In this document: one piece after another, positions 1-64,000 of the stretch | Numbering within the stretch: position 1 is the stretch's first letter | Layout: every line of letters begins with the position of its first letter | NCBI GenBank assembly: GCA_045653225.1 | Contig: JAZOLP010000062.1 | Coordinates: 908 to 64,907 of the forward strand | Reading direction: 5' to 3' | From: Bacilli bacterium | Lineage (GTDB): Bacteria; Bacillota_I; Bacilli_A; ML615J-28; CAG-313 | Length of the DNA stretch: 64,000 nucleotides | The notes under the pieces: generated by a model | What the model was told of the DNA's origin: nothing | What the model saw: only the letters and a program-made list of their open reading frames with translations | The model's database searches: none | Made by a program: the position numbers and the translations under genes

Positions 1-61
1 TGCCAACTGTCAAAAGTTCCAAGTAATTCTCTGCCTTCATACCAATCATAAACCTTATACA

Positions 62-247
62 TTAAAACCCAACTCCTTCCAATTCATCATTTGCTGTGCC
101 ATATGCGCAGACAACGGTTACTTTTGCCCATTTCCATTCTGGGTGCTTTTCTAATATTTCATTGATTTCTGCTCCTGTTAAGTCGCTTACATATTCAACA
201 ATATGTCCTTTTTCGTTGATAATTGCTTCTGTTTTAATTGTTTTCAT
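62..247 (-). CDS. hypothetical early protein. The ORF track extends it to 289. The Met at 247 is the likelier start because it has an AAAGGAAAGGGGA RBS and lies downstream of the promoter at 280-308.
   Basis: ORF track; RBS inspection; promoter placement. Confidence 0.4.
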   Translation of the reverse strand: MKTIKTEAIINEKGHIVEYVSDLTGAEINEILEKHPEWKWAKVTVVCAYGTANDELEGVGF

Positions 248-279
248 AACGGTTATCCCCTTTCCTTTATTACATATAT

Positions 280-308
280 AGTATAACACATATAAACCAA
301 TTTGTCAA
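280..308 (-). promoter_or_regulatory. sigma70-like promoter: -35 TTGACA, 17-nt spacer, -10 TATACT, read on the minus strand
   Basis: Reverse complement of 303-308 is TTGACA. Reverse complement of 280-285 is TATACT. The spacer is 17 nt. Confidence 0.45.
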
Positions 309-342
309 GGGTTTTTTAGGAAAATTTTTCCAATTTTTTTAG

Positions 343-364
343 TGTCCGATTTATAGGACACTTT
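343..364. promoter_or_regulatory. perfect palindrome AGTGTCC-GATTTATA-GGACACT (7+8+7), a candidate operator just upstream of the leftward promoter
   Basis: Exact inverted repeat seen in the sequence. Confidence 0.4.
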
Positions 365-377
365 AATGATTTAATGA

Positions 378-505
378 ACTAAAGTGATTCCGGGATGCCA
401 CTTTATTACTTTATTGAAGTAAAGCGGAGCATAAAAAATTCACTTTAGTACACTAAAGCGAAATTCGGAGCCCGCGCGAAATAGACTGCCGCGCAGGCTC
501 CGGCG
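378..505. repeat. cluster of CTAAAG/CTTTAG inverted repeats (381-407 and 441-460) followed by a GC-rich hairpin (467-505) in an otherwise AT-rich spacer
   Basis: TAAAGTG...CACTTTA and CTTTAGT-aca-ACTAAAG pairings; GGAGCCCGCGCG...CGCGCAGGCTCC stem. Confidence 0.35.
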
Positions 506-526
506 AGTAAAAAAAAATAAGAGCTA

Positions 527-817
527 TTAGCCCTTCGCTCTTAGCTCCTGAAACTGTTCCCATAAGTCTTGCGGTACATCAATACCATAGTCTTGAAAAC
601 CTTTTATTAATGCTTCTATTTCCGCGGGTGTGCGTCTGTCTGTGATTATCTCAAAACAGAGATATGCGCGTTTTTCATCTGTCTTAATATAACAAAAATC
701 ACATTCATCGCCTTCTGCAATTTTATATGCGTCCCTTATTTTCTTTGGTATACCTATGCGCCCTGCGTTGTCTATTTTGCGGGACTGGTCAAGTTTTTTG
801 AATTCAATTATATTCAT
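527..817 (-). CDS. AbrB/SpoVT/MazE-family DNA-binding regulator
   Basis: The GRIGIPKKIRDAYKIAEGD motif matches the swapped-hairpin GRVVIPKEIR signature. The protein is 96 aa. Confidence 0.6.
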   Translation of the reverse strand: MNIIEFKKLDQSRKIDNAGRIGIPKKIRDAYKIAEGDECDFCYIKTDEKRAYLCFEIITDRRTPAEIEALIKGFQDYGIDVPQDLWEQFQELRAKG

Positions 818-891
818 CGCGTAAAAATCTCCCTTGTGCCAGAGTTGTGAAATTTCAGTCGTTTGCGAGTTATCGCTCAGACTGATGAACT

Positions 892-1050
892 TTATTGTGC
901 TTTAATCATTTCTGCAATGTTCCAAGTTTCAGGAGTTTTGCATATGCCTGAATCCTTAAACGCACAATAGTCGCAATTATCTTGTTGAGTGCAATAGTCT
1001 TTGATAGTTTGCAACGATATAACAAGTTCATTATACTCATTACTCTTCAA
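892..1050 (-). CDS. small Cys-containing protein (52 aa, TTG start), below the ORF-track size cutoff
   Basis: GGAAAGGAGATAA RBS 7 nt upstream of TTG; own promoter at 1086-1114; open frame to TAA at 892-894. Confidence 0.3.
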   Translation of the reverse strand: MKSNEYNELVISLQTIKDYCTQQDNCDYCAFKDSGICKTPETWNIAEMIKAQ

Positions 1051-1085
1051 GGTTGATTATCTCCTTTCCTTTATTTTCTATATAT

Positions 1086-1114
1086 ATTATATAAAAAATT
1101 TTTAAGAAACGCAA
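1086..1114 (-). promoter_or_regulatory. sigma70-like promoter: -35 TTGCGT, 17-nt spacer, -10 TATAAT. It shares the motif TAAAAATTTTTTA-TATAAT with two other leftward promoters.
   Basis: Reverse complement of 1086-1091 is TATAAT. Reverse complement of 1109-1114 is TTGCGT. Confidence 0.4.
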
Positions 1115-1135
1115 AAGAAACGCGGAAATCCGCGT
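1100..1135 (-). terminator. hairpin ACGCGG-aaat-CCGCGT followed by a T-tract on the minus strand, after the small TM ORF
   Basis: Stem at 1120-1135 and T-rich run in the reverse complement of 1100-1119. Confidence 0.35.
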
Positions 1136-1139
1136 CCCC

Positions 1140-1298
1140 TTACTTTATCCAGTTATAGACAATTAAGCCAATGTTCCACTCCTGAAGCTCGACTGAAGTA
1201 TGCCAAGCCAACTGCCCGCAAATTATAAAGTCAATTATACTTGCAACTATCCATATTGCTATTATGGTTATGATTATATTTTCAATTTTTTCTCTCAT
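1140..1298 (-). CDS. small membrane protein (52 aa, one TM segment), below the ORF-track size cutoff
   Basis: AGAAAGAGGTATAATGAT RBS then ATG; hydrophobic core IIITIIAIWIVASIIDFII. Confidence 0.35.
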   Translation of the reverse strand: MREKIENIIITIIAIWIVASIIDFIICGQLAWHTSVELQEWNIGLIVYNWIK

Positions 1299-1331
1299 AT
1301 CATTATACCTCTTTCTGTTATATAACAGAGA

Positions 1332-1601
1332 TTAAATCTCTGCTATATAACCCTTTGGAAAATTAATAATTCTAAATGTTAAACTACCTTTATAATTCTT
1401 CTGAAATTCTTTTGCTTGTTCATAAGTCAAACAATATAATGTTAATAATAAACAATCTTCTCTTATTTCATTTACCGTCATATCAATTTTTATGTTTGGA
1501 TAATTATTTACATCAATAACTTTTTTAGTTATTGGATTATATGGTAAATAATAACTTGCCTTTCTTTCTTCCATTGTTCTTGTTGTTGTTTTGTTTGTCA
1601 T
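1332..1601 (-). CDS. hypothetical early protein
   Basis: ORF track; position in the leftward early block. Confidence 0.5.
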   Translation of the reverse strand: MTNKTTTRTMEERKASYYLPYNPITKKVIDVNNYPNIKIDMTVNEIREDCLLLTLYCLTYEQAKEFQKNYKGSLTFRIINFPKGYIAEI

Positions 1602-1656
1602 AGTTTTATCCTTCTTTCTTTATAATTATTTTATCTTTATATAGTGAATTGCTTCA

Positions 1657-1959
1657 CTATATAAAGTATTTTGATTTGCAATCAATATATAAGCTTTCTA
1701 ATTGCTTTAATTTATTATCATACTTCTGTGGTAGAAATCTGTAGTTATAACTATAACATAAATCTTCTAACCAATCAAACCACTTTATGAAATTATCTGT
1801 GTTATGTTCTTCGATTTTGCCATCAATAATCATTTCATCTAATCTTCTGATATGGTCTTTAATATCATCAATCAAATAGATAATATTTTGTATTTGTGTA
1901 TTTTTAATATTTAAGTGCAACTTAATAATTTTAATTTTCATAATATTACAACCTTTCAT
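1657..1959 (-). CDS. hypothetical early protein
   Basis: ORF track. Confidence 0.5.
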   Translation of the reverse strand: MKGCNIMKIKIIKLHLNIKNTQIQNIIYLIDDIKDHIRRLDEMIIDGKIEEHNTDNFIKWFDWLEDLCYSYNYRFLPQKYDNKLKQLESLYIDCKSKYFI

Positions 1960-1995
1960 TATAATTATATTTTTATCTTTATAGTTGCGATTTAT

Positions 1996-2259
1996 TCAAT
2001 CGCAACTATTAATCAATTCAAATTCTATTGTTAAAATTTTATAGTTTTCTCTGTCATATATAAAATTGCCAAATGGATGAATTCCTTTATAACTTTGCAC
2101 TATTTCAATTATAGGTGTTGCATTTTCGTAGTATTCTGCAGGAATAAACTCACAAGCAAAAATATTCTTTTTTCTATCATAGAATCGTATTAATATATCA
2201 TCATTAAATTGTTCGCCGATTCCTTCAACCATTTTTGTAATTTGTTCAACTCTTAACAT
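1996..2259 (-). CDS. hypothetical early protein
   Basis: ORF track. Confidence 0.5.
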   Translation of the reverse strand: MLRVEQITKMVEGIGEQFNDDILIRFYDRKKNIFACEFIPAEYYENATPIIEIVQSYKGIHPFGNFIYDRENYKILTIEFELINSCD

Positions 2260-2321
2260 TTTTAAAATCTCCTTATTATAATATTTTTATTATTATAGTT
2301 GAGCTTTAAAGCTCAACTATA

Positions 2322-2666
2322 TTATAATCTTGTTGACCAATACCATCGTTCAAGAGCTTCTCTTTCCCTTTGGTCTGCTTCAGCTAATTTATTGTATACT
2401 TTTTGAGCTTTACTTTGTATACTTTCATAATCAATACAATAAGCATTTATTCCAATATAATCACAAAGTTTATCATTATAAAGTTGTTCAACCCTGTTAC
2501 ACAATTTAAGTATTTCATCAACATTTCGTTCGTAAATATCTTTATTTTCGTATTTTCTTAAAGAATTTACTACATAGTCTAAGCTGTCCATAAATTCAAG
2601 AATATCAAACCATTTGTTTCTATTCAATTCAAATTTTAAACCTTTTACAATTTTTACTTTTAACAT
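2322..2666 (-). CDS. hypothetical early protein
   Basis: ORF track; strong RBS AAAAAGGAGATTAAAAAAA. Confidence 0.55.
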   Translation of the reverse strand: MLKVKIVKGLKFELNRNKWFDILEFMDSLDYVVNSLRKYENKDIYERNVDEILKLCNRVEQLYNDKLCDYIGINAYCIDYESIQSKAQKVYNKLAEADQREREALERWYWSTRL

Positions 2667-2725
2667 TTTTTTAATCTCCTTTTTTTAATTTGATTTTTTA
2701 GGACTTGCGCATCCCTGATACAATT

Positions 2726-2754
2726 ATTGTAACACTGAATTTTGAATTTGTCAA
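2726..2754 (-). promoter_or_regulatory. leftward early promoter: -35 TTGACA, 17-nt spacer, -10 TACAAT
   Basis: Reverse complement of 2749-2754 is TTGACA. Reverse complement of 2726-2731 is TACAAT. Confidence 0.5.
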
Positions 2755-2819
2755 CACTTTTGTTAAAAGTTTTTTGCATTTTTTTTAAAATTGTTTAAAT
2801 CTGACGCAGATTTTATTTA

Positions 2820-2945
2820 AAAATGTAGGAATTTGGTTGGTTTTTAAAAAAATGGATTAAAGCCGTTTTAAAACATAAAACTGATTTTTTTGTGGTTTTT
2901 AAGTGTTTTTTAAAAAGTTTTTTATTGTTTTTAAGTTTTTTTATT
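2820..2945. repeat. iteron-like repeats of GTTTTTAA/TTTTTAAAA, at least 5 copies, in the divergent intergenic region
   Basis: ggtttttaaaaaaa, cgttttaaaac, tggtttttaagtg, tgttttttaaaaag and tgtttttaagttt are all visible. Confidence 0.4.
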
Positions 2946-3134
2946 TATTTTTTATATTTAATAGGAAGCGATTTTTTACTTTAGTTTAATAAAGCGGGGC
3001 TTGTTTGTAGGATTAGTGTAAAGTGTTTTACTTTACAGTTTGTGCCTGACACTTCCAATCCAGTAACTCAATTCCTAACCAAATTACGACACAAAATTTT
3101 TTTCTTGACTAAACATTCCCTACGCCAACTAAAC

Positions 3135-3163
3135 TTGCCTTACCCAAAAATTTTTGCTATTAT
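3135..3163 (+). promoter_or_regulatory. rightward promoter: -35 TTGCCT, 17-nt spacer, extended -10 TGcTATTAT. It sits upstream of the structural gene block.
   Basis: Sequence inspection. Confidence 0.4.
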
Positions 3164-3186
3164 AACCCTAAGAAAGAAGGTGAAAT

Positions 3187-4191
3187 ATGAAACTAGATTA
3201 TACCTTACAAACTGCAGAAGAAAGACTACAGCTTGTAAATCAAATTTTAGAAGAAAATCCAAATCCCAATGAAAAATATCTGGAAATTTTGGCAGATTAT
3301 TTAATCATTGGCTTTGATAAAGATAAAAAACGATTAGTAACACCCAATAGAGAACAAACAATTGCGAAAAGAGAAACTTCTTGGGAAGGACTTGCGGAAC
3401 AGTTTGAGCAAGGTGAGGATTCCATCAATGGGCTTATTCGCAATGATAAACATATTTTATTTCGCCCAAGAGATACAATTACCGATAAAGATGTTGCGGA
3501 AGTTCCTTTCCTTGCGCAAATCCGCGAGACAATCTCTAACTGGGAACAATATATGCGGAAAGCGAGCGGAAGAAGCGCATATCTGGCCAAAACCGCTTTA
3601 ATCGAAACCCGCAAAGAACAATATGCTGTAAAGAATGCGTACCGCAAACCTGTAATTGCAATCGCGCCAATCCACTCAAAAAAACCATTTTATTTAGACG
3701 CAGAAGAAGAATTAGTAAATGGCGATTTGGTCTACAACGCTGCTTCCTTCTGTAATAAAGACCTTATTCTTAATATACTTTGTAATTATGCTCAGTTGCG
3801 CGAGGCCGGTAAAGGTGACTTTAATAGCGATGTGTGGTTCCTCATGGAAGCTTTTGATGAATTGTGCGGCCGTGCCTTAGAAAAAGACTCCTTTTATGAA
3901 AAAGTAATGCGCTACAAGATAGAAGGTAAAACTAACGCAGAAATTAACGAGCTTTTGGGCAATAAACACACAGATGAGTTTTTCTCTGTTGTATGGCGCA
4001 AAAAAATTCCAAAAATTATTGCGGACAGGGCATTTGCGGAAAATCTTATTTGGCTCTGGAGTAAAGATAGTGAACTACCTTGGAAGAAATGCGGCCGTTG
4101 CGGCCAGGAGAAGCCAGCTCACCCATATTTCTTTAGTCGAAATAAAAATAATTTTTATAGTATATGTAAAGAATGTAGAAAAAGAAAATAA
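3187..4191 (+). CDS. hypothetical protein with a C-terminal CxxC...CxxC zinc ribbon and a possible HTH. It may be a DNA-binding or terminase-small-subunit-like protein, but this is unproven.
   Basis: C-terminal CGRCGQEKPAHPYFFSRNKNNFYSICKEC; first gene after the rightward promoter. Confidence 0.5.
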   Translation: MKLDYTLQTAEERLQLVNQILEENPNPNEKYLEILADYLIIGFDKDKKRLVTPNREQTIAKRETSWEGLAEQFEQGEDSINGLIRNDKHILFRPRDTITDKDVAEVPFLAQIRETISNWEQYMRKASGRSAYLAKTALIETRKEQYAVKNAYRKPVIAIAPIHSKKPFYLDAEEELVNGDLVYNAASFCNKDLILNILCNYAQLREAGKGDFNSDVWFLMEAFDELCGRALEKDSFYEKVMRYKIEGKTNAEINELLGNKHTDEFFSVVWRKKIPKIIADRAFAENLIWLWSKDSELPWKKCGRCGQEKPAHPYFFSRNKNNFYSICKECRKRK

Positions 4192-4211
4192 AAAAGAAAG
4201 GAGAGGATATA

Positions 4212-5522
4212 GTGGCAGCAGAAAAATTTAAAATGTATTGCGATAAGTGCGGCCGCCTCAAAAATAGTGACAAATATTATTCCACAAATAATTTAGAAAA
4301 ATATCCAAAAGGCAAGGTCACCGTATGTAAAGATTGTATGACTATGCACATTGATAATTTTCAGCCTGAAACATATGTGTGGATCATGAAAGAGGTAGAT
4401 GTACCTTACGTTCCAGATGTGTGGAATAAAGTATTGTTAAGTTATAAAGATCAGCCGGACAAGCTGGTGGGGCCTACTATTATGGGTAGATATATGTCTC
4501 AAATGAAATTGAGCCAATATAAAAATAAGCGCTGGGCAGATACACAAACACTGTCAGAAGAAAGAAAAGCTAGTGCCCGCAGATCACTAAAAGCGCAAGG
4601 TTATTCAGAAGAAGAAATTGAGGAAGAAGTTAAAAAAATGAATATTCCTGAGTCTGCGCCTCCACCAGAAGAGAAAGAAACTTACTCAAGTTTTATGGCG
4701 CGAGAGCCTGATGTAGATATGGCTTCTGAAGTCGCAGCTTTGCAGAATATGATCACAGAGATGCGCGAACAGGCTCAGAAAGATGCGGAAGCCCAGGCAG
4801 AGTTAGATAGGATTGCGGATTTGACTAAACCATCCCTAGACCCGCCAAATCTCGAAGCTCCTGGACAAGTCGCAGCAGACCCTTATGGGCCAAGTTATTT
4901 TGAAGATACTTTAACAGAAGATGATAGAAGAATGTTATCTTTGAAATGGGGCAGACAGTATACTCCAGAAGAATGGGTTAGACTTGAACAGCTTTATGTT
5001 GATATGTTTAACTCTTTTGATATTCAGAACGCGGGACACGTGGATACTTTAAAATTAATTTGTAAAACTTCGTTAAAAACACACCAGCTTTTGGATATGG
5101 GCGATGTAGAAGGTGCAAAGAAAACACAGGCCATGTATGATTCTTTAATGAAATCTGGTAAGTTTACTGCGCAACAAAATAAAGCAGAGTCTGGAGACGA
5201 TGTTGACTCTGTTGGTGAATTAGTTGCAATGTGCGAAAAACAAGGTTTTATTCCAAGATATTGCACTGATATCCCGCAAGACAAAGTAGATAAAACTTTA
5301 GCAGATTTAAAGCAATATACTAAAACACTTATTACAGAAGAACTTAATCTTGGAAATCTTATTGAAAATGCGATTAGACAAATGCAGAAGCAAGATGAAT
5401 TTGAACAGAAGCTTGAAGATGATGAAGATATATTAGTTCCTACTGTTGATGAGTTAGAAGATGAAGACTATGAAGATTTCTATGATTTCCTCGAAGGAGA
5501 AGAGGAGGATGAAGATGAATAA
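4212..5522 (+). CDS. hypothetical protein with an N-terminal zinc ribbon and a strongly acidic C-terminus
   Basis: CDKCG...CKDC at the N-terminus; EDDEDILVPTVDELEDEDYEDFYDFLEGEEEDEDE tail; its stop overlaps the TerL start (translational coupling). Confidence 0.5.
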   Translation: MAAEKFKMYCDKCGRLKNSDKYYSTNNLEKYPKGKVTVCKDCMTMHIDNFQPETYVWIMKEVDVPYVPDVWNKVLLSYKDQPDKLVGPTIMGRYMSQMKLSQYKNKRWADTQTLSEERKASARRSLKAQGYSEEEIEEEVKKMNIPESAPPPEEKETYSSFMAREPDVDMASEVAALQNMITEMREQAQKDAEAQAELDRIADLTKPSLDPPNLEAPGQVAADPYGPSYFEDTLTEDDRRMLSLKWGRQYTPEEWVRLEQLYVDMFNSFDIQNAGHVDTLKLICKTSLKTHQLLDMGDVEGAKKTQAMYDSLMKSGKFTAQQNKAESGDDVDSVGELVAMCEKQGFIPRYCTDIPQDKVDKTLADLKQYTKTLITEELNLGNLIENAIRQMQKQDEFEQKLEDDEDILVPTVDELEDEDYEDFYDFLEGEEEDEDE

Positions 5523-7240
5523 TGGCTCTCAGCGATATATTACAAATTTCAGATAGTAAAAAAATAGGTGTTTCAGAAGAAAGAATTAAACCTATATTAC
5601 CAGTCATAAGAGACTATGTATCCTTCTGGCGAGAATACCCAGATATATTCGTAGACCATATGAGTGGCGGCCAGTTCAATTTATTCTTCTATCAGCGTGT
5701 GTTTATGCGCGGAGCCATGCGTCATAAGTATGTCTTCGCGACATTCCCTCGTGCGTTCTCAAAAAGTTTTTTAAGTATTATGCTTTTGATGATTAGGTGT
5801 ATTCTTTACCCTCGTGCGGCATTGTTTGTTACTTCTGGTAATAAAGAGCAATCTGCTAGTATTATTGCGGAAAAGGTAAATGAAATTTGCTTAAAAATTC
5901 CTGCTTTTGATCGAGAAATAGATTATAGCAAAGGTCAAAAAGGTACTCAGTTTAGAAGAGATAAGGTGCGTATCGCATTCAAAAATGGTTCTTATTTTGA
6001 TAATATTGCGGCCCGTGAAAGCTCCAGAGGTCAGCGTCGTCATGGCGGACTTGTAGAAGAATGTGTTGGTGTAGATGGGGAAATCCTATCTTCGGTAATT
6101 ATTCCTACAATGAACGTTGCGCGTCCTTGTATGGATGGTGTTGCAGTACCCGAGGAGACATTGAATAAGTCGCAAATTTATATCACAACCGCGGGTTGGA
6201 AGGGAACATATAGCTACGATAAACTTATCTCGTTTTTGGTGTGTTCAGTCCCGAAGCCGGATAAATATTTTGTAATGGGTGGTACTTATAAGATACCTGT
6301 TATGGAAAAATTGCTTGATGCAAGTTTTATCCAAGATATTCAGAATGAAGGAACTTTTAATGAAGCAGCCTTTGAAAGAGAATATTGTTCTCGTTGGTCT
6401 GGAACCGCGGAAAAGTCTTTCTTTAATGGTGAGGCTTTTGATAAATGTAGACAATTAAAGCAGCCAGAGTATGAAGCTAGCGGGCGCTCAATGAAAGGTT
6501 CATATTATGTGTTTAGTGCGGATATTGGACGTAAATCTGACGCATCTGTTGTTACAATTTTTAAAGTAACTCCGCAACCAACGGGACCTTCTTTAAAGTC
6601 TGTTGTTAATATAAAAACCTGGTCAGACATTCATATTGAAGATCAAATATTAGAATTTAAACGACTATATTTCTTATACAAACCTCGTGCGTTTGTAATT
6701 GATGCCAATGGTATCGGTATTAACTATGTTGACCTTTTGGTTAAAAGTCAAATAGACCCAGAGACGGGAGATGAATTCCCAGGATTTGGCGTAATCAATG
6801 ATAAAGATGGGGAGTATAAAAAATTCCTGTCAAATAGTACAATACGAGATGTCTTATATCTTGTAAAGGCAAACGCGCAATTCAACACAGAGATGTATTC
6901 TAATTTACAAGTTCAAATTAATTCTGGTAAAGTTAAATTTTTAACAGATGAAAGAGTTGCGAAAGCTAAGTTGCTAAATACGCGCAAAGGTGAAGCAATG
7001 TCTCCAGAAGAGAGAGAAAAATATCTTAGACCATTCACATTAACCTCAATTCTTAAAGAAGAAATGATGAATCTAACAGAAGAAAATGAAGGTCAAAATA
7101 TTAGACTTGTAAAAATTAATAAAAGAATTAAAAAAGATAAAGTGTCCAGTCTAGGATATGGACTTTATTATATAAAAACTCAAGAAGAAACAAAGAAGAA
7201 AAAGAAATTCAATGTTCGTGATTATATTAGAATGAATTAA
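5522..7240 (+). CDS. terminase large subunit (putative)
   Basis: 572 aa; a deviant Walker-A-like stretch FPRAFSKSF; a C-terminal RNaseH-like nuclease signature VIDANGIGINYVD; position upstream of the portal. Confidence 0.6.
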   Translation: MALSDILQISDSKKIGVSEERIKPILPVIRDYVSFWREYPDIFVDHMSGGQFNLFFYQRVFMRGAMRHKYVFATFPRAFSKSFLSIMLLMIRCILYPRAALFVTSGNKEQSASIIAEKVNEICLKIPAFDREIDYSKGQKGTQFRRDKVRIAFKNGSYFDNIAARESSRGQRRHGGLVEECVGVDGEILSSVIIPTMNVARPCMDGVAVPEETLNKSQIYITTAGWKGTYSYDKLISFLVCSVPKPDKYFVMGGTYKIPVMEKLLDASFIQDIQNEGTFNEAAFEREYCSRWSGTAEKSFFNGEAFDKCRQLKQPEYEASGRSMKGSYYVFSADIGRKSDASVVTIFKVTPQPTGPSLKSVVNIKTWSDIHIEDQILEFKRLYFLYKPRAFVIDANGIGINYVDLLVKSQIDPETGDEFPGFGVINDKDGEYKKFLSNSTIRDVLYLVKANAQFNTEMYSNLQVQINSGKVKFLTDERVAKAKLLNTRKGEAMSPEEREKYLRPFTLTSILKEEMMNLTEENEGQNIRLVKINKRIKKDKVSSLGYGLYYIKTQEETKKKKKFNVRDYIRMN

Positions 7241-7244
7241 GAAA

Positions 7245-7290
7245 AAAAATGGGCGAAATCGAGCAAACTATTTCGTCCATTTTTTAAATA
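7245..7290 (+). terminator. hairpin AATGGGCGAAA-loop-TTTCGTCCATT flanked by an A-tract and a T-tract (bidirectional-type)
   Basis: 11-bp stem with one G-U pair, followed by TTTTTT. Confidence 0.45.
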
Positions 7291-7315
7291 ATATTAGAAG
7301 ACTGGAGGAATTTTT

Positions 7316-7678
7316 ATGAAAGCTAGTAAAGGTGAAATAAAAATATGTGAAATATTAGAAATGAATGATATTCCATTTGTTGAAGAATATTCTTTCCAAG
7401 GCTTAGTTAGTACCAATGGTAGATTATTAGCTTTTGATTTCGCCGTTTTTGATGATGCAGGTGATTTAGATTTCTTAATTGAATTTCAAGGTAAACAACA
7501 CTATGAACCTGTAAGTAAATTTGGCGGAAAAAGAGGATTATTTCAACAACAACATAATGATAATTTAAAAAGAAGATTTTGTATGAAAAACAATATTAAA
7601 TTAATTGAAATTCCTTACACTGATTATAATTACATTACGTATGATTATATAATGAAAAAAGCAGGTTACTGTGATTGA
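7316..7678 (+). CDS. small Vsr/DUF559-like PD-(D/E)xK endonuclease-fold protein, a free-standing homing-endonuclease-like gene between terL and portal
   Basis: LAFDFAV...LIEFQGKQHY...NDNLKRRFCMKNNIKLIEIPY resembles the D...IExDGxxH...D..R..L...G..V.R pattern. Confidence 0.4.
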   Translation: MKASKGEIKICEILEMNDIPFVEEYSFQGLVSTNGRLLAFDFAVFDDAGDLDFLIEFQGKQHYEPVSKFGGKRGLFQQQHNDNLKRRFCMKNNIKLIEIPYTDYNYITYDYIMKKAGYCD

Positions 7679-9209
7679 GAGAGGAGGAAAATCTTTGGAA
7701 GATAGAGAAATGTATAACTTTTCCAAAATGCAAATTGCATCAAAGAAAATGTTAGATCCTTCTGTTGACTTAAATAGCTTTAAAAAGGTAAATTCTACAT
7801 ATGGTGACAAGACAACTATTATGAAAGCAATTGATCAAAGAAATTATTCAGAATTAAGAAAAATTTCTAGCTTTTACTATGAGGTTAGTGGTATATATCA
7901 AAGACTTTGTAGATACGCGGCTTTCTTATATAGGTATGATTGGTATGTAACTCCAAATACTCTTAAGAAAACAACAAAAGAATTAACAGAAAAGGTTAAA
8001 GGAAAAATTTATGATAACTTTTTTGAAGTTGTTGAGTTTTTGGACAATTCATCTTTAAAACAATTATGCGGCGATATCGCTTTAAAAGTTGTGCGCGATG
8101 GTGTTTACTATGGCTATATTTTAGATAACCAAGAGAAAATAGATTTACAAGCATTGCCGCCAGATTATTGCAGAACTCGTTTCTTTAAAGGTGGAGAACC
8201 AACAGTTGAATTTAATATGAAATATTTTGATGATGCATTTACTGATACTGCGTATAGAATGCAGATTATTAATATGTTTCCAAAAGATTTTAGGAAGGGA
8301 TATATTAAATTTAAAGAACAACAATTAAAAGCTGAATATATGGGAGATAGTGACGGATGGTATTTATTAGACACATCAAGAACTGTAAAATTTAGCTTTA
8401 ACAATATTGAATCTCCATTGTTTATAAATGTAATTCCCGCAATTATTGATTTGGCTGAAGCTCAAGAAATTGATAGAAAAAGAATGATGCAACAGTTAGT
8501 TAAATTGATTATTCAAGAGTTGCCTTTAGATAAAAATGGTGAGTTAATATTTGACCCAGATGAAGCTGCGGATTTGCACAGTGTTGTTGTTGATATGTTA
8601 AAACGCACAGTTGGAACCGATTTAGTTACAACATTTGCAAATATGAAAGCAATTGATTTATCAGATCGTTCTTCGTCAACTTCTATTGATGAATTAGCTA
8701 AAGTTGAGAGAGGAATATTTAATCAATCTGGTGTATCTAACAATTTGTTTAATACAGAAGGTAATACTTCTTTAGACAGAAGTATTTTAAATGACGAGGG
8801 TAGTGGCCGCAACTTACTATTACAGTTTGAGAATTTTTCAAACAAGGGTTTAAGATTGCGCTTCCCAGATAAGAAAAAATATGGTTTTAAAGCTGAATTT
8901 TTAGAAACAACACAATATAATTATAAAGATTTAGCTAAATTATATAAAGAGCAAACTCAGTTAGGTTTTTCTAAAGTATTACCACAAATTGCTCTTGGTC
9001 ATACTCAAATGGAAATTTTACAATCTATTACATTTGAAAATGATATTCTTGAATTATCAAAAATTATGATACCACCAATGATGAGCTCAACAATGAACGC
9101 AGAAACTTTAGCTCAGGTTCATGGAGACAAAAAGTCTGTTGGCGGACAAGAATTACCTGATAATGAAAAAAGTGATAAAACATTAGCAAATAAAGAAGCA
9201 ATGGGTTAA
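7671..9209 (+). CDS. portal protein (putative, assigned by position and size). The start is uncertain; GTG at 7671 and TTG at 7695 are both possible.
   Basis: About 500 aa immediately after the terminase; synteny. Confidence 0.45.
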   Translation: MIERGGKSLEDREMYNFSKMQIASKKMLDPSVDLNSFKKVNSTYGDKTTIMKAIDQRNYSELRKISSFYYEVSGIYQRLCRYAAFLYRYDWYVTPNTLKKTTKELTEKVKGKIYDNFFEVVEFLDNSSLKQLCGDIALKVVRDGVYYGYILDNQEKIDLQALPPDYCRTRFFKGGEPTVEFNMKYFDDAFTDTAYRMQIINMFPKDFRKGYIKFKEQQLKAEYMGDSDGWYLLDTSRTVKFSFNNIESPLFINVIPAIIDLAEAQEIDRKRMMQQLVKLIIQELPLDKNGELIFDPDEAADLHSVVVDMLKRTVGTDLVTTFANMKAIDLSDRSSSTSIDELAKVERGIFNQSGVSNNLFNTEGNTSLDRSILNDEGSGRNLLLQFENFSNKGLRLRFPDKKKYGFKAEFLETTQYNYKDLAKLYKEQTQLGFSKVLPQIALGHTQMEILQSITFENDILELSKIMIPPMMSSTMNAETLAQVHGDKKSVGGQELPDNEKSDKTLANKEAMG

Positions 9210-9225
9210 ATAGGAGGAGAAATAA

Positions 9226-10701
9226 ATGAGACATATCAGTATTCCTATTGAACAATCTTGCGAATTTTTGGATATAGTTCCTATTAATCCTCTTATTTCT
9301 AAATGCAACATTAAAGTTCTTTATGTTGATGATGAAAATCCAAATAGAAATAAAAGTTTAATTACCAAAGAGGCTGCTATTAAGTTGGCGGCTTCTTTGC
9401 CAGGATGTCCAATCGTAGGAAAATTCAATGAAGGTATTGGAGATTTTGAAGAACACGAAGAAATCTTAACAAAAAGAGATGGTCAATGGAAATTAAGCAC
9501 TAATACTGTTCCTTATGGATTTGTTGATTTACATGCGAAAGTATGGTTTCAAAAATTTGAAGATGACCATCAAATAATTAGAGAGTATTTGTGTACAGAA
9601 GGTTATATCTGGACCGGTCAGTATCCTGAGTCTAAAGTTATTGTTGACGAAGGTCGCGGACAATCTATGGAATTTGATGAAGATTTTTTAGACTTTTCGT
9701 GGGCAAAAACAGATAATGGAAAACGCAAATTTTTCATAGTAAATGACGGAATAATTTCAAAACTTTGCGTTTTAGGTGAACACAAAGAACCTTGTTTTGA
9801 GGGAGCCTCAATACAAGTTAATTTTTCACTTGAAGATAGCTTTAAAACAACTTTTAGTGCTATGATTAGTGAAATGCAAGAATTATTAGAAGGAGGACAA
9901 AAACAATCTATGGATATTCTTAAATATGAAGTTGCGCAAGACAGCGCATTGTTTACTACTTTTTCTGAACAGATTGTAGAAACCGCACAGGTTTTAGGCT
10001 TCTTCACAGAAGGAGAACAACATTTCGCAATTATTGAAGATGGCGATTCTCACCTTAGAGTTAATTTTTCTTATGATAATGAAGAACTTGTTTGCGAAAG
10101 TGAATTAGTTGAAGTTGAAAAAACTTTTATCGAAGAAAATGGTGGCGTTCAATTTTTTGCAAAAAAAGAGGACAAAACTGAACAAGATGATAAGGACGAA
10201 AAAGAAGATAAAATAGAAGATAAGCCTGAAGAAAAAGAAGACAAACCTGAAGAAGAGCAAAAAGAAGAAAAAGAAGAAGATAAAAAGAAAACTTCTTATT
10301 CTGTTGAAGAATATGAAGCACTTCAATCAGAACTTTCTGAACTTCAAACACAATTCTCTGCTCTTGAAGAAACAAATCTTTCTTTACAGGAAGAAATATC
10401 AGTATTATCAAAATTTAAAGCGGATATTGAACTCAAAGAAAAACAGAATATGATTAAAACATTCTCAATGTTATCAGATGAAGACAAAAAAGAAGTAGTT
10501 GATAATATTGAAAAATATTCTCTTGATGAAATTGAAGCAAAACTTTCTATTCTCTGTGTTAGAAACAAAGTTAATTTTAACTTAGCAGATGACGGAGAAG
10601 ATAAAGGTATGTCTTTAAATATTGATTCTGCGCAAGGATCATTTGATTCAGCTCCTGCGTGGGTGCGTGCCGCAGAAGAAGTAAGAAAACAACAATTATA
10701 A
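9226..10701 (+). CDS. scaffolding-like protein, possibly a protease-scaffold fusion
   Basis: Long KE-rich acidic low-complexity segment and a C-terminal coiled coil (EEYEALQSELSELQTQFSALEE...); it lies between the portal and capsid genes. Confidence 0.4.
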   Translation: MRHISIPIEQSCEFLDIVPINPLISKCNIKVLYVDDENPNRNKSLITKEAAIKLAASLPGCPIVGKFNEGIGDFEEHEEILTKRDGQWKLSTNTVPYGFVDLHAKVWFQKFEDDHQIIREYLCTEGYIWTGQYPESKVIVDEGRGQSMEFDEDFLDFSWAKTDNGKRKFFIVNDGIISKLCVLGEHKEPCFEGASIQVNFSLEDSFKTTFSAMISEMQELLEGGQKQSMDILKYEVAQDSALFTTFSEQIVETAQVLGFFTEGEQHFAIIEDGDSHLRVNFSYDNEELVCESELVEVEKTFIEENGGVQFFAKKEDKTEQDDKDEKEDKIEDKPEEKEDKPEEEQKEEKEEDKKKTSYSVEEYEALQSELSELQTQFSALEETNLSLQEEISVLSKFKADIELKEKQNMIKTFSMLSDEDKKEVVDNIEKYSLDEIEAKLSILCVRNKVNFNLADDGEDKGMSLNIDSAQGSFDSAPAWVRAAEEVRKQQL

Positions 10702-10731
10702 TTTAAATAAAAATAAAGGAGGACTTTTAAA

Positions 10732-11223
10732 ATGGCTAAAACAAGATTAAGCAAAGCTACTTTTGTTAAATTTGGTTATGGTCAGGTTGAACCAAACCAT
10801 CTTTCAGCTATGAGAACAGGTCAAATCTATGCTCAGCTTCCTGCTGGCGAAGATGTTCTTGAACAGGGTATGTTTGCTAAATATGATTATGAAAATAATG
10901 AAGTAAACTTTGACGGCGCAGGCGAAGCTATGCTCGTATTCTGTGAAGAAAAAGTTTATGATGCTAGAGAAACAAATGCAGATTTTGCATGTAAAAAAGG
11001 CGGAGTTAATCCAAGACTTTTCAAAACAAATGTTGGTGATATTTTCACAACAAACACAGTAAATGGTTCAGCAGAAACACTTGAAGTTGGTGTTAAACTT
11101 GCTCCTGGCGCAGACGGCATTCTTGCAGTTACAGAAGGCGAAGATGGCATGCTTTGGAACATTGTAAAAGTTTATACACTTGCTGATGGTCAGCCTGCAG
11201 TTAAAATCCAAAGAATTCAGTAA
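10732..11223 (+). CDS. abundant small head protein (decoration or structural candidate)
   Basis: Very strong RBS AAGGAGGA; position just before the capsid gene. Confidence 0.3.
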   Translation: MAKTRLSKATFVKFGYGQVEPNHLSAMRTGQIYAQLPAGEDVLEQGMFAKYDYENNEVNFDGAGEAMLVFCEEKVYDARETNADFACKKGGVNPRLFKTNVGDIFTTNTVNGSAETLEVGVKLAPGADGILAVTEGEDGMLWNIVKVYTLADGQPAVKIQRIQ

Positions 11224-11242
11224 TAGGGAGGGAAAATAGATA

Positions 11243-12262
11243 ATGTTAGAAAGAAACGAATTATTTAGCCTTGTAAAAACACTTGCAAAGGCAGACCCTT
11301 CTGTTGCTACAGCTTACAGCTTTGGGGGTCAGTCATATTCATATGACGTTTTAAATGAAACAGCTAGACGTGAATTGAACGAATATTTAGGTTCAAACGC
11401 ACTTTATAGAGAAAATAAAAACATGTTCTTCACACTTATGGAAGAAGTTCTTTCAGACGTACTTCCAAAAAAAGTTATCGCACAGTATGGCGATTTCGCA
11501 GAAGTTAAAGTATTCGGCCAGGGTGACAAACCTACATTCAGAAGAAAACTTGGTAGACAGAGAGCTAAACAGTTTATCACAAAAGTAGGTCTTGCTGGTG
11601 TATACGAAGTATTCAGACTTGGTGAAGAAACATTTGATGTTGATACACAAGCATTTGGTGGCGCAGCTCGCGTAGGTATTGAAGAATTCCTTGATGGTAG
11701 AGTTGATTTTGCAGAACTTATCGCTATTGTTATGGAAGGCTTAGATGAAAACGTTTACAAAGAAATTGCAAATTCTCTTATCGCAGCAGTTAGTCAGCTT
11801 CCAGCTAATAACTATGTTGCAGAACCTTCTTTTGATGAAGCTAAATTTGATAAACTCCTTGGCGTAGTAAGCGCATATGGTGTTCCAACAATTTACTGCA
11901 CATATGAATTTGCTGTAACAATGATGCCTGCAGATAAATGGATTTCAGAAGCAATGAAAGACGAAAGATGGCAGAATGGTTACTTTACAACATATAAAGG
12001 TCATAGAGTAATTATCCTTCCACAGTCTTTTGAAGATGAAACAAATACAATGAAAGTTATCGATCCAGGTTATTGCTACATTATGCCATCTGGAGAAGGT
12101 AAACCAGTTAAAGTTGCATTTGAGGGAGCAACAGCTGTTAAAGAAGTAGAAAACGAAGATTGGTCAAGAGAATTCAGAGTTTACAAGAAACTCGGTGTTG
12201 CTACAATCATGACAAACAATATCGCTATCTACAGAAATACATCACTTACAAAACAGTATTAA
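11243..12262 (+). CDS. major capsid protein (putative)
   Basis: 339 aa; strong RBS GGGAGGGAAAA; synteny with scaffold upstream and connector genes downstream. Confidence 0.45.
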   Translation: MLERNELFSLVKTLAKADPSVATAYSFGGQSYSYDVLNETARRELNEYLGSNALYRENKNMFFTLMEEVLSDVLPKKVIAQYGDFAEVKVFGQGDKPTFRRKLGRQRAKQFITKVGLAGVYEVFRLGEETFDVDTQAFGGAARVGIEEFLDGRVDFAELIAIVMEGLDENVYKEIANSLIAAVSQLPANNYVAEPSFDEAKFDKLLGVVSAYGVPTIYCTYEFAVTMMPADKWISEAMKDERWQNGYFTTYKGHRVIILPQSFEDETNTMKVIDPGYCYIMPSGEGKPVKVAFEGATAVKEVENEDWSREFRVYKKLGVATIMTNNIAIYRNTSLTKQY

Positions 12263-12341
12263 TTTATATAGGGTTTTAATTTAGTGGCGGGTTTCGGCTC
12301 GTCACTAACAAACCCACTTGAGAGAAAAAGGAGTTAAAACA

Positions 12342-12914
12342 ATGAAAGAAATCGTATTAGTGAAAAATAGAAGTAGCGCAACAGCTGGATATACAATTCC
12401 AGAGACAGGCGTTACAAGAGAGTTCGCTCCAGGCGAAACACAAAAAATTCCAAAAGAAGAGATTGAAAAATTATCTTATCTTCCTGGCGGAAAAGTTCTT
12501 CTTGCAGATTATTTCTTAATCGATGATAAGGAGCTTGCCGCAGATTTATGTCCAAACAGTTTAGAGCCTGAATATTGGATGTCGGAAGAAAATGTAAAAG
12601 ATATGATGCTTCACGGGTCAATTGAACAGTTTTTAGATTGTTTAGACTATGCGCCTATTGGTGTTTTAGATTTAATGAAAAAATATGCAGTTACATTACC
12701 ACTTGGTAATTTACAAAAGATTGAAGCATTAAAAAATAAAACTGGTTTTGATACTACACTTGCTCTTGCAAGAGTTAAAGAATCAGTTATGGATGAAGAC
12801 AACAACACTACAGTTAAACCTTCTGCAAGACGTACTGCAGCACCTACCTATAATGAAAAACCTGCAACAGAAAGAAGAACCGACTATAGTGATAAATATA
12901 AAGTAATATCATAA
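12342..12914 (+). CDS. hypothetical head or neck protein. The start is moved to the Met that has an AAAAGGAG RBS.
   Basis: ORF track; RBS. Confidence 0.4.
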   Translation: MKEIVLVKNRSSATAGYTIPETGVTREFAPGETQKIPKEEIEKLSYLPGGKVLLADYFLIDDKELAADLCPNSLEPEYWMSEENVKDMMLHGSIEQFLDCLDYAPIGVLDLMKKYAVTLPLGNLQKIEALKNKTGFDTTLALARVKESVMDEDNNTTVKPSARRTAAPTYNEKPATERRTDYSDKYKVIS

Positions 12915-12932
12915 ATTTAGAGAGGAGGTCTC

Positions 12933-13448
12933 TTGGTGACTTTATTTCAAGAAGTTTATAATAATTTTTTAGGTAGAATTACCGAAGATATGTATATGGA
13001 GTATACTCCCAGAGACACAAAAAGAGATTGTCAATCATTATTAATAAGTGCGATGTCTAGTTTTGAATTTCCTCGTTTTAATGTATTTGATTATCAAATT
13101 GAAGAAATAGTAGAAAATAATGAGGGCGATTTTGAAGATCGCTCTTATTTTAATACAGATTTAACACTTGAAGAAATTACTATTTTAGCTGTTTTAATGA
13201 TGATAGAGTGGCTTGGTAGACAAATTAATTCTTGTGAAAATATTAGACAAAAATACTCTAGTGCAGATTTTAAGTTTACTTCTCAAGCGGCACATTTGGC
13301 GCAACTTACAAAACTGCAAGAAGAGAATTTAAAACATTCCACACATCTTCAACGTCTTTATAAACGTAGAATTCATGATTCTTCTACAAATAGAATCAAA
13401 TCTAATTGGAGTAATTTATTTGGGAAGAATGTGGGGAATTCAATATGA
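12933..13448 (+). CDS. head-tail connector or completion protein (putative)
   Basis: ORF track; AGAGGAGG RBS; synteny. Confidence 0.35.
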   Translation: MVTLFQEVYNNFLGRITEDMYMEYTPRDTKRDCQSLLISAMSSFEFPRFNVFDYQIEEIVENNEGDFEDRSYFNTDLTLEEITILAVLMMIEWLGRQINSCENIRQKYSSADFKFTSQAAHLAQLTKLQEENLKHSTHLQRLYKRRIHDSSTNRIKSNWSNLFGKNVGNSI

Positions 13449-13720
13449 TAATTCCTGTTGAAATTGAAAATAAAAATATTTTTCGTTTAGTTAATCAAAT
13501 ATGGAAATTAATTCCAATGCGTGAAAACGATGAAGATTGGAAAGCGCATTTAGATGGACTTATTGTGGAAATCGCGGGCTTACAAGAAATTTGCTCCCTT
13601 AATCTTTTGATTGTTTTGTCAAAGCTTAAAGGATTAAGAGTTGAAGAAACAAGCTTTTATACTTACCGTAACACAATATTTAAGACTATAAATCTTTTGA
13701 GTGAGGTGCTAAAAAAATGA
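13445..13720 (+). CDS. head-tail joining protein (putative)
   Basis: ATGA overlap coupling; synteny. Confidence 0.35.
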   Translation: MIIPVEIENKNIFRLVNQIWKLIPMRENDEDWKAHLDGLIVEIAGLQEICSLNLLIVLSKLKGLRVEETSFYTYRNTIFKTINLLSEVLKK

Positions 13721-14592
13721 TAGATAATTTAGAGCTAATGAAAAAAAGACTTGATTACTATGGTAGTAGCACCAATCCACGAAAAAGAATGGAAGGTCAT
13801 AAAATTAATTCTTTAAAATATGGTTTAGAAAATAATTCATATAACTCAGCAACGGTTGAGCTTGAGGGAAACACTTTTCCAGCATTAATAAATGAAGAGA
13901 GACTTACTGAAACTTTAAACAATAAAACTATTTCATGTCTAAAAGAAAATAACGTAGAAGAAGGAAAAGTAATAACTTGGCAAGAGACAAATACTAAATG
14001 GTTAGTTTATTCACATGATTTAAATGAAACTGCTTATTTTTTGGGTGGAATTCGTTTATGTGAGGAAACGCCATTGGTTATCAAAGATAAAGAGTATTAT
14101 TTTGCATTAGTGGGTCCCGCAGAAAAGAAGATTGTATCTTCTAAAAATGGATCTTTTGTAATTGATACTCCAAATCAGAGTTTAGATTTTTTAATACCGG
14201 CTTCCGCAGATATCGAAAGATACTTTAAATTTGAATATGCGGATAAAACCTGGGAAGTTCAATCAGTGAATACTGTTGACTATAAAAATATTTTAAGAGT
14301 TTATGCAGAAGAAAATTATGAGATAGTAGAAGATAAACCAGTTTTGGATGATGTTGTTGTAGATGATTGGTTATCAGGACCAGCTGTTGTAAAACCGTTA
14401 TCTGAAAATACTTATACTATTAACGATGATAGTTTAGAAGGCTCTTGGAATATTACAGGAGATAATATTAAAATTGTTTCTCAATCAGATAGAGAAATAA
14501 CTATTAAATGGGATTCTATTAAAAGTGGGTTCTTTACCGTTGCTTTTGGTAATAAAAGTCAATTAATTCTTGTAGAATCTTTATTTAATTAA
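13717..14592 (+). CDS. hypothetical neck or structural protein
   Basis: ORF track; overlap coupling. Confidence 0.35.
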   Translation: MIDNLELMKKRLDYYGSSTNPRKRMEGHKINSLKYGLENNSYNSATVELEGNTFPALINEERLTETLNNKTISCLKENNVEEGKVITWQETNTKWLVYSHDLNETAYFLGGIRLCEETPLVIKDKEYYFALVGPAEKKIVSSKNGSFVIDTPNQSLDFLIPASADIERYFKFEYADKTWEVQSVNTVDYKNILRVYAEENYEIVEDKPVLDDVVVDDWLSGPAVVKPLSENTYTINDDSLEGSWNITGDNIKIVSQSDREITIKWDSIKSGFFTVAFGNKSQLILVESLFN

Positions 14593-14616
14593 TGAGAGAA
14601 AAAGGAGTTTTGAGAT

Positions 14617-15150
14617 ATGATAGTAGGAAATACTGATTATTTATATGATAATAAATCGAGTTTCTTATCAATGGAAAAAGATTTTAGTATTATAATTACT
14701 AAAATGCTTGAAGACGAACAATTAAAGAAATTATTATATTATAAAACAGACGACTGCCTAAAAAGACCAAATTTAACACAAGCAGAAACTTTTTCTTTAA
14801 TTGATAAGCATATTAGAATTGTACCTAAAATTGAAACTACAGAAGAACAATTATCTTATGTAATTATTTCATTTGATAATTTTACTCCAAACGCGACAAA
14901 TCCTCAATTTAGAGATAATATTATTACTATTGATATATTATGTCATTTTGATTTGTGGAATTTAGGGGATTTTAAATTAAGACCTTATAAAATCGCAGGC
15001 CGCATCGATGCAAGATTAAATAATCAGAAATTAAGTGGTATTGGTACTTTACAATTTTTAGGTGCTAATAACCTTGTTATAAATGACCAGATAGCAGGAA
15101 TTACTTTAATGTACTCTGCAATTCATGGTGGAGAGGACACAAATGAATAA
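14617..15150 (+). CDS. tail completion protein (putative)
   Basis: ORF track; RBS AAAAGGAG. Confidence 0.35.
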   Translation: MIVGNTDYLYDNKSSFLSMEKDFSIIITKMLEDEQLKKLLYYKTDDCLKRPNLTQAETFSLIDKHIRIVPKIETTEEQLSYVIISFDNFTPNATNPQFRDNIITIDILCHFDLWNLGDFKLRPYKIAGRIDARLNNQKLSGIGTLQFLGANNLVINDQIAGITLMYSAIHGGEDTNE

Positions 15151-15862
15151 GCTTGCGCTTTATACAGGTGCAGATATTTTATTTGAACAAAACTTCTTTA
15201 TTCATCAGCCCACTATTGCGGAAATCTCCTCCATGTTTTCTGAGGCGGAGTTTTTTAAAGTACTCCAGTTCTGTACGAGAACACCGCAACCTGGTATGCA
15301 AATTAATAATCTTCTTTTGTTTTATGTAATTCTTCATAAAGGAGAAGGAGTTACAGAAGAAGATAGAAACAATATTGCTCTATTTTTAAATTTTCTTTTT
15401 AAAGATTGCCAAGTATCTTTACTTGAGCAAGGAATACTTCTTAGTAGAGAAGAGAAGAAAGAGTTTTTATTATTAGACAATGATTTATTTATTAAATTTC
15501 AAGATTATATAAAAGAAATTTTTTGTATTCATAAATTATTTAGTGAAAAAGTTGAAGCGGAAGAATTTAAACCCGTAGACGCGCGAGCCGCAGCAATTGC
15601 GGAAGCTCTCAACAAAGGGAGACAAAAAGTTGCCGAAGCAAAAACCGCTCAAGCAAATGAAAAAAGTGCGATTGGAGCTTATTTAGAAATTCTTTCTGTT
15701 GGACTTGGAGTCTCAATGCGTGATTTGGCTAATCATACATTTCATCAATTATTTGGATTAGTAGATAGGTTTTCAAAAAAGCAAAGTTTTGATATTGATT
15801 TACAATGTAGATTAGCTGGTGCAAAAGGGGATAAACCACTTGATAATTGGATGGGTATTTAA
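15143..15862 (+). CDS. hypothetical structural protein. The start is set at the Met with a GGAGAGGA RBS; the ORF track has 15125.
   Basis: ORF track. Confidence 0.35.
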   Translation: MNKLALYTGADILFEQNFFIHQPTIAEISSMFSEAEFFKVLQFCTRTPQPGMQINNLLLFYVILHKGEGVTEEDRNNIALFLNFLFKDCQVSLLEQGILLSREEKKEFLLLDNDLFIKFQDYIKEIFCIHKLFSEKVEAEEFKPVDARAAAIAEALNKGRQKVAEAKTAQANEKSAIGAYLEILSVGLGVSMRDLANHTFHQLFGLVDRFSKKQSFDIDLQCRLAGAKGDKPLDNWMGI

Positions 15863-15915
15863 AATTCTTTTTTTAATATAAAAATAAAACTTTTTTAAAG
15901 GAGGAAATATACACT

Positions 15916-16770
15916 ATGTTAGGTATGAATAAACAATTTGGCGTTAGAGAAATTGCAAACGTAGTTCTTAAAGCTAAAGCAGAAATGAAAATTGGCAATA
16001 CTGAATTCAAAGCAGGCGAACCAGTTCTTTATTTTGACACATTAAAAACATCAACAGTTGAGGGTGCAGCTACAACAGTATACGCAACTGGTGGTAGAGG
16101 TAACGCGAGATTAGTATCATGGGACGGCGAAAGAACAATCACATTCACAATGGAAGATGCTCTTATTTCTCCTATGGGTCTTGCTGTTCTTGCTGGCGCA
16201 GGCCTTATCTCTGAGTCAAAAGAAGCACATTTTAATGCTAGAATTGAAGGAACACTTGGCACAGATGGTAACGTAACAGCGGCTTGGCCAACAACTGATT
16301 TTAAAAAGCCAACTATTAAAGAGGGTACTGTTCTTAAAGCATATGCAGGTATTGTTGAAGGAGATGGATCAAATCCTGATAAATTAGTAGAAGCAACAAT
16401 AGATGCAGAAGGTGTTGAATTTACAGTATCAGAAAAACCCGATGCAGAAACAAATGTAACAGTATTTGTAGATTATTATTCTAATGAAAATGTTCTTACT
16501 ATTGATATCGAACCAGGTAAATTCTCAGGCAACTTCTATCTTGAAGCTGCTACATTATTCAGAGACACAGATGGTAAAGATCATGCTGCTGAATTTATAA
16601 TTCCAAACTGCCGTGTACAGTCAAACTTCACATTCACAATGGCTGCTACTGGTGATCCATCAACATTTACATTTACAATGGACGCATTCCCAGGTTATAC
16701 AGCTTATGACAAAACAAAGAAAGTACTCTGCGCAATCCAAGTACTTGGTGACTCTGCCAGTAGTAACTAA
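15916..16770 (+). CDS. major tail protein (putative)
   Basis: Strongest RBS in the block (AAAGGAGGAAATATACACT); 284 aa; followed directly by a terminator; lies upstream of the chaperone and tape measure genes. Confidence 0.5.
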   Translation: MLGMNKQFGVREIANVVLKAKAEMKIGNTEFKAGEPVLYFDTLKTSTVEGAATTVYATGGRGNARLVSWDGERTITFTMEDALISPMGLAVLAGAGLISESKEAHFNARIEGTLGTDGNVTAAWPTTDFKKPTIKEGTVLKAYAGIVEGDGSNPDKLVEATIDAEGVEFTVSEKPDAETNVTVFVDYYSNENVLTIDIEPGKFSGNFYLEAATLFRDTDGKDHAAEFIIPNCRVQSNFTFTMAATGDPSTFTFTMDAFPGYTAYDKTKKVLCAIQVLGDSASSN

Positions 16771-16861
16771 TAATATTACAGAAGAAGAAAACGAACCAGA
16801 AAATTATAATTTAGATTATGATTATGATTTTGGTTCTGGAGATCCAACAATTTGATTTTAA

Positions 16862-16892
16862 GGGAAGAGAGAAATCTCTTCCCTTATTTTTT
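16862..16892 (+). terminator. rho-independent terminator: GGGAAGAGA-gaaa-TCTCTTCCC followed by TTATTTTTT
   Basis: Perfect 9-bp stem and T-run. Confidence 0.6.
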
Positions 16893-16921
16893 ATTTAGAT
16901 CTAAAGAAAGGAGAGAAGAAT

Positions 16922-18334
16922 ATGGGAGCATTTGTATTTGGAAAAAAAACTATATATCCTTATGTTCATTTTCATTTTTCTCATTACCAAACAGATTCTG
17001 ATTATATAAAAGGTATTACTATGTTTCAAAGCGCATATAATCAAGCAAGTAATAATGCCTATAGCAACTATATTCAACAAAATTATAACGCTGCTCAATT
17101 ACGAGCATTGGAAAATGTGTTTGGACAGTATAACACAATAGAAACATGGGAATCTTATATTGCAGGAGTAATAGAATCTGAAATATCTTCTAATTTAAGA
17201 CAAAGTGTTGAGCATGTTTTAAACTCCAAGAATGCCTTTGTCTCGGCGATGTCTGGAGTAAATTTAACTGCTCGAAGAAGCGAGACTATTGATGATTTTT
17301 TGCGGAGTATTGGTAATATTTTAAAAGAACTTGGAGAAAATAATACAATATTTACAACAATGCGATATATTTTATTATCTAAAGGTACAAATCAAACATT
17401 ATCTAATTTAAGAGCAAGTTTTTGCAAAGCAATTCAAAAACAAGGTATCGGAAAAGTAGATTTAGAATTAACCAATAATATATTAACACGTTTTTATCAA
17501 CTTTTAAGCTCAGACCCAAATGGAAAATTAAAGAAGGGTGACGTAAAAGGCTTTGTTGGAAAAAAAATGGCTGAAGACTTAGAATTAATACCTCCAATGC
17601 TATTGTCTCGAGCAATCTCTTCATCTATTGGTAATAGCATAGGGCAATTACGTCATACTGGAAGCAATAGAAGAGGTAGCATTAAAATACAGGAAGTAAG
17701 TGGTGATGTATTTACAGAAGGTCCTGCGACAGTAGAAATTAAACCGGATTCTGTTTTAAAAATTAGAATAAATACAGACAATCAAATTTCTGGCTCTGTT
17801 GAGATTGATACTGGTATATCTACAAAATTTTATAATCAAAAGGCTTTAAAGGATTTTGGGGTGGGAACGATTAGCTCTACTCCTTTTTACCAATATGCGC
17901 TAGGTACATTAAAAAAACCAGATACCTTACAAATGAGACATATTCTTTCAAATACCATAGCTTTTCAAAAAGAAAATGGAAGTGAGTACGCGACATTAAA
18001 AAGTGCTATTATTAAACGATACATTACTACTTTTTTATCAGGTACAGGAACCACCTCCAATGAAATTAAAGATACTAGCCAAATTTTATTTGTTAATGAT
18101 AAAGCATATCCAATGTCACTAATTATTAAAAAAATTGCTCAATCTGAAGCTATACAAGATTTAGATGGTATTTTTAAGATTACCTATAAAAATCCTAATA
18201 AGTGGCTTGGAGACGGTGGTCCATCTAAAGCAAGAGCTTATAAGAGAAGCAAAGACTTTTTGCATAACTTACATAATATAAAAATGTCGATAAAGTTCCA
18301 TCCTGAACAGGTATTTACTAAATTAGGATTATAG
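16922..18334 (+). CDS. hypothetical tail protein
   Basis: ORF track; RBS AAAGGAGAGAAG. Confidence 0.4.
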   Translation: MGAFVFGKKTIYPYVHFHFSHYQTDSDYIKGITMFQSAYNQASNNAYSNYIQQNYNAAQLRALENVFGQYNTIETWESYIAGVIESEISSNLRQSVEHVLNSKNAFVSAMSGVNLTARRSETIDDFLRSIGNILKELGENNTIFTTMRYILLSKGTNQTLSNLRASFCKAIQKQGIGKVDLELTNNILTRFYQLLSSDPNGKLKKGDVKGFVGKKMAEDLELIPPMLLSRAISSSIGNSIGQLRHTGSNRRGSIKIQEVSGDVFTEGPATVEIKPDSVLKIRINTDNQISGSVEIDTGISTKFYNQKALKDFGVGTISSTPFYQYALGTLKKPDTLQMRHILSNTIAFQKENGSEYATLKSAIIKRYITTFLSGTGTTSNEIKDTSQILFVNDKAYPMSLIIKKIAQSEAIQDLDGIFKITYKNPNKWLGDGGPSKARAYKRSKDFLHNLHNIKMSIKFHPEQVFTKLGL

Positions 18335-18336
18335 TC

Positions 18337-18365
18337 TTGACAAAATCGAAAATTTTTGATAAAAT
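18337..18365 (+). promoter_or_regulatory. internal promoter: -35 TTGACA, 17-nt spacer, extended -10 TGaTAAAAT, before the chaperone and tape measure genes
   Basis: Consensus elements seen in the sequence. Confidence 0.45.
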
Positions 18366-18427
18366 ATAACTATCAAAGGAAAGAAAAATTTACTTTCCGC
18401 AAATGAGAAAAAGGAGGACAAATTAAA

Positions 18428-18946
18428 ATGGCAAAAATTGGTTTAACAAAACTTATTACAATAAAAGAGCCTGAAGTTAGCATAATGCATATTGGAGAAC
18501 AAACTTTAGAAGTAAAGCAGTATCTTCCACTTGAAAAGAAAATTGAATTAGTAAATCATGTTGCTAATAGTTCTATTACAGAAACAGGAATCAATCCTAT
18601 TCAGAGAGATGTTCTCGCTGATTTAGCTATTGTAGAATATTATACAAACATTAAATTCACAGAAAAGCAAAAAGAAGATATGCAGAAAACATATGATTTA
18701 CTTTCTATAAATGGTATTATTGAAAGTGTTAAAAAATTAATTCCTTCAAACGAGCTTGGTCAGATAATGAATTGGATTTGGTCTTGTGTAAATGCTATTG
18801 AAACATATGGTAATTCCGCGCGTGGTATTTTAAAAGACATTACAACCAATTATGATAGCACAAAACTTAATGTTGAAGAAATATTAAAAGATATTAAAGA
18901 TCCAGCAATAGCGGAATTCATTAAAAATTTACCTAACCTGGTCTAA
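18428..18946 (+). CDS. tail assembly chaperone (putative)
   Basis: 172 aa immediately upstream of the tape measure gene. Confidence 0.35.
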   Translation: MAKIGLTKLITIKEPEVSIMHIGEQTLEVKQYLPLEKKIELVNHVANSSITETGINPIQRDVLADLAIVEYYTNIKFTEKQKEDMQKTYDLLSINGIIESVKKLIPSNELGQIMNWIWSCVNAIETYGNSARGILKDITTNYDSTKLNVEEILKDIKDPAIAEFIKNLPNLV

Positions 18947-18998
18947 TTTGAATAATCTATTTATTTTATCGCGTAAATAAATAGAGAAAGAAAAGTAT

Positions 18999-19039
18999 TT
19001 AACCCTTTTATCCTTTCTTGGATAAAAGGGTTATTTTTT
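18999..19039 (+). terminator. hairpin AACCCTTTTATCC...GGATAAAAGGGTT followed by TATTTTTTG
   Basis: 13-bp stem and T-run; a second AT-rich palindrome lies at 18956-18985. Confidence 0.5.
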
Positions 19040-19069
19040 GTTTATAAAGGAGAGAAAGGAGAATATAAT

Positions 19070-22000
19070 ATGGCGAATAACAGAGTTGTGGTAAATTTTG
19101 ATTTTAAAGCTAATACTCAAGATATTCAAACACAATTAAATAGCTTAAAAACAAATTTACAACAAATTATAGGTCAATCTAGTAAGATAAATATTGGTGG
19201 ACATATTAACACACAGTTAAAAGACGCTGTGGGAGCCGCACAGTCATTACAAAAGCATTTAACCGCATCTTTCAACACAAATACAGGTCAATTAGATTTG
19301 GCAAAGTTTAATGCTTCATTGAAATCTTCTAATCAGAATGTTACTATGCTCGGAAAACAATTACTCGGTGCGGGTGCAGAGGGTAAAGCAGCATTTATGG
19401 GACTTGCTACTAGTCTAGTTCAAGCAGAAATACCTGCTGTAAAGCTTAGTACTACAATGGGTAAATTAATGACAACTTTTGCAAACAATGCTCGTTGGAT
19501 GATTTCTTCTTCTGTGTTAACAGGTTTCATATCTGGTATTAGAGAAGCTGTTGATTATACAAAAGATTTAAATGAAAGTTTAACAGATATTAGAATTGTT
19601 ACTGGTAAATCTTCAGAAGAAATGAATAGATTAGCCAAGTCAGCAAATAGAATGGCAAAAGAGCTTAAAACCTCTACTGCGGAAATTGTTAAAGGCCAAT
19701 TAATCTATTATCAACAGGGTGATAGTGCAGAGCTTGCAGCAAAGAAAGCTGAGATTACAACTAAAGCAGCCAATGTGTCTTTTGGTACTTCTCAAGAACA
19801 AATGTCTGAATATTTAACCGCAATTTGGAATTCATATCAAGTTGGAGAAGAAAATTTAGAACAGTTTGTTGATGTACTCGCGGCAGTTGGTGCAACAACC
19901 GCGACAAGTATGGAAGAAATTGCAACAGCGATGCAGAAAGTTGCCGCGACAGGTAATGCAGTAGGTGTTTCTTATGAGCAATTAACAGCAACAATTGCAA
20001 CTATTTCATCTATAACAAGAACAAGCTCTGAACAGGTTGGTACCGCGTTAAAAACTATTTATGCACGTATTGGTGATTTAAAAGCTGGTGGTCTCGATGA
20101 AGATGATATTGGTCTTGGTCAAGTTTCTACTGGTTTGAAAAAAGTTGGAATTGAAATTTTAGATACTAACAATAATATTCGTGATATGGGCGAAGTTGTT
20201 GAAGAAATTGGTACTAAATGGGAAGGATGGACAGAAGCTCAACAGCAAGCGATAGTTCAATTAATTGCGGGTAAAAGACAGTATACTCAAATGATGGCAT
20301 TGTTTGACAACTGGGATATGTATGAATCCACTCTTGCTACCGCAGAAGGCGCAGACGGTGAATTAAATAAACAACAAGAAATTTGGGCAGAAAGCTGGGA
20401 AGCCGCGAGTCAAAATGTTCAAGCTTCTTTAGAAAGTCTTTACGGTCAAATTTTTGATGATGATGTTTTTATTGATTTCTTAAATGGTTTAAATTTAATC
20501 CTTGAAGGTATAGATGGAATTACTGATTTGTTTGGCGGACTCGGCAACACATTGCTTATTTTGTCTACTTTGTTAGTTCAAAGATTTTCTATTCCTCTTG
20601 CAGATGGATTGCGCAACGCTGCAATGCAAGCAAAATTATTATTTGATTTTACAAACAAAGGATATCAAAAACAAATGTCTGACGTCCAAGAGTTATTGGG
20701 CAGCGTAAAAGCAGTAAACAGTGAAGAGCAAACTCAATTAAATATTTTAAAAACTAGAGCTCAATTAAATAGTGAATATGCAGCCATAGAAGAAAAATTA
20801 ACTGCTGAGCAAAAAACTCAGTACAAAGCAGAAATGCAAAATTTACAAGTTCTACAAGATGCTGCTTTGATTAAAGCAAAAAATTTAGATTTAACCAAGC
20901 AAGAAACGTCAGAAAAAATAAAAGAAAATTTTTCACGTGGCAAAACAGGTAAATCAGATGCTTTAGGCATGGCTCACGCACAGTTTAATGCAGAGAAAAA
21001 CCGTTTAACTGATTTGTATACAGGGTTAATTCCTGATGAGAAAATGCCCGGTTTAGAAAAATTAATAAATAATTTTAAAACCGGTAGTATAAATGCAACA
21101 GAGTTTAGACAAGAATTGGCAAAAATTGAACCTGAGCTTGCAAATGATAGTGGTTTAGATTTGTATATTCAAGGATTAGAAGAAACTCGAAACAAGATAC
21201 ATGAATTACAAAATGAATTAAATATATTATCAAACGCACCTCTTGCACTTGGAGAAGAGAATCAGTTTAATAATATGGGTGCGGATCAAGCAATTCAAAA
21301 ATATGCTCAATTAAAAGGTCAACTAGAATATTATGGTAATGCGTTAAAAACTGTGTCTTTTAATACAAAAGATGCAGAAAGTAGTCAGCAATCTATTAAT
21401 ACTGTTTTAAATGCTGCAGCAAAAATTTACGCAGATAACCCTGAAAAACTTAATAAAATATCACAAGCTTTAAAAGCTACAGATCTTTCAGCTGAGCAAT
21501 TTGAGGCTGAGGTTAAGCAATTAAAAAATGATTTAAAAGAACTCTATAGCTCTGAAAATGGCGGCTCTGGTAAGCTAGTCAATCAATTTATGAAAGTTAG
21601 AGATGCAATTAAAAATTCTGGCGGAGACGTTAAAGAATTAGATAGACTAATTGACGAATTATCTGGTAGCGTATACATTGCTGAGCAAGGTTTTGACCAA
21701 ATGGGAGAATCTGCTGAAAAGGCAAAAGGAAAGCTTGATCCAACACAAAACAAAAAAGATTGGGCGAGTTGGTCTGTGTCTATCTCAAGTGCGCTTATGT
21801 CTCTAATGAGTATTGTTAATGCAGTAAAATCTGCTTTTGATAGTTTTAATAATCCTGATGCAACTGGTTGGGAAAAATTTAGTGCAGTTATAAGTGTTGT
21901 TACTACTGTTTTAATGAGCGTCTCTATGTTATATCCAGTTGTTAGTGGTATAGTGGTAGCAAGTAATAGGGCTATGGCTGCTTCTGCAGCAGGCACTGCG

Positions 22001-25000
22001 ACTGCAGCACAAGCAATGTGGGCGTCAATTCTCGGTCCTATAGGAATAGCTGTTATTGCAATAGCCGCTGTTGTTGGTGCTATTGTGGCTATCGGCGCGG
22101 CAATCCATGAAACAGATACCGAAAAATTAGAACGTTTAAACAAAGAAGTTGAAGAAGTAAATGAAAAATATAACAAACAAAAATCTATTATAGATGAGCT
22201 TAACGCAAAAAAAGAAGCAGGAGCAGATAATCAAGCACAATTAGATGCATTGGATGCAGAAATAAAAAGAGAAGAAAGAAAATTAAAACTATTAGAAGAA
22301 GAAAAAAAAGCCAAAGAAGAAGAAAAAAATAAGCAAGAAGTTAAAGTTGAGCAAGAAAAGTATGATAAGGGCGGTTCAGCAAGTAAAAATACATATAATG
22401 ATTTAAACAATGCAAAGAACAGACTATTTAATGACGTTGGGTATTCAATGACACTTGAGGGACAAGTAGAATATCAAAAATTAATTGATGCATTTGAGCA
22501 AGGAAAAATATCGTTTCAAGAAATTCAAGATGAACTTCAGAATAATGCCGATAAATATTTTAACCCCGATGTTGCAGATGAATATGCTGATGCTGCAATT
22601 CAAGCATTAGAAGGTATCTCTGATGAAACTGAAAACAATTTACAAGAAAATTTAGAAAGTCTTGAACTATTTACTAAGAATGGCACAGAATTAACAGATA
22701 ACTTTTTAGGTACTTTTAAAAGAAATTTACATGCAGTATATGGAGATAGTCTTGGTTCTGATGCTATCGCAGCTATTGCGTCTTACTATAGTGGTATTGA
22801 CGAAATGTCTGATAAAGAATTACAATCTTTATTAGAAAAATTATTTCCTGATGATGACAAAAATACATTGGTTGAACGCTTTAGACAGGGTTTACAAGAG
22901 GTTGATGGTGAGATTGATAAGTTTGGAAAAAATCAAACTTTAGCTAAATCTCTTGAAAATTCAGGAAAAGCAGTAGAAAAAGTACAATCAGCGTTGAAAG
23001 AAGTTAGTAAAGATGGTTTTTTAGCTTATTCTACTATTGAAGAAATGGGAACTACATTAGATAAAGCTGGTGTTGCAAGTGCAGAATGGAAACAAGCTTT
23101 ATATGATGCAAATGGCAATGCAGAAAAAACCAAAGAAGTTTTAGGTCAAATTGTAAATGAAATAATTAACGCAACTCTTGCAGAGCAAAATTTTGCTAAT
23201 AATTTAGATTTTGATAAAGATGGTAAATTAACAGCAAGTAGTCAGCAATATATTCAAAATGTAGAGAAAATGATTGCTACTCAATTGCGTGAAAATGGAG
23301 TTTTAAACGCTGAAGAAGAAGCTCACAAAAGAGTTCAAGCAGAAATTATAAAGACAAAAGCTTTAAAACAAGGATTCGCAAGTCTAACCGGCGCGAACGC
23401 AGAAGCATTAATGGCAGAAGCCGCTGCCGCAGGAATCACAGGAGAAAGCTTTTCTGTTTTACAAAAACAAATTGCTATAGCTGCAGCTCAAGAATATGTA
23501 GCAAGAACAGAAGCTTTGGGTGCAGAAGCATCAGCAGCGTTTAGAGCTGCAATGGGCTATCAGGCAGTTGCAGATGCAAAGAAAGGATTAAAGTTTGATT
23601 CTCGTGGAGGATATTTTGTTGATAAAAATGGAAAAGTATACGGTGTTGGCGACGACCGCACAGGCGCGGAAGGTTTAGTATATCATACTTTATCTGGAGA
23701 TGCGAAAAATTTAATGAGTAGTGTAGAAATTCCAAAAATCACCGTTTCATCTGGAAGTGGCGGCGGAGGCAATAACGATCCATACTGGAAACAAATGTAT
23801 GAGACTAACGTTGCTCGAGCAGAGTTTCTGCAAAAAAGAGATGGTAAAACAGATGAGTGGCTTGGTCAGCAAATGGATTATTGGTATAATACATATGCTA
23901 AAGGACATGAGCTAGAAATAAAAGATCCAAAAACTGGTGAGACATGGGAAGAATATTCATTTGACGAGCAAAAAAAAGCAATAGAAAAGAAAAAATCTGG
24001 CGTAAAAAAGGTCTTTGAAGACACAATTAAAGATATTGAGCGTAACTCAGATAGTATCGACATGGGACGCGTGTCTACTTTATTATCGGATACTCTGAAT
24101 AAACAAACTGAACTAGGTTTCACATTTTCTCCTGAAGAAAAAGCAGAATTAATTGATGACTATGTGTCTCTTGTAGATGGTTTAATGAAAGAAGCTTCAT
24201 CTGATTTAGATACTAAATTTGAAAACCAAGAATTCTTTTCTGGTATGATTGATTTTGATGCTAAACAAGCAGAATATCAATATTTATTAGACACTTCACA
24301 AGATTATCTTAAAGATTTAGAAAAAAATGGAGCCACAACAGAACAACTTGCAGAATATGAAAATTCAGTTGTTATACCTCTTATTAAAAAGAAAAGAGAC
24401 CTTTTAAAAGAGGAAGCAGACGCGGCGAAGAAAGCAACTGAACACTATATAAAGCAGCGTGAATTCTATGGCTATAAAAACGGCGACAATGAAATTAAAG
24501 CTAGAGAAAGAGCTTATAAAAAAATGTTAAATTTAACACAGGAACAGATTCTTGCTGAATACGGAACATATCAAGAATATTGGTATGCTCTCGAGGAAGA
24601 AAGGCTTAATATTGATCAAATATTTAGAGACAAATTAAAAGAAGCTCTTGAAAAAGAAAAAGATGATAGAATTGCTGTTTTAGAAGCTGAAAAAAATGCT
24701 GTAGAAAAACTCTATGAAGGCGAAAGTACACTAAGAGAAAAGCGCAAACAAATCAATGATCAATTACAAGAATCTTTAACAATGTATCAATATCTTGATA
24801 AAGCAACAAGAAAGTTAATATTTAATGAAGAAGATTATCTTGCATTATCTAATACTTTAAATGAAATTGAAGAAGATATGTATGATTTAAATCAAAAATA
24901 TTTAAGAGATATTGTTGGTAAAGAAGCAGATGAATTAGAATATATAAATGTAGAATATGAAAGACAAAATGAACTTTTAATGAATCGCTACGAAATTGCA

Positions 25001-26218
25001 GAAAAAGAACTTGGTATTATCAAAGCCCGCACCGAATTAGAGAATACTCTTAAAGAAAGAAATACTCAAATGTTTATTAATGGTCGTTGGCAATGGGTAG
25101 CAGATCAGAAAGCTGTTATTGAAGCTCAAAAGAAATTAAATGACGCGGAATTTGACAAAGAAACATCTGAATTAGAAAATGAACAAGAGCTTTTAATTAA
25201 TAGTTTTGAAAAACAAATTGATGATGCAAATCAAACTTGGAAAAAAGCAACCAAAGTATTAGAAGACAAAGTTATGACTGTTGCAGAATTAATGGGGTCT
25301 CTTTCAGAACCTTTGGATGCTTTGACCGCACAGTTTTATGAGCTTGCTACTGGTAAAAAAATAACAGCTAGAAGAGAACCAAAACCTATTGAAGACGCAC
25401 AATCAGCATTGGCAAAAGATATTGCATTAGCTATTATTCGTAAGAAAGAAGAGTATGACGCGGCCAAAGCTCAAGGAGATATGACTAAAGCCCAAGAAAT
25501 TGAAGAGCAAACTAAAGCTGCTTATCAGGCTTTACAAGATTTAGGGTACAATGAACTGGCTGAAGAATTGCACAAGTCTGATTTAGCTACTGCTAAACAG
25601 TTAAATTTAGATGAATTAACTGCCAAAAAACAACAAACTGATGAAATAAAAAATACAATAAACAGTGCTAGTGACAAAATAGCGAAGGCTGTAAATCAAG
25701 GTTCTGTTACATCTGAAACAGAGCACAAAGGATCTGATGGTTTATCAATGCCAAAAGGATACGATCCAAATTTTGATTATCAAGCTCATATTAATAAACT
25801 AACTGCTGCAGGAGCGCCTGCTTCAGAGATTAATTATTGGAAAAGTCAAAGAGAAAAGAAAATTAAAGGAGAAAATCTTAATCCAGACGGTTCAAAGAAA
25901 GCAGCAGCAGGAACCCGTTTCGCGGCTCATGCTTTGTATGAAATTAATGAAATTGGTGAAGAAACATTTGTTACTCCTGATGGTCATTTCCGCAACTTTG
26001 CCGGAGGAGAGGTAGTATTCACTCACGAGCAAAGTCAAAGATTATTCTCACTCTTGAATGCAGATTTATTTGATATTAATAAGATGCCGAGAATGGGCGA
26101 GTTTGAACAATCCAATTCTAATGATACTTATATATCTATAGGAGGAATTTCTATTGATACAACAACACAGGACGGAAAAGATTTAGTAGAAATTCTTCAA
26201 AGAATTACAAATATTTAG
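19070..26218 (+). CDS. tail tape measure protein (2382 aa)
   Basis: Giant coiled-coil-rich protein; internal Ala/Ile/Val-rich transmembrane cluster at about aa 905-1000; position after the chaperone gene. Confidence 0.7.
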   Translation: MANNRVVVNFDFKANTQDIQTQLNSLKTNLQQIIGQSSKINIGGHINTQLKDAVGAAQSLQKHLTASFNTNTGQLDLAKFNASLKSSNQNVTMLGKQLLGAGAEGKAAFMGLATSLVQAEIPAVKLSTTMGKLMTTFANNARWMISSSVLTGFISGIREAVDYTKDLNESLTDIRIVTGKSSEEMNRLAKSANRMAKELKTSTAEIVKGQLIYYQQGDSAELAAKKAEITTKAANVSFGTSQEQMSEYLTAIWNSYQVGEENLEQFVDVLAAVGATTATSMEEIATAMQKVAATGNAVGVSYEQLTATIATISSITRTSSEQVGTALKTIYARIGDLKAGGLDEDDIGLGQVSTGLKKVGIEILDTNNNIRDMGEVVEEIGTKWEGWTEAQQQAIVQLIAGKRQYTQMMALFDNWDMYESTLATAEGADGELNKQQEIWAESWEAASQNVQASLESLYGQIFDDDVFIDFLNGLNLILEGIDGITDLFGGLGNTLLILSTLLVQRFSIPLADGLRNAAMQAKLLFDFTNKGYQKQMSDVQELLGSVKAVNSEEQTQLNILKTRAQLNSEYAAIEEKLTAEQKTQYKAEMQNLQVLQDAALIKAKNLDLTKQETSEKIKENFSRGKTGKSDALGMAHAQFNAEKNRLTDLYTGLIPDEKMPGLEKLINNFKTGSINATEFRQELAKIEPELANDSGLDLYIQGLEETRNKIHELQNELNILSNAPLALGEENQFNNMGADQAIQKYAQLKGQLEYYGNALKTVSFNTKDAESSQQSINTVLNAAAKIYADNPEKLNKISQALKATDLSAEQFEAEVKQLKNDLKELYSSENGGSGKLVNQFMKVRDAIKNSGGDVKELDRLIDELSGSVYIAEQGFDQMGESAEKAKGKLDPTQNKKDWASWSVSISSALMSLMSIVNAVKSAFDSFNNPDATGWEKFSAVISVVTTVLMSVSMLYPVVSGIVVASNRAMAASAAGTATAAQAMWASILGPIGIAVIAIAAVVGAIVAIGAAIHETDTEKLERLNKEVEEVNEKYNKQKSIIDELNAKKEAGADNQAQLDALDAEIKREERKLKLLEEEKKAKEEEKNKQEVKVEQEKYDKGGSASKNTYNDLNNAKNRLFNDVGYSMTLEGQVEYQKLIDAFEQGKISFQEIQDELQNNADKYFNPDVADEYADAAIQALEGISDETENNLQENLESLELFTKNGTELTDNFLGTFKRNLHAVYGDSLGSDAIAAIASYYSGIDEMSDKELQSLLEKLFPDDDKNTLVERFRQGLQEVDGEIDKFGKNQTLAKSLENSGKAVEKVQSALKEVSKDGFLAYSTIEEMGTTLDKAGVASAEWKQALYDANGNAEKTKEVLGQIVNEIINATLAEQNFANNLDFDKDGKLTASSQQYIQNVEKMIATQLRENGVLNAEEEAHKRVQAEIIKTKALKQGFASLTGANAEALMAEAAAAGITGESFSVLQKQIAIAAAQEYVARTEALGAEASAAFRAAMGYQAVADAKKGLKFDSRGGYFVDKNGKVYGVGDDRTGAEGLVYHTLSGDAKNLMSSVEIPKITVSSGSGGGGNNDPYWKQMYETNVARAEFLQKRDGKTDEWLGQQMDYWYNTYAKGHELEIKDPKTGETWEEYSFDEQKKAIEKKKSGVKKVFEDTIKDIERNSDSIDMGRVSTLLSDTLNKQTELGFTFSPEEKAELIDDYVSLVDGLMKEASSDLDTKFENQEFFSGMIDFDAKQAEYQYLLDTSQDYLKDLEKNGATTEQLAEYENSVVIPLIKKKRDLLKEEADAAKKATEHYIKQREFYGYKNGDNEIKARERAYKKMLNLTQEQILAEYGTYQEYWYALEEERLNIDQIFRDKLKEALEKEKDDRIAVLEAEKNAVEKLYEGESTLREKRKQINDQLQESLTMYQYLDKATRKLIFNEEDYLALSNTLNEIEEDMYDLNQKYLRDIVGKEADELEYINVEYERQNELLMNRYEIAEKELGIIKARTELENTLKERNTQMFINGRWQWVADQKAVIEAQKKLNDAEFDKETSELENEQELLINSFEKQIDDANQTWKKATKVLEDKVMTVAELMGSLSEPLDALTAQFYELATGKKITARREPKPIEDAQSALAKDIALAIIRKKEEYDAAKAQGDMTKAQEIEEQTKAAYQALQDLGYNELAEELHKSDLATAKQLNLDELTAKKQQTDEIKNTINSASDKIAKAVNQGSVTSETEHKGSDGLSMPKGYDPNFDYQAHINKLTAAGAPASEINYWKSQREKKIKGENLNPDGSKKAAAGTRFAAHALYEINEIGEETFVTPDGHFRNFAGGEVVFTHEQSQRLFSLLNADLFDINKMPRMGEFEQSNSNDTYISIGGISIDTTTQDGKDLVEILQRITNI

Positions 26219-26250
26219 TAAGAAGAGGGTTTATCCCTCTTCTTATTTTG
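26219..26250 (+). terminator. hairpin AAGAAGAGGG-ttta-TCCCTCTTCTT followed by ATTTTG
   Basis: Sequence inspection. Confidence 0.5.
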
Positions 26251-26276
26251 AGAGAAAAAGGAGGTAATAAAAATAA

Positions 26277-29200
26277 ATGTTATATAAACCTAAAAATATA
26301 CATCCTAAATTGGGAAGTGATCAGCCAATTATTTATTTAGATCAACTTTCAGAAAATGGAACTGTTGATTTTACATATGATATAGATGGAGATGAACTAA
26401 TTGAAACTGCAGAGATTTTGATTAGTAATACAGAAGAAGAAGTAGTGGATGTGAATACAAAAACGTTTCAGAATATATTTTATCAAGCATCTGCTAACCG
26501 AAGCTCACTTTACAATGATGAACACGTAACTTTTACGAATCCTTGGATAAATGGAAATGGTACAATTACAGATATTAATTTCCAATACAACTCAAACTAT
26601 AGGTATGTAGAAAGTCACGAAATCTCCGATCTTCGATATATAAATCATACTTCTTCCAACTATACAGACAGATATCGTTTTTACTTAGGCACTGAGGGGT
26701 GTTATAATGAGTTTACAATTTGTTCAGGGACTGGACAAATTTCCATGTATTATAGTTATAACCCAAATGCCGTATTAAAGTCTGATTTTAATATTACTCA
26801 AGTATTTGATTCAAAAATTACGAATTATAAATTAGATGCAACATTATCTGACGGTACAGAACGATATTATGTAGATGAGAATGCCGATATGTGTGGTAGT
26901 GGAAATCCATATTGGTTTACGATTTCCAGTACAGAAAGTATAATGCTTTATGATTCTAAGTCTGGTGAACAAGGAATTCTCCTACCAAAAGATAATTTGG
27001 TTACAGGGCGAGAGCTAATAAAAATCAATGCATCTAAAGATGAGAGTACAAATTTTACATTTCAGCCATTTTATACTGGTACATATGAAGGCAACAACAT
27101 GGTTGAACACAACAAGGATATTATTATTGAAAAATTTTTTAGTACAAATATGTTATTTACAGTTACAAATATCAAAACAATAGACAAAGATACGTTAGAT
27201 GTTACTTGTTCTTTAAAATCTAATAATGTTATAGAAGGTGAGTTAAATCCTGAGGCAACTATCTCTTGTAAGAGCTATAGTGGTTGTAACATTAAAGAAC
27301 TCCACTTAAGTCTTACGTTAGATGAAAATCCTGAACAATATTTAATAAATTCAGCATATATCCCAGCAGGTAAATTATCTTATAAAATATTTATAATGCA
27401 ACCTTTTACAGGATTTATGGATAGTTTTGCTTATTGGAAAGGGATTACAGGCAATCTTATATTGGACACAAATCTTATAACTCAAACACCAATTTTTAAA
27501 AGCTTAGGGCAGAAAACGTACTCTTTGATAACGTATCCTTCGAGCGAGCCTATTACATATTCTGCAATACCTGATTTATTGACCGTCGGAAACAATCAAT
27601 ATTACTTACGTGTTAATAGAGTGGTAGAATCCGATATGGTTTCAGTTCAAATTTGTGAAACAAGCCCAACAATTAGTATAGATGATTTATTACCTTTTTA
27701 CAGTGGACCGTATATTAGAATAACTGGAAAATTTACTTCGATCAGCAAACTAGAAAAATTAAATAATTATCAATGGAAACTTTATCGAGGTACCTATAGT
27801 GAAGATACTGATCAAATAAATGGTAATCTTATTTATCAAACCTCAAAAATATATTCTCAAGATTTTCAATTTGAATACGATAATTTAATATCAGGAGAGT
27901 ATGTAATTGAAGCAATTGTAGAAGATAATTATGGACAAATTTGGTCAAAAAGAGAACCATTTGAGGTTAATTACGAACAAAATGACTTATATTTAAATCT
28001 TCAAAGTGAGCTAGATAAAGAAAATACTGGAGTTAAATTAAAATGGGATAAACCTATTTATGGAGTTGCAGTAGATGAGAGAGAAGAGACAGACTTAGCT
28101 CTTACAGAAGATTTATTTACGCTATTTTCTGACGAACAATTAAAGAATTATAAAACAGAACTTGTCCAAGATGGCATTCTTAATTTGTGCTATAATAAAT
28201 ATTATCTTCCAAAGCTAACTAATAAGATTACTTTTTTCTTTGAAGAAGAACGTTATTTAAATGTTAAAAATACTAACGTACAATATTTTTCTTTCTTGGG
28301 TAGGATTTATTTAGATCCAAACAAAAATATGATAACTATGCCAATATATTGTTACAATGATACAGATTATTGGAATCAAATACGTATTCAAAAAAAAGAT
28401 AATATATACTACCATCCATACATACAAACAGAGGGTATTTTTCAGGAAAGAAGAGAGTTTGAAAAATTAAAAAATGTATATAAAGGCTTAACTACACCAG
28501 CATTTTTTGATTTTTATTGTCAATATAATTTTAAACTTGGAAACTATCTTGTAGCAACAAAAGTACCAACTTCAGAAAATTGGGAATGGGACTGTTTAGA
28601 TACCAGTTTTATTGCTCAAGATTCTTGCGTTTTTTATTGTAGTTTATCAAATATATCTAATATTGATTATATTATGCTTACAGAACATTCAACTTGGGAC
28701 AATATAAATGAAATTCCAATTTTGGGTAAAAATATTGATTTTGAAAAAGAAAATAGCAAAGATACTATATATTTAAATTTTAACTCTATTGACAATATAT
28801 GGAATATTAAAGATCCAAATGCAGTCACAGCATTTAATGGTTATAAAATGAAACGATATAACCCATTAACTCAAAAGGTATTAAATATGGGACAATATTA
28901 TTTTACATCAGAGAACACAGAAGAAGAAAGAAGATTCGTCGATTATTCACTTCCGCACAACGAAGAAGTTAAATATTTAATATATCCTCAAGGAAATGAA
29001 ATAATAAAGGACGAAGAGGGTAGCGAGATATCACAAGAACTAATTTTTTCGCCTATATATTCAGATTCAATTAAAGGTGATTGGGATAAATGGTGCTTAT
29101 TCACAACTCGCGGACCCGCACCTAAAAATCTTGACGAAACTGCAGATAATGGATATAATGAAAATGTTTTGCTAGTTGATAAAGTGTTTTTCTTTGAAAT

Positions 29201-29690
29201 GAATGTTGAAACAGGTAGTATGAAAAATAATACAGATTTTTCTGTTGTTAAAAACTTTACCCCATATCCGCATATTCAGCGTTCACCAAGTAACTATTGG
29301 TCAGGACAATTAAAAGGTTTGCTTGGTAGATTAGCTATTGATGATTGCACTTTCAAACAAACACCAACCATGCTACAAGAAATTAAAGAGTTAACTCAAA
29401 ATACTAGTAGAAAATTCTTAAAAGATAGAGATGGTAATTTCTGGGAAGTTGAACTTTCTTCTGATATTACAATAGACAATAATGATAAATTAGATGTTCA
29501 GCTTAAAACAAAATCATTTAATTGGGTTGAAGTTGGTGACGCTTCTGATATTGCACTTGTTTCTGTTGGTCCTGGCCGCGAAGATTGGCTATTAACAGAA
29601 CTTGGACAAGAACAGATTGATATATCTAGATATACTTGGGACGAGAATGCAATTTGGGATGATAACGACTTCTGGACGGAGAGTGAATAA
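26277..29690 (+). CDS. tail tip or distal tail protein (1137 aa), a receptor-binding candidate
   Basis: Position immediately after the tape measure gene; size. Confidence 0.4.
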   Translation: MLYKPKNIHPKLGSDQPIIYLDQLSENGTVDFTYDIDGDELIETAEILISNTEEEVVDVNTKTFQNIFYQASANRSSLYNDEHVTFTNPWINGNGTITDINFQYNSNYRYVESHEISDLRYINHTSSNYTDRYRFYLGTEGCYNEFTICSGTGQISMYYSYNPNAVLKSDFNITQVFDSKITNYKLDATLSDGTERYYVDENADMCGSGNPYWFTISSTESIMLYDSKSGEQGILLPKDNLVTGRELIKINASKDESTNFTFQPFYTGTYEGNNMVEHNKDIIIEKFFSTNMLFTVTNIKTIDKDTLDVTCSLKSNNVIEGELNPEATISCKSYSGCNIKELHLSLTLDENPEQYLINSAYIPAGKLSYKIFIMQPFTGFMDSFAYWKGITGNLILDTNLITQTPIFKSLGQKTYSLITYPSSEPITYSAIPDLLTVGNNQYYLRVNRVVESDMVSVQICETSPTISIDDLLPFYSGPYIRITGKFTSISKLEKLNNYQWKLYRGTYSEDTDQINGNLIYQTSKIYSQDFQFEYDNLISGEYVIEAIVEDNYGQIWSKREPFEVNYEQNDLYLNLQSELDKENTGVKLKWDKPIYGVAVDEREETDLALTEDLFTLFSDEQLKNYKTELVQDGILNLCYNKYYLPKLTNKITFFFEEERYLNVKNTNVQYFSFLGRIYLDPNKNMITMPIYCYNDTDYWNQIRIQKKDNIYYHPYIQTEGIFQERREFEKLKNVYKGLTTPAFFDFYCQYNFKLGNYLVATKVPTSENWEWDCLDTSFIAQDSCVFYCSLSNISNIDYIMLTEHSTWDNINEIPILGKNIDFEKENSKDTIYLNFNSIDNIWNIKDPNAVTAFNGYKMKRYNPLTQKVLNMGQYYFTSENTEEERRFVDYSLPHNEEVKYLIYPQGNEIIKDEEGSEISQELIFSPIYSDSIKGDWDKWCLFTTRGPAPKNLDETADNGYNENVLLVDKVFFFEMNVETGSMKNNTDFSVVKNFTPYPHIQRSPSNYWSGQLKGLLGRLAIDDCTFKQTPTMLQEIKELTQNTSRKFLKDRDGNFWEVELSSDITIDNNDKLDVQLKTKSFNWVEVGDASDIALVSVGPGREDWLLTELGQEQIDISRYTWDENAIWDDNDFWTESE

Positions 29691-29692
29691 AT

Positions 29693-31204
29693 ATGACAAG
29701 ATTTTATGAATATTTAGAGAAGTTGCGCGACCCGCATTATAAAACAGCAATTAAAATTTCTTGGCTTTATCCAGACGAAACAGTTCAGAAAGAATTCACT
29801 AATGATTTATATAATATGAGTGGTAATTTAACAGTAAATTATCAAAATGGTGCAAGGCGTTCTTGCACCATTACTCTTTCCAATGATAATGGTAAATTTC
29901 CCGTTGATTATAATAATATTTGGTTAGGTCAAAAATTCCAGCTATGGATGGGACTGTATCTCGATGATGGAACGCCATTCTACTTGCCGCAAGGGATTTT
30001 TTATATAAAAAACCCGAAAGAAACATATAATCCAAATACAAAAACTTTAACTTTACAAGGTGTTGATAAGTGGGCCTATTTAGATGGTTCATTGTTTGGA
30101 TATTTAAGAGGAACTTACCAATCTTTGATTAATCAAGATATTCGTGCATTAGTAGCGGGTTTAATTAATAAATCAAAATATGATAATAATTTTGACTCTA
30201 CTGGTAATATTTTAGATAGAATAGACCCAAAAGATGCAATATTTGATGGTTTTGACGGAGATAGCGGCAAAGCAGAGGTACAAGGATATGAAAAAGAAAC
30301 TGGCAATTTGGTTTTTAAAGATATGTCTTCTGATACATATTTTATTATTGGGATGAACTCCAATTCTGAAACACCTGTTTATCAATGTATTCAAAAAGAA
30401 ATAAAAGATGACAACAAGGATAGCATTATTGGCTATTCTTATGAATTATCAAAAGATGCAAACGGTAATAATATTCTTATCACTGCATTACCGGAAAACT
30501 ATAAGCCTGCGGTAACGGAACAATCTATATTTTTAAATCCATATACGATGACTACTGAAACGGGTAAAACGTTAGCAGATATGATTTTAGAGTATGCAAC
30601 CATTTTATTTGCTGATGTTTATTATGATGAAAATGGATATTTAAGATTTGTAGCGCGCGATCGCACAAAACAAGACCAAAGCGTTTATAACAAAGAGCTT
30701 ATTTGGCATTTTACTGTTGAAGAGAAAGAATTACTTGGCTTAGAATTAACTAATGCTTTTGATAAAGTTTATAATGATATTATTGTATTGGGACAAATTA
30801 TAGGGGGCAAACAAATGAAAGCCCGCATTCAAAATCAAGATCCTGCGAGCGATACCAATGTTGAGAAAATAGGTATAAAAACAAAACCTCCATATGAAAG
30901 CGATCAATATTATTCTAATCAATTATGTTTAGAATTGGCTGGATATTATGCTCAAATTGATATGGCAATGGATAGAACAGGTACAGTTAAAGCATTACCT
31001 ATTTATCATATGGATGTTAATAAATTAATAACCTTATCAACACCAAACAATAAAATGAAAAGAGAAGAATTTTTAGTTACAGGATATACTCTTCCACTCA
31101 ATCCCATTGGGCAAATGAGCTTAAATGTAACTAATTTAAAATATTTTACAAATTGGACAGATATGACTTGGACTTTAGAGGAAGGAGCTGTTAATGTTGA
31201 ATGA
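29693..31204 (+). CDS. tail tip or baseplate protein (503 aa)
   Basis: Synteny. Confidence 0.35.
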   Translation: MTRFYEYLEKLRDPHYKTAIKISWLYPDETVQKEFTNDLYNMSGNLTVNYQNGARRSCTITLSNDNGKFPVDYNNIWLGQKFQLWMGLYLDDGTPFYLPQGIFYIKNPKETYNPNTKTLTLQGVDKWAYLDGSLFGYLRGTYQSLINQDIRALVAGLINKSKYDNNFDSTGNILDRIDPKDAIFDGFDGDSGKAEVQGYEKETGNLVFKDMSSDTYFIIGMNSNSETPVYQCIQKEIKDDNKDSIIGYSYELSKDANGNNILITALPENYKPAVTEQSIFLNPYTMTTETGKTLADMILEYATILFADVYYDENGYLRFVARDRTKQDQSVYNKELIWHFTVEEKELLGLELTNAFDKVYNDIIVLGQIIGGKQMKARIQNQDPASDTNVEKIGIKTKPPYESDQYYSNQLCLELAGYYAQIDMAMDRTGTVKALPIYHMDVNKLITLSTPNNKMKREEFLVTGYTLPLNPIGQMSLNVTNLKYFTNWTDMTWTLEEGAVNVE

Positions 31205-31484
31205 ACAAAATTTAGCTAAAATGCTTGAAATTTTAGAACCTTATTTTAGGAAGAAATTTGAAAAAGAAACTGGTTTAACAAAAACCGCAAAAATTCTCAA
31301 TGCTATTGTAGATTTTACTTCTGATATTGATAAATCTAAGGTAACTGTTCACACTGCAGATTCTCCTAATGTAAAGTTTATAGTTACAAACCCTAATCTA
31401 TATAATACTTATAGTCAAGGAGACTCTGTTCAATTAATATATTATGATAGTTTAAAAACAGCAAAAATATTTGCAAAAAATTGA
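31194..31484 (+). CDS. hypothetical tail-associated protein
   Basis: ORF track; overlap coupling. Confidence 0.35.
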   Translation: MLNEQNLAKMLEILEPYFRKKFEKETGLTKTAKILNAIVDFTSDIDKSKVTVHTADSPNVKFIVTNPNLYNTYSQGDSVQLIYYDSLKTAKIFAKN

Positions 31485-31503
31485 GTGAAAGGAGAAAATT
31501 AAA

Positions 31504-32079
31504 ATGGCAGAAATATCAGCAATACCTGAAAGCTGGCATGGCTTAACTGGTGCGCAAGTTAGAGATATAATGATTAGTATCTTGCAGAGAGCAGAAAATG
31601 CGGCAGATGCAATAGAAAATGTGGATAATGCTTTTGTTTTTGGATATTATGTGGATAACGAGTTTTATAAAACAAAAAATAGCGATGGCTCATATGGCGA
31701 TAAAATAGCTGACAAAAAGAAAACAACAATCTATTATGATTTAAATAATTTACCTATTGCATACGGATGGGATGGTACAAAATTTCAATCACTTGAGACT
31801 AGTGCTGAAATTGCTTCAAGATTAAATAATTTTGATGATAATAATCAAACCATAGAAGCAGTAATGGATAATAAGGTAGATAAAGTAGAAGGTTCAACAC
31901 TTTATTCTACAGAAGAGAGAAGTAAAGTTCAAATAGTTAATGATTTAACTGTTGAAATAGTTCATAAAATTGGTGAATTATTTTCGTTAACAGAAACAGA
32001 TGGTGATTATTCACCTGGCTTATACGTGTATACAGGCGAACAAAATCAACCCTTTCGAAGAGTAGGAGGTTTATTATAA
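31504..32079 (+). CDS. hypothetical tail or fiber-associated protein
   Basis: RBS GAAAGGAGAAAA. Confidence 0.35.
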   Translation: MAEISAIPESWHGLTGAQVRDIMISILQRAENAADAIENVDNAFVFGYYVDNEFYKTKNSDGSYGDKIADKKKTTIYYDLNNLPIAYGWDGTKFQSLETSAEIASRLNNFDDNNQTIEAVMDNKVDKVEGSTLYSTEERSKVQIVNDLTVEIVHKIGELFSLTETDGDYSPGLYVYTGEQNQPFRRVGGLL

Positions 32080-32080
32080 T

Positions 32081-32413
32081 ATGAAAACAATTAATTGGAT
32101 TTTAGAAAATTGGGATGCGCTTTGCGCGATTGGCGCTATTGTGTTTGGCATCGCGATTAAATTAAAAAATCTCTGGACAGGAAATGTTAAAGAATGGTTA
32201 ATTAACATCTGTCTGGAAATGGAAAAAGAGTTTGGAGAAAAGACAGGTTTAATTAAAAAATCTAATGCTTATGCAATATTTGTTGAGCAATATCCTATTA
32301 TATCCAAACTTATAAGTGCAAAAACATTTGATAAAATTTTAAACGAAGCTCTTGAAATTATACATCAAGAAATTGAGAATAATGAAAAAGTAAAAGAGTA
32401 TTGCGGAAAATAA
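32081..32413 (+). CDS. small membrane protein, a holin-like candidate
   Basis: N-terminal TM segment ALCAIGAIVFGIAI; last gene before a terminator. Confidence 0.3.
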   Translation: MKTINWILENWDALCAIGAIVFGIAIKLKNLWTGNVKEWLINICLEMEKEFGEKTGLIKKSNAYAIFVEQYPIISKLISAKTFDKILNEALEIIHQEIENNEKVKEYCGK

Positions 32414-32420
32414 AAAATTT

Positions 32421-32456
32421 GGGGAATCCTAAACGGATTCCCCTCTTATTTTTTTG
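32421..32456 (+). terminator. rho-independent terminator: GGGGAATCC-taaac-GGATTCCCC followed by TCTTATTTTTTTG
   Basis: Perfect 9-bp stem and T-run. Confidence 0.65.
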
Positions 32457-32559
32457 CCAAAAATTTTTAAAAAAAATTGGACAAAATTGGGAAATTCTCT
32501 TGCCAGAATTTTTATAAGAAAATGGAAGGGAAAAATTCTTGCAAGAAAGAAGGTTAAAA

Positions 32560-32963
32560 AAATGTATCCAAATACTTTTGGCAATAATTTATATAATAAT
32601 TTTATTCCACCGCAATATAGAATGATAGATCAACAGTCACAGACTTTTTCTTTAAGAGGCAGACCAGTAGCTTCAATAGAGGAAGCTAGAGCCAGTATGA
32701 TAGATTTAGATGGATCAATATTCTATTTTCCAAGTATGGCAAACAATTGTATATATACGAAACAAATTAATTTAGACGGGACTTCTTCTTTAAAAACTTA
32801 TCAATTAGTAGAAACGCCAACTCCGGCTCCATTCCCTTCAACTACAGATTTTGTTACTAAAGAAGAATTTAACAAAAAAATAAATGAAATTTTAGAACAA
32901 ATGAAAGGAGTTAGCGATGACAATGACAAGAGAGAACCCGCTGCTTTCCCATCCTCTTTTTAA
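32560..32963 (+). CDS. hypothetical protein, first gene of the accessory cassette. The start is set at MYPNTFG; the ORF track begins at 32454.
   Basis: ORF track; RBS GAAAGAAGGTTAAAAAAATG. Confidence 0.35.
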
Positions 32964-33102
32964 AAGAGCGCAAGAAATGGCGCAAGGGAAATCAGAAGCA
33001 GAGCTTCAACAGATAGCTCTAAATTTATGTAAAGAACGCGGACTTGACTTTGAGGAAGCTTTTTCCGCGTTTCAAAAACAATTTGGCTTAAGCCAAAAAT
33101 AA
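32917..33102 (+). CDS. small hypothetical protein (61 aa)
   Basis: AAAGGAG RBS 7 nt upstream of the ATG. Confidence 0.35.
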   Translation: MTMTRENPLLSHPLFKRAQEMAQGKSEAELQQIALNLCKERGLDFEEAFSAFQKQFGLSQK

Positions 33103-33135
33103 AATAAAAAAAATTTTTAGAAAGGAGTACATTAA

Positions 33136-33975
33136 ATGATGGACAACGGATTATCAATTGCTGATGCTTTAGCATTATCAAGAAGCAATGGAAATGGTGG
33201 CAATGGAGACGGCTTCGGTGGCTTCGACTCTTGGATTTTCTTCCTTTTCTTCCTTTTAGCTTGGGGAAATGGCGGTATCTGGGGTAACAGAGGCGGCGGA
33301 TTTGGCGGAGGTGGCTCAGAAGGTGGCGGATATAATCACTACCACAACTTCTGCGGAAATGGCTGGGGCTCACCTTTTGCAACTCAAGCAGACGTAAGAG
33401 CTGCAGTAGATCAGCAGACACTTATTAGTAAACTTGATCAGCAAACCTATGGTCTTGCAGATAGCACATATGCATTAAATAATGCTATCACAAGTGGTTT
33501 TGCTTCTGCTGAATTATCAAGATGTAATCAACAAGCAGCTTTAATGGCTCAGCTTAACAACATAGCTATGAGCAATGAAAAATGCTGCTGCGAAACACAG
33601 AGATTAATTGAAAGAGGTTTCTGTGATACAAATTACAATCTTGCAACTCAGTCTAATGCAATTCAAGGCGCTATTTGCAGCTCTACAAGAGACATCCTTG
33701 AAAACGCAAACAACAACACAAGAGCAATCCTTGATTTCTTAACAACAGATAAGATTGCTTCATTACAGGCTGAAAATCAAAAACTTCAGCTCGCTGCTTC
33801 ACAGGCTAACCAGAATAGCGCACTTTTAGCTGCTATTGATGCTAGTACAGCAGAAATCATTAGAAGAACAGGCAGCGAATGCCCAATTCCAGCATATGTA
33901 GTACCAAATCCTAATTGCTGCTACGATTATCGCGTAGTTGCTAATAATGGCTGCGGCGGATGCGGAAGCTTCTAA
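33136..33975 (+). CDS. Gly-rich, aromatic and Cys-rich membrane-associated protein of unknown function
   Basis: GNGGNGDGFGGF...IFFLFFLLAWGNGGIWGNRGGGFGGGGSEGGGY, then a Q/N/A-rich region and a CCYDYRVVANNGCGGCGSF terminus; strong RBS. Confidence 0.5.
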   Translation: MMDNGLSIADALALSRSNGNGGNGDGFGGFDSWIFFLFFLLAWGNGGIWGNRGGGFGGGGSEGGGYNHYHNFCGNGWGSPFATQADVRAAVDQQTLISKLDQQTYGLADSTYALNNAITSGFASAELSRCNQQAALMAQLNNIAMSNEKCCCETQRLIERGFCDTNYNLATQSNAIQGAICSSTRDILENANNNTRAILDFLTTDKIASLQAENQKLQLAASQANQNSALLAAIDASTAEIIRRTGSECPIPAYVVPNPNCCYDYRVVANNGCGGCGSF

Positions 33976-34060
33976 TTTAATTTTATGAATTTTCTGAAAA
34001 ACTAAAATAGGCAGGCGGCCGCGAGGTCGTCTGCCAAATACTATAAGAAAGGAGATTATT

Positions 34061-34471
34061 ATGGTTTATACATTTTCAGTTACAGAACAAGCATTAGAAA
34101 CGAACGAAGCTATTCCTTTCTTAACAGATGGAGTAACATATGGTAGCTGTACTTGTCATAGCGCAGGTTCCGCGGCTGTTCAGTTAAAACATACTGGACT
34201 TTATTTCGTTACTTTTAATGCGACACTTAGCACAACAGAAACAACTGGCGACTTAGAAGCTCAGCTTCAAATAAATGGTGTAAACTATCCAGGTGCAGTT
34301 GCTTCTGCCGGTGTAACAGAAGGTAATTCTATTTCATTTTCTGCTCTTGTAAAAGTATTACCAAACTGTTGCGCAATTGATTCTAATTTACCTGCTTCTG
34401 TTACTGTTGTAAATACAGGCGTAGACGCTATTTATACTAACGCTGCGTTAACCATAGTGAAAATAAGATAA
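34061..34471 (+). CDS. C1q/TNF-like jelly-roll protein that resembles the BclA C-terminal domain
   Basis: FVTFNATLSTTE...LQINGVNYPGAV...ALTIVKI resembles the YKITVIANTATA...IQVNGVPVPG...IIIEKV pattern of BclA-CTD, as recalled from memory. Confidence 0.4.
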   Translation: MVYTFSVTEQALETNEAIPFLTDGVTYGSCTCHSAGSAAVQLKHTGLYFVTFNATLSTTETTGDLEAQLQINGVNYPGAVASAGVTEGNSISFSALVKVLPNCCAIDSNLPASVTVVNTGVDAIYTNAALTIVKIR

Positions 34472-35214
34472 TGGACACAAATTTAAATTCAAGTAATTAT
34501 GGAATGCCATCTATGGAAGTAGCAAGAAATACACATCACCTTGCTTCTAAAATTTACAACAGACAAATAGAAGCTATAATGTTTCACGAATCTTTAATCG
34601 ATCTTTTTAACCTTTTAAAGCTTGACGGCTTTGTAGAGTGGCAAGAAGAGGTATTAGAAGATGAAATGGATTTAATGCATAAGTTTAAGAAACAATATGC
34701 AAAACATTTAAAAGGAACAGTTGATAAACCAAAATTTAATGAATCAACTGACTCTGCTCTTCCAAAAGAATGGCAAGGCAAACAAAATGTAACTATAGAT
34801 GCAAAAAATATGTCTATGGGTATTAGATATGGTCTAAACAAGTATATTGATTGGGAAAAAGAAACTATGAATATGTACAAAGATGCCATGTCTCAAATTG
34901 AGAAAGACGGCGAGTTTGATGAATTAGCTTCTTTCCTTAAAATGCTTTGTAAATCTTCAAAAAAAGAAATAGCATTTGTAGAAGAATTAATCAATGAATT
35001 AGAAGAAACTCATTATGAGCCAAACGCAATTAAAAAATTACAAAAAGATTATTTTGAAAACTATGAAGATTATGAAGTATCTGGCAATAGAAATGGATAT
35101 GCATATAATATGCACCCATACTATCCGGCTATGAATAGAAGACGCGATGATATGGCTATGAACAATGGCCGCGACCGCGCTTATAATAGAAAACTAATCT
35201 ATTATCGCTATTAA
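34471..35214 (+). CDS. hypothetical protein, last gene of the cassette
   Basis: ORF track; taATGg overlap. Confidence 0.4.
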   Translation: MDTNLNSSNYGMPSMEVARNTHHLASKIYNRQIEAIMFHESLIDLFNLLKLDGFVEWQEEVLEDEMDLMHKFKKQYAKHLKGTVDKPKFNESTDSALPKEWQGKQNVTIDAKNMSMGIRYGLNKYIDWEKETMNMYKDAMSQIEKDGEFDELASFLKMLCKSSKKEIAFVEELINELEETHYEPNAIKKLQKDYFENYEDYEVSGNRNGYAYNMHPYYPAMNRRRDDMAMNNGRDRAYNRKLIYYRY

Positions 35215-35223
35215 AAGCAAAAT

Positions 35224-35266
35224 AAGGGAGTCTTATATTTTATATAAGACTCCCTATTTTTTTTTA
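35224..35266. terminator. bidirectional terminator between the convergent modules: GGGAGTCTTATAT-ttta-ATATAAGACTCCC with T-tracts on both strands
   Basis: Perfect 13-bp stem flanked by runs of T on each strand. Confidence 0.65.
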
Positions 35267-35698
35267 ATCTTGGGTTTGTTTTAAACTTCTTACTTTTGCT
35301 ATTAGTGCGTCCATGTGACCATTTCCGCCTAATTTTTTGTATAAAGTAAACTCTTCTTCAATGTTTTCTAATTCATAAATGCTAATGTGACATGCATTAA
35401 TATACATAATACATTTGTCTTTTAAAGCATTATAATGCGCAGATAAAATCCCTTCGCGCAATACATCTAAAGAAGATATAAGTGTTTCTATTTTGTCATT
35501 TAATTCTGTATATTCTCCAAGAGTTGTTTCTCTTAACTCATCAATTTCGTCATATACACTTTTAAATACTTCTTGCTCTCTTCCAGCTTTTACGTATTTG
35601 GCATCTTTTTTAATTCTTGCTCCAAGATAAGTAATTAAACCTGTTGCCATAGCACCTAAGATACCGAGAGCCCATTTAACCCAATATTCTTGCCACAT
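35264..35698 (-). CDS. membrane protein with an N-terminal TM helix, a lysis-associated or spanin-like candidate
   Basis: WALGILGAMATGLITYLGA TM segment; RBS GAGGGGAGA. Confidence 0.35.
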   Translation of the reverse strand: MWQEYWVKWALGILGAMATGLITYLGARIKKDAKYVKAGREQEVFKSVYDEIDELRETTLGEYTELNDKIETLISSLDVLREGILSAHYNALKDKCIMYINACHISIYELENIEEEFTLYKKLGGNGHMDALIAKVRSLKQTQD

Positions 35699-35761
35699 TT
35701 GTTCATTCTCCCCTCGTTTATAGTATCTAAATATTATAAAAATTAGAGGAGCTAGATTGTC

Positions 35762-36253
35762 CTAATTTGTCCTAGAAACTAAATATTTTCCAATACAAAT
35801 TGCATCACATTCATCTTGAATAACTTTAATGCCATATTCTTCTTTGATGTATCTTTGCGCGTCACGCTTTTGCTCGGTACGGTTTTTGCCTTTTATACCG
35901 AGCGCGCTCTTCCAAGTAGAAGACGGGACTATTTCATACGGAACCGACATTTCCGCGCACAATTCTAATAACAATGCTTGAACATAAGCAAGTTTTTTAA
36001 ATGTTGCTACATTAGTATCTTTTGAAGATCCAGGAATGTTTTGCAACTGAATTTCTTCTATTGCAACTAATAGCTTTCCACGAAACATTAATTCAGTTAT
36101 CTTATTTTTAATTTTGCTTTTGAGTTTAATAATTCTTGCAAACATTTCTCCTTCTGGGGAGAAGTGTTCCCAAGATTCTAGCTGACCATTGACAAATATT
36201 GCGATACCTGTAACTTGAGTACTTTGGTCAAGAGCTAAAATAATTTCATCCAT
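35762..36253 (-). CDS. ruvC: RuvC-family Holliday junction resolvase
   Basis: ILALDQSTQVTGIAIF N-terminal catalytic Asp motif; EEIQ glutamate; C-terminal DECDAICIG. Confidence 0.6.
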   Translation of the reverse strand: MDEIILALDQSTQVTGIAIFVNGQLESWEHFSPEGEMFARIIKLKSKIKNKITELMFRGKLLVAIEEIQLQNIPGSSKDTNVATFKKLAYVQALLLELCAEMSVPYEIVPSSTWKSALGIKGKNRTEQKRDAQRYIKEEYGIKVIQDECDAICIGKYLVSRTN

Positions 36254-36741
36254 TATTTTTTGCTACTTCCTAATTTTCCAGTTCCTCTTTCTGATTCTAT
36301 TTTCATTAAATCATCATAAGGAATTTCTTCAAACTGAACTTTAGGTGGTTCAATAAAAATAGCTTGAGCTATTGCTTTTTCGTATGGGTAAATAATATAG
36401 TGATGTTTTTCCCAAGTTTTATCTTCTATGTTTTTTAAAACTACAATAGGAAAATCATTAGTGTTTGTAATACCAACAAAAATTTCTCCTCTATACCCAG
36501 AATCAACAACTCCTGAGCGGAGTGCCATACCCTTAGCTCCTGTACTTCCTCTTTCGCGCAACAACATTACATAATCAGGTGAAAAGGCTGTCGCTAAACC
36601 AGTAGGAATTAGTTTTGTTTTATGCGGGAGTATAATAATATAATCTTCATCGAAGCAAGGATAAAGGTCAAATCCCGCATCTTCATCTCTTTTACTTGGT
36701 ATCTTTGCTTCTGGTCTTAATTTAGAAATCTGTACTTGCAT
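36253..36741 (-). CDS. dut: dUTP pyrophosphatase. The start is set at MQVQISK; the ORF track extends it to 36777.
   Basis: Motifs AGFDL, RSGxxxKG and GVVDSGYRGEI. Confidence 0.8.
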   Translation of the reverse strand: MQVQISKLRPEAKIPSKRDEDAGFDLYPCFDEDYIIILPHKTKLIPTGLATAFSPDYVMLLRERGSTGAKGMALRSGVVDSGYRGEIFVGITNTNDFPIVVLKNIEDKTWEKHHYIIYPYEKAIAQAIFIEPPKVQFEEIPYDDLMKIESERGTGKLGSSKK

Positions 36742-37000
36742 CTTCGTTATTCTCCATTCTTTGTTCGCAGTAAACATCTAAAGTAGAATTCATTGGGTCT
36801 TTTTCGTCATTAAATACAAGCTTAGCTGTAACCACATAATAAGTATCTACAACTGCACCTTTTTCTTTAACATCTTTTGTTTTGTAAGAAAAATTCTTTA
36901 ACTCTCCGTATCTATGCTTTTTAAGCTCTGCATGAAGTTCTTCTACTTCTGCTACACTACTCATTCTATATGTTGCACTATTTTCAATTAAATATTTCAT
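36722..37000 (-). CDS. hypothetical protein
   Basis: ORF track. Confidence 0.4.
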   Translation of the reverse strand: MKYLIENSATYRMSSVAEVEELHAELKKHRYGELKNFSYKTKDVKEKGAVVDTYYVVTAKLVFNDEKDPMNSTLDVYCEQRMENNEDASTDF

Positions 37001-37013
37001 ATTAAATCTCCTT

Positions 37014-37235
37014 TTACTCTTCCATTAAATGTATTTCAAAACCTGCTTCGCCAATTAATTCCGCCATTTCTAAAGATATAGATGATTTAAAAACATATAT
37101 TTCTTTAGTATCTAATTCTCTTAATGAAGGAATTAAATCTTCTAATAAGCATCTTTTAATTAATACTGTGGTATCTATGTTGTCACCTTGAAAAATATAA
37201 GCTCCGTGCGGAACCATTGTTAATATATATCTCAT
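37014..37235 (-). CDS. hypothetical protein
   Basis: ORF track. Confidence 0.4.
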   Translation of the reverse strand: MRYILTMVPHGAYIFQGDNIDTTVLIKRCLLEDLIPSLRELDTKEIYVFKSSISLEMAELIGEAGFEIHLMEE

Positions 37236-37585
37236 ATTTCAATTACTCCTTTATCATATACAAAAAAGTAGTAAGCTCTATCGTCAACCCAGAATATTAA
37301 AGCCTCTTCATCTTCTGTTAATGCAATAGATTTTAGTTCTCCTCTATCAAAAACAGTAAGCATTAATTCGTCCAATAACTTTCCATTTGGGTTCATTCTT
37401 AGGTTATGACCTTTTGCAAACATAGTAAAATCATAAGTTTCTCTATTTAACAAAAGGAAGTATTTATTAGAACTGTGCTTATCAAGATATGATTTTACTA
37501 AACCACTAACCATTACTTCTACAAATTCGTCGTCTAATTTTTGCATTCCGTTCATTATCATTTGATTAAATTCATATTGTGTCAT
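37232..37585 (-). CDS. hypothetical protein
   Basis: ORF track. Confidence 0.4.
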   Translation of the reverse strand: MTQYEFNQMIMNGMQKLDDEFVEVMVSGLVKSYLDKHSSNKYFLLLNRETYDFTMFAKGHNLRMNPNGKLLDELMLTVFDRGELKSIALTEDEEALIFWVDDRAYYFFVYDKGVIEI

Positions 37586-37624
37586 TTATTTAACCTCCTT
37601 TTCTATAAATATATTATCAAAATT

Positions 37625-38107
37625 TTAATTTGTTTTCAAACATTCGATAATTCTTTGATTAGCGCTTCCTCGCCATTTCAAAGTTAAATCTTTCTGTTCT
37701 TCGACAAAAGGTCCGTCTATTAAATAATTAATTTTTTCTAATATATTTGTTATATAGATATCTTTTTTAGACATTAATTCTTCTATTGTATATCCTGTCC
37801 AGAGGAATATTTTTATATCTGGATGCGCGGCCCGCACCTTAGAAATTAAATGCGAGACTTCTTTGCGATTTCTCGGATGGAGGGGCTCTCCGCCAAGTAT
37901 ACTTAGGTTACGCTGAATTCCATTAGCAACAAGCGCGTTAAATATTTCTTTTTCAGTAGCCTTTGTATAAACATTTCCGCTCTGAAAATTCCACGCAGCT
38001 TTATTAAAACAACCTGGGCACTGGTGTTCACATCCGCTAACAAAGAGGGAAACGCATATACCCTCTCCGTTAACTATATCATTTGGATTGATAATCATAT
38101 AATTCAT
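37625..38107 (-). CDS. nrdG: anaerobic ribonucleotide reductase activating protein (radical SAM)
   Basis: 160 aa; GCEHQCPGCFN CxxxCxxC cluster; near-collinear with E. coli NrdG, including WTGY and LKWRGS. Confidence 0.8.
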   Translation of the reverse strand: MNYMIINPNDIVNGEGICVSLFVSGCEHQCPGCFNKAAWNFQSGNVYTKATEKEIFNALVANGIQRNLSILGGEPLHPRNRKEVSHLISKVRAAHPDIKIFLWTGYTIEELMSKKDIYITNILEKINYLIDGPFVEEQKDLTLKWRGSANQRIIECLKTN

Positions 38108-38469
38108 TTTACAAAATCCTCCATAAAATATAAAGTGTTACAATATAAATTACATACGGGTAAGATAATTTGCTCAATTATTTCATCTGGTATCGTATCA
38201 TCTATAATGCATGTTTTTGCACGTAAACCGCGAACACTTTCAGTTGCTTTGTAAACTCTATATGTTGTATTTCCAATTTTTACTATTGGAAACATACTAT
38301 GTTTTCTTAAATATTCTCCTTGAACTGCTTTTAGAAAAAAATCTAAATTTTCTAAAGAAGAATAAAAAATTATATTTGATAAACTTTGATTGCCACAAGG
38401 TACATTTAAAGTTTTTCTTGGAGTATTAAAATATTCAGTAATTTTTTTTCTATTTAAATATCTTTCCAT
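38104..38469 (-). CDS. hypothetical protein. Its ATG forms a TAATG junction with the stop of the nrdD 3-prime remnant, and its end overlaps nrdG (ATGA).
   Basis: ORF track; reading-frame junctions. Confidence 0.4.
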   Translation of the reverse strand: MERYLNRKKITEYFNTPRKTLNVPCGNQSLSNIIFYSSLENLDFFLKAVQGEYLRKHSMFPIVKIGNTTYRVYKATESVRGLRAKTCIIDDTIPDEIIEQIILPVCNLYCNTLYFMEDFVK

Positions 38470-38518
38470 TAGTTAGTCACCTTCCAATATTTTACCCTCT
38501 CTTTCACTTCTGTTTGTT

Positions 38519-38550
38519 TGCCTTTGTTAAATGCAGTTGTGTAATTTCCT
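38519..38550. repeat. right copy of a 30-nt direct repeat flanking the pflB insertion. It encodes a duplicated nrdD C-terminal remnant ...[26 protein letters not shown].
   Basis: cctttgttaaatgcagttgtgtaatttcct matches 40828-40857 at 28 of 30 positions. The minus-strand translation reproduces the NrdD tail. Confidence 0.7.
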
Positions 38551-38592
38551 ATTAAGCAACCATTGTTATAGACAATGATTATATAATTTATT

Positions 38593-40788
38593 TTACAGCC
38601 CTCCATGAAATGTTCTGCTTAATATTTCTTGCTTTTGTTCTTTTGTTAGAGAATTAAACAGAACTGCATATCCACTAATTCTAATTGTTAAGTTTGGATA
38701 GCTTTCAGGGTGTTCAATAGCATCTTCTAATGTTTCTTTGTTAAACACATTTACATTAATATGATGTCCATTTTTTTCAAAATATCCATCTAAAATTGTA
38801 CACAAATTATTCACTTGTTCTTTTGTATTTTTACCAAGCACAGAAGGAATAATTGTAAACGTATTTGAAATACCGTCATCACAGAACTGATAAGGTATTT
38901 TCGCAACTGAATTTAAAGAGGCAAGAGCGCCATTTTCTTCTCTTCCGTGGAGTGGGTTCGCGCCAGGAGCAAATGGAGCATATGCCTTTCTACCATCTGG
39001 AGTTGCGCCAGTTTTCTTTCCGTACATAATATTAGATGTTATTGTAAGTATAGATAAAGTTGGTTTTGCGTTTCTATAAAGCCATTGTGCTTCTAAGAAA
39101 TACTTAAAATAAGTAGCAACTTGAAGCCCTAACGCATCTGATTCATCTATATCATTACCATATTTAGGAAAATCGCCTTCAATTTTAAAATCAATAGCAA
39201 TTCCTTCTTCATTTCTTATCGGTATTACTTTTGCGAATTTAATACTTGCTAAACTATCGGACATTACTGAATAGCCTGCAATACCAAAAGCCATTAATCT
39301 ATCTTCTAAATGAGTATCGTGTAGAGCCATTTGAATTGATTCATACGCATACTTATCGTGCATAAAATGAATTACATTATTTGCATCTGAATAAATTCTT
39401 GCCAATTCGCGCAATACATATAAATAATTTTCATAAACTTCTTTAAAATCAAGAGGAGATTTTGTTAATTTTGGAACACCTTTAATTACTAATTCTCCTG
39501 TTCTTTCGTCTTTACCCTCGTTAATTGCATATAATAGAGCCTTGGCTAAATTACATCTTGCACCGAAGAATTGCATTTGTTTACCAGTTTTCATCGCAGA
39601 AACGCAACAAGCAATAGAATAATCATTTCCATATTTTGGTCTCATTAAATCATCATTCTCATATTGAATTGCACAAGTCTTAATAGACATTTCTGCACAA
39701 TATTTTTTAAAGTTTTCAGGTAGCTTTTCGCTCCATAAAACAGTTAAATTTGGTTCTGGTGCCGCACCTAAATGCTCTAGCGCGTGTAAAAATCTAAAAG
39801 AAGTTTTTGTTACTAATGATTGTTCATCGTTAAGCATACCACCTATTGCTTCAGTTACCCAAGTAGGATCTCCTGCGAATAATTCATCATAAGCAGAAGT
39901 GCGCAAATGACGAATAAATCTTAATTTTATAATAAACTGATCTATTAACTCTTGAGCTTCTTGCTCGGATATAATATCATTTTTTAAATCATTCTCAATA
40001 TAAATATCAATAAAAGTTGATACTCTGCCGAGAGAGGTTGCCGCGCCATTACTTTCTTTTGCACCAGCAAGATAAGCAAAATAAATTGCTTGAATTGCGT
40101 CTCTCGCGTTTGTAGCTGGCTTGTTAATCATAATACCATATCTGGCCGCCATTGTTGTTAATTCGCGCAATGCTTTAATTTGCATAGATACTTCTTCTCT
40201 TAATTGTATATCACGCATATCTAAATTTGCAAAATCTTTTTGCTTTTGTTCGATTAAATAATCTGTGCCATAAAGTGCTACTCTGCGATAGTCTCCTATG
40301 ATGCGGCCGCGTCCATAGGCATCTGGTAAGCCAGTTATTAACCCATTGTGTCTAGCTTTAAGAACTTCTTCTGAATAAGCATCAAATACTCCTTCATTAT
40401 GAGTTTTTCTAAATTGGTGAAACAAATCTAATTCATAAGGAGTTGTTAAATCGTGTTCTCGCAAACATTGCTTAACCATTCTTATTCCACCGTATGGGTT
40501 AATGATTCTTTTAAGTGGGGTATCTGTTTGAAGCCCCACTATTACTTCATTATCTTTATCTATATAGCCAGGTTGAAAATTATCTATTCCAGAAAACGCT
40601 TCTGTTTCAATATCTAATACTCCACCTGCTTCTTGTTCTTGTCTTAATAAATCTTTACATTTATCCCATAATTTTTGAGTTTTTTCTGTTATTGGTTGAA
40701 GAAAACTACTGTCTCCTAAATATTCAGTATAATTATTCTCAATAAATTTATTTACATTAATAGACATTGATTTTCCTCCTTTTCTCAA
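38593..40788 (-). CDS. pflB: pyruvate formate-lyase (formate C-acetyltransferase, glycyl radical enzyme)
   Basis: 731 aa, near-collinear with E. coli PflB. Active-site IACCVS is present, followed by [24 protein letters not shown]. The C-terminal glycyl-radical motif is [40 protein letters not shown] is also present. Confidence 0.85.
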
Positions 40789-41753
40789 AATTTATGTTTT
40801 ACTCTTAATTCTGTTTCTTGAACTTTTCCTTTATTAAATGCAGTTGTATAATTTCCTGTCAAATAACCTGTTACTCTTCTTAACTGTTGAATGTGTTCAC
40901 TACCGCACACAGGGCAGTATTTATTAAACTCGTCTAAATATCCACAATCCAAGCAAGCGTCATTTGGGACATTGATCGCGAAATAAGGTATATCCTTGTC
41001 CATAGCATAATTTATAATTTGCTCAATTGCAGATAAGTTATTTTTAACACTACCATCTAACTCTACATAAGTAATACATCCCGCACTTGAATAACCAGTT
41101 AATTGAGATTCTATGTCAATTTTATCAAATGGTGACATTTCTTTCCAAACTGGAACATGCATCGAATTAGTAAAGAATGCTTTATCACTAACATTTTCGA
41201 TTACTCCATATTTATCTTTAAATTTTTGCATAGCAGTAAAACAAAGATTTTCTGCAGGAGTATAATATACACCAAAGTTAAGTTTATACTCTTCTTTGAA
41301 TGAAGCGCATTTATCTTTAAATAATTGTTCAATTCTTTTAGCCAATACCATACCCTCTTCAGTTGTATGGTCTGTACCAATTAAAATTTGAAGTGTTTCC
41401 GCAAGACCAAGTTGCCCAATCGCAAGAGTTCCGTGTTTGAGTGCGCTTCTAATTCCCTCTTCTGGCACATAACCAGCCATTAAATTATTTTCATACATAA
41501 ATTTGGCTGAGTCTGGACTTTGCGAACAAATATATTCAAATCTTTCTAATAAGATGTCTTTTGCGTCGTGAATTTTTCTATTTAAAAGATTTAAGAATAC
41601 TACTTCTAAATCTTCTTCTTGTCCTTCTTCCTCACACATTTCTTTAGCCATCATAGCCAATGTAGGAAGAATAATTGTTACAGGACATATATTACCTCTA
41701 CCATCTTTAAGCTGGCCAAAACCATTAATATCCCAGCCGTTTGCCGTTCTGCA
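40785..41753 (-). CDS. nrdD: anaerobic ribonucleoside-triphosphate reductase, exon 2 (C-terminal part, beginning CRTANGWD)
   Basis: C-terminal Zn ribbon CLDCG...CPVCG and glycyl-radical motif RRVTGYLTG. The conserved MGCR motif is reconstituted only when joined to exon 1. Confidence 0.75.
40828..40857. repeat. left copy of the 30-nt direct repeat. It lies inside the intact nrdD 3-prime end and encodes [11 protein letters not shown].
   Basis: See the paired repeat at 38519-38550. Confidence 0.7.
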
Positions 41754-42575
41754 CATGTTAATCCGATGTTACCATCGGCACTGACTATATCTTCTCCAAT
41801 TATTTGGAGTCTTCCGCTTCGAATGTGCGCCTATCTCACATTCTACTCCCTTACATTCATCAGGGATAGTCGATACACTTTATTCATTATAATATTCAAA
41901 AATCCAAGTATTTTTATATGGACTTTTTACTTGTCCATTGAGTCGAGTGGTAATAGAAGTTTTTCCATTTTGTATTCCGCAGGCTCTGGCGCAACCAATT
42001 ACTGTATCGAAAATATCAACTTCATTTGTAATTATATTGGTTCGTTTGACTTTTTGAGCCATCGGGTTTTTCCCACCCAATTTTGTTTGTCTAATTTTTT
42101 CTTTAATTTCATTCATTTCTTCATCTGTTTTAGAAAGATATGTATTTCCACCGCATTTATAAATAGCGCTAGTTTCATTATATCCCTCTTTAACAGCATT
42201 ATAAAATTGAATCCAATATTGCTCTTTGAAATTTAATTCTTCTTGATTTTCTGCTGTATCAATTTCTTCTATAACAAAATTTTCTTTGCCGTATTTTCTA
42301 ATTGCTCGAGCAAAATGCGTATCAAGAATGTTATTTAATGCGTCATTTATATGACGATGAAATCTTGCTTCGATAGGCCTAATACTTTGACCTATATATA
42401 CTTTGTTGTTTTGAATATTTGTAATTTTATATATCCACATAGAAACTCCTTTCTATTGAATATTATAATGAATCTTAGCACGGTCTCATCCACGTGGGAC
42501 CTAACCGTTAGCCCGCAATCGCGGACACCCTCGGGCGAGGTTCAAAAGATTTTACATGGGCTGTAGTTTTCACTT
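41754..42575 (-). mobile_element. group I intron (822 nt) interrupting nrdD, carrying a GIY-YIG homing endonuclease ORF
   Basis: In-frame junction ...ATG GGT | intron | TGC AGA... The exon ends in U and the intron ends in G. GC-rich structured segments flank the ORF at both ends, with GACTA in the 3-prime part. There is an internal RBS for the endonuclease. The split falls exactly in the conserved NrdD MG|CR motif. Confidence 0.7.
41880..42440 (-). CDS. GIY-YIG homing endonuclease encoded within the intron
   Basis: WIYKITNIQNNKVYIGQS GIY-YIG motif; downstream R, H and N catalytic residues; basic C-terminal DNA-binding region. Confidence 0.75.
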   Translation of the reverse strand: MWIYKITNIQNNKVYIGQSIRPIEARFHRHINDALNNILDTHFARAIRKYGKENFVIEEIDTAENQEELNFKEQYWIQFYNAVKEGYNETSAIYKCGGNTYLSKTDEEMNEIKEKIRQTKLGGKNPMAQKVKRTNIITNEVDIFDTVIGCARACGIQNGKTSITTRLNGQVKSPYKNTWIFEYYNE

Positions 42576-43829
42576 ACCCATTGTGCTCATATATGTTCTA
42601 GGGTCGTCAGGATCGTATCCAGCATTGCCGCTCCAATCTACATTACAGTAATTTGGATATAATCTTGTTGCAGTTGATTTAAGAGCCAACTGATATAAAT
42701 CATAATTAGGGGTACCTGGTTTATCATTTACACCTTTCATATATTGAAAAATTTGACAAGGGAAAACAGATGTTCTATGCGATTTTCCAAGTCCTTCAAT
42801 TGTTCCTTCTAAAATAGCTTTTGTAACCATTCTTCCCTCAACTAGAGTACAAGTACCATAGTTAATTGAACTAAATGGAAGCTGATTTCCGCTACGAGAT
42901 TGTAAAGTATTAAGATTATGAAGCATACCTTCAACTGCTTGTTTTAATTCTCTTTCTGTCATATCCATAGCATATATATAAACATTTGGAAAATAATTTA
43001 TATAACATTCGTTAAATATAGAAGTTTCATTTGTTACGTAGTTAAATACTACTGCATCATACGGATTTTCAAACATTTCAATATATTTTAAACCATCCAC
43101 ATAGTGCTTATAGAAACTTTTTCTTACATACGGAACCATACTCCAATCCAAGTGAGAACAACTTACACCGCCAAACTGTTGTAAACTTTGTATCTGAAAA
43201 ATAACTGCCAATAGTTGAAATGCTGTATTGATTGAACTTGCGGGGCGCACATCTGTTTGTCTCGTATTGAAACCATTCGCAAGTAAATGATCAATAGGAA
43301 CAGTTAAACAGTTATGATTACCAAGTACATATTGATCTAGGTCGTGAGTATAAATTTTATTATTAAGATGATTATCTTTTGTTTTTTTGCTTACTAAATA
43401 ATTTAAAGCGTAGTCTTTATTCATTACGCTCGCGGCTTCGCCATTTCTTCCACCGAAAGATTTTTCATCTACATTTGCATTTTGATTTTTAATATCTTGT
43501 GCTTGAAGCTTTTTACCTATCTCTTTATGTAACGCGCTTTTCGCATTACGAGCAATACTTCTTTTTTCTCTATATATAATATAAGCTTTTGCAACATCTA
43601 ATCTTTCACTTTGCATAAGCTTTTGCTCAACTAAATCTTGTATTTTTTCTATATCCCAATCACTTACATAGTGAGTATATTCTTCATAGATTTCTTCTGC
43701 GATATCTTGAGCAATTTCCTCTGAATAAATTTGTCCATCTACTTCTTCAAAAGCTTTATTTATTGCTTTTATAATATTGTCTTTACAAAACTCTACAAGA
43801 GTTCCGTCTCTTTTAATTATCATCTTCAT
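42576..43829 (-). CDS. nrdD: anaerobic ribonucleoside-triphosphate reductase, exon 1 (N-terminal part with an ATP-cone). The ORF track runs on to a stop at 42570 inside the intron.
   Basis: IIKRDGTLVEFCKDNIIKAI ATP-cone; the exon ends ...YMSTMG. Confidence 0.75.
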
Positions 43830-43838
43830 TGCTACCTC

Positions 43839-43885
43839 CTACTAAATATTGTGTGCGGCAGACGATACCGCACTATATTTAGGTT
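43839..43885 (-). promoter_or_regulatory. two putative NrdR boxes with 31 bp between centres, upstream of nrdD
   Basis: On the minus strand the boxes read AACCTAAATATAGTGC and ACACAATATTTAGTAG. Each matches 12 of 16 positions of the ACACTATATATAGTGT consensus, recalled from memory. The spacing is about three helical turns. An RNA hairpin GTGCGG...CCGCAC lies between them. Confidence 0.35.
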
Positions 43886-43894
43886 TTGTTAGAA

Positions 43895-44485
43895 TTAGAT
43901 TGTCCATTCTTGCCCACAGAGAACAGTATCAATTTGGTGAATGGTATCGGAAAATTCCCAGCGTGTGTTATTTTTGAACTTCGACACGATTGGGAATTCG
44001 TCTTCATTTTCTGTGATTTGAAAATCTGCTTTGTCAGTAGAAAATCTTCTAATAATTTCTTCAATATCTGGATTTTCTTCTCTGCTAAGCTGACGAATTA
44101 ATCTTTCTTTGTCTGTTGCTTCAATATAAGCAACTTTTAAATCGATTCTGTCGTCCCAACTTAGTATTTGAATACCCTCTGGGTTTAACACAAGTAAATT
44201 AATTTTTTCTTCATCTAAAGACATAATTGGAGTACCATAGGCCCAATTATTAAAACAAGTTGCTTCAAGCATTCTATTGTTATCTAATTCTCTTAAAAAG
44301 GTTTCAGGAGTTAAAAAATGATAATCAACTCCATTAACTTCTCCCTCTCTTGGAGGTCGAGTAGTCGCGGAAACTACTCGATTAAATTTATGCGGTCTAA
44401 GCTTTAATAATTCTTTAGCTATTGTATCTTTTCCGCTTCCCGCTTTGCCCATAATAGCTAAAACTTTAAGCTTCTTCATCTTCAT
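43895..44485 (-). CDS. gmk: guanylate (nucleoside monophosphate) kinase
   Basis: P-loop GKAGSGKDT; GMP-binding signature SATTRPPREGEVNGVDYHF. Confidence 0.7.
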   Translation of the reverse strand: MKMKKLKVLAIMGKAGSGKDTIAKELLKLRPHKFNRVVSATTRPPREGEVNGVDYHFLTPETFLRELDNNRMLEATCFNNWAYGTPIMSLDEEKINLLVLNPEGIQILSWDDRIDLKVAYIEATDKERLIRQLSREENPDIEEIIRRFSTDKADFQITENEDEFPIVSKFKNNTRWEFSDTIHQIDTVLCGQEWTI

Positions 44486-47400
44486 ATTCTCCTTTATATC
44501 GTTCCTCTTGAAGAACTATATCTCCTTTGTTGTCTATATCTAAAATTCTATATAGTTGGTGGCCGCCTGTTGCAGTATATTTTTTAGCAACAAAATCATC
44601 GCCTCGTCTAATACCTTGAATCAACAGCATATTGCCTCGAGTGAACCAGCTTTTTTCCATAACTTTTTTCTTTCCATCTGCTTGTCTTTCAGAAATCTGT
44701 TTATCGAACAATGAAAAATATTCTTTTCCAAACTTAACATTAACGACGCCATCGTTTGTTAATAATGAAATAGTTGATTTAATTTTATTTTTTGCAATAC
44801 AAGTACCTGCTATTTTATATATTTTATAAATAGGAATTAATGCTTCTTTTCTTCTGATGGTATAATCAATATCAGGCTCTTCGTTTAACTCAAAGAAACT
44901 TGATATCCCATACTTAGTATCATCTAAATCAATTAATTCATGATCGTGGTAATAGAAACTTAATGATTCCATTTCCCATTTTGAAATATTACCTTTACCC
45001 GCGTACTTTGCCCAATCTTCTAAAAATACTTGATTATTTAAAGATTGTAAAATTTCTTTTTGCTCTGCTGATAACCAGGCGCGAGCCGCGTCCATAACTT
45101 TCTGATACTTCTTATCCCAAGCTTTTACTCCAATTCCAAGTTGACCGTCTATTGAAGCTACTCCATCAAAGTTATCCATAAAGAAAACCTCTGCGGCTTG
45201 ATCAAAAATATAGTTTTCACCTTTTTTGCATTTTGCTTTTAAATATTTGTTAAAATGATATACAGATTTTTCAAAATTTAATTCTTTTGGAACCAAATCT
45301 CTTTTTATTAATGTTGGGAAATTTTGTAAATTAAGTTTACTTTTTAAATCTGATGTCTTATAAACATATCTTGCCATTAAATGTTTTCTATCTTCAAACT
45401 TATCAAAAGCTCCCGCTTTAATTAACGATATGGTTTGAGTTTTATTCGTTTTTACTTTTGACATAAAATCATCAAAATCATTATATGGTCTATTGCTAAT
45501 AATTTCTTGAACCAAATCATCGCCAATATTAGCTATTGCTTTTAAACCAAATAAAATTTCATTGTTTTCAATATCTGGAATAAAACCAAAATCAGATTTA
45601 TTAATATCTGCTAGCGATACTTTAATTCCTGAGGTGCGGATATCACCTATCGCTTTTGCTATTTTATCATATTTTGTTGTATCGCCCTTATCAGGGTCTA
45701 CTGCGCCACTATTAACAATTAAACACGCGGTATTCCAATATATAGGTTTCCAATTTGTCGCGAGAAACGCGTCCTGTACACCTACAAACGAGTATGGGAG
45801 AGAGTGATTAATTGAAAATGCATAACCTAGAGACGGAGCTATCGCAGCTTCCCATACATAGTTAGCCTCCAGAGTATTTGGTATATGCGCGAATAACTGT
45901 TCTTTTAATTCTGGAATTTTATCCATTTGCTTCTTCGCAACAATTTTACGCGCGGCATTTGCTTCACCCAGTGTAAATCCGGCGATATCAGGATCCATAA
46001 GAATTTGCATCATTTGTTCCTGCATTGGTACGCATCCATAATATTCATCACAATATTTATGCAAGGCTGTGCGCATTTTATCACCAACTCCAGCGCTGCG
46101 CATTTCATCTTCAAAAACATCTAATCCTTCGTGCTGAATACGATAAAACTTGTCTTGCTGAGATTCTTTACCTTTTTCGCTCATTAATCTCATCATCGCG
46201 GAAGCCGCGGTCATTTCAAGAATATTTTGTGGTTTAAGCTTTTTAGCTATTGCTAAACCAACACCTGTACAAAATTGGAATATATCTAAAACTTCTCCGT
46301 TTCCTATTGCATCCCAAATTTTTTGATTCGATAAATCAAGTTTTTCTGGATGTAAATATTGATTATATACTTCTCTAATTGAGAGATTATCTGGTATTTC
46401 TTTATATATTTGAAGCATTTTCATTGCTTGAATAATTTTATCGCATACTTCTGTAACAAGAAAGTCATACTTTGTGTCTCCGCAAGCTTCTGCCTCGTGA
46501 AGATCAAATTGAGTAACTAAGTCTCCTGATGGGGTTCTCATGATCGCTGAAGTTTCATATAATGTGTCATCATATAATATTACACCAGACGCGTGACTCG
46601 AACGGCCGCATATAATTCCTTCAATAGATAACATAATATCCAAAAGTCCTGGATACATACTTACTTCTTTTATAAAAGTTTTATTTGGTTTTCTATCTTT
46701 TTCTGGATTACCATAAATAGTATCTTTAAGTGAGAAGATAAAACCTCTTTCTTGTTCTATTAATGAACTTATATATTGCGCGACATCAACATCAATTCCG
46801 CTTGGATATTCTTCACTTCTGTATCCGCGGCACGCGGTTAATATCGCACTTTTTGTTGTTTCAGTTTTAAATGTACTAACTTGAACAAGCCCTAACTCTC
46901 CACGCTCCTCGCGAATTTTTGAGAAGATGAGTGGTCTTGCAGACGGGGCCAGATCTATATCTATATCCGGTAATTCTGCACGCTCGCGATTAAGAAAACG
47001 CCATTCAGGTAAGTTCCATCTCATTGGGTCTAATTGAGTAATACCCATACAATAATTTGAAAGATAGCCAGTTGCGCTACCTCTACCTGGTCCTACGATA
47101 CTTCCGCACTCCCAGAATAAATTAATGTAATGTTGAAGAGTATTAAAATAAGCAAACAAACAATCTTCTAATTGTTCGCCTATAAACTTAATAACCGAAG
47201 CTTCTTCTTCTACTCTTGCTAAATACCTATCATCGCTAAACTTACCCATATTCATTAAACCATTTAAAACTTCATTAGCCCAATATCTCTCTTGAATTTC
47301 ATTTGATAATAATAACGAATGAATTGTTGGGTAATTATTGTCTAATTCATCACGAACACTATTATTAACACCAAAATGTGAAAGTGATTTAGGGTAATTT

Positions 47401-48344
47401 TTTACTGAGACTTTTGGAATTTTTTGTTTATGACGTAAGCTATAGCTAGTTATTTTTGAGTTAATTTCTTCTGAATTGGAAAAGAGTTCATCAATAAATT
47501 CTTTCTCGAACGATTTACCTAAATTCTCATAAATTTCATCATTTGTTTGAAGATAAGAAAATTCATAAAAAGCATCAACTTCTCTTTCTCCCTCTCTTGA
47601 ATTAAGATATGCTTTATGAACATATCTATCATCTTTTTTCATAAAGTGCGCATCTGTGCCAATTACTATTTTTATGCCATAGTACGCAGCGATATCTTTA
47701 AGTCTCTTGTTAACTATAACTTGCTCTTCAGAGCAACCAGGAGCAACTTCAATATAGAAATCATCGTGAAATAAATCTTTGCAAAATAATATGAATTTTT
47801 CAATTTCTTGCTTTGTTTCTAAAATAGTTCCTAAATCCGCGTGCGCGTTCTCGAGCTGGCATAGTCTTAAAACCAGAGTTGAGAGTTCTCCGCCGAGACA
47901 CGCGGTGGTTCCTATTAAATTTCCTGGATTTTCTTTTATAATAGCTTCTAATTCTGATTTAAGAGTTGGAACTCTTTCATATCCTCTATCTGAATATGCA
48001 TTTAACCAAGAGTTAGAAGATAATTTTCTTAATTGAATGTATCCTTCTTTGTTTTTTGCGATTAAAATAAAATGATAATATTTTTGCCCTCTTTCTCTAT
48101 CATCTGTTAAATAAATTTCATTGCCGAGTGCTACAGTAAAATCTGGATATTTTTCTGCGTGAAAGTTACATTTTGCATGAGCGCAAAGAGCCTCATGGTC
48201 TGTAATCGCGATGCCAGATAAACCAAGCTCAACAGCACGATCTATAATAGCTTCTGGGTTATTGATACAATCAAGTAATCGTAAATTTGATAAAGTTGTA
48301 TGTATATGTGGATCAAATCTTCCCACATCATCACTCCTTTTCAT
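44466..48344 (-). CDS. dnaE: DNA polymerase III alpha-subunit-like replicative polymerase (PHP domain plus Pol III core), DnaE-type
   Basis: 1292 aa; N-terminal PHP motifs HIHTTLS and ITDHEAL; size and architecture. Confidence 0.6.
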   Translation of the reverse strand: MKRSDDVGRFDPHIHTTLSNLRLLDCINNPEAIIDRAVELGLSGIAITDHEALCAHAKCNFHAEKYPDFTVALGNEIYLTDDRERGQKYYHFILIAKNKEGYIQLRKLSSNSWLNAYSDRGYERVPTLKSELEAIIKENPGNLIGTTACLGGELSTLVLRLCQLENAHADLGTILETKQEIEKFILFCKDLFHDDFYIEVAPGCSEEQVIVNKRLKDIAAYYGIKIVIGTDAHFMKKDDRYVHKAYLNSREGEREVDAFYEFSYLQTNDEIYENLGKSFEKEFIDELFSNSEEINSKITSYSLRHKQKIPKVSVKNYPKSLSHFGVNNSVRDELDNNYPTIHSLLLSNEIQERYWANEVLNGLMNMGKFSDDRYLARVEEEASVIKFIGEQLEDCLFAYFNTLQHYINLFWECGSIVGPGRGSATGYLSNYCMGITQLDPMRWNLPEWRFLNRERAELPDIDIDLAPSARPLIFSKIREERGELGLVQVSTFKTETTKSAILTACRGYRSEEYPSGIDVDVAQYISSLIEQERGFIFSLKDTIYGNPEKDRKPNKTFIKEVSMYPGLLDIMLSIEGIICGRSSHASGVILYDDTLYETSAIMRTPSGDLVTQFDLHEAEACGDTKYDFLVTEVCDKIIQAMKMLQIYKEIPDNLSIREVYNQYLHPEKLDLSNQKIWDAIGNGEVLDIFQFCTGVGLAIAKKLKPQNILEMTAASAMMRLMSEKGKESQQDKFYRIQHEGLDVFEDEMRSAGVGDKMRTALHKYCDEYYGCVPMQEQMMQILMDPDIAGFTLGEANAARKIVAKKQMDKIPELKEQLFAHIPNTLEANYVWEAAIAPSLGYAFSINHSLPYSFVGVQDAFLATNWKPIYWNTACLIVNSGAVDPDKGDTTKYDKIAKAIGDIRTSGIKVSLADINKSDFGFIPDIENNEILFGLKAIANIGDDLVQEIISNRPYNDFDDFMSKVKTNKTQTISLIKAGAFDKFEDRKHLMARYVYKTSDLKSKLNLQNFPTLIKRDLVPKELNFEKSVYHFNKYLKAKCKKGENYIFDQAAEVFFMDNFDGVASIDGQLGIGVKAWDKKYQKVMDAARAWLSAEQKEILQSLNNQVFLEDWAKYAGKGNISKWEMESLSFYYHDHELIDLDDTKYGISSFFELNEEPDIDYTIRRKEALIPIYKIYKIAGTCIAKNKIKSTISLLTNDGVVNVKFGKEYFSLFDKQISERQADGKKKVMEKSWFTRGNMLLIQGIRRGDDFVAKKYTATGGHQLYRILDIDNKGDIVLQEERYKGEYEDEEA

Positions 48345-48359
48345 TTTTCTTTTATAATA

Positions 48360-48713
48360 TCATATCTTTATATTTGAATCAATATTTTCATAATAAGGTT
48401 CATAAATTGCTGCTTGTCCCTCTGGCGCGACAGTTATCATTTTATCCCATTGTCTTTCTATTGAATAATTATATAGCTGCCTATCAGTGGCTCTAATATC
48501 TCTACTATTTAAAATTTTACCATTAAGATAGTATCTACCTTCTTCTATTTTCTTTCCAATATCATTTGTGAAATAAAAATAGTAAGGTTCAACATTAAAT
48601 TCATTCTTTAATTTTAAAGCAATTCTAATTGCTTCTTGCATTTTATTCTCGGGGTCATTTATATCCCAAAACTTTGGTACATAATCACTTATATAATGAA
48701 AGAATACCTTCAT
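48360..48713 (-). CDS. hypothetical protein
   Basis: ORF track. Confidence 0.4.
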   Translation of the reverse strand: MKVFFHYISDYVPKFWDINDPENKMQEAIRIALKLKNEFNVEPYYFYFTNDIGKKIEEGRYYLNGKILNSRDIRATDRQLYNYSIERQWDKMITVAPEGQAAIYEPYYENIDSNIKI

Positions 48714-49360
48714 TGTTTATCGCTCCTTCTTAGCCAATTTAAATAAGTTCCTCCGTAAGTTTGATTGCGATTCCAATAAAACCACGCATACGCTTGAGCA
48801 GAAGAACCTGTAATTGAAGTGTCTCCATTCTTGTAACATTGAATTCTATCTACATACTGAAATATTTTATCAGGCGGATTGTCCTTAAAGATATTTTCAT
48901 AACGACTTTCACTTTCTACAAATTGAGTGCGGCCAAGCATTAAAACTTCAGGAGCAATCTCAAGTGCACGAATTACAAAAGGTTCAATAGTTGCGTATGG
49001 AGGATTCATAATAATTAAATCTGCTTTCTCTATTGGATAGTCATCAGATAGAAAATCACATTGTTCTCCATATATTAATTCAATTCCTGATTTAGAATAA
49101 CCTCTATCTTTAATGTCTGTACCTATTAATTTAAGAGGGGTTTGCGGCCAGATGGTGTTTTCATATGCGATAATACCCTCCATCATATGTCCGCCACCAA
49201 CACAAGGTTCAAGCACAATTTTATCTTCAAGATTAATGTTAGCTGCTAACATCGCATTGATTACTTCATTTGTTGGGGTGCTATAATAATCTAATGCTTC
49301 TCTTTCTTTGTTATTTTTTTTATATTTATTATATAAACCTTTATTTGTATATTGTCCCAT
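48710..49360 (-). CDS. N6-adenine DNA methyltransferase
   Basis: Motif IV NPPY (IIMNPPYA); motif I-like LEPCVGGG. Confidence 0.65.
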   Translation of the reverse strand: MGQYTNKGLYNKYKKNNKEREALDYYSTPTNEVINAMLAANINLEDKIVLEPCVGGGHMMEGIIAYENTIWPQTPLKLIGTDIKDRGYSKSGIELIYGEQCDFLSDDYPIEKADLIIMNPPYATIEPFVIRALEIAPEVLMLGRTQFVESESRYENIFKDNPPDKIFQYVDRIQCYKNGDTSITGSSAQAYAWFYWNRNQTYGGTYLNWLRRSDKQ

Positions 49361-49544
49361 TATTCATATCCTTTCTATTTAATGAGCATATTTGTTTATC
49401 ATTATCCCAAAATCCGCATTCTTCTTTATAACAAGGTAAAAAGTGAGTTATTTTAATATGGTCTTCAAAATAATTTCCTTTTTCAATTCTTGTTTCTTCT
49501 TTTGAGCGGTAAGGGCATCTTAAAATAATTTGTTTTTCTTTCAT
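49341..49544 (-). CDS. small Cys4 zinc-ribbon protein
   Basis: CPY...C...C..C spacing; ORF track. Confidence 0.35.
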   Translation of the reverse strand: MKEKQIILRCPYRSKEETRIEKGNYFEDHIKITHFLPCYKEECGFWDNDKQICSLNRKDMNNGTIYK

Positions 49545-49548
49545 TTTA

Positions 49549-50730
49549 TTATTTCCTCACTAATATTAATTGTTTACTTGCTCTCGTTACGCAAGTATAT
49601 AACCATCTAGCGTGTTCTATTGGAACGACAGGGAAGTTTTCTTCTATTACCAAAACCTTTTCAAATTCTGAACCTTGCGCTTTGTGTCCTGTAATTGCGT
49701 AAGCATAGTCCATATCTAAAATGTCGGGGCCTCTATAGTATTTTGAACCTAATCTACCAAGTTTTGCTTTTTGAATTTGAGATAATGTGGGAGTTCCTGT
49801 TGTAAGTGTTTGTTTATCTAAAGTAAGACCAGCGAAAGATTCTCCACTATCAGTTATAAAATGACCTTTAATGGTATGAACAGGTCTTTGATGGATAAAT
49901 CGTGGAACCCATACCAAACCACTCTCACAATGGTCAATAGTTAATATCGTTCCATTGGTTAATGGTGTTCCTTCACTACCAGTTATCTCCCAATTGTTGT
50001 GTAAACAAATTAATTTGTCTCCTTCTTGCGGATCTCCTGTTTTTCCAAGTATTTTTCGCATTTCTTGATTAATACTTGTACGAGTTTTATTCGTCGCGCA
50101 AAGTATCTGATCTGCCCAAGTGTACATACCAGTAACAAGATCTTTACTATCAATAACTTGTATATCTTTTCCTTTATAAGTATTAATAGGATTACCTTGT
50201 CTAATATCAAAACTCAATCTAATGATTTCATTGTCCGCAGCCTGACGCATAATTTCATCAAGAAAAATGTGCGGATTGTCCAGCACATGATTATCTTCAT
50301 CTGGATTAATAGTAGGTAACTGAAATGGGTCTCCGCACGCCAAAACATGAATTCCATGAGTTAGGAGTAAATCCCACATTTCTTTTGGTAACATTGACAC
50401 TTCGTCAACAACAATAATTTTATACTCTCCACTAAGGCTTTTTGGAGTAAAAATAAAATGATCTCCAATTAATTCTGCTTTATATAGTAATTTATGAGCG
50501 GTAATCGCGTTTGGGCAATTTTTACTTTTTAATACATTTGCTGCTTTGCCGGTATATGCGCAGTAGCAAACATCTATATCAGGATTCACTCCAAGCGCGT
50601 CTATAATAAATTGAATTAGCGTACTTTTCCCGACTCCCGCATAACCCGCGATACACGTGTAAACTTCTCCCGCGTGGAATCTTTCAAGAGCTATTTTCAA
50701 TCCTTCTTTTTGCTTTTGCGTTAATTCCAT
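49549..50730 (-). CDS. Dda/RecD-like SF1 DNA helicase
   Basis: Walker A AGYAGVGKST; VDEVSM; GDPFQLP; ITGHKAQGSEFEKVLV. Confidence 0.8.
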   Translation of the reverse strand: MELTQKQKEGLKIALERFHAGEVYTCIAGYAGVGKSTLIQFIIDALGVNPDIDVCYCAYTGKAANVLKSKNCPNAITAHKLLYKAELIGDHFIFTPKSLSGEYKIIVVDEVSMLPKEMWDLLLTHGIHVLACGDPFQLPTINPDEDNHVLDNPHIFLDEIMRQAADNEIIRLSFDIRQGNPINTYKGKDIQVIDSKDLVTGMYTWADQILCATNKTRTSINQEMRKILGKTGDPQEGDKLICLHNNWEITGSEGTPLTNGTILTIDHCESGLVWVPRFIHQRPVHTIKGHFITDSGESFAGLTLDKQTLTTGTPTLSQIQKAKLGRLGSKYYRGPDILDMDYAYAITGHKAQGSEFEKVLVIEENFPVVPIEHARWLYTCVTRASKQLILVRK

Positions 50731-50748
50731 AATTAATTTCCTTTCTTT

Positions 50749-50797
50749 AAAAAAAAATAAGAGGTATAACAGAATACTACTTCTATTATACCTCTAT
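50749..50797 (-). terminator. hairpin AGAGGTATAA...TTATACCTCT followed by a T-tract on the minus strand
   Basis: 10-bp stem; the reverse complement shows TATTTTTTTTT after the hairpin. Confidence 0.5.
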
Positions 50798-50831
50798 AAT
50801 ACTATAATTTAATTATAAAATCAACTTACTC

Positions 50832-51488
50832 TTACTGTTTGTAAGGATTTTCCATCCAAAATAAAGAGTCTAACTGTTTTGGTCCGTAGAAATCTGCACG
50901 GAAATAATTGTGTTTACCATCTCCAGTAAAGTAATAATAATTGGGAGGTAATACACGACCAACAGCAGTTTCACCCATTTTTTCTAAATAATAACGAGTT
51001 AACACATCTTCTGCGAGCCAAGCATAAACAGTTTTATTATGGTATGCAGCATTTGTATGATATAGTGCGAATTGATTTGAATAGCATATTCCTGAAATAG
51101 AACCATCGCCTCGGTCTACTCTATTCAGTACACACCAAGCTACCATAGCAACTTCTCTTGTGTCTAATCCGCGAGCTTCAATATACATTACCGCGGCAAG
51201 TGCATCTATATCTTTTTGAGTTATTTTACTTTTTGCTACATCCTTTTTGGTTTCATACCAACCAACGGACATTTGCGCTTCTTTCATGTGACTAGGGAAC
51301 ATTTCTGCTCTACCGTCTGCAGCATATAACTGGACGAAAGTTATAGGCGCTTCCGCAGCTGATACGGTATAAATTCCAGTCTCTTTTATTTCAGTTTCTG
51401 TAAAACTTCCACGTACTACAAACCCACTAATAACTAAAACAACAATAATTAATATTGCTACTAATAAGTGTTTTTTCAAAATAATCAT
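50832..51488 (-). CDS. SleB/CwlJ-family (Hydrolase_2) cell-wall hydrolase with an N-terminal signal anchor, a candidate SAR-type endolysin
   Basis: AAVMYIEARGLDTREVAMVAWCVLNRV motif; N-terminal TM segment LLVAILIIVVLVISGFVV. Confidence 0.55.
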   Translation of the reverse strand: MIILKKHLLVAILIIVVLVISGFVVRGSFTETEIKETGIYTVSAAEAPITFVQLYAADGRAEMFPSHMKEAQMSVGWYETKKDVAKSKITQKDIDALAAVMYIEARGLDTREVAMVAWCVLNRVDRGDGSISGICYSNQFALYHTNAAYHNKTVYAWLAEDVLTRYYLEKMGETAVGRVLPPNYYYFTGDGKHNYFRADFYGPKQLDSLFWMENPYKQ

Positions 51489-51531
51489 TCCTTTCTATTT
51501 TTTGGTTTAAAAAATAGTCAGGCTGTGTTAT

Positions 51532-53268
51532 TTAAAAATAGTAATTTTGTCTATTTATAATTTCATAATCTTCAATTCTTATTTGTGGATATTCATTACC
51601 TTTCCACTTGTTGATTTGGCAAGAGCCAACAACATTAATAGTTACACAACCTAAATCTGAAAATAAACTTTCATATTCTTGTTCAGATGATTTAAACCTA
51701 ATTAAACTTATTCCATTGTTCAACGTGATTTTGAGAGTAGGGTTGCGGTCTCTTGATAGTAAAGACAAATTATCTTTTGTAATTTGTAAATTTTCTATAG
51801 CAATCAACGGCTCATCTACCTCTTGTCCCCAGATTGTTTCATATTTTCCTATTTCTAAAATAGAGTTAGGATTTAAAGTCTCATAGTCAAATATGAAATC
51901 AACCTTGTAGCAAGGAGAAAAGTCATAATTTACAAGTTTATCATTTGAATAAGCAATAAAATTATTCAAATCAGTTTTTGGTATAGATGTACCAAAAGCA
52001 TTGGCATGTCCTGTCGCGTATTCCGCATTGGGATAGCTTCCAACAAACTCGCGGAAATCAGCTAACTCAGAATTATTAACTCCTCGAGCGGAACCCGCGT
52101 AACAACCATCTTCATTTTCTTTTAGTATTAGAGTTGGCTTTTGATATTTTGCAGCCATCTTGTTAGCCATTAAACCTAATATATTCTTTTCAGCTTTCTC
52201 TTCGTCTTTTGGAAAGGTAACTAAAAGAACTTGGTTGTCAAGTAAATTACAATCTTTTATTTTCTGTTCGATTATGTTTAAGCAAGCATCTGTAGCTTTT
52301 GTCTGTCTATTCTTGACATTGGTACAGTTTCTGCAAGCTTGTTCTGCTCTTGTTTCTTTTTGACCTGCGCAACCTCTTTTTGTCGAGGGAATTTCTTCGT
52401 ATGCCAGATATTCAATCATTGACTCGAACAGTGTCAGCTTTTCTTGTATTGTGCCAGACCTAACGGTGGCATTAATATAAGGTGCGATATAGAATGCTAT
52501 GCCAATAGGCGTAATCACATCACCCAATGAATAGGCATTCTTTTTACTTAATGTGTAAATGAAAGGATTTTTAATATTTGTTAATCCCTTTTGGACTAAA
52601 TGTTTAGTCTCATAATCGCGTAAGCTTGACATATCTGCAATCATCCCACATGCAACTAAATCTAAATAGTCGTCTGCATACGCGGTGTTTGCTACAGAAT
52701 CAAGATATTGGCAAAATTTATAAACTACACCAACCCCAGATAAAGATTTAGTGGGATAATCACATAGTTGATTGTTTATAACGCACGCATATTCTGATTC
52801 ACGGTCCGCGTGGTGATGATCCAGTATCAACACATCTATTCCTCGTTCAGCTAATTCTGCGTGTATCTCGTATTCATTGCTACTTGCATCTGGGGCAATG
52901 ACCAAACCAATATCGTCTGGAACTGATGCCGAACTTAAAATTCCGTGTTGTTTTCCTTCGTGAAGTCTATAACTTAAACGACTTTTTACAAATGAAGGAA
53001 ATAATCTATGTAAAAAATTAATTAAAGTTGCGGCAGAGGTATAACCATCCGCGTCGCAGTCAACGATAACTAATATTTTACTACCATTATTAATGTGTCT
53101 TACTAACATTTGTGCGCCTTTTTGAATATTGTTTAACAGAAGCGGGTCGCGCACATCATCTTCTGTTGTATTTAAGTAGTGAGTACAATCTTCAATGCCT
53201 CTATTGTTTAAAATTTGTTGCATTGTTGATTTTGTTTTACTCACTGGATTTATTAATTGATATCTCAT
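51532..53268 (-). CDS. recJ: RecJ-like DHH/DHHA1 phosphoesterase (ssDNA exonuclease)
   Basis: VIVDCDADG; LILDHHH; GHANAFG. Confidence 0.6.
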   Translation of the reverse strand: MRYQLINPVSKTKSTMQQILNNRGIEDCTHYLNTTEDDVRDPLLLNNIQKGAQMLVRHINNGSKILVIVDCDADGYTSAATLINFLHRLFPSFVKSRLSYRLHEGKQHGILSSASVPDDIGLVIAPDASSNEYEIHAELAERGIDVLILDHHHADRESEYACVINNQLCDYPTKSLSGVGVVYKFCQYLDSVANTAYADDYLDLVACGMIADMSSLRDYETKHLVQKGLTNIKNPFIYTLSKKNAYSLGDVITPIGIAFYIAPYINATVRSGTIQEKLTLFESMIEYLAYEEIPSTKRGCAGQKETRAEQACRNCTNVKNRQTKATDACLNIIEQKIKDCNLLDNQVLLVTFPKDEEKAEKNILGLMANKMAAKYQKPTLILKENEDGCYAGSARGVNNSELADFREFVGSYPNAEYATGHANAFGTSIPKTDLNNFIAYSNDKLVNYDFSPCYKVDFIFDYETLNPNSILEIGKYETIWGQEVDEPLIAIENLQITKDNLSLLSRDRNPTLKITLNNGISLIRFKSSEQEYESLFSDLGCVTINVVGSCQINKWKGNEYPQIRIEDYEIINRQNYYF

Positions 53269-54362
53269 TCTAAAACAATTCTCTCCTTAAATAATTTGTA
53301 AAATTTATCTTTTCCTTCATCTAAAGGACAAGCTTTATAAGAAGTAATCATATCTTTATCAAAAATAAAAGAGAGATTAACATAATTTTTAAAGTTATTA
53401 TTTATCTTTAGAATGTTGTCTTTTAAATGATTATATTCTTTATCCCCTACTTCTTGAAATTGTCTATCAAAAGCTATGATAATTTCTTCAGCTCCGCAAG
53501 ACATTAATAAGGCAATTTGATATTCAGAAACTGAACTGCCGCAAATCGCAACAGATATATCATTTTCTTTTCCAAAATAAGTAGAATATAATAAAGTACC
53601 TTTTTCTCCCTCAACAATAATTGCTTTTTTTAATCTTTTAATATTATCTTTTGAATTGTTTAAATTATAAAGATTATATCTTAAAGGGTGATTATATAAG
53701 ATACCATTGATATAAAGAGGTCTATATTTACCAAACATTTCTGCGTCAGCTTGTACTAAAGCTCTTCCTCTTATACCAATCAATCTACCATTGATATCAT
53801 AGTGCGGAATTGTAATTTGACTATCTCCCGCATAAAAACCTATATCGTGTTCTTGCATTACTTCACGAGAAATTCCATCTCTTTCCCAAGGTTCAATAAT
53901 AGGGTGAGTAAAATGATTTAAAATGTCTTTATTATATTCGGGTAAAGTGATAAATGTATTATTCGTTTCTGCCCGAATACTGTCAAAATGTTTCAACATT
54001 TCCCAATCATCAATTTCATATTTTTCTTCTTTTGAATAGCTACCTGTTAAATTAAATTTATATACTAAATAAAAAACAGCTTTCATTAAAGTTAAATCTT
54101 TATTTTCTTGAATCTTTTTTGCTTTTATAATTAATTCAAATATATCAAAGGTTTCTCCGCACCCTGTAAAACAATTAAATAAATGTGAATTTTCATAGTA
54201 ATACAATTTGCGAGAGCCTTCATGAGCATAATTATGACAAATTGTTCTTGAAATAATACCAAAAGAAGAATAAGTTGGCTCACCACCTAATTCTGTAAGC
54301 ACATCAAAGACTTGTTCTAAAGTTAATTCACTTTTAATCGCATCTTTGTCATACTGTATCAT
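53265..54362 (-). CDS. dnaG: DnaG-type DNA primase
   Basis: CHC2 zinc finger CHNYAHEGSRKLYYYENSHLFNCFTGCG; TOPRIM-like IIVEGEKG. Confidence 0.6.
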   Translation of the reverse strand: MIQYDKDAIKSELTLEQVFDVLTELGGEPTYSSFGIISRTICHNYAHEGSRKLYYYENSHLFNCFTGCGETFDIFELIIKAKKIQENKDLTLMKAVFYLVYKFNLTGSYSKEEKYEIDDWEMLKHFDSIRAETNNTFITLPEYNKDILNHFTHPIIEPWERDGISREVMQEHDIGFYAGDSQITIPHYDINGRLIGIRGRALVQADAEMFGKYRPLYINGILYNHPLRYNLYNLNNSKDNIKRLKKAIIVEGEKGTLLYSTYFGKENDISVAICGSSVSEYQIALLMSCGAEEIIIAFDRQFQEVGDKEYNHLKDNILKINNNFKNYVNLSFIFDKDMITSYKACPLDEGKDKFYKLFKERIVLE

Positions 54363-54512
54363 TCTTTTATGGTGATTCTTTCAATAGTACCTTTTATACC
54401 AAATTGTTCATTTACAATTTTACAAACATATTTATAAGGATTCATTTTTAATTCATTCCCTTTTCTTTCTTTTACCAAATTATTAAACATTGTTCTTGTC
54501 ATCTGATACATA
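54360..54512 (-). CDS. small ORF (51 aa), translationally coupled between dnaB and dnaG, below the ORF-track cutoff
   Basis: AAGGAAGG RBS 8 nt upstream of the ATG; its stop overlaps the primase ATG. Confidence 0.25.
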
Positions 54513-54516
54513 TTCG

Positions 54517-56043
54517 TTAACCTTCCTTATCTTCTAATATTATTTCTAACTCTTTCATAGGTATTAAATTATAGCGGAAATCTGTCGCATATAGAGGATT
54601 AACTCTACAAGTTCCAAGATTTGCTTTACACCATAAATAAACACCTTTATATTTTCCTCGTCTATTCTTATATATAGCCATTTTTAAATTTGGCTGAACA
54701 AACGAGCTTCCTGATATAGTATCTATTCCATCATAATCTTTTTGAGTAAGAGGGAGTAGATGTAAACCCAAATCAATCTTATCAGCGATAGCTTTTGATC
54801 CACGCAACAAGCCTTGGTCTGGAGTTTCCGCGTCTTTGTAATCATTACTTAACTGCGTACTAGACATAAGAAAAATTCCATATTGATTACAAATATCTTT
54901 TAATTTTGCGGAAATCATAAATAAGATATTGTCTTCACGCAATTTCATTCCATTTGTTACTTTTGAAACTTCTTCAAGTATTTTTAAACTACTATGAAGA
55001 TAATCATAAAACACATACTGGACGCCATAATCTCTAATAGCACCTTTGATTGTGTTTTCAATATCTTGTAAAGAGAAGTTTGGTAATAATTCAATTCTCA
55101 AAGGAGCTTTTTCCAAAATTCTCGCAGCTTCTAAAACTCTTTCATACTCGCCTTCTTCATACTTACCGTCTAATATATGATCTTCCTCGACGTTTGATAA
55201 GAAAGCTAGCATCATAGTTTGAACTTCGTCTATCTCTAACTCAGTAGAAATATAAAGAGTTGGATGTTCTCCACCTGTTTTTATCCAGCCAAAGTTTTCA
55301 TCAAATATGTGGGAGCACGCGATATAACACGCATCCGCAATTTGGGTTCTACTTTTTCCCACACCTGTTGGCGCGGAACGAAGATAAAACTTCTTTAAAC
55401 GGGCACCGCGAGAAACTGTATTAACTAAATTTCCGTAAAGCGGCAGCCCCACATCAGGAACATTTTTTAATCTTTCAATTAAATCATAAATTCCTTCACC
55501 AGCCTGATAATTTTCAGAAGCTAAATTCTCTGAATACTTTTGTTTAACTTGCTCAAAGTATAACTCAATACGATTAACTAACTCTTCAAAAGTACAAGTA
55601 TTTAGATAATCTTCTTGTTCTTGTAAAACATTCGCATCAAATACATTATCTGGGTCATAAATAAAACTCATATCAAAGCCAATATTTTCATAAGCGCGCA
55701 ACAAACTCATTTTCTTTAATCTATCATAATAGAAATTAAAATTTTCTGTTTTTGCTAATTCAGATACTTTTTGTAAATATTCTGCGCCATTATTTGCTTT
55801 ATAAACTCCAAACCATTTATCTCTTGAAGAAAGAAAATTTTCTATATCTTCAACAAATACTTTTTTTGTACCAGCTTTATATAGTTGATAAATCGTACCA
55901 AATATCACTTTATGAAAATCAGAATAAAAATCTTCTTCAACAAAATGATATTGTTCAAATTCCAAAAGAGAAGGATTATTATAAATATTACCAATGACTT
56001 GCATTGTTGCTAAAGTATTTACATATTTACTCTGTTTCGCCAT
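54517..56043 (-). CDS. dnaB: DnaB-family replicative helicase
   Basis: Walker A SAPTGVGKS; size; N-terminal DnaB-like domain. Confidence 0.55.
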   Translation of the reverse strand: MAKQSKYVNTLATMQVIGNIYNNPSLLEFEQYHFVEEDFYSDFHKVIFGTIYQLYKAGTKKVFVEDIENFLSSRDKWFGVYKANNGAEYLQKVSELAKTENFNFYYDRLKKMSLLRAYENIGFDMSFIYDPDNVFDANVLQEQEDYLNTCTFEELVNRIELYFEQVKQKYSENLASENYQAGEGIYDLIERLKNVPDVGLPLYGNLVNTVSRGARLKKFYLRSAPTGVGKSRTQIADACYIACSHIFDENFGWIKTGGEHPTLYISTELEIDEVQTMMLAFLSNVEEDHILDGKYEEGEYERVLEAARILEKAPLRIELLPNFSLQDIENTIKGAIRDYGVQYVFYDYLHSSLKILEEVSKVTNGMKLREDNILFMISAKLKDICNQYGIFLMSSTQLSNDYKDAETPDQGLLRGSKAIADKIDLGLHLLPLTQKDYDGIDTISGSSFVQPNLKMAIYKNRRGKYKGVYLWCKANLGTCRVNPLYATDFRYNLIPMKELEIILEDKEG

Positions 56044-56548
56044 TGTTATCTTCCTCCATTAAAAATGCAAACGGTAAATTCTTGCTTCTTTTTCTTACTG
56101 TTGGAACAGGAATAACCACCGTCTCTTTTTCATTTGTAAATATTTTATCTTTATTATTTTGTTTGATTTTTTCTAATTCATCAAAATAAGACATTGCTTT
56201 ATCATATACATAAGGAACAATACCTATTCCGCCGTTTGATTTATCTGTTGAGTTGCCTTGCACTTGATAAAAGTATATTAAAGATTTTACAATACCCATA
56301 TAACTATAGTTATTCTTTTCATATAAATCTTTAATTTGTTTTTCAATTAAAGGTGTTAACCGCTCTAATTTAAATAAATTCCTGATAAGCAATGTTAATG
56401 TATGATAATCTTGAGCATTTTTCTCCGCGTCTTCTATTGATTTTTGATAGCAGTGCGGATGAGCATATCTGCGAGAAGCGATTTGAACAAACTCTTCTTT
56501 CTCACGATTAAACTTTTCCTTACAAAACGGACAAGTTACAAGAGCCAT
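56027..56548 (-). CDS. hypothetical protein with an N-terminal zinc-binding motif. It could be a helicase loader, but this is unproven.
   Basis: CPFCKEKF...HPHC; position upstream of dnaB. Confidence 0.35.
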   Translation of the reverse strand: MALVTCPFCKEKFNREKEEFVQIASRRYAHPHCYQKSIEDAEKNAQDYHTLTLLIRNLFKLERLTPLIEKQIKDLYEKNNYSYMGIVKSLIYFYQVQGNSTDKSNGGIGIVPYVYDKAMSYFDELEKIKQNNKDKIFTNEKETVVIPVPTVRKRSKNLPFAFLMEEDNNGETE

Positions 56549-56606
56549 TTTCTCACTCCTTTTATAAATTTATATTATCATAATTTATAAAAAAAATCAA
56601 AGAGCC

Positions 56607-57581
56607 TTAATTCAGGCTCTTTAACTCTTCTGTGATAAGAGAAACAATTTCTGCTTGTCTTTCCGTACACTCTGCAACCTTTTTACCTTTACCAAGATAT
56701 CTTTCAACAGTTGCAGTAATTTTTGCTGCATTGTTTGCATCTGCAGTCATCATTGCATTAACTACTTCGTTAAAATCATTCATAATCTGTTCAAATGTTT
56801 TTTCAATTCTTACAGATGTTTGATTTCTTTCATTTGTGATAAATTTTCCTTCTGTTTCCTGTGCTTCCATATCAATAGCTTCATTTAATGCTTTAACTAA
56901 ATTCTCATATGAAAGTTCAACAGCAGGAGGCATATACCTAAATCTGCTCTTACAATCAACAGTACCATCTAAACTGCGGAAAGTTAATATTCTTTTTGGA
57001 ACACCATCAATAACTTTTTGATGAGCATAAGCCATAATATCAACCATATTTTTAATAATTTCTCCGCAAGTTGATGGGCAAGATGGAATAATCATATTAT
57101 ATTCTGTACCATCTTCTCTTTTAAATGTTTTGTCTTTATCGTGTGAAATAAAGAATACTGCATAACCCATTTGCGCCATTGAGCGGAACATATCTTCAAA
57201 TTCACGCTTTAAAAGTGTCCAACCCTGACCATATGGAATTTCGCCAATTTTTTCAACGTCATTCTGGCTACAAATATATTTTTCGCACATCGCCGCGGCA
57301 ATATCAATAGTATCAATAATAACTGTTTGATATTTTTCTTTAACTTGAGGCTTCTTAAGCTCATTTCTAACCTGACGCATTTCTGCCCAAGAAGTTACGT
57401 CAATTGGCATAACTCCAGGTAATGCATTATAACCTTTTTCTGTTGCGATTAACAATGCATTTGGCGCTTTGGTAGCAAGGGTGGTTTTACCGATACCGCC
57501 CTTGCCATAAATGTATGTTATATAGCCGCTAAGGTCGCGACTAACTTTGTGTGGTTCAATTGCTAATAAATTAATTGCCAT
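56607..57581 (-). CDS. AAA_24/Sak4-like P-loop ATPase
   Basis: YIYGKGGIGKTTLA Walker A; VIIDTID Walker B. Confidence 0.5.
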   Translation of the reverse strand: MAINLLAIEPHKVSRDLSGYITYIYGKGGIGKTTLATKAPNALLIATEKGYNALPGVMPIDVTSWAEMRQVRNELKKPQVKEKYQTVIIDTIDIAAAMCEKYICSQNDVEKIGEIPYGQGWTLLKREFEDMFRSMAQMGYAVFFISHDKDKTFKREDGTEYNMIIPSCPSTCGEIIKNMVDIMAYAHQKVIDGVPKRILTFRSLDGTVDCKSRFRYMPPAVELSYENLVKALNEAIDMEAQETEGKFITNERNQTSVRIEKTFEQIMNDFNEVVNAMMTADANNAAKITATVERYLGKGKKVAECTERQAEIVSLITEELKSLN

Positions 57582-57598
57582 AGTCGCTTACCTCCAAA

Positions 57599-58522
57599 TC
57601 AAAATCCTGGGAATGCACCAGCCTGTGCAACAGGAGCTGCCGCAGGTGCTGTTTTTCTTTCTTCTTTTTTCTGTTTTAATGTAGCAAGTTTAACTTGTCT
57701 ATCACTTAACATTTTTGCAACTTCAGTAGCAAGGATTGAGTCTTCTGTATCCCAAGCTGGTGAGTCTGGGTCTGCATAATCAACTACAAAATCTTTGCTT
57801 GTGTATTTGCTTTCTGTAACAATATCATTACCAAAAGCATTGTGTTCAATTTTAACGCTATTTACGATTAAAGATACCTGTGAACCGCCAACTTTTGAGA
57901 AATAAGGATTTTTAGAAGAAGCATCAAGACCTAAGAAGAAACTCTTACCTGCTTCATTATAAACTGAAAAACTAACTGGAAGAATTTCATTTCTAAATGT
58001 GAAAATATGACCGCTAATAACTACTTTGGCTTCTTTGTTTTTCTCTGGGTCACCTTCAACTTCTTTAACGCCTGTGATAATCATATCTGTTCTAAATAAA
58101 TTTCTCTTAGATTCATCTTCATTGAGTTCATCAACTTTTCTAACAAATCCACCTTCTGCTCTAAGTCTTGAAACTAATTCATCATTTTGATCGTACCATT
58201 CGTTAAGTACAAGTGATGTATTGAGTTTCATTTTAGCAGCTTCAGCTTTTGAACTATCCATTAATGTTTTAAATTTACCGTCAATAATATTTAAAAGCAT
58301 ATTAAAGTTAGGGTTTGGTCCGCCATCTTTTTTATCAGCTACTACATAAGTATAATATACTGTAACAATATTATTACAAGCTTCATCTGTCGCAATATTT
58401 ACTGAACCTGCAATAAATTCTTTTCCAAAATTTTCTGATTCTTTGTTTTGTACTGTTTTCTTTTCTAATTTGTGAGAATGAAGATATCCTTCTACATTAT
58501 AAGTGTTTACTAACTTTTTCAT
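57599..58522 (-). CDS. putative ssDNA-binding or annealing protein
   Basis: Position in the recombination block; a C-terminus ending in Phe (AGAFPGF), reminiscent of gp2.5-like SSBs. Confidence 0.3.
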   Translation of the reverse strand: MKKLVNTYNVEGYLHSHKLEKKTVQNKESENFGKEFIAGSVNIATDEACNNIVTVYYTYVVADKKDGGPNPNFNMLLNIIDGKFKTLMDSSKAEAAKMKLNTSLVLNEWYDQNDELVSRLRAEGGFVRKVDELNEDESKRNLFRTDMIITGVKEVEGDPEKNKEAKVVISGHIFTFRNEILPVSFSVYNEAGKSFFLGLDASSKNPYFSKVGGSQVSLIVNSVKIEHNAFGNDIVTESKYTSKDFVVDYADPDSPAWDTEDSILATEVAKMLSDRQVKLATLKQKKEERKTAPAAAPVAQAGAFPGF

Positions 58523-58531
58523 AAATTAATA

Positions 58532-58885
58532 TTACTCTCCTTTATAATTTTTTCCTTTTTCTGTTAAGCTATATATAATTGGATCTGTGCTTATTTTTTC
58601 AACATATTCATCAGATACTAATTTTCTCATCGCGCCAGATACTGTTCTTGCTGAAACTCCAAGACCATCAGCGATATCTTTTGCTTTTAATAAGGGTTTA
58701 GTATCTTCTTGCTGCATATACTGTAAAATAAGCTTACCATTATCAGTTAAACCTGTTGTTTCTTTTTCTTTTGTTTCTTTTAATACTTCCAAAAATTGTG
58801 CTACATTTTCTGGAACAGTTGTTGGTTCTTTACAATTTTTTACCAAATAATCAAAATAATTGAAAAATTCTTCTTTAATAGTCAT
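58532..58885 (-). CDS. winged-helix/MarR-like HTH transcriptional regulator
   Basis: AKDIADGLGVSARTVSGAMRKL helix-turn-helix. Confidence 0.5.
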   Translation of the reverse strand: MTIKEEFFNYFDYLVKNCKEPTTVPENVAQFLEVLKETKEKETTGLTDNGKLILQYMQQEDTKPLLKAKDIADGLGVSARTVSGAMRKLVSDEYVEKISTDPIIYSLTEKGKNYKGE

Positions 58886-58943
58886 TTATTTATACATTCC
58901 TTTCATCTTTATATAAATATAATACTATAAATTTTAAATATAA

Positions 58944-59603
58944 TCAACTGTTTTTACAAGAATGCTTTTCAGGACAATATCCAAGATATTTACATTTTGG
59001 AACAAAGTATTTTGTTACGCAATATTGCCACTGAGCAGAATAATCTGATAAAGCTGTTTCTATATCATCAAACAAGTCTCTAAATTCCCAAAAGGCACGT
59101 TGACATTTTCTTTGATGAGACATATCTATTAAATTGCGGAGATTGGTTCTAATAACTACTTTTGTAGTCATACCAAGAGGAAGTAACATTGAAGCATCCT
59201 CTTTGGTAAATCCAATAGCCTCTAAATTTTTAACAGCTTCTGAAATATAGCTCATGCATCTGTCATAAATTTCTAAAGCTGCTTGATTTTCATAGAGTTT
59301 TGGCGGTGTCACATACTCAAAATTTCCATACTCAATATATCTTGTGCTGGCTTGTAATCGAGTTGGAGAACCACCAATGTGAGTATATAGCTCACGAATT
59401 ACTTTTGCACTATATCCTTCTAATATGATATATACTTGCGGATATTCAGATACTCTACCGTGTTGAGATTCTAAACAATCTAATCCACGCAAATAATTTT
59501 TTTCACTATCAGAAGTATCTGCACCCCAGCAAGTACCAGCCATTTCACCCATAAGAGTAATTGGGTTAATAGTGGTCGCGGGATGTACTGTTATTTTACC
59601 CAT
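58944..59603 (-). CDS. thyX: flavin-dependent thymidylate synthase ThyX-like
   Basis: 219 aa; a ...SPTRLQASTRY segment resembling the ThyX S-x-RY motif; nucleotide-metabolism context. Confidence 0.45.
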   Translation of the reverse strand: MGKITVHPATTINPITLMGEMAGTCWGADTSDSEKNYLRGLDCLESQHGRVSEYPQVYIILEGYSAKVIRELYTHIGGSPTRLQASTRYIEYGNFEYVTPPKLYENQAALEIYDRCMSYISEAVKNLEAIGFTKEDASMLLPLGMTTKVVIRTNLRNLIDMSHQRKCQRAFWEFRDLFDDIETALSDYSAQWQYCVTKYFVPKCKYLGYCPEKHSCKNS

Positions 59604-60628
59604 TATCCGTTTCCTCCTGTAACATTATATCCCCAATTTTTTGAATCAAAGTATTCAATCCAAAATTTTTCTCTTTCGTTTAAATCTGCTCTCGCGCATT
59701 CTTCAATTAATTCAAAAGAGAAATTCTCTACACCTTTTTCCCAAAGGGCGGGATATAACTTATTATTAAGCGGGGTCTCTGCGTGTAATCCTCTCTTAAT
59801 GTGTTGTTTCCATCTATCTGCGAGAGAAACGCATTGCCCAATATAAATTCTTCCTGATTCGATGTCTTGAATTTTATAAATACCAGTAGTAGGTTTAGAA
59901 ATTTGTCTACCTATTAAATCATTAGTAGGCTTTTCAAAATAAGTTTTCCAAATAAGCTTATTTAAAACCTCTTTATTGTTTAACTTTTCTGATAATTCGC
60001 GCAACTTATTAATATCTTCTAAATCTTGTTGCGGAATTTGTAGCCTAAAAAATTCTGACTGGGTTCTTTTCTTTTCTTCGCGTTTCAAATCTTCTTGAGC
60101 AGCGGCCGCGAGTGTCTGATATTTATTTAACTCAATTTTTGCTTCGTTTATTTTATTTATTTCAAGATTCATATTGTTAGATAAAGCAATTGCAGCATCT
60201 TTCATTATACTTGAATATTCATTATAAAAATCATTTTTTGCATTTTCTAAATCATTTTTCAATTCTTCTTTTGCTTTTTCTATTTTTTCTTTTTCAAAAC
60301 TTATCTTGTCTTGATAGTTTTTATCTGCTTGTTGACATAATTGAGTTAAATGAATTATTTTCTGATCTAATATTTCAGATTCTGTTTCTTTTTTATCACA
60401 AGTATTTTTAATGTTAATTAAATGTTGTTCAGCTTCTAAATTATAAGCATCAAGCTCAGCTAAACGAATTTCTTTATAAGAAATTTCTTTATTTAATTCA
60501 TTTATTGTGCTTTTTGTGATTTTTAATTTTGGTCTTAATATTAAATAGGTTCCACCTATTCCCAGACCAATTCCAAATATTAGTAATATTATTGTCATAG
60601 ATAAAAAAATAAGAGGTAGTAGAAGCAC
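59603..60628 (-). CDS. membrane-anchored coiled-coil protein with a C-terminal GIY-YIG nuclease domain
   Basis: N-terminal TM segment LLPLIFLSMTIILLIFGIGLGIGGTYLIL; about 200 aa of coiled coil; C-terminal GIYKIQDIESGRIYIGQ...R...H...E...N. Confidence 0.6.
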   Translation of the reverse strand: MLLLPLIFLSMTIILLIFGIGLGIGGTYLILRPKLKITKSTINELNKEISYKEIRLAELDAYNLEAEQHLINIKNTCDKKETESEILDQKIIHLTQLCQQADKNYQDKISFEKEKIEKAKEELKNDLENAKNDFYNEYSSIMKDAAIALSNNMNLEINKINEAKIELNKYQTLAAAAQEDLKREEKKRTQSEFFRLQIPQQDLEDINKLRELSEKLNNKEVLNKLIWKTYFEKPTNDLIGRQISKPTTGIYKIQDIESGRIYIGQCVSLADRWKQHIKRGLHAETPLNNKLYPALWEKGVENFSFELIEECARADLNEREKFWIEYFDSKNWGYNVTGGNG

Positions 60629-60643
60629 TACCTCTTAGTATTA

Positions 60644-60916
60644 TTATTCAGCGTCTTCTGAAGCGTTAGGGTCGATAGCTTTACCAGCATCTGTAAGTTT
60701 AAGGAACTTAACTTTCTTATGTGTACCATCTTCGAGTTCGATTTCAGCTTCTACTCTTTTGCCAAGTTCGTTCTTCTGAAGGTATGTGAATGTTCCGTCA
60801 ACCACTCTCTTGTCTGCAATACCGAGTTCAGCAGCAACATCTGCAGCTGTTACATTAGCATCGCCAATACCCTGTAAAAATGTAATAACTTTCTTTGAAT
60901 TTTCTGATAATTTCAT
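60644..60916 (-). CDS. small hypothetical protein, possibly DNA-binding
   Basis: ORF track; own promoter at 60983-61011. Confidence 0.4.
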   Translation of the reverse strand: MKLSENSKKVITFLQGIGDANVTAADVAAELGIADKRVVDGTFTYLQKNELGKRVEAEIELEDGTHKKVKFLKLTDAGKAIDPNASEDAE

Positions 60917-60982
60917 TGTTTTCTTACTCCTTTTAATTTAATATTTTTTATTTATAAGATAAATCTCTTATTTTCTGGTATT

Positions 60983-61011
60983 ATTATACAAAAAATTTTT
61001 TTAGATATCAA
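60983..61011 (-). promoter_or_regulatory. sigma70-like promoter: -35 TTGATA, 17-nt spacer, -10 TATAAT, with the shared TCTAAAAAAATTTTTTG spacer motif
   Basis: Reverse complement of 60983-60988 is TATAAT. Reverse complement of 61006-61011 is TTGATA. Confidence 0.45.
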
Positions 61012-61205
61012 ATTCTTTCTTGTATATAAATATCAATTTCACTCATAATATCGAGTGGATTTTCTTGCTCAAATACTATGTCAGCTAATTTTTGCATACT
61101 TTTTTCCGCATCTAACTTTTCCTCTTTTGAGGAATTTGGGTTCTGTAAAATTTTTTCATAAACTAACATTTTTGTAGCAATTTTTATAATTTCTTTTTTT
61201 CTCAT
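61008..61205 (-). CDS. small hypothetical protein (65 aa)
   Basis: ORF track; own promoter at 61226-61254. Confidence 0.4.
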   Translation of the reverse strand: MRKKEIIKIATKMLVYEKILQNPNSSKEEKLDAEKSMQKLADIVFEQENPLDIMSEIDIYIQERI

Positions 61206-61225
61206 TGTCTTTACCTTATGTATAT

Positions 61226-61254
61226 ATTATATGAAAAATTTTTTAGATTTACAA
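61226..61254 (-). promoter_or_regulatory. sigma70-like promoter: -35 TTGTAA, 17-nt spacer, -10 TATAAT, with the same spacer motif ATCTAAAAAATTTTTCA
   Basis: Reverse complement of 61226-61231 is TATAAT. Reverse complement of 61249-61254 is TTGTAA. Confidence 0.45.
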
Positions 61255-61260
61255 CTTAAT

Positions 61261-62364
61261 TCACTGAAATATTTCTGATATCTTGCAATCAGAGTCATTC
61301 TTATCCTCTCTAAAACGCTTAAAAGAAGCGTGGCGTAAAGTTTTTTCGTTATTATCCTTTTCCATGCAAGAGATTTCTATAACTTTATGGAGATATTTCT
61401 CTGGTTCTCTGGCAAATTTATCACACATCTCGTCAGTTAAGCCAGAATGCACCAATCCAATATCTTTAATTTCACCATTGTCCAAATATGCGCCTACCCT
61501 AATGCGGGTTATCCAATTATTATAATAACCTTTTGTAATAGGGCGGTACAAGTGCGGATTATGTTGATGGGCCTCAAAATAGTCGCCAATAGCTTTATAC
61601 CATTCGCCGTCTTCAGCTTTTTCTTCCCAATACGGCCAAGTTTCTAATTCTTTGCCCGTATAAACTCTTTCTGCTTGTTCATACCCAATAATAAAAGCAT
61701 CAACAGTATCAGACTTTTTAATTTTTATCATTGACCAAGCAGGTCTTTTATCTGGATAATATGGACAATCTCGTTTTTTAAGAACAACTCCCTCTTCTCC
61801 TGCGGATAATGCGTTATTTGCGAAGTCTAATAGATTATCTTCTTCAATATCTGCAAGTTGAATATAAGGATTTTCTCCTAAGTTGTATTCTTCAAATATT
61901 TCTTTCAATTTTAAATATCGCTCATAAGCACCTTTTTGCTGATAATCTTCATAATTATAATAAATTAAATCGTGAATATAATAATAGATTTTACCGTATT
62001 TTTCTTGGCGCTTTATAGCTTCTTCCGGCAAACATCCCATAATTTTAGTTACATCTTTTGATGTTTTGCCTGGAAAGTATATTTCTCCCAAAATAATTGT
62101 ATCAGATGGGAGTTTATTTAGTGTTTCCATAATATGAGGAACATTAGCACTTTTTTCAGTTAACATTCCTGTTGTTCTACTAATATTGCGGCTAAATAAA
62201 TATCCATTACCGCTAGGAGTTTTTTCAAACTGATAGAAGTAACCATCTTTTTTCAATTGACCAAAATACCCACCAGCCGCGAGAATAGAAGAAAGCTTTA
62301 GGGTGTTATTCCCTTCAGCTTTCCATATTTTCATAGCGGGTATCATCTTTGCATTGTTATACAT
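61261..62364 (-). CDS. ATP-dependent DNA ligase
   Basis: KxDG adenylation motif (QLKKDGYFYQF); EGVVLKK motif; size 367 aa. Confidence 0.7.
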   Translation of the reverse strand: MYNNAKMIPAMKIWKAEGNNTLKLSSILAAGGYFGQLKKDGYFYQFEKTPSGNGYLFSRNISRTTGMLTEKSANVPHIMETLNKLPSDTIILGEIYFPGKTSKDVTKIMGCLPEEAIKRQEKYGKIYYYIHDLIYYNYEDYQQKGAYERYLKLKEIFEEYNLGENPYIQLADIEEDNLLDFANNALSAGEEGVVLKKRDCPYYPDKRPAWSMIKIKKSDTVDAFIIGYEQAERVYTGKELETWPYWEEKAEDGEWYKAIGDYFEAHQHNPHLYRPITKGYYNNWITRIRVGAYLDNGEIKDIGLVHSGLTDEMCDKFAREPEKYLHKVIEISCMEKDNNEKTLRHASFKRFREDKNDSDCKISEIFQ

Positions 62365-62443
62365 ATATATAATTTCTCCTGAGGAATTTTTTTGTTTTTC
62401 TCTTCTCTTCTCTATAATAGTTTAATCAAAATTTTTTTCAAAG

Positions 62444-64000
62444 TCAAATCTTGGATACTGAGACAATGTCTCCTTCTATCGCGTTGACTCCTTGAGTGTT
62501 GCGGCCGGCCGCAGGTATGTCTTTAGCAAGAATACAAAGTGACTTATGTGAACCGATTATTAATATTTCATCATTATCATCAACAAGTAAAGTACCTACA
62601 AGATTTGCGTTTTTATGAGAAATTAAACCTTTTCCGCCTTTTGATTGAATTGGAAATTCTTTTAATGGAGTTTTTTTACACATTCCGTTGGCGGTAAATG
62701 TAGCTAAATAATCACTATCGTGTTTAATTGGAAGAGCATCAATGACATAGTCATCATTTCCTAAGTTAATACCTTTCACGCCTTTTGCGATTCTTGAAGA
62801 AGCACCTAAATCTTTTAACGAAAAGCGCAATGATTGAGCTTTATTTGTGGTTATAATTAAATCTTCTTCATTTGCAAAAGTAACTTTAGTTAAAATATCT
62901 CCTTCTTTAAGAGTAATAGCTATAATACCATTTTTTCTTTTTGAAGCAAATTCATCTAAATTTACTTTTTTTACGATACCTTGTTTTGTAATAAACACAA
63001 CATATTTAGCTTCTGTATTTCTATATAAATTAGAAACTGCCATTATTTCTTCGTCGGTTTCTAAATTAATTAAAGTGTTTAAATGAGTACCTTTCGCGGT
63101 ATTTGTACCAATAGGTAAGTCATTAACTAATACATTATATGCTTTACATTTAGAAGTAAATACCATAAGTGTATCTATAGTATTCGTTTTAAATACCCAT
63201 TTAGTATTATCTTCTTGTACTTTAACTCCTTTTCCACCGCGTCTTTGAGTGCGGAAAGATGTTTTTGGAATTCTTTTTGCGTATCCTTTTGAGCTAATGC
63301 AAACTACAACATCTTCTGGAGTTACATTTGCAATCTCTTTTTCCTCTTTTGTTGTTTCTGCAAGTTGAACCAAATCTGTCTTTCTAGCATCACCATACTT
63401 TTTAACGAGTGTTTCAAGTCTTTTTCTTAATTCTGGAATAGGATTATCGTGTATTTCTTTTAAAGTAATTAACAAAGCTCTTAATTCTTCTGCTTCGTTT
63501 TGTAATTCAGCTTTCTCCAATTTAGCTAATTTGGATAATTTCATATCTAAAATAGCCTTAGCTTGTTCTTCAGAGAATCCCCATTTATTTTTAAGAGTTT
63601 CTTTAGCAGCGGCCGCCGATTCAGATTTCTTAATCATTGCGATAATTTCATCTATTATATCTAAAGCTTTAAATAAGCCCTCTATAATATGAAGTCTTTG
63701 CTCAGTTTTCTTAATATCAAAAGACACTTCTCTTACAATGCATTTTGAATTATAATCAACATATATTTTAATACAATCCTTTAAGTTTAACTCTGTTGGA
63801 GTTTTATCTACTAATGCAACTTGATTATAAGAAAAGCTTGATTGTAAACTTGTCTTAGCAAAAAGATTTGTAATTATTGTATTGATTGGAGTGTTTTTAT
63901 CGCATTCAATTACTAATCTAAAACCTTTTTTATTACTTTCATTTCTAATATCTAAAATACCAGACAATTCTTCTTTATCACATAATTCTCCAATTTGAGA
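62444..64000 (-). CDS. gyrA: type IIA topoisomerase A subunit (GyrA/ParC-like), C-terminal two thirds. The 5-prime end lies beyond the window. The Met at 63967 in the ORF track is an internal TTG codon.
   Basis: ILDIRNESNKKGFRLVIE resembles the GyrA EIRDESDREGMRIVIE segment. SEEQAKAILDMKLSKLAKLE is present. The C-terminal beta-pinwheel repeats have GxKG motifs. The frame stays open to the window edge. Confidence 0.65.
   Translation of the reverse strand, partial: SQIGELCDKEELSGILDIRNESNKKGFRLVIECDKNTPINTIITNLFAKTSLQSSFSYNQVALVDKTPTELNLKDCIKIYVDYNSKCIVREVSFDIKKTEQRLHIIEGLFKALDIIDEIIAMIKKSESAAAAKETLKNKWGFSEEQAKAILDMKLSKLAKLEKAELQNEAEELRALLITLKEIHDNPIPELRKRLETLVKKYGDARKTDLVQLAETTKEEKEIANVTPEDVVVCISSKGYAKRIPKTSFRTQRRGGKGVKVQEDNTKWVFKTNTIDTLMVFTSKCKAYNVLVNDLPIGTNTAKGTHLNTLINLETDEEIMAVSNLYRNTEAKYVVFITKQGIVKKVNLDEFASKRKNGIIAITLKEGDILTKVTFANEEDLIITTNKAQSLRFSLKDLGASSRIAKGVKGINLGNDDYVIDALPIKHDSDYLATFTANGMCKKTPLKEFPIQSKGGKGLISHKNANLVGTLLVDDNDEILIIGSHKSLCILAKDIPAAGRNTQGVNAIEGDIVSVSKI

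Follow-up and report, generated by a model that had tools for sequence, protein, structure and literature searches.

The window, by which we mean the whole stretch of 64,000 nucleotides that was analysed, was AT-rich phage DNA (32% G+C, 68% A+T). Its plus strand carried a structural module including a terminase; the minus strand carried a replication and nucleotide-metabolism module with a DnaB-like helicase, a primase, a RecJ-like exonuclease, a Dda-like helicase, a methyltransferase, a dUTPase and a RuvC-like resolvase. On the minus strand, the gene for DNA polymerase III alpha (dnaE, 44466-48344) lay upstream of a guanylate kinase gene (gmk, 43895-44485; Pfam Guanylate_kin, E = 2.5e-24), and a gap of 65 bp separated gmk from nrdD, the only reductase catalytic gene in the window. 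Most of this gap was taken up by a pair of boxes resembling those bound by the repressor NrdR; the element spanned 47 bp (43839-43885) and stood directly before nrdD.

The nrdD gene was split into ORFs of 419 and 323 codons, with the break at positions 260/264 of the NRDD profile. The N-terminal half (42570-43829, minus strand), which is the first gene after the putative operator, matched NRDD positions 2-260 (E = 8.8e-61) and an ATP-cone (E = 3.4e-21); the C-terminal half with the glycyl radical domain (40785-41756, minus strand) matched positions 264-562 (E = 3e-74). The gene that splits them encoded a GIY-YIG homing endonuclease (41880-42440, minus strand; Pfam GIY-YIG, E = 1.2e-7), and no group I intron was detected between the two halves with Rfam. 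The end of the C-terminal half was overlapped by a gene for a pyruvate formate-lyase-like (PFL-like) glycyl radical enzyme (38593-40788, minus strand; Pfam PFL-like, E = 1.6e-186). This was followed on the same strand by orf121, a 121-codon ORF of no assigned function, and by a gene for an NrdG-type radical SAM activase (37625-38107, minus strand; Pfam Fer4_12, E = 1.8e-45), the presumed end of the operon. From their tight packing on one strand, we infer that nrdD, the PFL-like gene and the activase gene form one operon.

Loci of relatives around nrdD are labelled here with L-numbers. In many NrdD relatives nrdD was split at about the same place as in the window, and in the Thomasclavelia phage TR-TP1 an HNH gene occupied that place. 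L019 had a different split, also with an HNH gene (593 + 156 codons), and nrdD of L003 was unsplit. The PFL-like gene, lying between the C-terminal half of nrdD and orf121/nrdG, was absent from the 76%-identical relatives L020-22 and therefore looks like a recent insertion. The NrdG-type activase was the sole activase near it. The best matches of the PFL-like gene were 65-74% identical and mixed phage-like with Clostridia-type proteins, with no close bacterial match; one exception was a 96% match on a 3-kb contig. Among further small unassigned ORFs at the left end of the window, the ORF at 527-817 (minus strand) weakly resembled the MazE/AbrB-type antitoxin fold, with E = 3e-4 falling short of the Pfam cut-off.

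Features of the box pair and its distinctness in the window

Read on the minus strand, the gap was TAA-ttctaacaa-AACCTAAATATAGTGC-ggtatcgtctgccgc-ACACAATATTTAGTAG-gaggtagca-ATG, with both boxes capitalised. The initial annotation had described two minus-strand 16-mers here, each matching the NrdR-box consensus at 12 of 16 positions, with centres 31 bp apart, and both the matches and the spacing were borne out. Box 1 (AACCTAAATATAGTGC) occupied 43885-43870 and box 2 (ACACAATATTTAGTAG) 43854-43839; each agreed with the 16-position consensus ACACTATATATAGTGT at 12 positions, and a linker of 15 bp (GGTATCGTCTGCCGC, 43855-43869, minus strand) lay between them. The gmk stop codon was 9 nt before box 1. 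Box 2 ended 10 nt before the nrdD start codon, and its last two bases overlapped the ribosome-binding site AGGAGG (43835-43840, minus strand), which itself stood 5 nt before the ATG at 43829. Together the two boxes formed an extended inverted repeat (43842-43882) with arms of 12 nt (43842-43853 and 43871-43882) that were 92% complementary. A GC stem-loop (43853-43873, minus strand), in which GTGCGG (43873-43868) pairs with CCGCAC (43858-43853) around a 9-nt loop, overlapped the inner edges of the boxes.

With dATP and ATP bound, an NrdR tetramer attaches to a pair of 16-bp boxes spaced three, or in some cases four, helical turns from centre to centre; C4 and G13 are contact points, the AT-rich core is bent, and NrdR carrying only ATP does not bind DNA (PMC9110341, PMC12051234, PMC13584703). 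A 2026 mutational study named six highly conserved positions (C4, A6, A8, T9, T11 and G13), of which C4 and G13 were essential and A6 and T11 important, while position 3 was irrelevant (PMC13584703). Binding needs at least 63% A/T between C4 and G13 as well as two boxes, a single box being left unbound, and it does not require conservation of the linker sequence (PMC13584703). The NrdR proteins of four species bound sites with spacers of 14-17 and 24-27 bp, and other spacer lengths were bound about two orders of magnitude worse (PMC12051234). In the window, all six of these positions were present in both boxes. The 8 bp between C4 and G13 (TAAATATA and AATATTTA) were A/T at 8 of 8 positions in each box, and the 15-bp linker fell within the 14-17 bp spacer class bound by NrdR (PMC12051234).

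AT-rich DNA readily matches the consensus centre, TATATATA, so three stricter tests were applied. Only 9 positions in the 64 kb reached 12 of 16 consensus matches, and this pair was the only one in the window with both boxes at 11/16 or better at a spacing of 30-33 bp. The six-position pattern occurred singly 29 times in the window vs 21 expected; doubled at 31 bp, it occurred once, and in none of 100 dinucleotide-preserving shuffles. A scoring matrix was derived from ten E. coli and S. coelicolor boxes for which NrdR binding had been measured (PMC13584703), a small set from distant species; in the window it placed box 2 5th and box 1 10th of 63,985 positions. With this ten-box matrix the pair scored 19.9 bits vs 11.5 bits for the next best pair, a margin of about 8 bits, and 19.9 bits was reached anywhere in 4 of 200 shuffled windows. 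A comparison of the matrix score with background had been proposed in the initial annotation; the score lay above background, and the pair ranked first.

Several other candidates were seen in the window. The best single NrdR-like box, ACTCTATATGTTGTAT (38255-38270; 12.7 bits, 6/6 core positions), sat within orf121 and preceded the activase gene by about 150 nt, and a search at every accepted spacing found no partner for it. A weak pair at 44513/44543 was dismissed, since it fails G13 and T11. The sequence CTAAATATAGTG, tried as a recurrent phage motif or promoter, was unenriched (13 matches vs 11.5 expected in the window). A perfect 12-bp inverted repeat (CTTTATATAGTG...CACTATATAAAG) at 1635-1666 lay in the gap between two small minus-strand ORFs; each of its arms resembled an NrdR core but for a single deviation (A6T or T11A), and the cores were only 22 bp apart.

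An NrdR operator would be expected to coincide with its promoter or to follow it closely. The promoter scan reported no sigma-70-type promoter in the gap; its candidates upstream of dnaE were at 48382-48354 and 48669-48640. By hand, the best sigma-70-like combination in the gap was TCTAAT-16-TATAGT (7/12), of which TATAGT, a weak candidate -10 hexamer, lay in box 1 (43872-43877, minus strand). Relatives reached 8-9/12 for the candidate at the same place, and the long-spacer loci L024 and L083 had TGGACA-17-TATCTT inside the putative operator.

No NrdR gene was found within the 64-kb window by tblastn with E. coli and B. subtilis NrdR queries, whose identity as NrdR was confirmed by scores of about 259 bits against TIGR00244. 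The canonical motif AY[IV]RFASVY occurred in 8 of 2.9 million viral contigs, none of them from this phage family, in a scan that would miss divergent phage versions of NrdR. An alignment-based scan of the viral contigs with poorly conserved peptides found NrdR zinc-ribbon fragments only. A few viral contigs (L183-L188) encoded short proteins that matched only the zinc-ribbon part of NrdR (residues 1-50). Since the window held no such gene and the canonical motif was very rare in viral contigs, the reader of the boxes is most likely the NrdR of the host. NrdR has been reported in 77% of bacterial genomes (PMC13584703). The best NrdD matches in genome bins were on contigs of 100-200 kb with inconsistent taxa; the bin labels were mostly Bacillota (Clostridia, Bacilli, Mollicutes, Erysipelotrichaceae) and disagreed with one another. 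Misbinning of phage contigs probably accounts for these matches.

Box pairs in related phages and the operator reading

No isolated phage similar at the DNA level was found. By protein, the nearest isolated phages were the Thomasclavelia phages TR-TP1 and TR-TP2 (NrdD 60% identical); nrdD overlaps the upstream gene in both, and no boxes were found before it. The C. difficile phage phiCD211 and Phass-1 were tried as cultured examples and set aside, as neither has boxes. The NrdD protein search returned thousands of relatives, many of them on contigs of 100-215 kb.

The closest of these, L019 (NrdD 89% identical) and L020-22 (76% identical), had the same gmk-nrdD junction and kept both boxes. 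Box 1 was identical in L019, and L020 had one change per box, at position 3. The linker in these loci was 14 or 15 bp and the GC stem was also kept, while the 9 nt from the gmk stop codon to box 1 differed at 3-5 positions. A more distant set of 80 viral-contig loci (NrdD 60-66% identical) gave 65 distinct upstream regions. Over the whole range of 60-89% NrdD identity, about one third to one half of the distinct upstream regions had two boxes before nrdD. The density of six-position cores was 7.8/kb in the 120 nt before nrdD vs 0.41/kb in the other 264 kb, a 19-fold difference. Beyond the 120-nt region there were only two core pairs, and that of L045 was also upstream of nrdD, just past the cut-off.

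Core spacings before nrdD were 30 bp (5 pairs), 31 bp (9), 32 bp (2), 33 bp (1), 42 bp (2), 43 bp (1), 19 bp (3) and 45 bp (2). The 17 pairs at 30-33 bp correspond to spacers of 14-17 bp and the three pairs at 42-43 bp to spacers of 26-27 bp; the pairs at 45 bp (L023, L026), whose second core overlaps the start-codon region, were treated as chance. Taken together, the spacers of the relatives were 14-17 or 25-27 bp. Box 2 ended 0-1 nt before GGAGG in most relatives. Linkers were unrelated between groups (e.g., aatattctaaaagaa, aagtttaaaaattc, taagacttaaaaaatt and agaatcacccttttttc) and unconserved outside the close clade. That related phages keep the boxes with unrelated linkers, and only at spacer lengths accepted by NrdR, supports the presence of an operator.

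Boxes were present at 26 loci with gmk upstream and at 5 without it, and another 21 gmk-nrdD junctions had none. Because the boxes were found both with and without gmk upstream, they go with nrdD and not with the end of gmk. In a rough neighbour-joining tree, the box-bearing loci grouped in clades with scattered losses; inside a phage NrdD lineage, the presence of boxes goes clade by clade. The initial annotation had called the tandem boxes before the phage nrdD retained; the boxes are indeed there, but no bacterial donor was found from which they could have been kept.

In a subclade of nine loci (L007-L011, L041, L044, L059, L089), two perfect cores stood 19 bp apart, with the boxes separated by 3 bp (CGTCTAAATATAGTAC-gag-ACACAAAATTTAGAAT); a third core with one mismatch overlapped the start codon, 41 bp from the first core. 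A core spacing of 19 bp is outside the spacings known to support NrdR binding.

Bacterial genome assemblies, of which 780 kb of loci were covered, contained further box pairs. In cultured Konateibacter massiliensis, a near-consensus pair (ACACTATATATAGTGT-16 bp-ACACTACATATAGTGG; L119, 358-405) on a 3.0-Mb contig headed a gene run with an NAD-dependent ligase, a phage-type DUF3310 protein, a nucleoside deoxyribosyltransferase and a split nrdD. Ruminococcus sp. YE282 had a comparable pair (L146, 2546-2592), heading a run whose last genes were gmk, a deoxyribosyltransferase gene, nrdD and nrdG. Both gene runs were prophage-like modules.

We consider it likely that 43839-43885 is a functional NrdR operator read by the NrdR of the host, because the boxes, the six positions, the AT core, the 15-bp spacer and the place upstream of a reductase gene all fit. 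The operator reading of the initial annotation is thus supported, all testable sequence features being present and related phages keeping box pairs. When dATP is plentiful, host NrdR would sit on the gmk-nrdD gap and lower transcription of nrdD, and probably also that of the co-directional PFL-like and activase genes. Once phage DNA replication drains the dNTPs, the repressor would leave and the module would be expressed. The bound repressor might either cover a weak promoter that has the right half of box 1 as its -10, or act as a roadblock to RNA polymerase coming from the region upstream of dnaE. The analysis itself shows the sequence features, the place of the pair, its being the only one in the window and its conservation across related phages; that NrdR binds and represses here, and how far the operon reaches, we infer from these.

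Like the nrdDG operators of E. coli (GCACTATATATAGACT // ACCCAATATGTTGTAT) and Listeria monocytogenes (16-bp spacer), both bacterial NrdR operators (PMC13584703; PMC12051234), the phage site has two partially palindromic 16-bp boxes with the six conserved positions and an AT-rich core, and an unconserved linker of 15-16 bp, upstream of a class III reductase gene. Unlike them, it lies in a phage genome, in a 65-bp gap inside a long co-directional gene run; its box 2 runs into the ribosome-binding site, it has no clear overlapping promoter, and searches of the window and of this phage family turned up no repressor gene. The phage boxes also mirror each other more closely than the published bacterial examples do. 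The long-spacer sites of Streptococcus pneumoniae (25-26 bp; PMC12051234) are matched by the relatives L024, L083 and L055, with four turns, whereas the pair in the window uses the short spacer class.

The site would be an ordinary type of operator in an unreported place, a phage genome. No paper reporting NrdR boxes in phage genomes was found in a full-text search of the literature that is open without subscription, and the main NrdR papers make no mention of phages in this context. Other phages carry sites for host regulators, such as the LexA boxes of temperate phages and the Pho boxes and NtcA sites of cyanophages. As in those cases, a phage gene would be placed under a host sensor-regulator by carrying the operator of that regulator; unlike in those cases, the regulator would be NrdR and the signal the dATP/ATP ratio. 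A known concept would therefore be extended and none created, since operators of this type are familiar and phages have been seen to borrow other host regulators.

If host NrdR reads the site, a large group of phages from gut and rumen would tie their dNTP-supply genes to the dATP/ATP sensor of the host, and these genes would be expressed only once replication has drained the pool. Such a phage should then infect a bacterium with nrdR, which would be an aid to host prediction. The spacers of the related phages (14, 15, 16, 17 and 25-26 bp, plus the odd 3-bp case) form a natural series for studying which NrdR sites are valid, a matter of current interest. NrdR proteins bind the operators of other species in vitro, and the Konateibacter massiliensis and Ruminococcus sp. 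YE282 loci could be used as experimental systems.

Alternative readings and further motifs before nrdD

Two copies of a palindromic consensus will inevitably pair when transcribed into RNA. The region was predicted to fold at -21.6 kcal/mol (z = -3.19) with the GC stem included. Box-to-box complementarity was 12.4/16, vs 9.1 and 10.1 for each box with itself and 10.8 for permuted pairs; the value of 12.4 was reached in 0 of 2000 permutations, in a test that is inflated by shared ancestry. Several relatives also had strong predicted hairpins (z of -3 to -5.4), some with small stems within the linker. By contrast, five loci (L064, L065, L031, L034 and L024) kept the boxes and their spacing with no significant fold (z above -1.2). 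The small GC hairpin pointed out in the initial annotation is a real stem-loop, but it is limited to the close relatives of the window (L019 and L020-22), is absent from the other box-bearing relatives and stands outside the conserved design.

The excess complementarity of the boxes and the conserved GC stem leave room for a dual role, to which we give a small but real chance. The element would then be an NrdR operator that also serves as a multicopy decoy for host NrdR and as an RNA stem-loop tuning nrdD translation or transcript stability. As a decoy, the many copies of the phage genome would soak up the few NrdR tetramers of the host, and the host reductase genes would be turned on during infection.

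It is unlikely that the element acts as RNA and that its likeness to NrdR boxes is incidental. As an intercistronic stem-loop before the ribosome-binding site, it would lend stability to the gmk-nrdD transcript, take part in its processing or adjust the translation of nrdD. It resembles the intercistronic stem-loops of phage mRNAs in being an inverted repeat between genes, next to a ribosome-binding site and predicted to be stable as RNA; unlike theirs, its conserved features are box positions and helical phasing, not pairing. The strength of the predicted hairpin in the window and in several relatives fits such a role, but the foldless loci still keep the boxes. The complementarity of the boxes exceeds what a shared consensus predicts, yet a two-fold-symmetric tetramer would likewise favour mirror-image boxes. 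NrdR needs no conserved linker, yet L019 and L020-22 share the GC stem, and the end of box 2 right before GGAGG in most relatives would also suit an RNA element. However, a hairpin leaves C4, A6, A8, T9, T11 and G13 in both arms unexplained and offers no rationale for "loops" limited to 14-17 or 25-27 nt. The motif is confined to places before nrdD or heading modules that contain nrdD, and it is unused elsewhere in the window. No Rfam family was matched by the covariance models at gathering thresholds, and the E-value mode gave two chance-level matches (E = 0.88 and 8.2). Judged by what the relatives keep, the conserved design is that of an NrdR operator and not of an RNA fold; a secondary role at the RNA level is possible in some clades, including that of the window.

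We regard as improbable that the site is the operator of a phage-encoded regulator with a similar AT-rich palindrome and not of host NrdR. The window is part of a phage genome, so a regulator gene could lie outside it, but the 64 kb held no NrdR-like gene. Proteins that resemble only the zinc ribbon of NrdR are encoded by a few viral contigs, against a canonical NrdR motif found in only 8 of the 2.9 million and in none of this family. The 19-bp subclade and the palindrome at 1635-1666 hint at geometries that NrdR is not known to use, yet the site in the gmk-nrdD gap agrees so well with the NrdR criteria and spacing classes that no other protein is needed to explain it.

An intrinsic terminator, or a chance palindrome without regulatory meaning, is very improbable: the genome is 68% A+T, the NrdR-box consensus is centred on TATATATA, and the stem-loop does follow the gmk stop codon, but the stem is followed by ACAATATTTAGTAGG with no T-run, the terminator scan reported nothing, none of the 100 shuffles gave such a pair, the strong conservation of the site contrasts with its diverging flanks, and the cores are enriched 19-fold before nrdD in relatives.

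Motifs of other kinds were seen before nrdD as well. A separate large clade without boxes (L027, L029, L036, L038, L039, L043, L046, L050, L054, L058, L060, L074 and others) had a different conserved motif, roughly ATCCTTAAAATAATTAAATAATTAGGAGG, at the same position before nrdD; its UCCU could pair with the ribosome-binding site, and the predicted folds were not significant. In Prevotella, the nrdD upstream regions (L170-L182) contained repeated inverted motifs of the GGAAAACTTT / AAAGTTTTCC type, which stand in place of NrdR boxes and suggest a different regulator in these Bacteroidota.

Follow-up and report, generated by a model that had tools for sequence, protein, structure and literature searches.

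SNIPE (PD-λ-1, from E. coli; published in 2026) is a bacterial nuclease that tells foreign from self DNA purely by location (PMC13190303). The protein has an N-terminal transmembrane (TM) segment with its N-terminus in the periplasm, an elongated helical body, a DUF4041 domain and a C-terminal nuclease of the GIY-YIG clan; it associates with the tape measure protein and cuts phage DNA during injection (PMC13190303). DUF4041 is required for defence and for binding of both DNA and the tape measure protein, and SNIPE without the TM segment is toxic in a manner dependent on the catalytic Glu (PMC13190303). Because deletion of the TM segment gives catalysis-dependent toxicity, tethering is the safety device of SNIPE.

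Membrane-tethered nucleases of the GIY-YIG clan are already known as a kind, and the phage-encoded family described here is a differing form of that kind. The member analysed was encoded in a stretch of 64,000 nucleotides, referred to throughout as the window.

The I-TevI-type GIY-YIG homing endonucleases (TIGR01453; PDB 1LN0/1MK0) have the catalytic domain in common with the phage nuclease. Domains of this type possess little intrinsic specificity. The phage nuclease differs from these enzymes in that its catalytic domain comes last, the reverse of their order, and in that it has a membrane anchor and stalk but neither a linker nor a DNA-binding domain; its gene is neither intronic nor sporadic. 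T4 endonuclease II (EndoII, DenA; PDB 2WSH) is only a distant fold relative and a far more distant structural match than I-TevI, and no EndoII match was returned at E ≤ 0.01 when PDB was searched with phmmer. A soluble enzyme, EndoII tells host and phage DNA apart by base modification, whereas no base modification is evident for the phage that encodes the tethered nuclease. The p16.7 protein of phi29, a phage of a Firmicute host, is ~130 aa in length and consists of an N-terminal anchor, a coiled coil and a C-terminal DNA-interacting domain. The tethered nuclease resembles it in predicted layout, but p16.7 is small and binds DNA without cutting it.

Gene and translational start

Architecture, intactness of the catalytic residues, predicted topology, fixed synteny and core status, and the upstream hairpin were all determined with computational tools. 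The features of the nuclease gene were as follows.

59603..60598, minus strand: membrane-tethered GIY-YIG nuclease gene, 331 aa from the ATG at 60598, TAA stop at 59605-59603
60599..60628, minus strand: ten-codon 5' extension to a GTG at 60628, the GTG lying within a 12-bp hairpin stem (60637..60610); no Shine-Dalgarno (SD) sequence before the GTG or the ATG
60610..60637, minus strand: terminator-like hairpin (12-bp stem, then T7) between orf90 and the nuclease ATG
60536..60595, minus strand: hydrophobic membrane anchor, residues 2-21 (TIILLIFGIGLGIGGTYLIL), KD19 = 2.36, with the basic flank RPKLKITK after it
60050..60526, minus strand: alpha-helical stalk with heptad character, residues ~25-183, from AF2, the absence of Pro and Gly and a local heptad signal
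59888..60049, minus strand: family-specific conserved two-helix module of ~50 residues, residues 184-237 (FRLQIPQQDLEDINKLRELSEKLNNKEVLNKLIWKTYFEKPTNDLIGR)
59618..59887, minus strand: I-TevI-type GIY-YIG catalytic domain, residues 238-327, with Y241, Y252, R262, H266, E310 and N325

The original prediction had described an ORF spanning 59603-60628. A minus-strand ORF of that extent (59603..60628) was present in the ORF list of the window, but the true start is probably the ATG at 60598, giving 331 aa, with the extension to GTG 60628 left untranslated. The ATG was taken as the likely start because homologues at 86–93% identity are 327–331 aa in length and begin there, and the GTG was disfavoured because it sits in the hairpin stem.

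Membrane anchor and stalk

The hydrophobic stretch of the anchor had no charge ahead of it and RPKLKITK behind it. An anchor was present in 49/52 family members, with no K/R on its N side and 2–5 K/R on its C side. Hydropathy and the positive-inside rule predicted a single-pass protein with the N-terminus out and the C-terminus in, and the extracellular part amounts to only 1–5 residues.

Residues 2-183 contained no Pro or Gly and were predicted by AF2 to form a single helix. A local-window test gave a heptad signal 3.8 sd over shuffles (z = 3.8), with register shifts near residues 89-123; a whole-region Fourier test at 3.5 residues was not significant for the protein of the window (z = −0.6), while the family median was z = 3.9. 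The result is a continuous helix with heptad character ~160 residues long. It is probably a coiled coil pairing two or more chains, and would measure an estimated ~20 nm when fully extended (~150 helical residues x ~0.15 nm). Across 199 family members the distance from anchor to module was kept (median 124 aa, 5–95% range 113–161), although the stalk sequence is not conserved. Mean pairwise identity among 52 homologues was 34% for the anchor, 25% for the stalk, 59% for the module and 71% for the GIY-YIG domain.

Helical module and catalytic domain

A profile of the module alone, searched against 1.84 billion representatives, matched 974 clusters at 50% identity, 532 of them at E ≤ 1e-10. The best 150 of the 974 matches were proteins of ~300–390 aa with the same architecture and the module in the same place, or fragments of such proteins.

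The C-terminal domain scored 30.3 bits against PF01541 (cut-off 22.6) and 66.4 bits against TIGR01453 (cut-off 56.05); the latter match covered the catalytic part alone (profile positions 3-89 of 215). In the phmmer alignment (331-aa numbering), Y241, Y252, R262, H266, E310 and N325 corresponded to Y6, Y17, R27, H31, E75 and N90 of I-TevI. The first five positions were invariant in 52 sequences; at the sixth, Asn was replaced by Ser in many relatives, which end in GYSIK. The catalytic motif was found in 194/199 full-length family members, and the domain has the three-stranded sheet and helices of the GIY-YIG fold. Judged by these residues, the nuclease is catalytically intact and apparently active. 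The protein stops 4–5 residues past the catalytic domain, and a domain search of this protein and five relatives found no NUMOD, zinc finger, HTH or other DNA-binding module.

The architecture originally proposed, an N-terminal anchor, a long helical stalk and a C-terminal GIY-YIG domain, was therefore correct and holds across a large family. The hydrophobic anchor was borne out by hydropathy and flanking charges, and the GIY-YIG assignment by two profiles above their curated thresholds and by the intact catalytic residues. The coiled coil, put at ~200 residues, proved to be a long helix with heptad character of the shorter length given above. The shorter start, the conserved helical module, the upstream terminator hairpin and the status as a core gene of a phage clade were not part of that prediction.

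Comparison with SNIPE

The SNIPE gene was recovered from E. coli 118UI via a primer sequence in the supplement of the SNIPE paper. It lies in a lambdoid prophage, on the strand opposite to its neighbours ren/P/O. In its product, DUF4041 (PF13250) occupied residues 198-252 (E = 1.2e-19) and T5orf172/MUG113 (PF10544, PF13455) residues 357-449.

Both proteins have a single N-terminal anchor, an N-out orientation and a cytoplasmic bulk (predicted for the phage protein, experimental for SNIPE); the body of each is elongated and helical, and the nuclease of each, C-terminal in position, belongs to the GIY-YIG clan. Conservation follows the same gradient in both, highest in the nuclease, lower in the middle and lowest in the N-terminal part, and both genes are carried by phage genomes. 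The nucleases belong to different families, T5orf172/MUG113 in SNIPE versus PF01541/TIGR01453 of the I-TevI type in the phage protein. The phage gene belongs to a fixed core and runs in the same direction as lytic replication genes, whereas the SNIPE gene runs opposite to its neighbours.

Pfam searches gave no DUF4041 (PF13250) match at E ≤ 1 in the phage protein or in five relatives. BLASTP of the phage protein against SNIPE gave a best E of 0.44, in coiled-coil sequence; hhalign of the family C-terminal profile against SNIPE gave a probability of 0.1%; and the PADLOC matches of the phage protein included no PD-Lambda-1 family. Membership in the SNIPE family was ruled out by the absent DUF4041, the different nuclease family and the negative BLASTP, hhalign and PADLOC results.

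The phage nuclease is thus an analogue of SNIPE, alike in design only (layout, predicted topology and conservation gradient). Since no homology was detectable outside the GIY-YIG superfamily, the shared design most likely arose by convergence. SNIPE is the closest characterised parallel and a published mechanistic precedent for superinfection exclusion, one of the roles raised in the original prediction.

Genomic context and distribution

The following neighbouring and comparison genes were located in the window.

60644..60916, minus strand: orf90, small HTH or winged-helix protein with an acidic tail, the constant immediate upstream neighbour of the nuclease gene
58944..59603, minus strand: thyX (PF02511, E = 1.5e-29), its start overlapping the nuclease stop by one base; a variable cargo slot
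41880..42440: classical GIY-YIG homing endonuclease that splits nrdD, its catalytic domain 33% identical to that of the tethered nuclease

The window belongs to a large genome of siphophage-like character, whose replication module is of the SPbeta type. The window encodes a DNA polymerase with 39% identity to YorL, together with a Sak4/AAA_24 protein, DnaB and a RecJ-like exonuclease (YorK homologue); YorF and YorH are the Pfam names of homologous genes in two related loci. In relatives at 34–58% identity the gene order was constant: gyrase, ligase, a short ORF, orf90, the hairpin, the nuclease gene, the variable slot, a yorE-like wHTH gene, YorF, AAA_24, YorH and DnaB. Loci were fetched through DnaB alone, avoiding circularity (80 loci, 46 with enough upstream DNA); a full-length nuclease gene accompanied by orf90 occupied the same position in 46/46. 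The nuclease gene was also present in loci found through AAA_24.

Among 185,579 species genomes, 11 family loci were found, all on MAG contigs, several of which, at 120–176 kb, are as long as an entire phage genome, and the family is therefore carried essentially by phages. In a clade of large gut siphophages whose replication genes are SPbeta-like, the nuclease gene is fixed as part of the core. Family records carried no functional name (hypothetical or GIY-YIG only), and there was no family model for the non-nuclease parts. Literature searches returned no paper on this family, and the phAss-1 paper makes no mention of GIY-YIG.

The small protein orf90 adjoined the nuclease gene in every locus long enough to show it. 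It had no match in Pfam or PHROGs, weak HTH matches in PDB, and an hhalign probability of 89% against the yorE-like wHTH protein encoded at 58532..58885.

Downstream, the ATG of thyX overlaps the nuclease stop by one base, with an SD sequence (AGGAGGAA) within the 3' end of the nuclease gene. The coupling to thyX noted in the original prediction is real in this respect, but it is lineage-specific and the adjacency incidental, as the content of the slot differs among relatives. Its three mutually exclusive occupants were ThyX (6 loci), ThyA, usually with DHFR (15 loci), and an uncharacterised protein of ~300 aa (42 loci).

Classical GIY-YIG homing endonucleases occurred sporadically in the same phage genomes. 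The one in the window served as comparison. The contrast first drawn with such enzymes, namely the C-terminal catalytic domain and the absence of a DNA-binding module, is valid. No Rfam family, group I introns included, was found in positions 40000-64000 of the window. The fixed synteny of the nuclease gene, set beside the sporadic classical enzymes, indicates a domesticated, fixed derivative rather than a mobile element. The most likely ancestors of its nuclease domain are the GIY-YIG homing endonucleases abundant in these phages, the DNA-binding half having been lost.

The same relationship could point to a free-standing homing endonuclease that is still selfish and directed at the adjoining thymidylate-synthase region in related phages. 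Intron-type GIY-YIG endonucleases are the nearest relatives of the catalytic domain, such elements abound in these phages, and the slot directly downstream is the most variable part of the region. This explanation is very improbable, being largely refuted, and nearly excluded, by the distribution: the gene stood at one position in all 46 loci and none was without it. NUMOD, zinc-finger and HTH modules are also absent, the catalytic domain is C-terminal, and a family-wide anchor with a stalk of ~160 residues has no place in a homing endonuclease.

The gene stood within the replication module in 46/46 loci, with ligase/gyrase on one side and the yorE-yorL homologues on the other; a place so fixed would suit membrane-associated processing of the phage's own DNA, in which the protein would take part in replication, in recombination or in the processing of genome ends, at a replication site bound to the membrane. 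The protein would then resemble p16.7 of phi29 in architecture but bear a nicking or cleaving head. The constant pairing with the small HTH protein orf90 agrees with such a role, as does the stalk, which keeps its length at only 25% identity and so looks like a spacer of defined geometry. Against this, SPbeta has the yorE-yorL module and lacks the nuclease gene, so the module works without it. I-TevI-type domains are little specific and a DNA-recognition domain is absent, and the terminator and missing SD separate expression of the nuclease from that of orf90. Processing of the phage's own DNA was accordingly rated as quite unlikely.

Expression signals

A GC-rich hairpin equivalent to that at 60610..60637, usually with a T-run, was found in 37/38 distinct intergenic regions of related loci; the stem sequences differed, which argues for selection on structure. 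No SD sequence preceded the nuclease gene, whereas 34/52 ORFs of the window have one.

The phage phAss-1 is partly recoded: TAG recoding affects 28% of its ORFs, among them the terminase, portal and tape measure genes (PMC10607447). The phAss-1 homologue of the nuclease gene contained 8 in-frame TAG codons, compared with 0 in the 2,369 codons of eight neighbours, and two suppressor tRNA genes lay ~400 nt downstream of it. GenBank splits this homologue into two fragments, each annotated as hypothetical. TAG density in the homologue of a fully recoded relative (L002) was not distinctive and gave no basis for an inference on timing. The hairpin with the missing SD, and the TAG recoding in phAss-1, may be restraints on how much of a hazardous protein is made, or on when; in phAss-1 the recoding suggests late rather than early expression.

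Restraint of this kind bears on the possibility that the enzyme breaks down the host chromosome and feeds nucleotide salvage. Like EndoII (DenA), the GIY-YIG enzyme of T4, it would open the attack on host DNA with endonucleolytic cuts, and exonucleases such as the RecJ-like YorK homologue would then yield dNMPs for the nucleotide enzymes of the phage. Core status in a replication and nucleotide module suits this and processing of the phage's own DNA as well as it suits exclusion. However, very low or delayed expression would be odd for an enzyme of bulk degradation, and membrane tethering would hinder it in reaching the nucleoid. Nor is there any evident means of sparing the phage's own DNA: ThyX, or ThyA with DHFR, implies ordinary thymine, and no base-modification genes were found among the ORFs scanned. 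A salvage nuclease was therefore considered rather unlikely.

Proposed function

The oligomerization, substrate and biological role set out below were inferred. The reading tentatively favoured, at somewhat less than an even chance and by analogy with SNIPE, is that the nuclease, confined in space, cleaves DNA as it reaches the membrane and so brings about superinfection exclusion. A very short N-terminus would lie outside the cell, and the stalk, module and nuclease head would project into the cytoplasm. The nuclease would be sequence-nonspecific, and its safety would come from the tether together with very low or delayed expression, which would hold a weakly specific enzyme off resident DNA. 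Its substrate would be DNA at the membrane, i.e. the genomes of superinfecting phages during injection, with the spatial self/non-self logic of bacterial SNIPE. The conserved module may serve as the contact to DNA or to the entry apparatus, and pairing of the stalks could bring single-site GIY-YIG heads together, giving two active sites for double-strand cleavage.

Restrained expression (the hairpin, the missing SD and the phAss-1 TAG codons) is as expected for a dangerous nuclease and was counted in favour of exclusion, as were the architecture with its intact active site, the fixed non-mobile position, the parallels with SNIPE and the near-confinement of the family to phages. Several points count against it. 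The DUF4041 that SNIPE requires is absent, neither a partner nor a sensor can be made out, and no more than 1–5 residues lie outside the cell. The module is highly conserved and not diversifying, unlike the usual recognition surface in an arms race. Strict core status in a replication and nucleotide module fits housekeeping phage DNA metabolism at least as well. An extended stalk of ~20 nm would put the nuclease well off the membrane surface. The TAG codons of phAss-1 hint at late expression, whereas classical exclusion proteins, e.g. T4 Imm and Sp, are expressed early.

A further interpretation, regarded as doubtful, is that a tethered nuclease on a stalk of fixed length arose independently of SNIPE from a homing-endonuclease domain and is indispensable to the phage's own programme rather than an accessory defence. 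Host or competitor DNA, for example, might be destroyed from the membrane at a set distance and time. Translational restraint would then be unusually strict, exerted through terminator read-through, the lack of an SD, or stop-codon recoding.

Significance

The protein shows the SNIPE design assembled from other parts: DUF4041 is missing, the middle module is unrelated, and the catalytic domain is of the I-TevI type. With at least 532 clusters at 50% identity, the family belongs to the fixed core of a large clade of uncultured gut phages, and the layered restraint on expression of the tethered nuclease is noteworthy in its own right. Should the enzyme act on entering DNA, phages would encode a counterpart of a bacterial defence, probably a convergent one, that is likely to help decide how phages compete with one another in the gut. 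Should it act on host or phage DNA instead, it would represent a new way to control a dangerous nuclease. Either way, a homing-endonuclease domain has been recruited to a fixed cellular location. If the independent origin set out above is true, spatial self/non-self discrimination by tethered nucleases would be a recurrent, convergent solution in viruses and cells.

Region upstream of the nuclease gene

The gene for the membrane-tethered GIY-YIG nuclease was preceded immediately by orf90 in all 46 loci that were retrieved via DnaB with enough upstream DNA, and a terminator-like hairpin was located directly 5' of the nuclease ATG. The features of the window considered here were as follows.

58532-58885, minus strand: yorE-like wHTH protein, three genes downstream of orf90
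60610-60637, minus strand: terminator-like hairpin
60644-60916, minus strand: orf90, a small protein of HTH or winged-helix type whose C-terminal tail is acidic

Equivalent hairpins were present in two syntenic relatives (L002, 7961-7988; L004, 7963-7990). Of 38 distinct intergenic regions, 37 retained the structure, although their stem sequences differed; it may be an attenuator, the 3' end of an RNA or a switch of translation. The 5' arm contained an SD-like run, reading AAGAGG in the window, AAGGGG in L002 and GAGGGG in L004, and was again G-rich in most other loci; the nuclease gene itself was without an SD. Judged by profile comparison (hhalign probability 89%), orf90 and the yorE-like protein appear to be paralogues.

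Exchangeable neighbors

The position directly downstream of the nuclease gene (window 58886-59602; L004 8958-9836; L093, a further related locus, from 860) was filled in 64 related loci by three mutually exclusive types of occupant: ThyX in 6 loci, ThyA, mostly paired with DHFR, in 15, and an uncharacterized protein of 290-332 aa (phrog_6721) in 42. Nothing in Pfam or the PDB matched the last of these; it may stand in for thymidylate synthase as a non-orthologous replacement, or it may modify pyrimidines.

The ligase gene was likewise exchanged, and the ATP- and NAD-dependent types found at a single syntenic position represent non-orthologous replacement in place. The ATP-dependent type was found in the window and in relatives L012, L014, L016, L017 and L020, whereas a LigA-type enzyme with BRCT occupied the position in L002 and L004.

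Window 61261-62364, minus strand: ligase, ATP-dependent
L002 4571-6565: ligase, NAD-dependent
L004 5391-7331: ligase, NAD-dependent

Interrupted genes and glycyl radical enzymes

Two pieces of nrdD were identified within window 40785-43829 on the minus strand, with a classical homing endonuclease gene between them and a gene for a pyruvate-formate-lyase-like enzyme adjoining.

38593-40788, minus strand: pyruvate-formate-lyase-like glycyl radical enzyme, 731 aa, full-length (PF02901, E = 1.6e-186)
40785-41756, minus strand: nrdD piece 2, NRDD profile positions 264-562 and glycyl-radical domain
41880-42440, minus strand: classical homing endonuclease, 186 aa, GIY-YIG domain N-terminal
42570-43829, minus strand: nrdD piece 1, ATP-cone and NRDD profile positions 2-260

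A search for a group I intron using Rfam at the gathering threshold gave no match; the two nrdD pieces may be parts of a gene interrupted by an intron or of a split gene. The pyruvate-formate-lyase-like enzyme is metabolic cargo unusual in a phage.

The DnaB and AAA_24 genes were broken up in several relatives (L009, 4417-7026; L018, 12636-14698; L020, 9594-11417; L021, 9594-12449), probably through the insertion of introns, inteins or endonuclease genes. Additional matches to GIY-YIG only were located near gyrase genes (e.g. L010, 2671-2937; L012, 2150-3696).

SNIPE gene of E. coli

The published SNIPE/PD-λ-1 gene of E. coli 118UI (locus L007, 1753-3255) lies on the strand opposite to its neighbors and adjoins ren, P and O. 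It is carried by a lambdoid prophage, so that in this strain the bacterial defense is itself encoded by a phage. Among 5,426 complete genomes of E. coli, 131 matched the SNIPE primer sequence.

TAG recoding

Recoded phages were found among the close relatives of the window's standard-code phage. In phAss-1 (OQ749652) the nuclease homologue (4611-5591) is annotated in GenBank as two hypothetical fragments because it contains 8 in-frame TAG (Gln) codons. In-frame TAG was absent from eight neighboring genes, and two tRNA-Sup(CTA) genes were located approximately 400 nt downstream of the homologue; the nuclease gene of this phage is selectively recoded. The nuclease gene of L002 contained 13 in-frame TAG codons, which likewise corresponded to Gln, and TAG was also carried by replication genes of L002, with 9 in DnaB. 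L012, L017 and L019 had in-frame stops, TAG or another stop codon, in DnaB. Recoding status appears to differ among the members of one syntenic clade.
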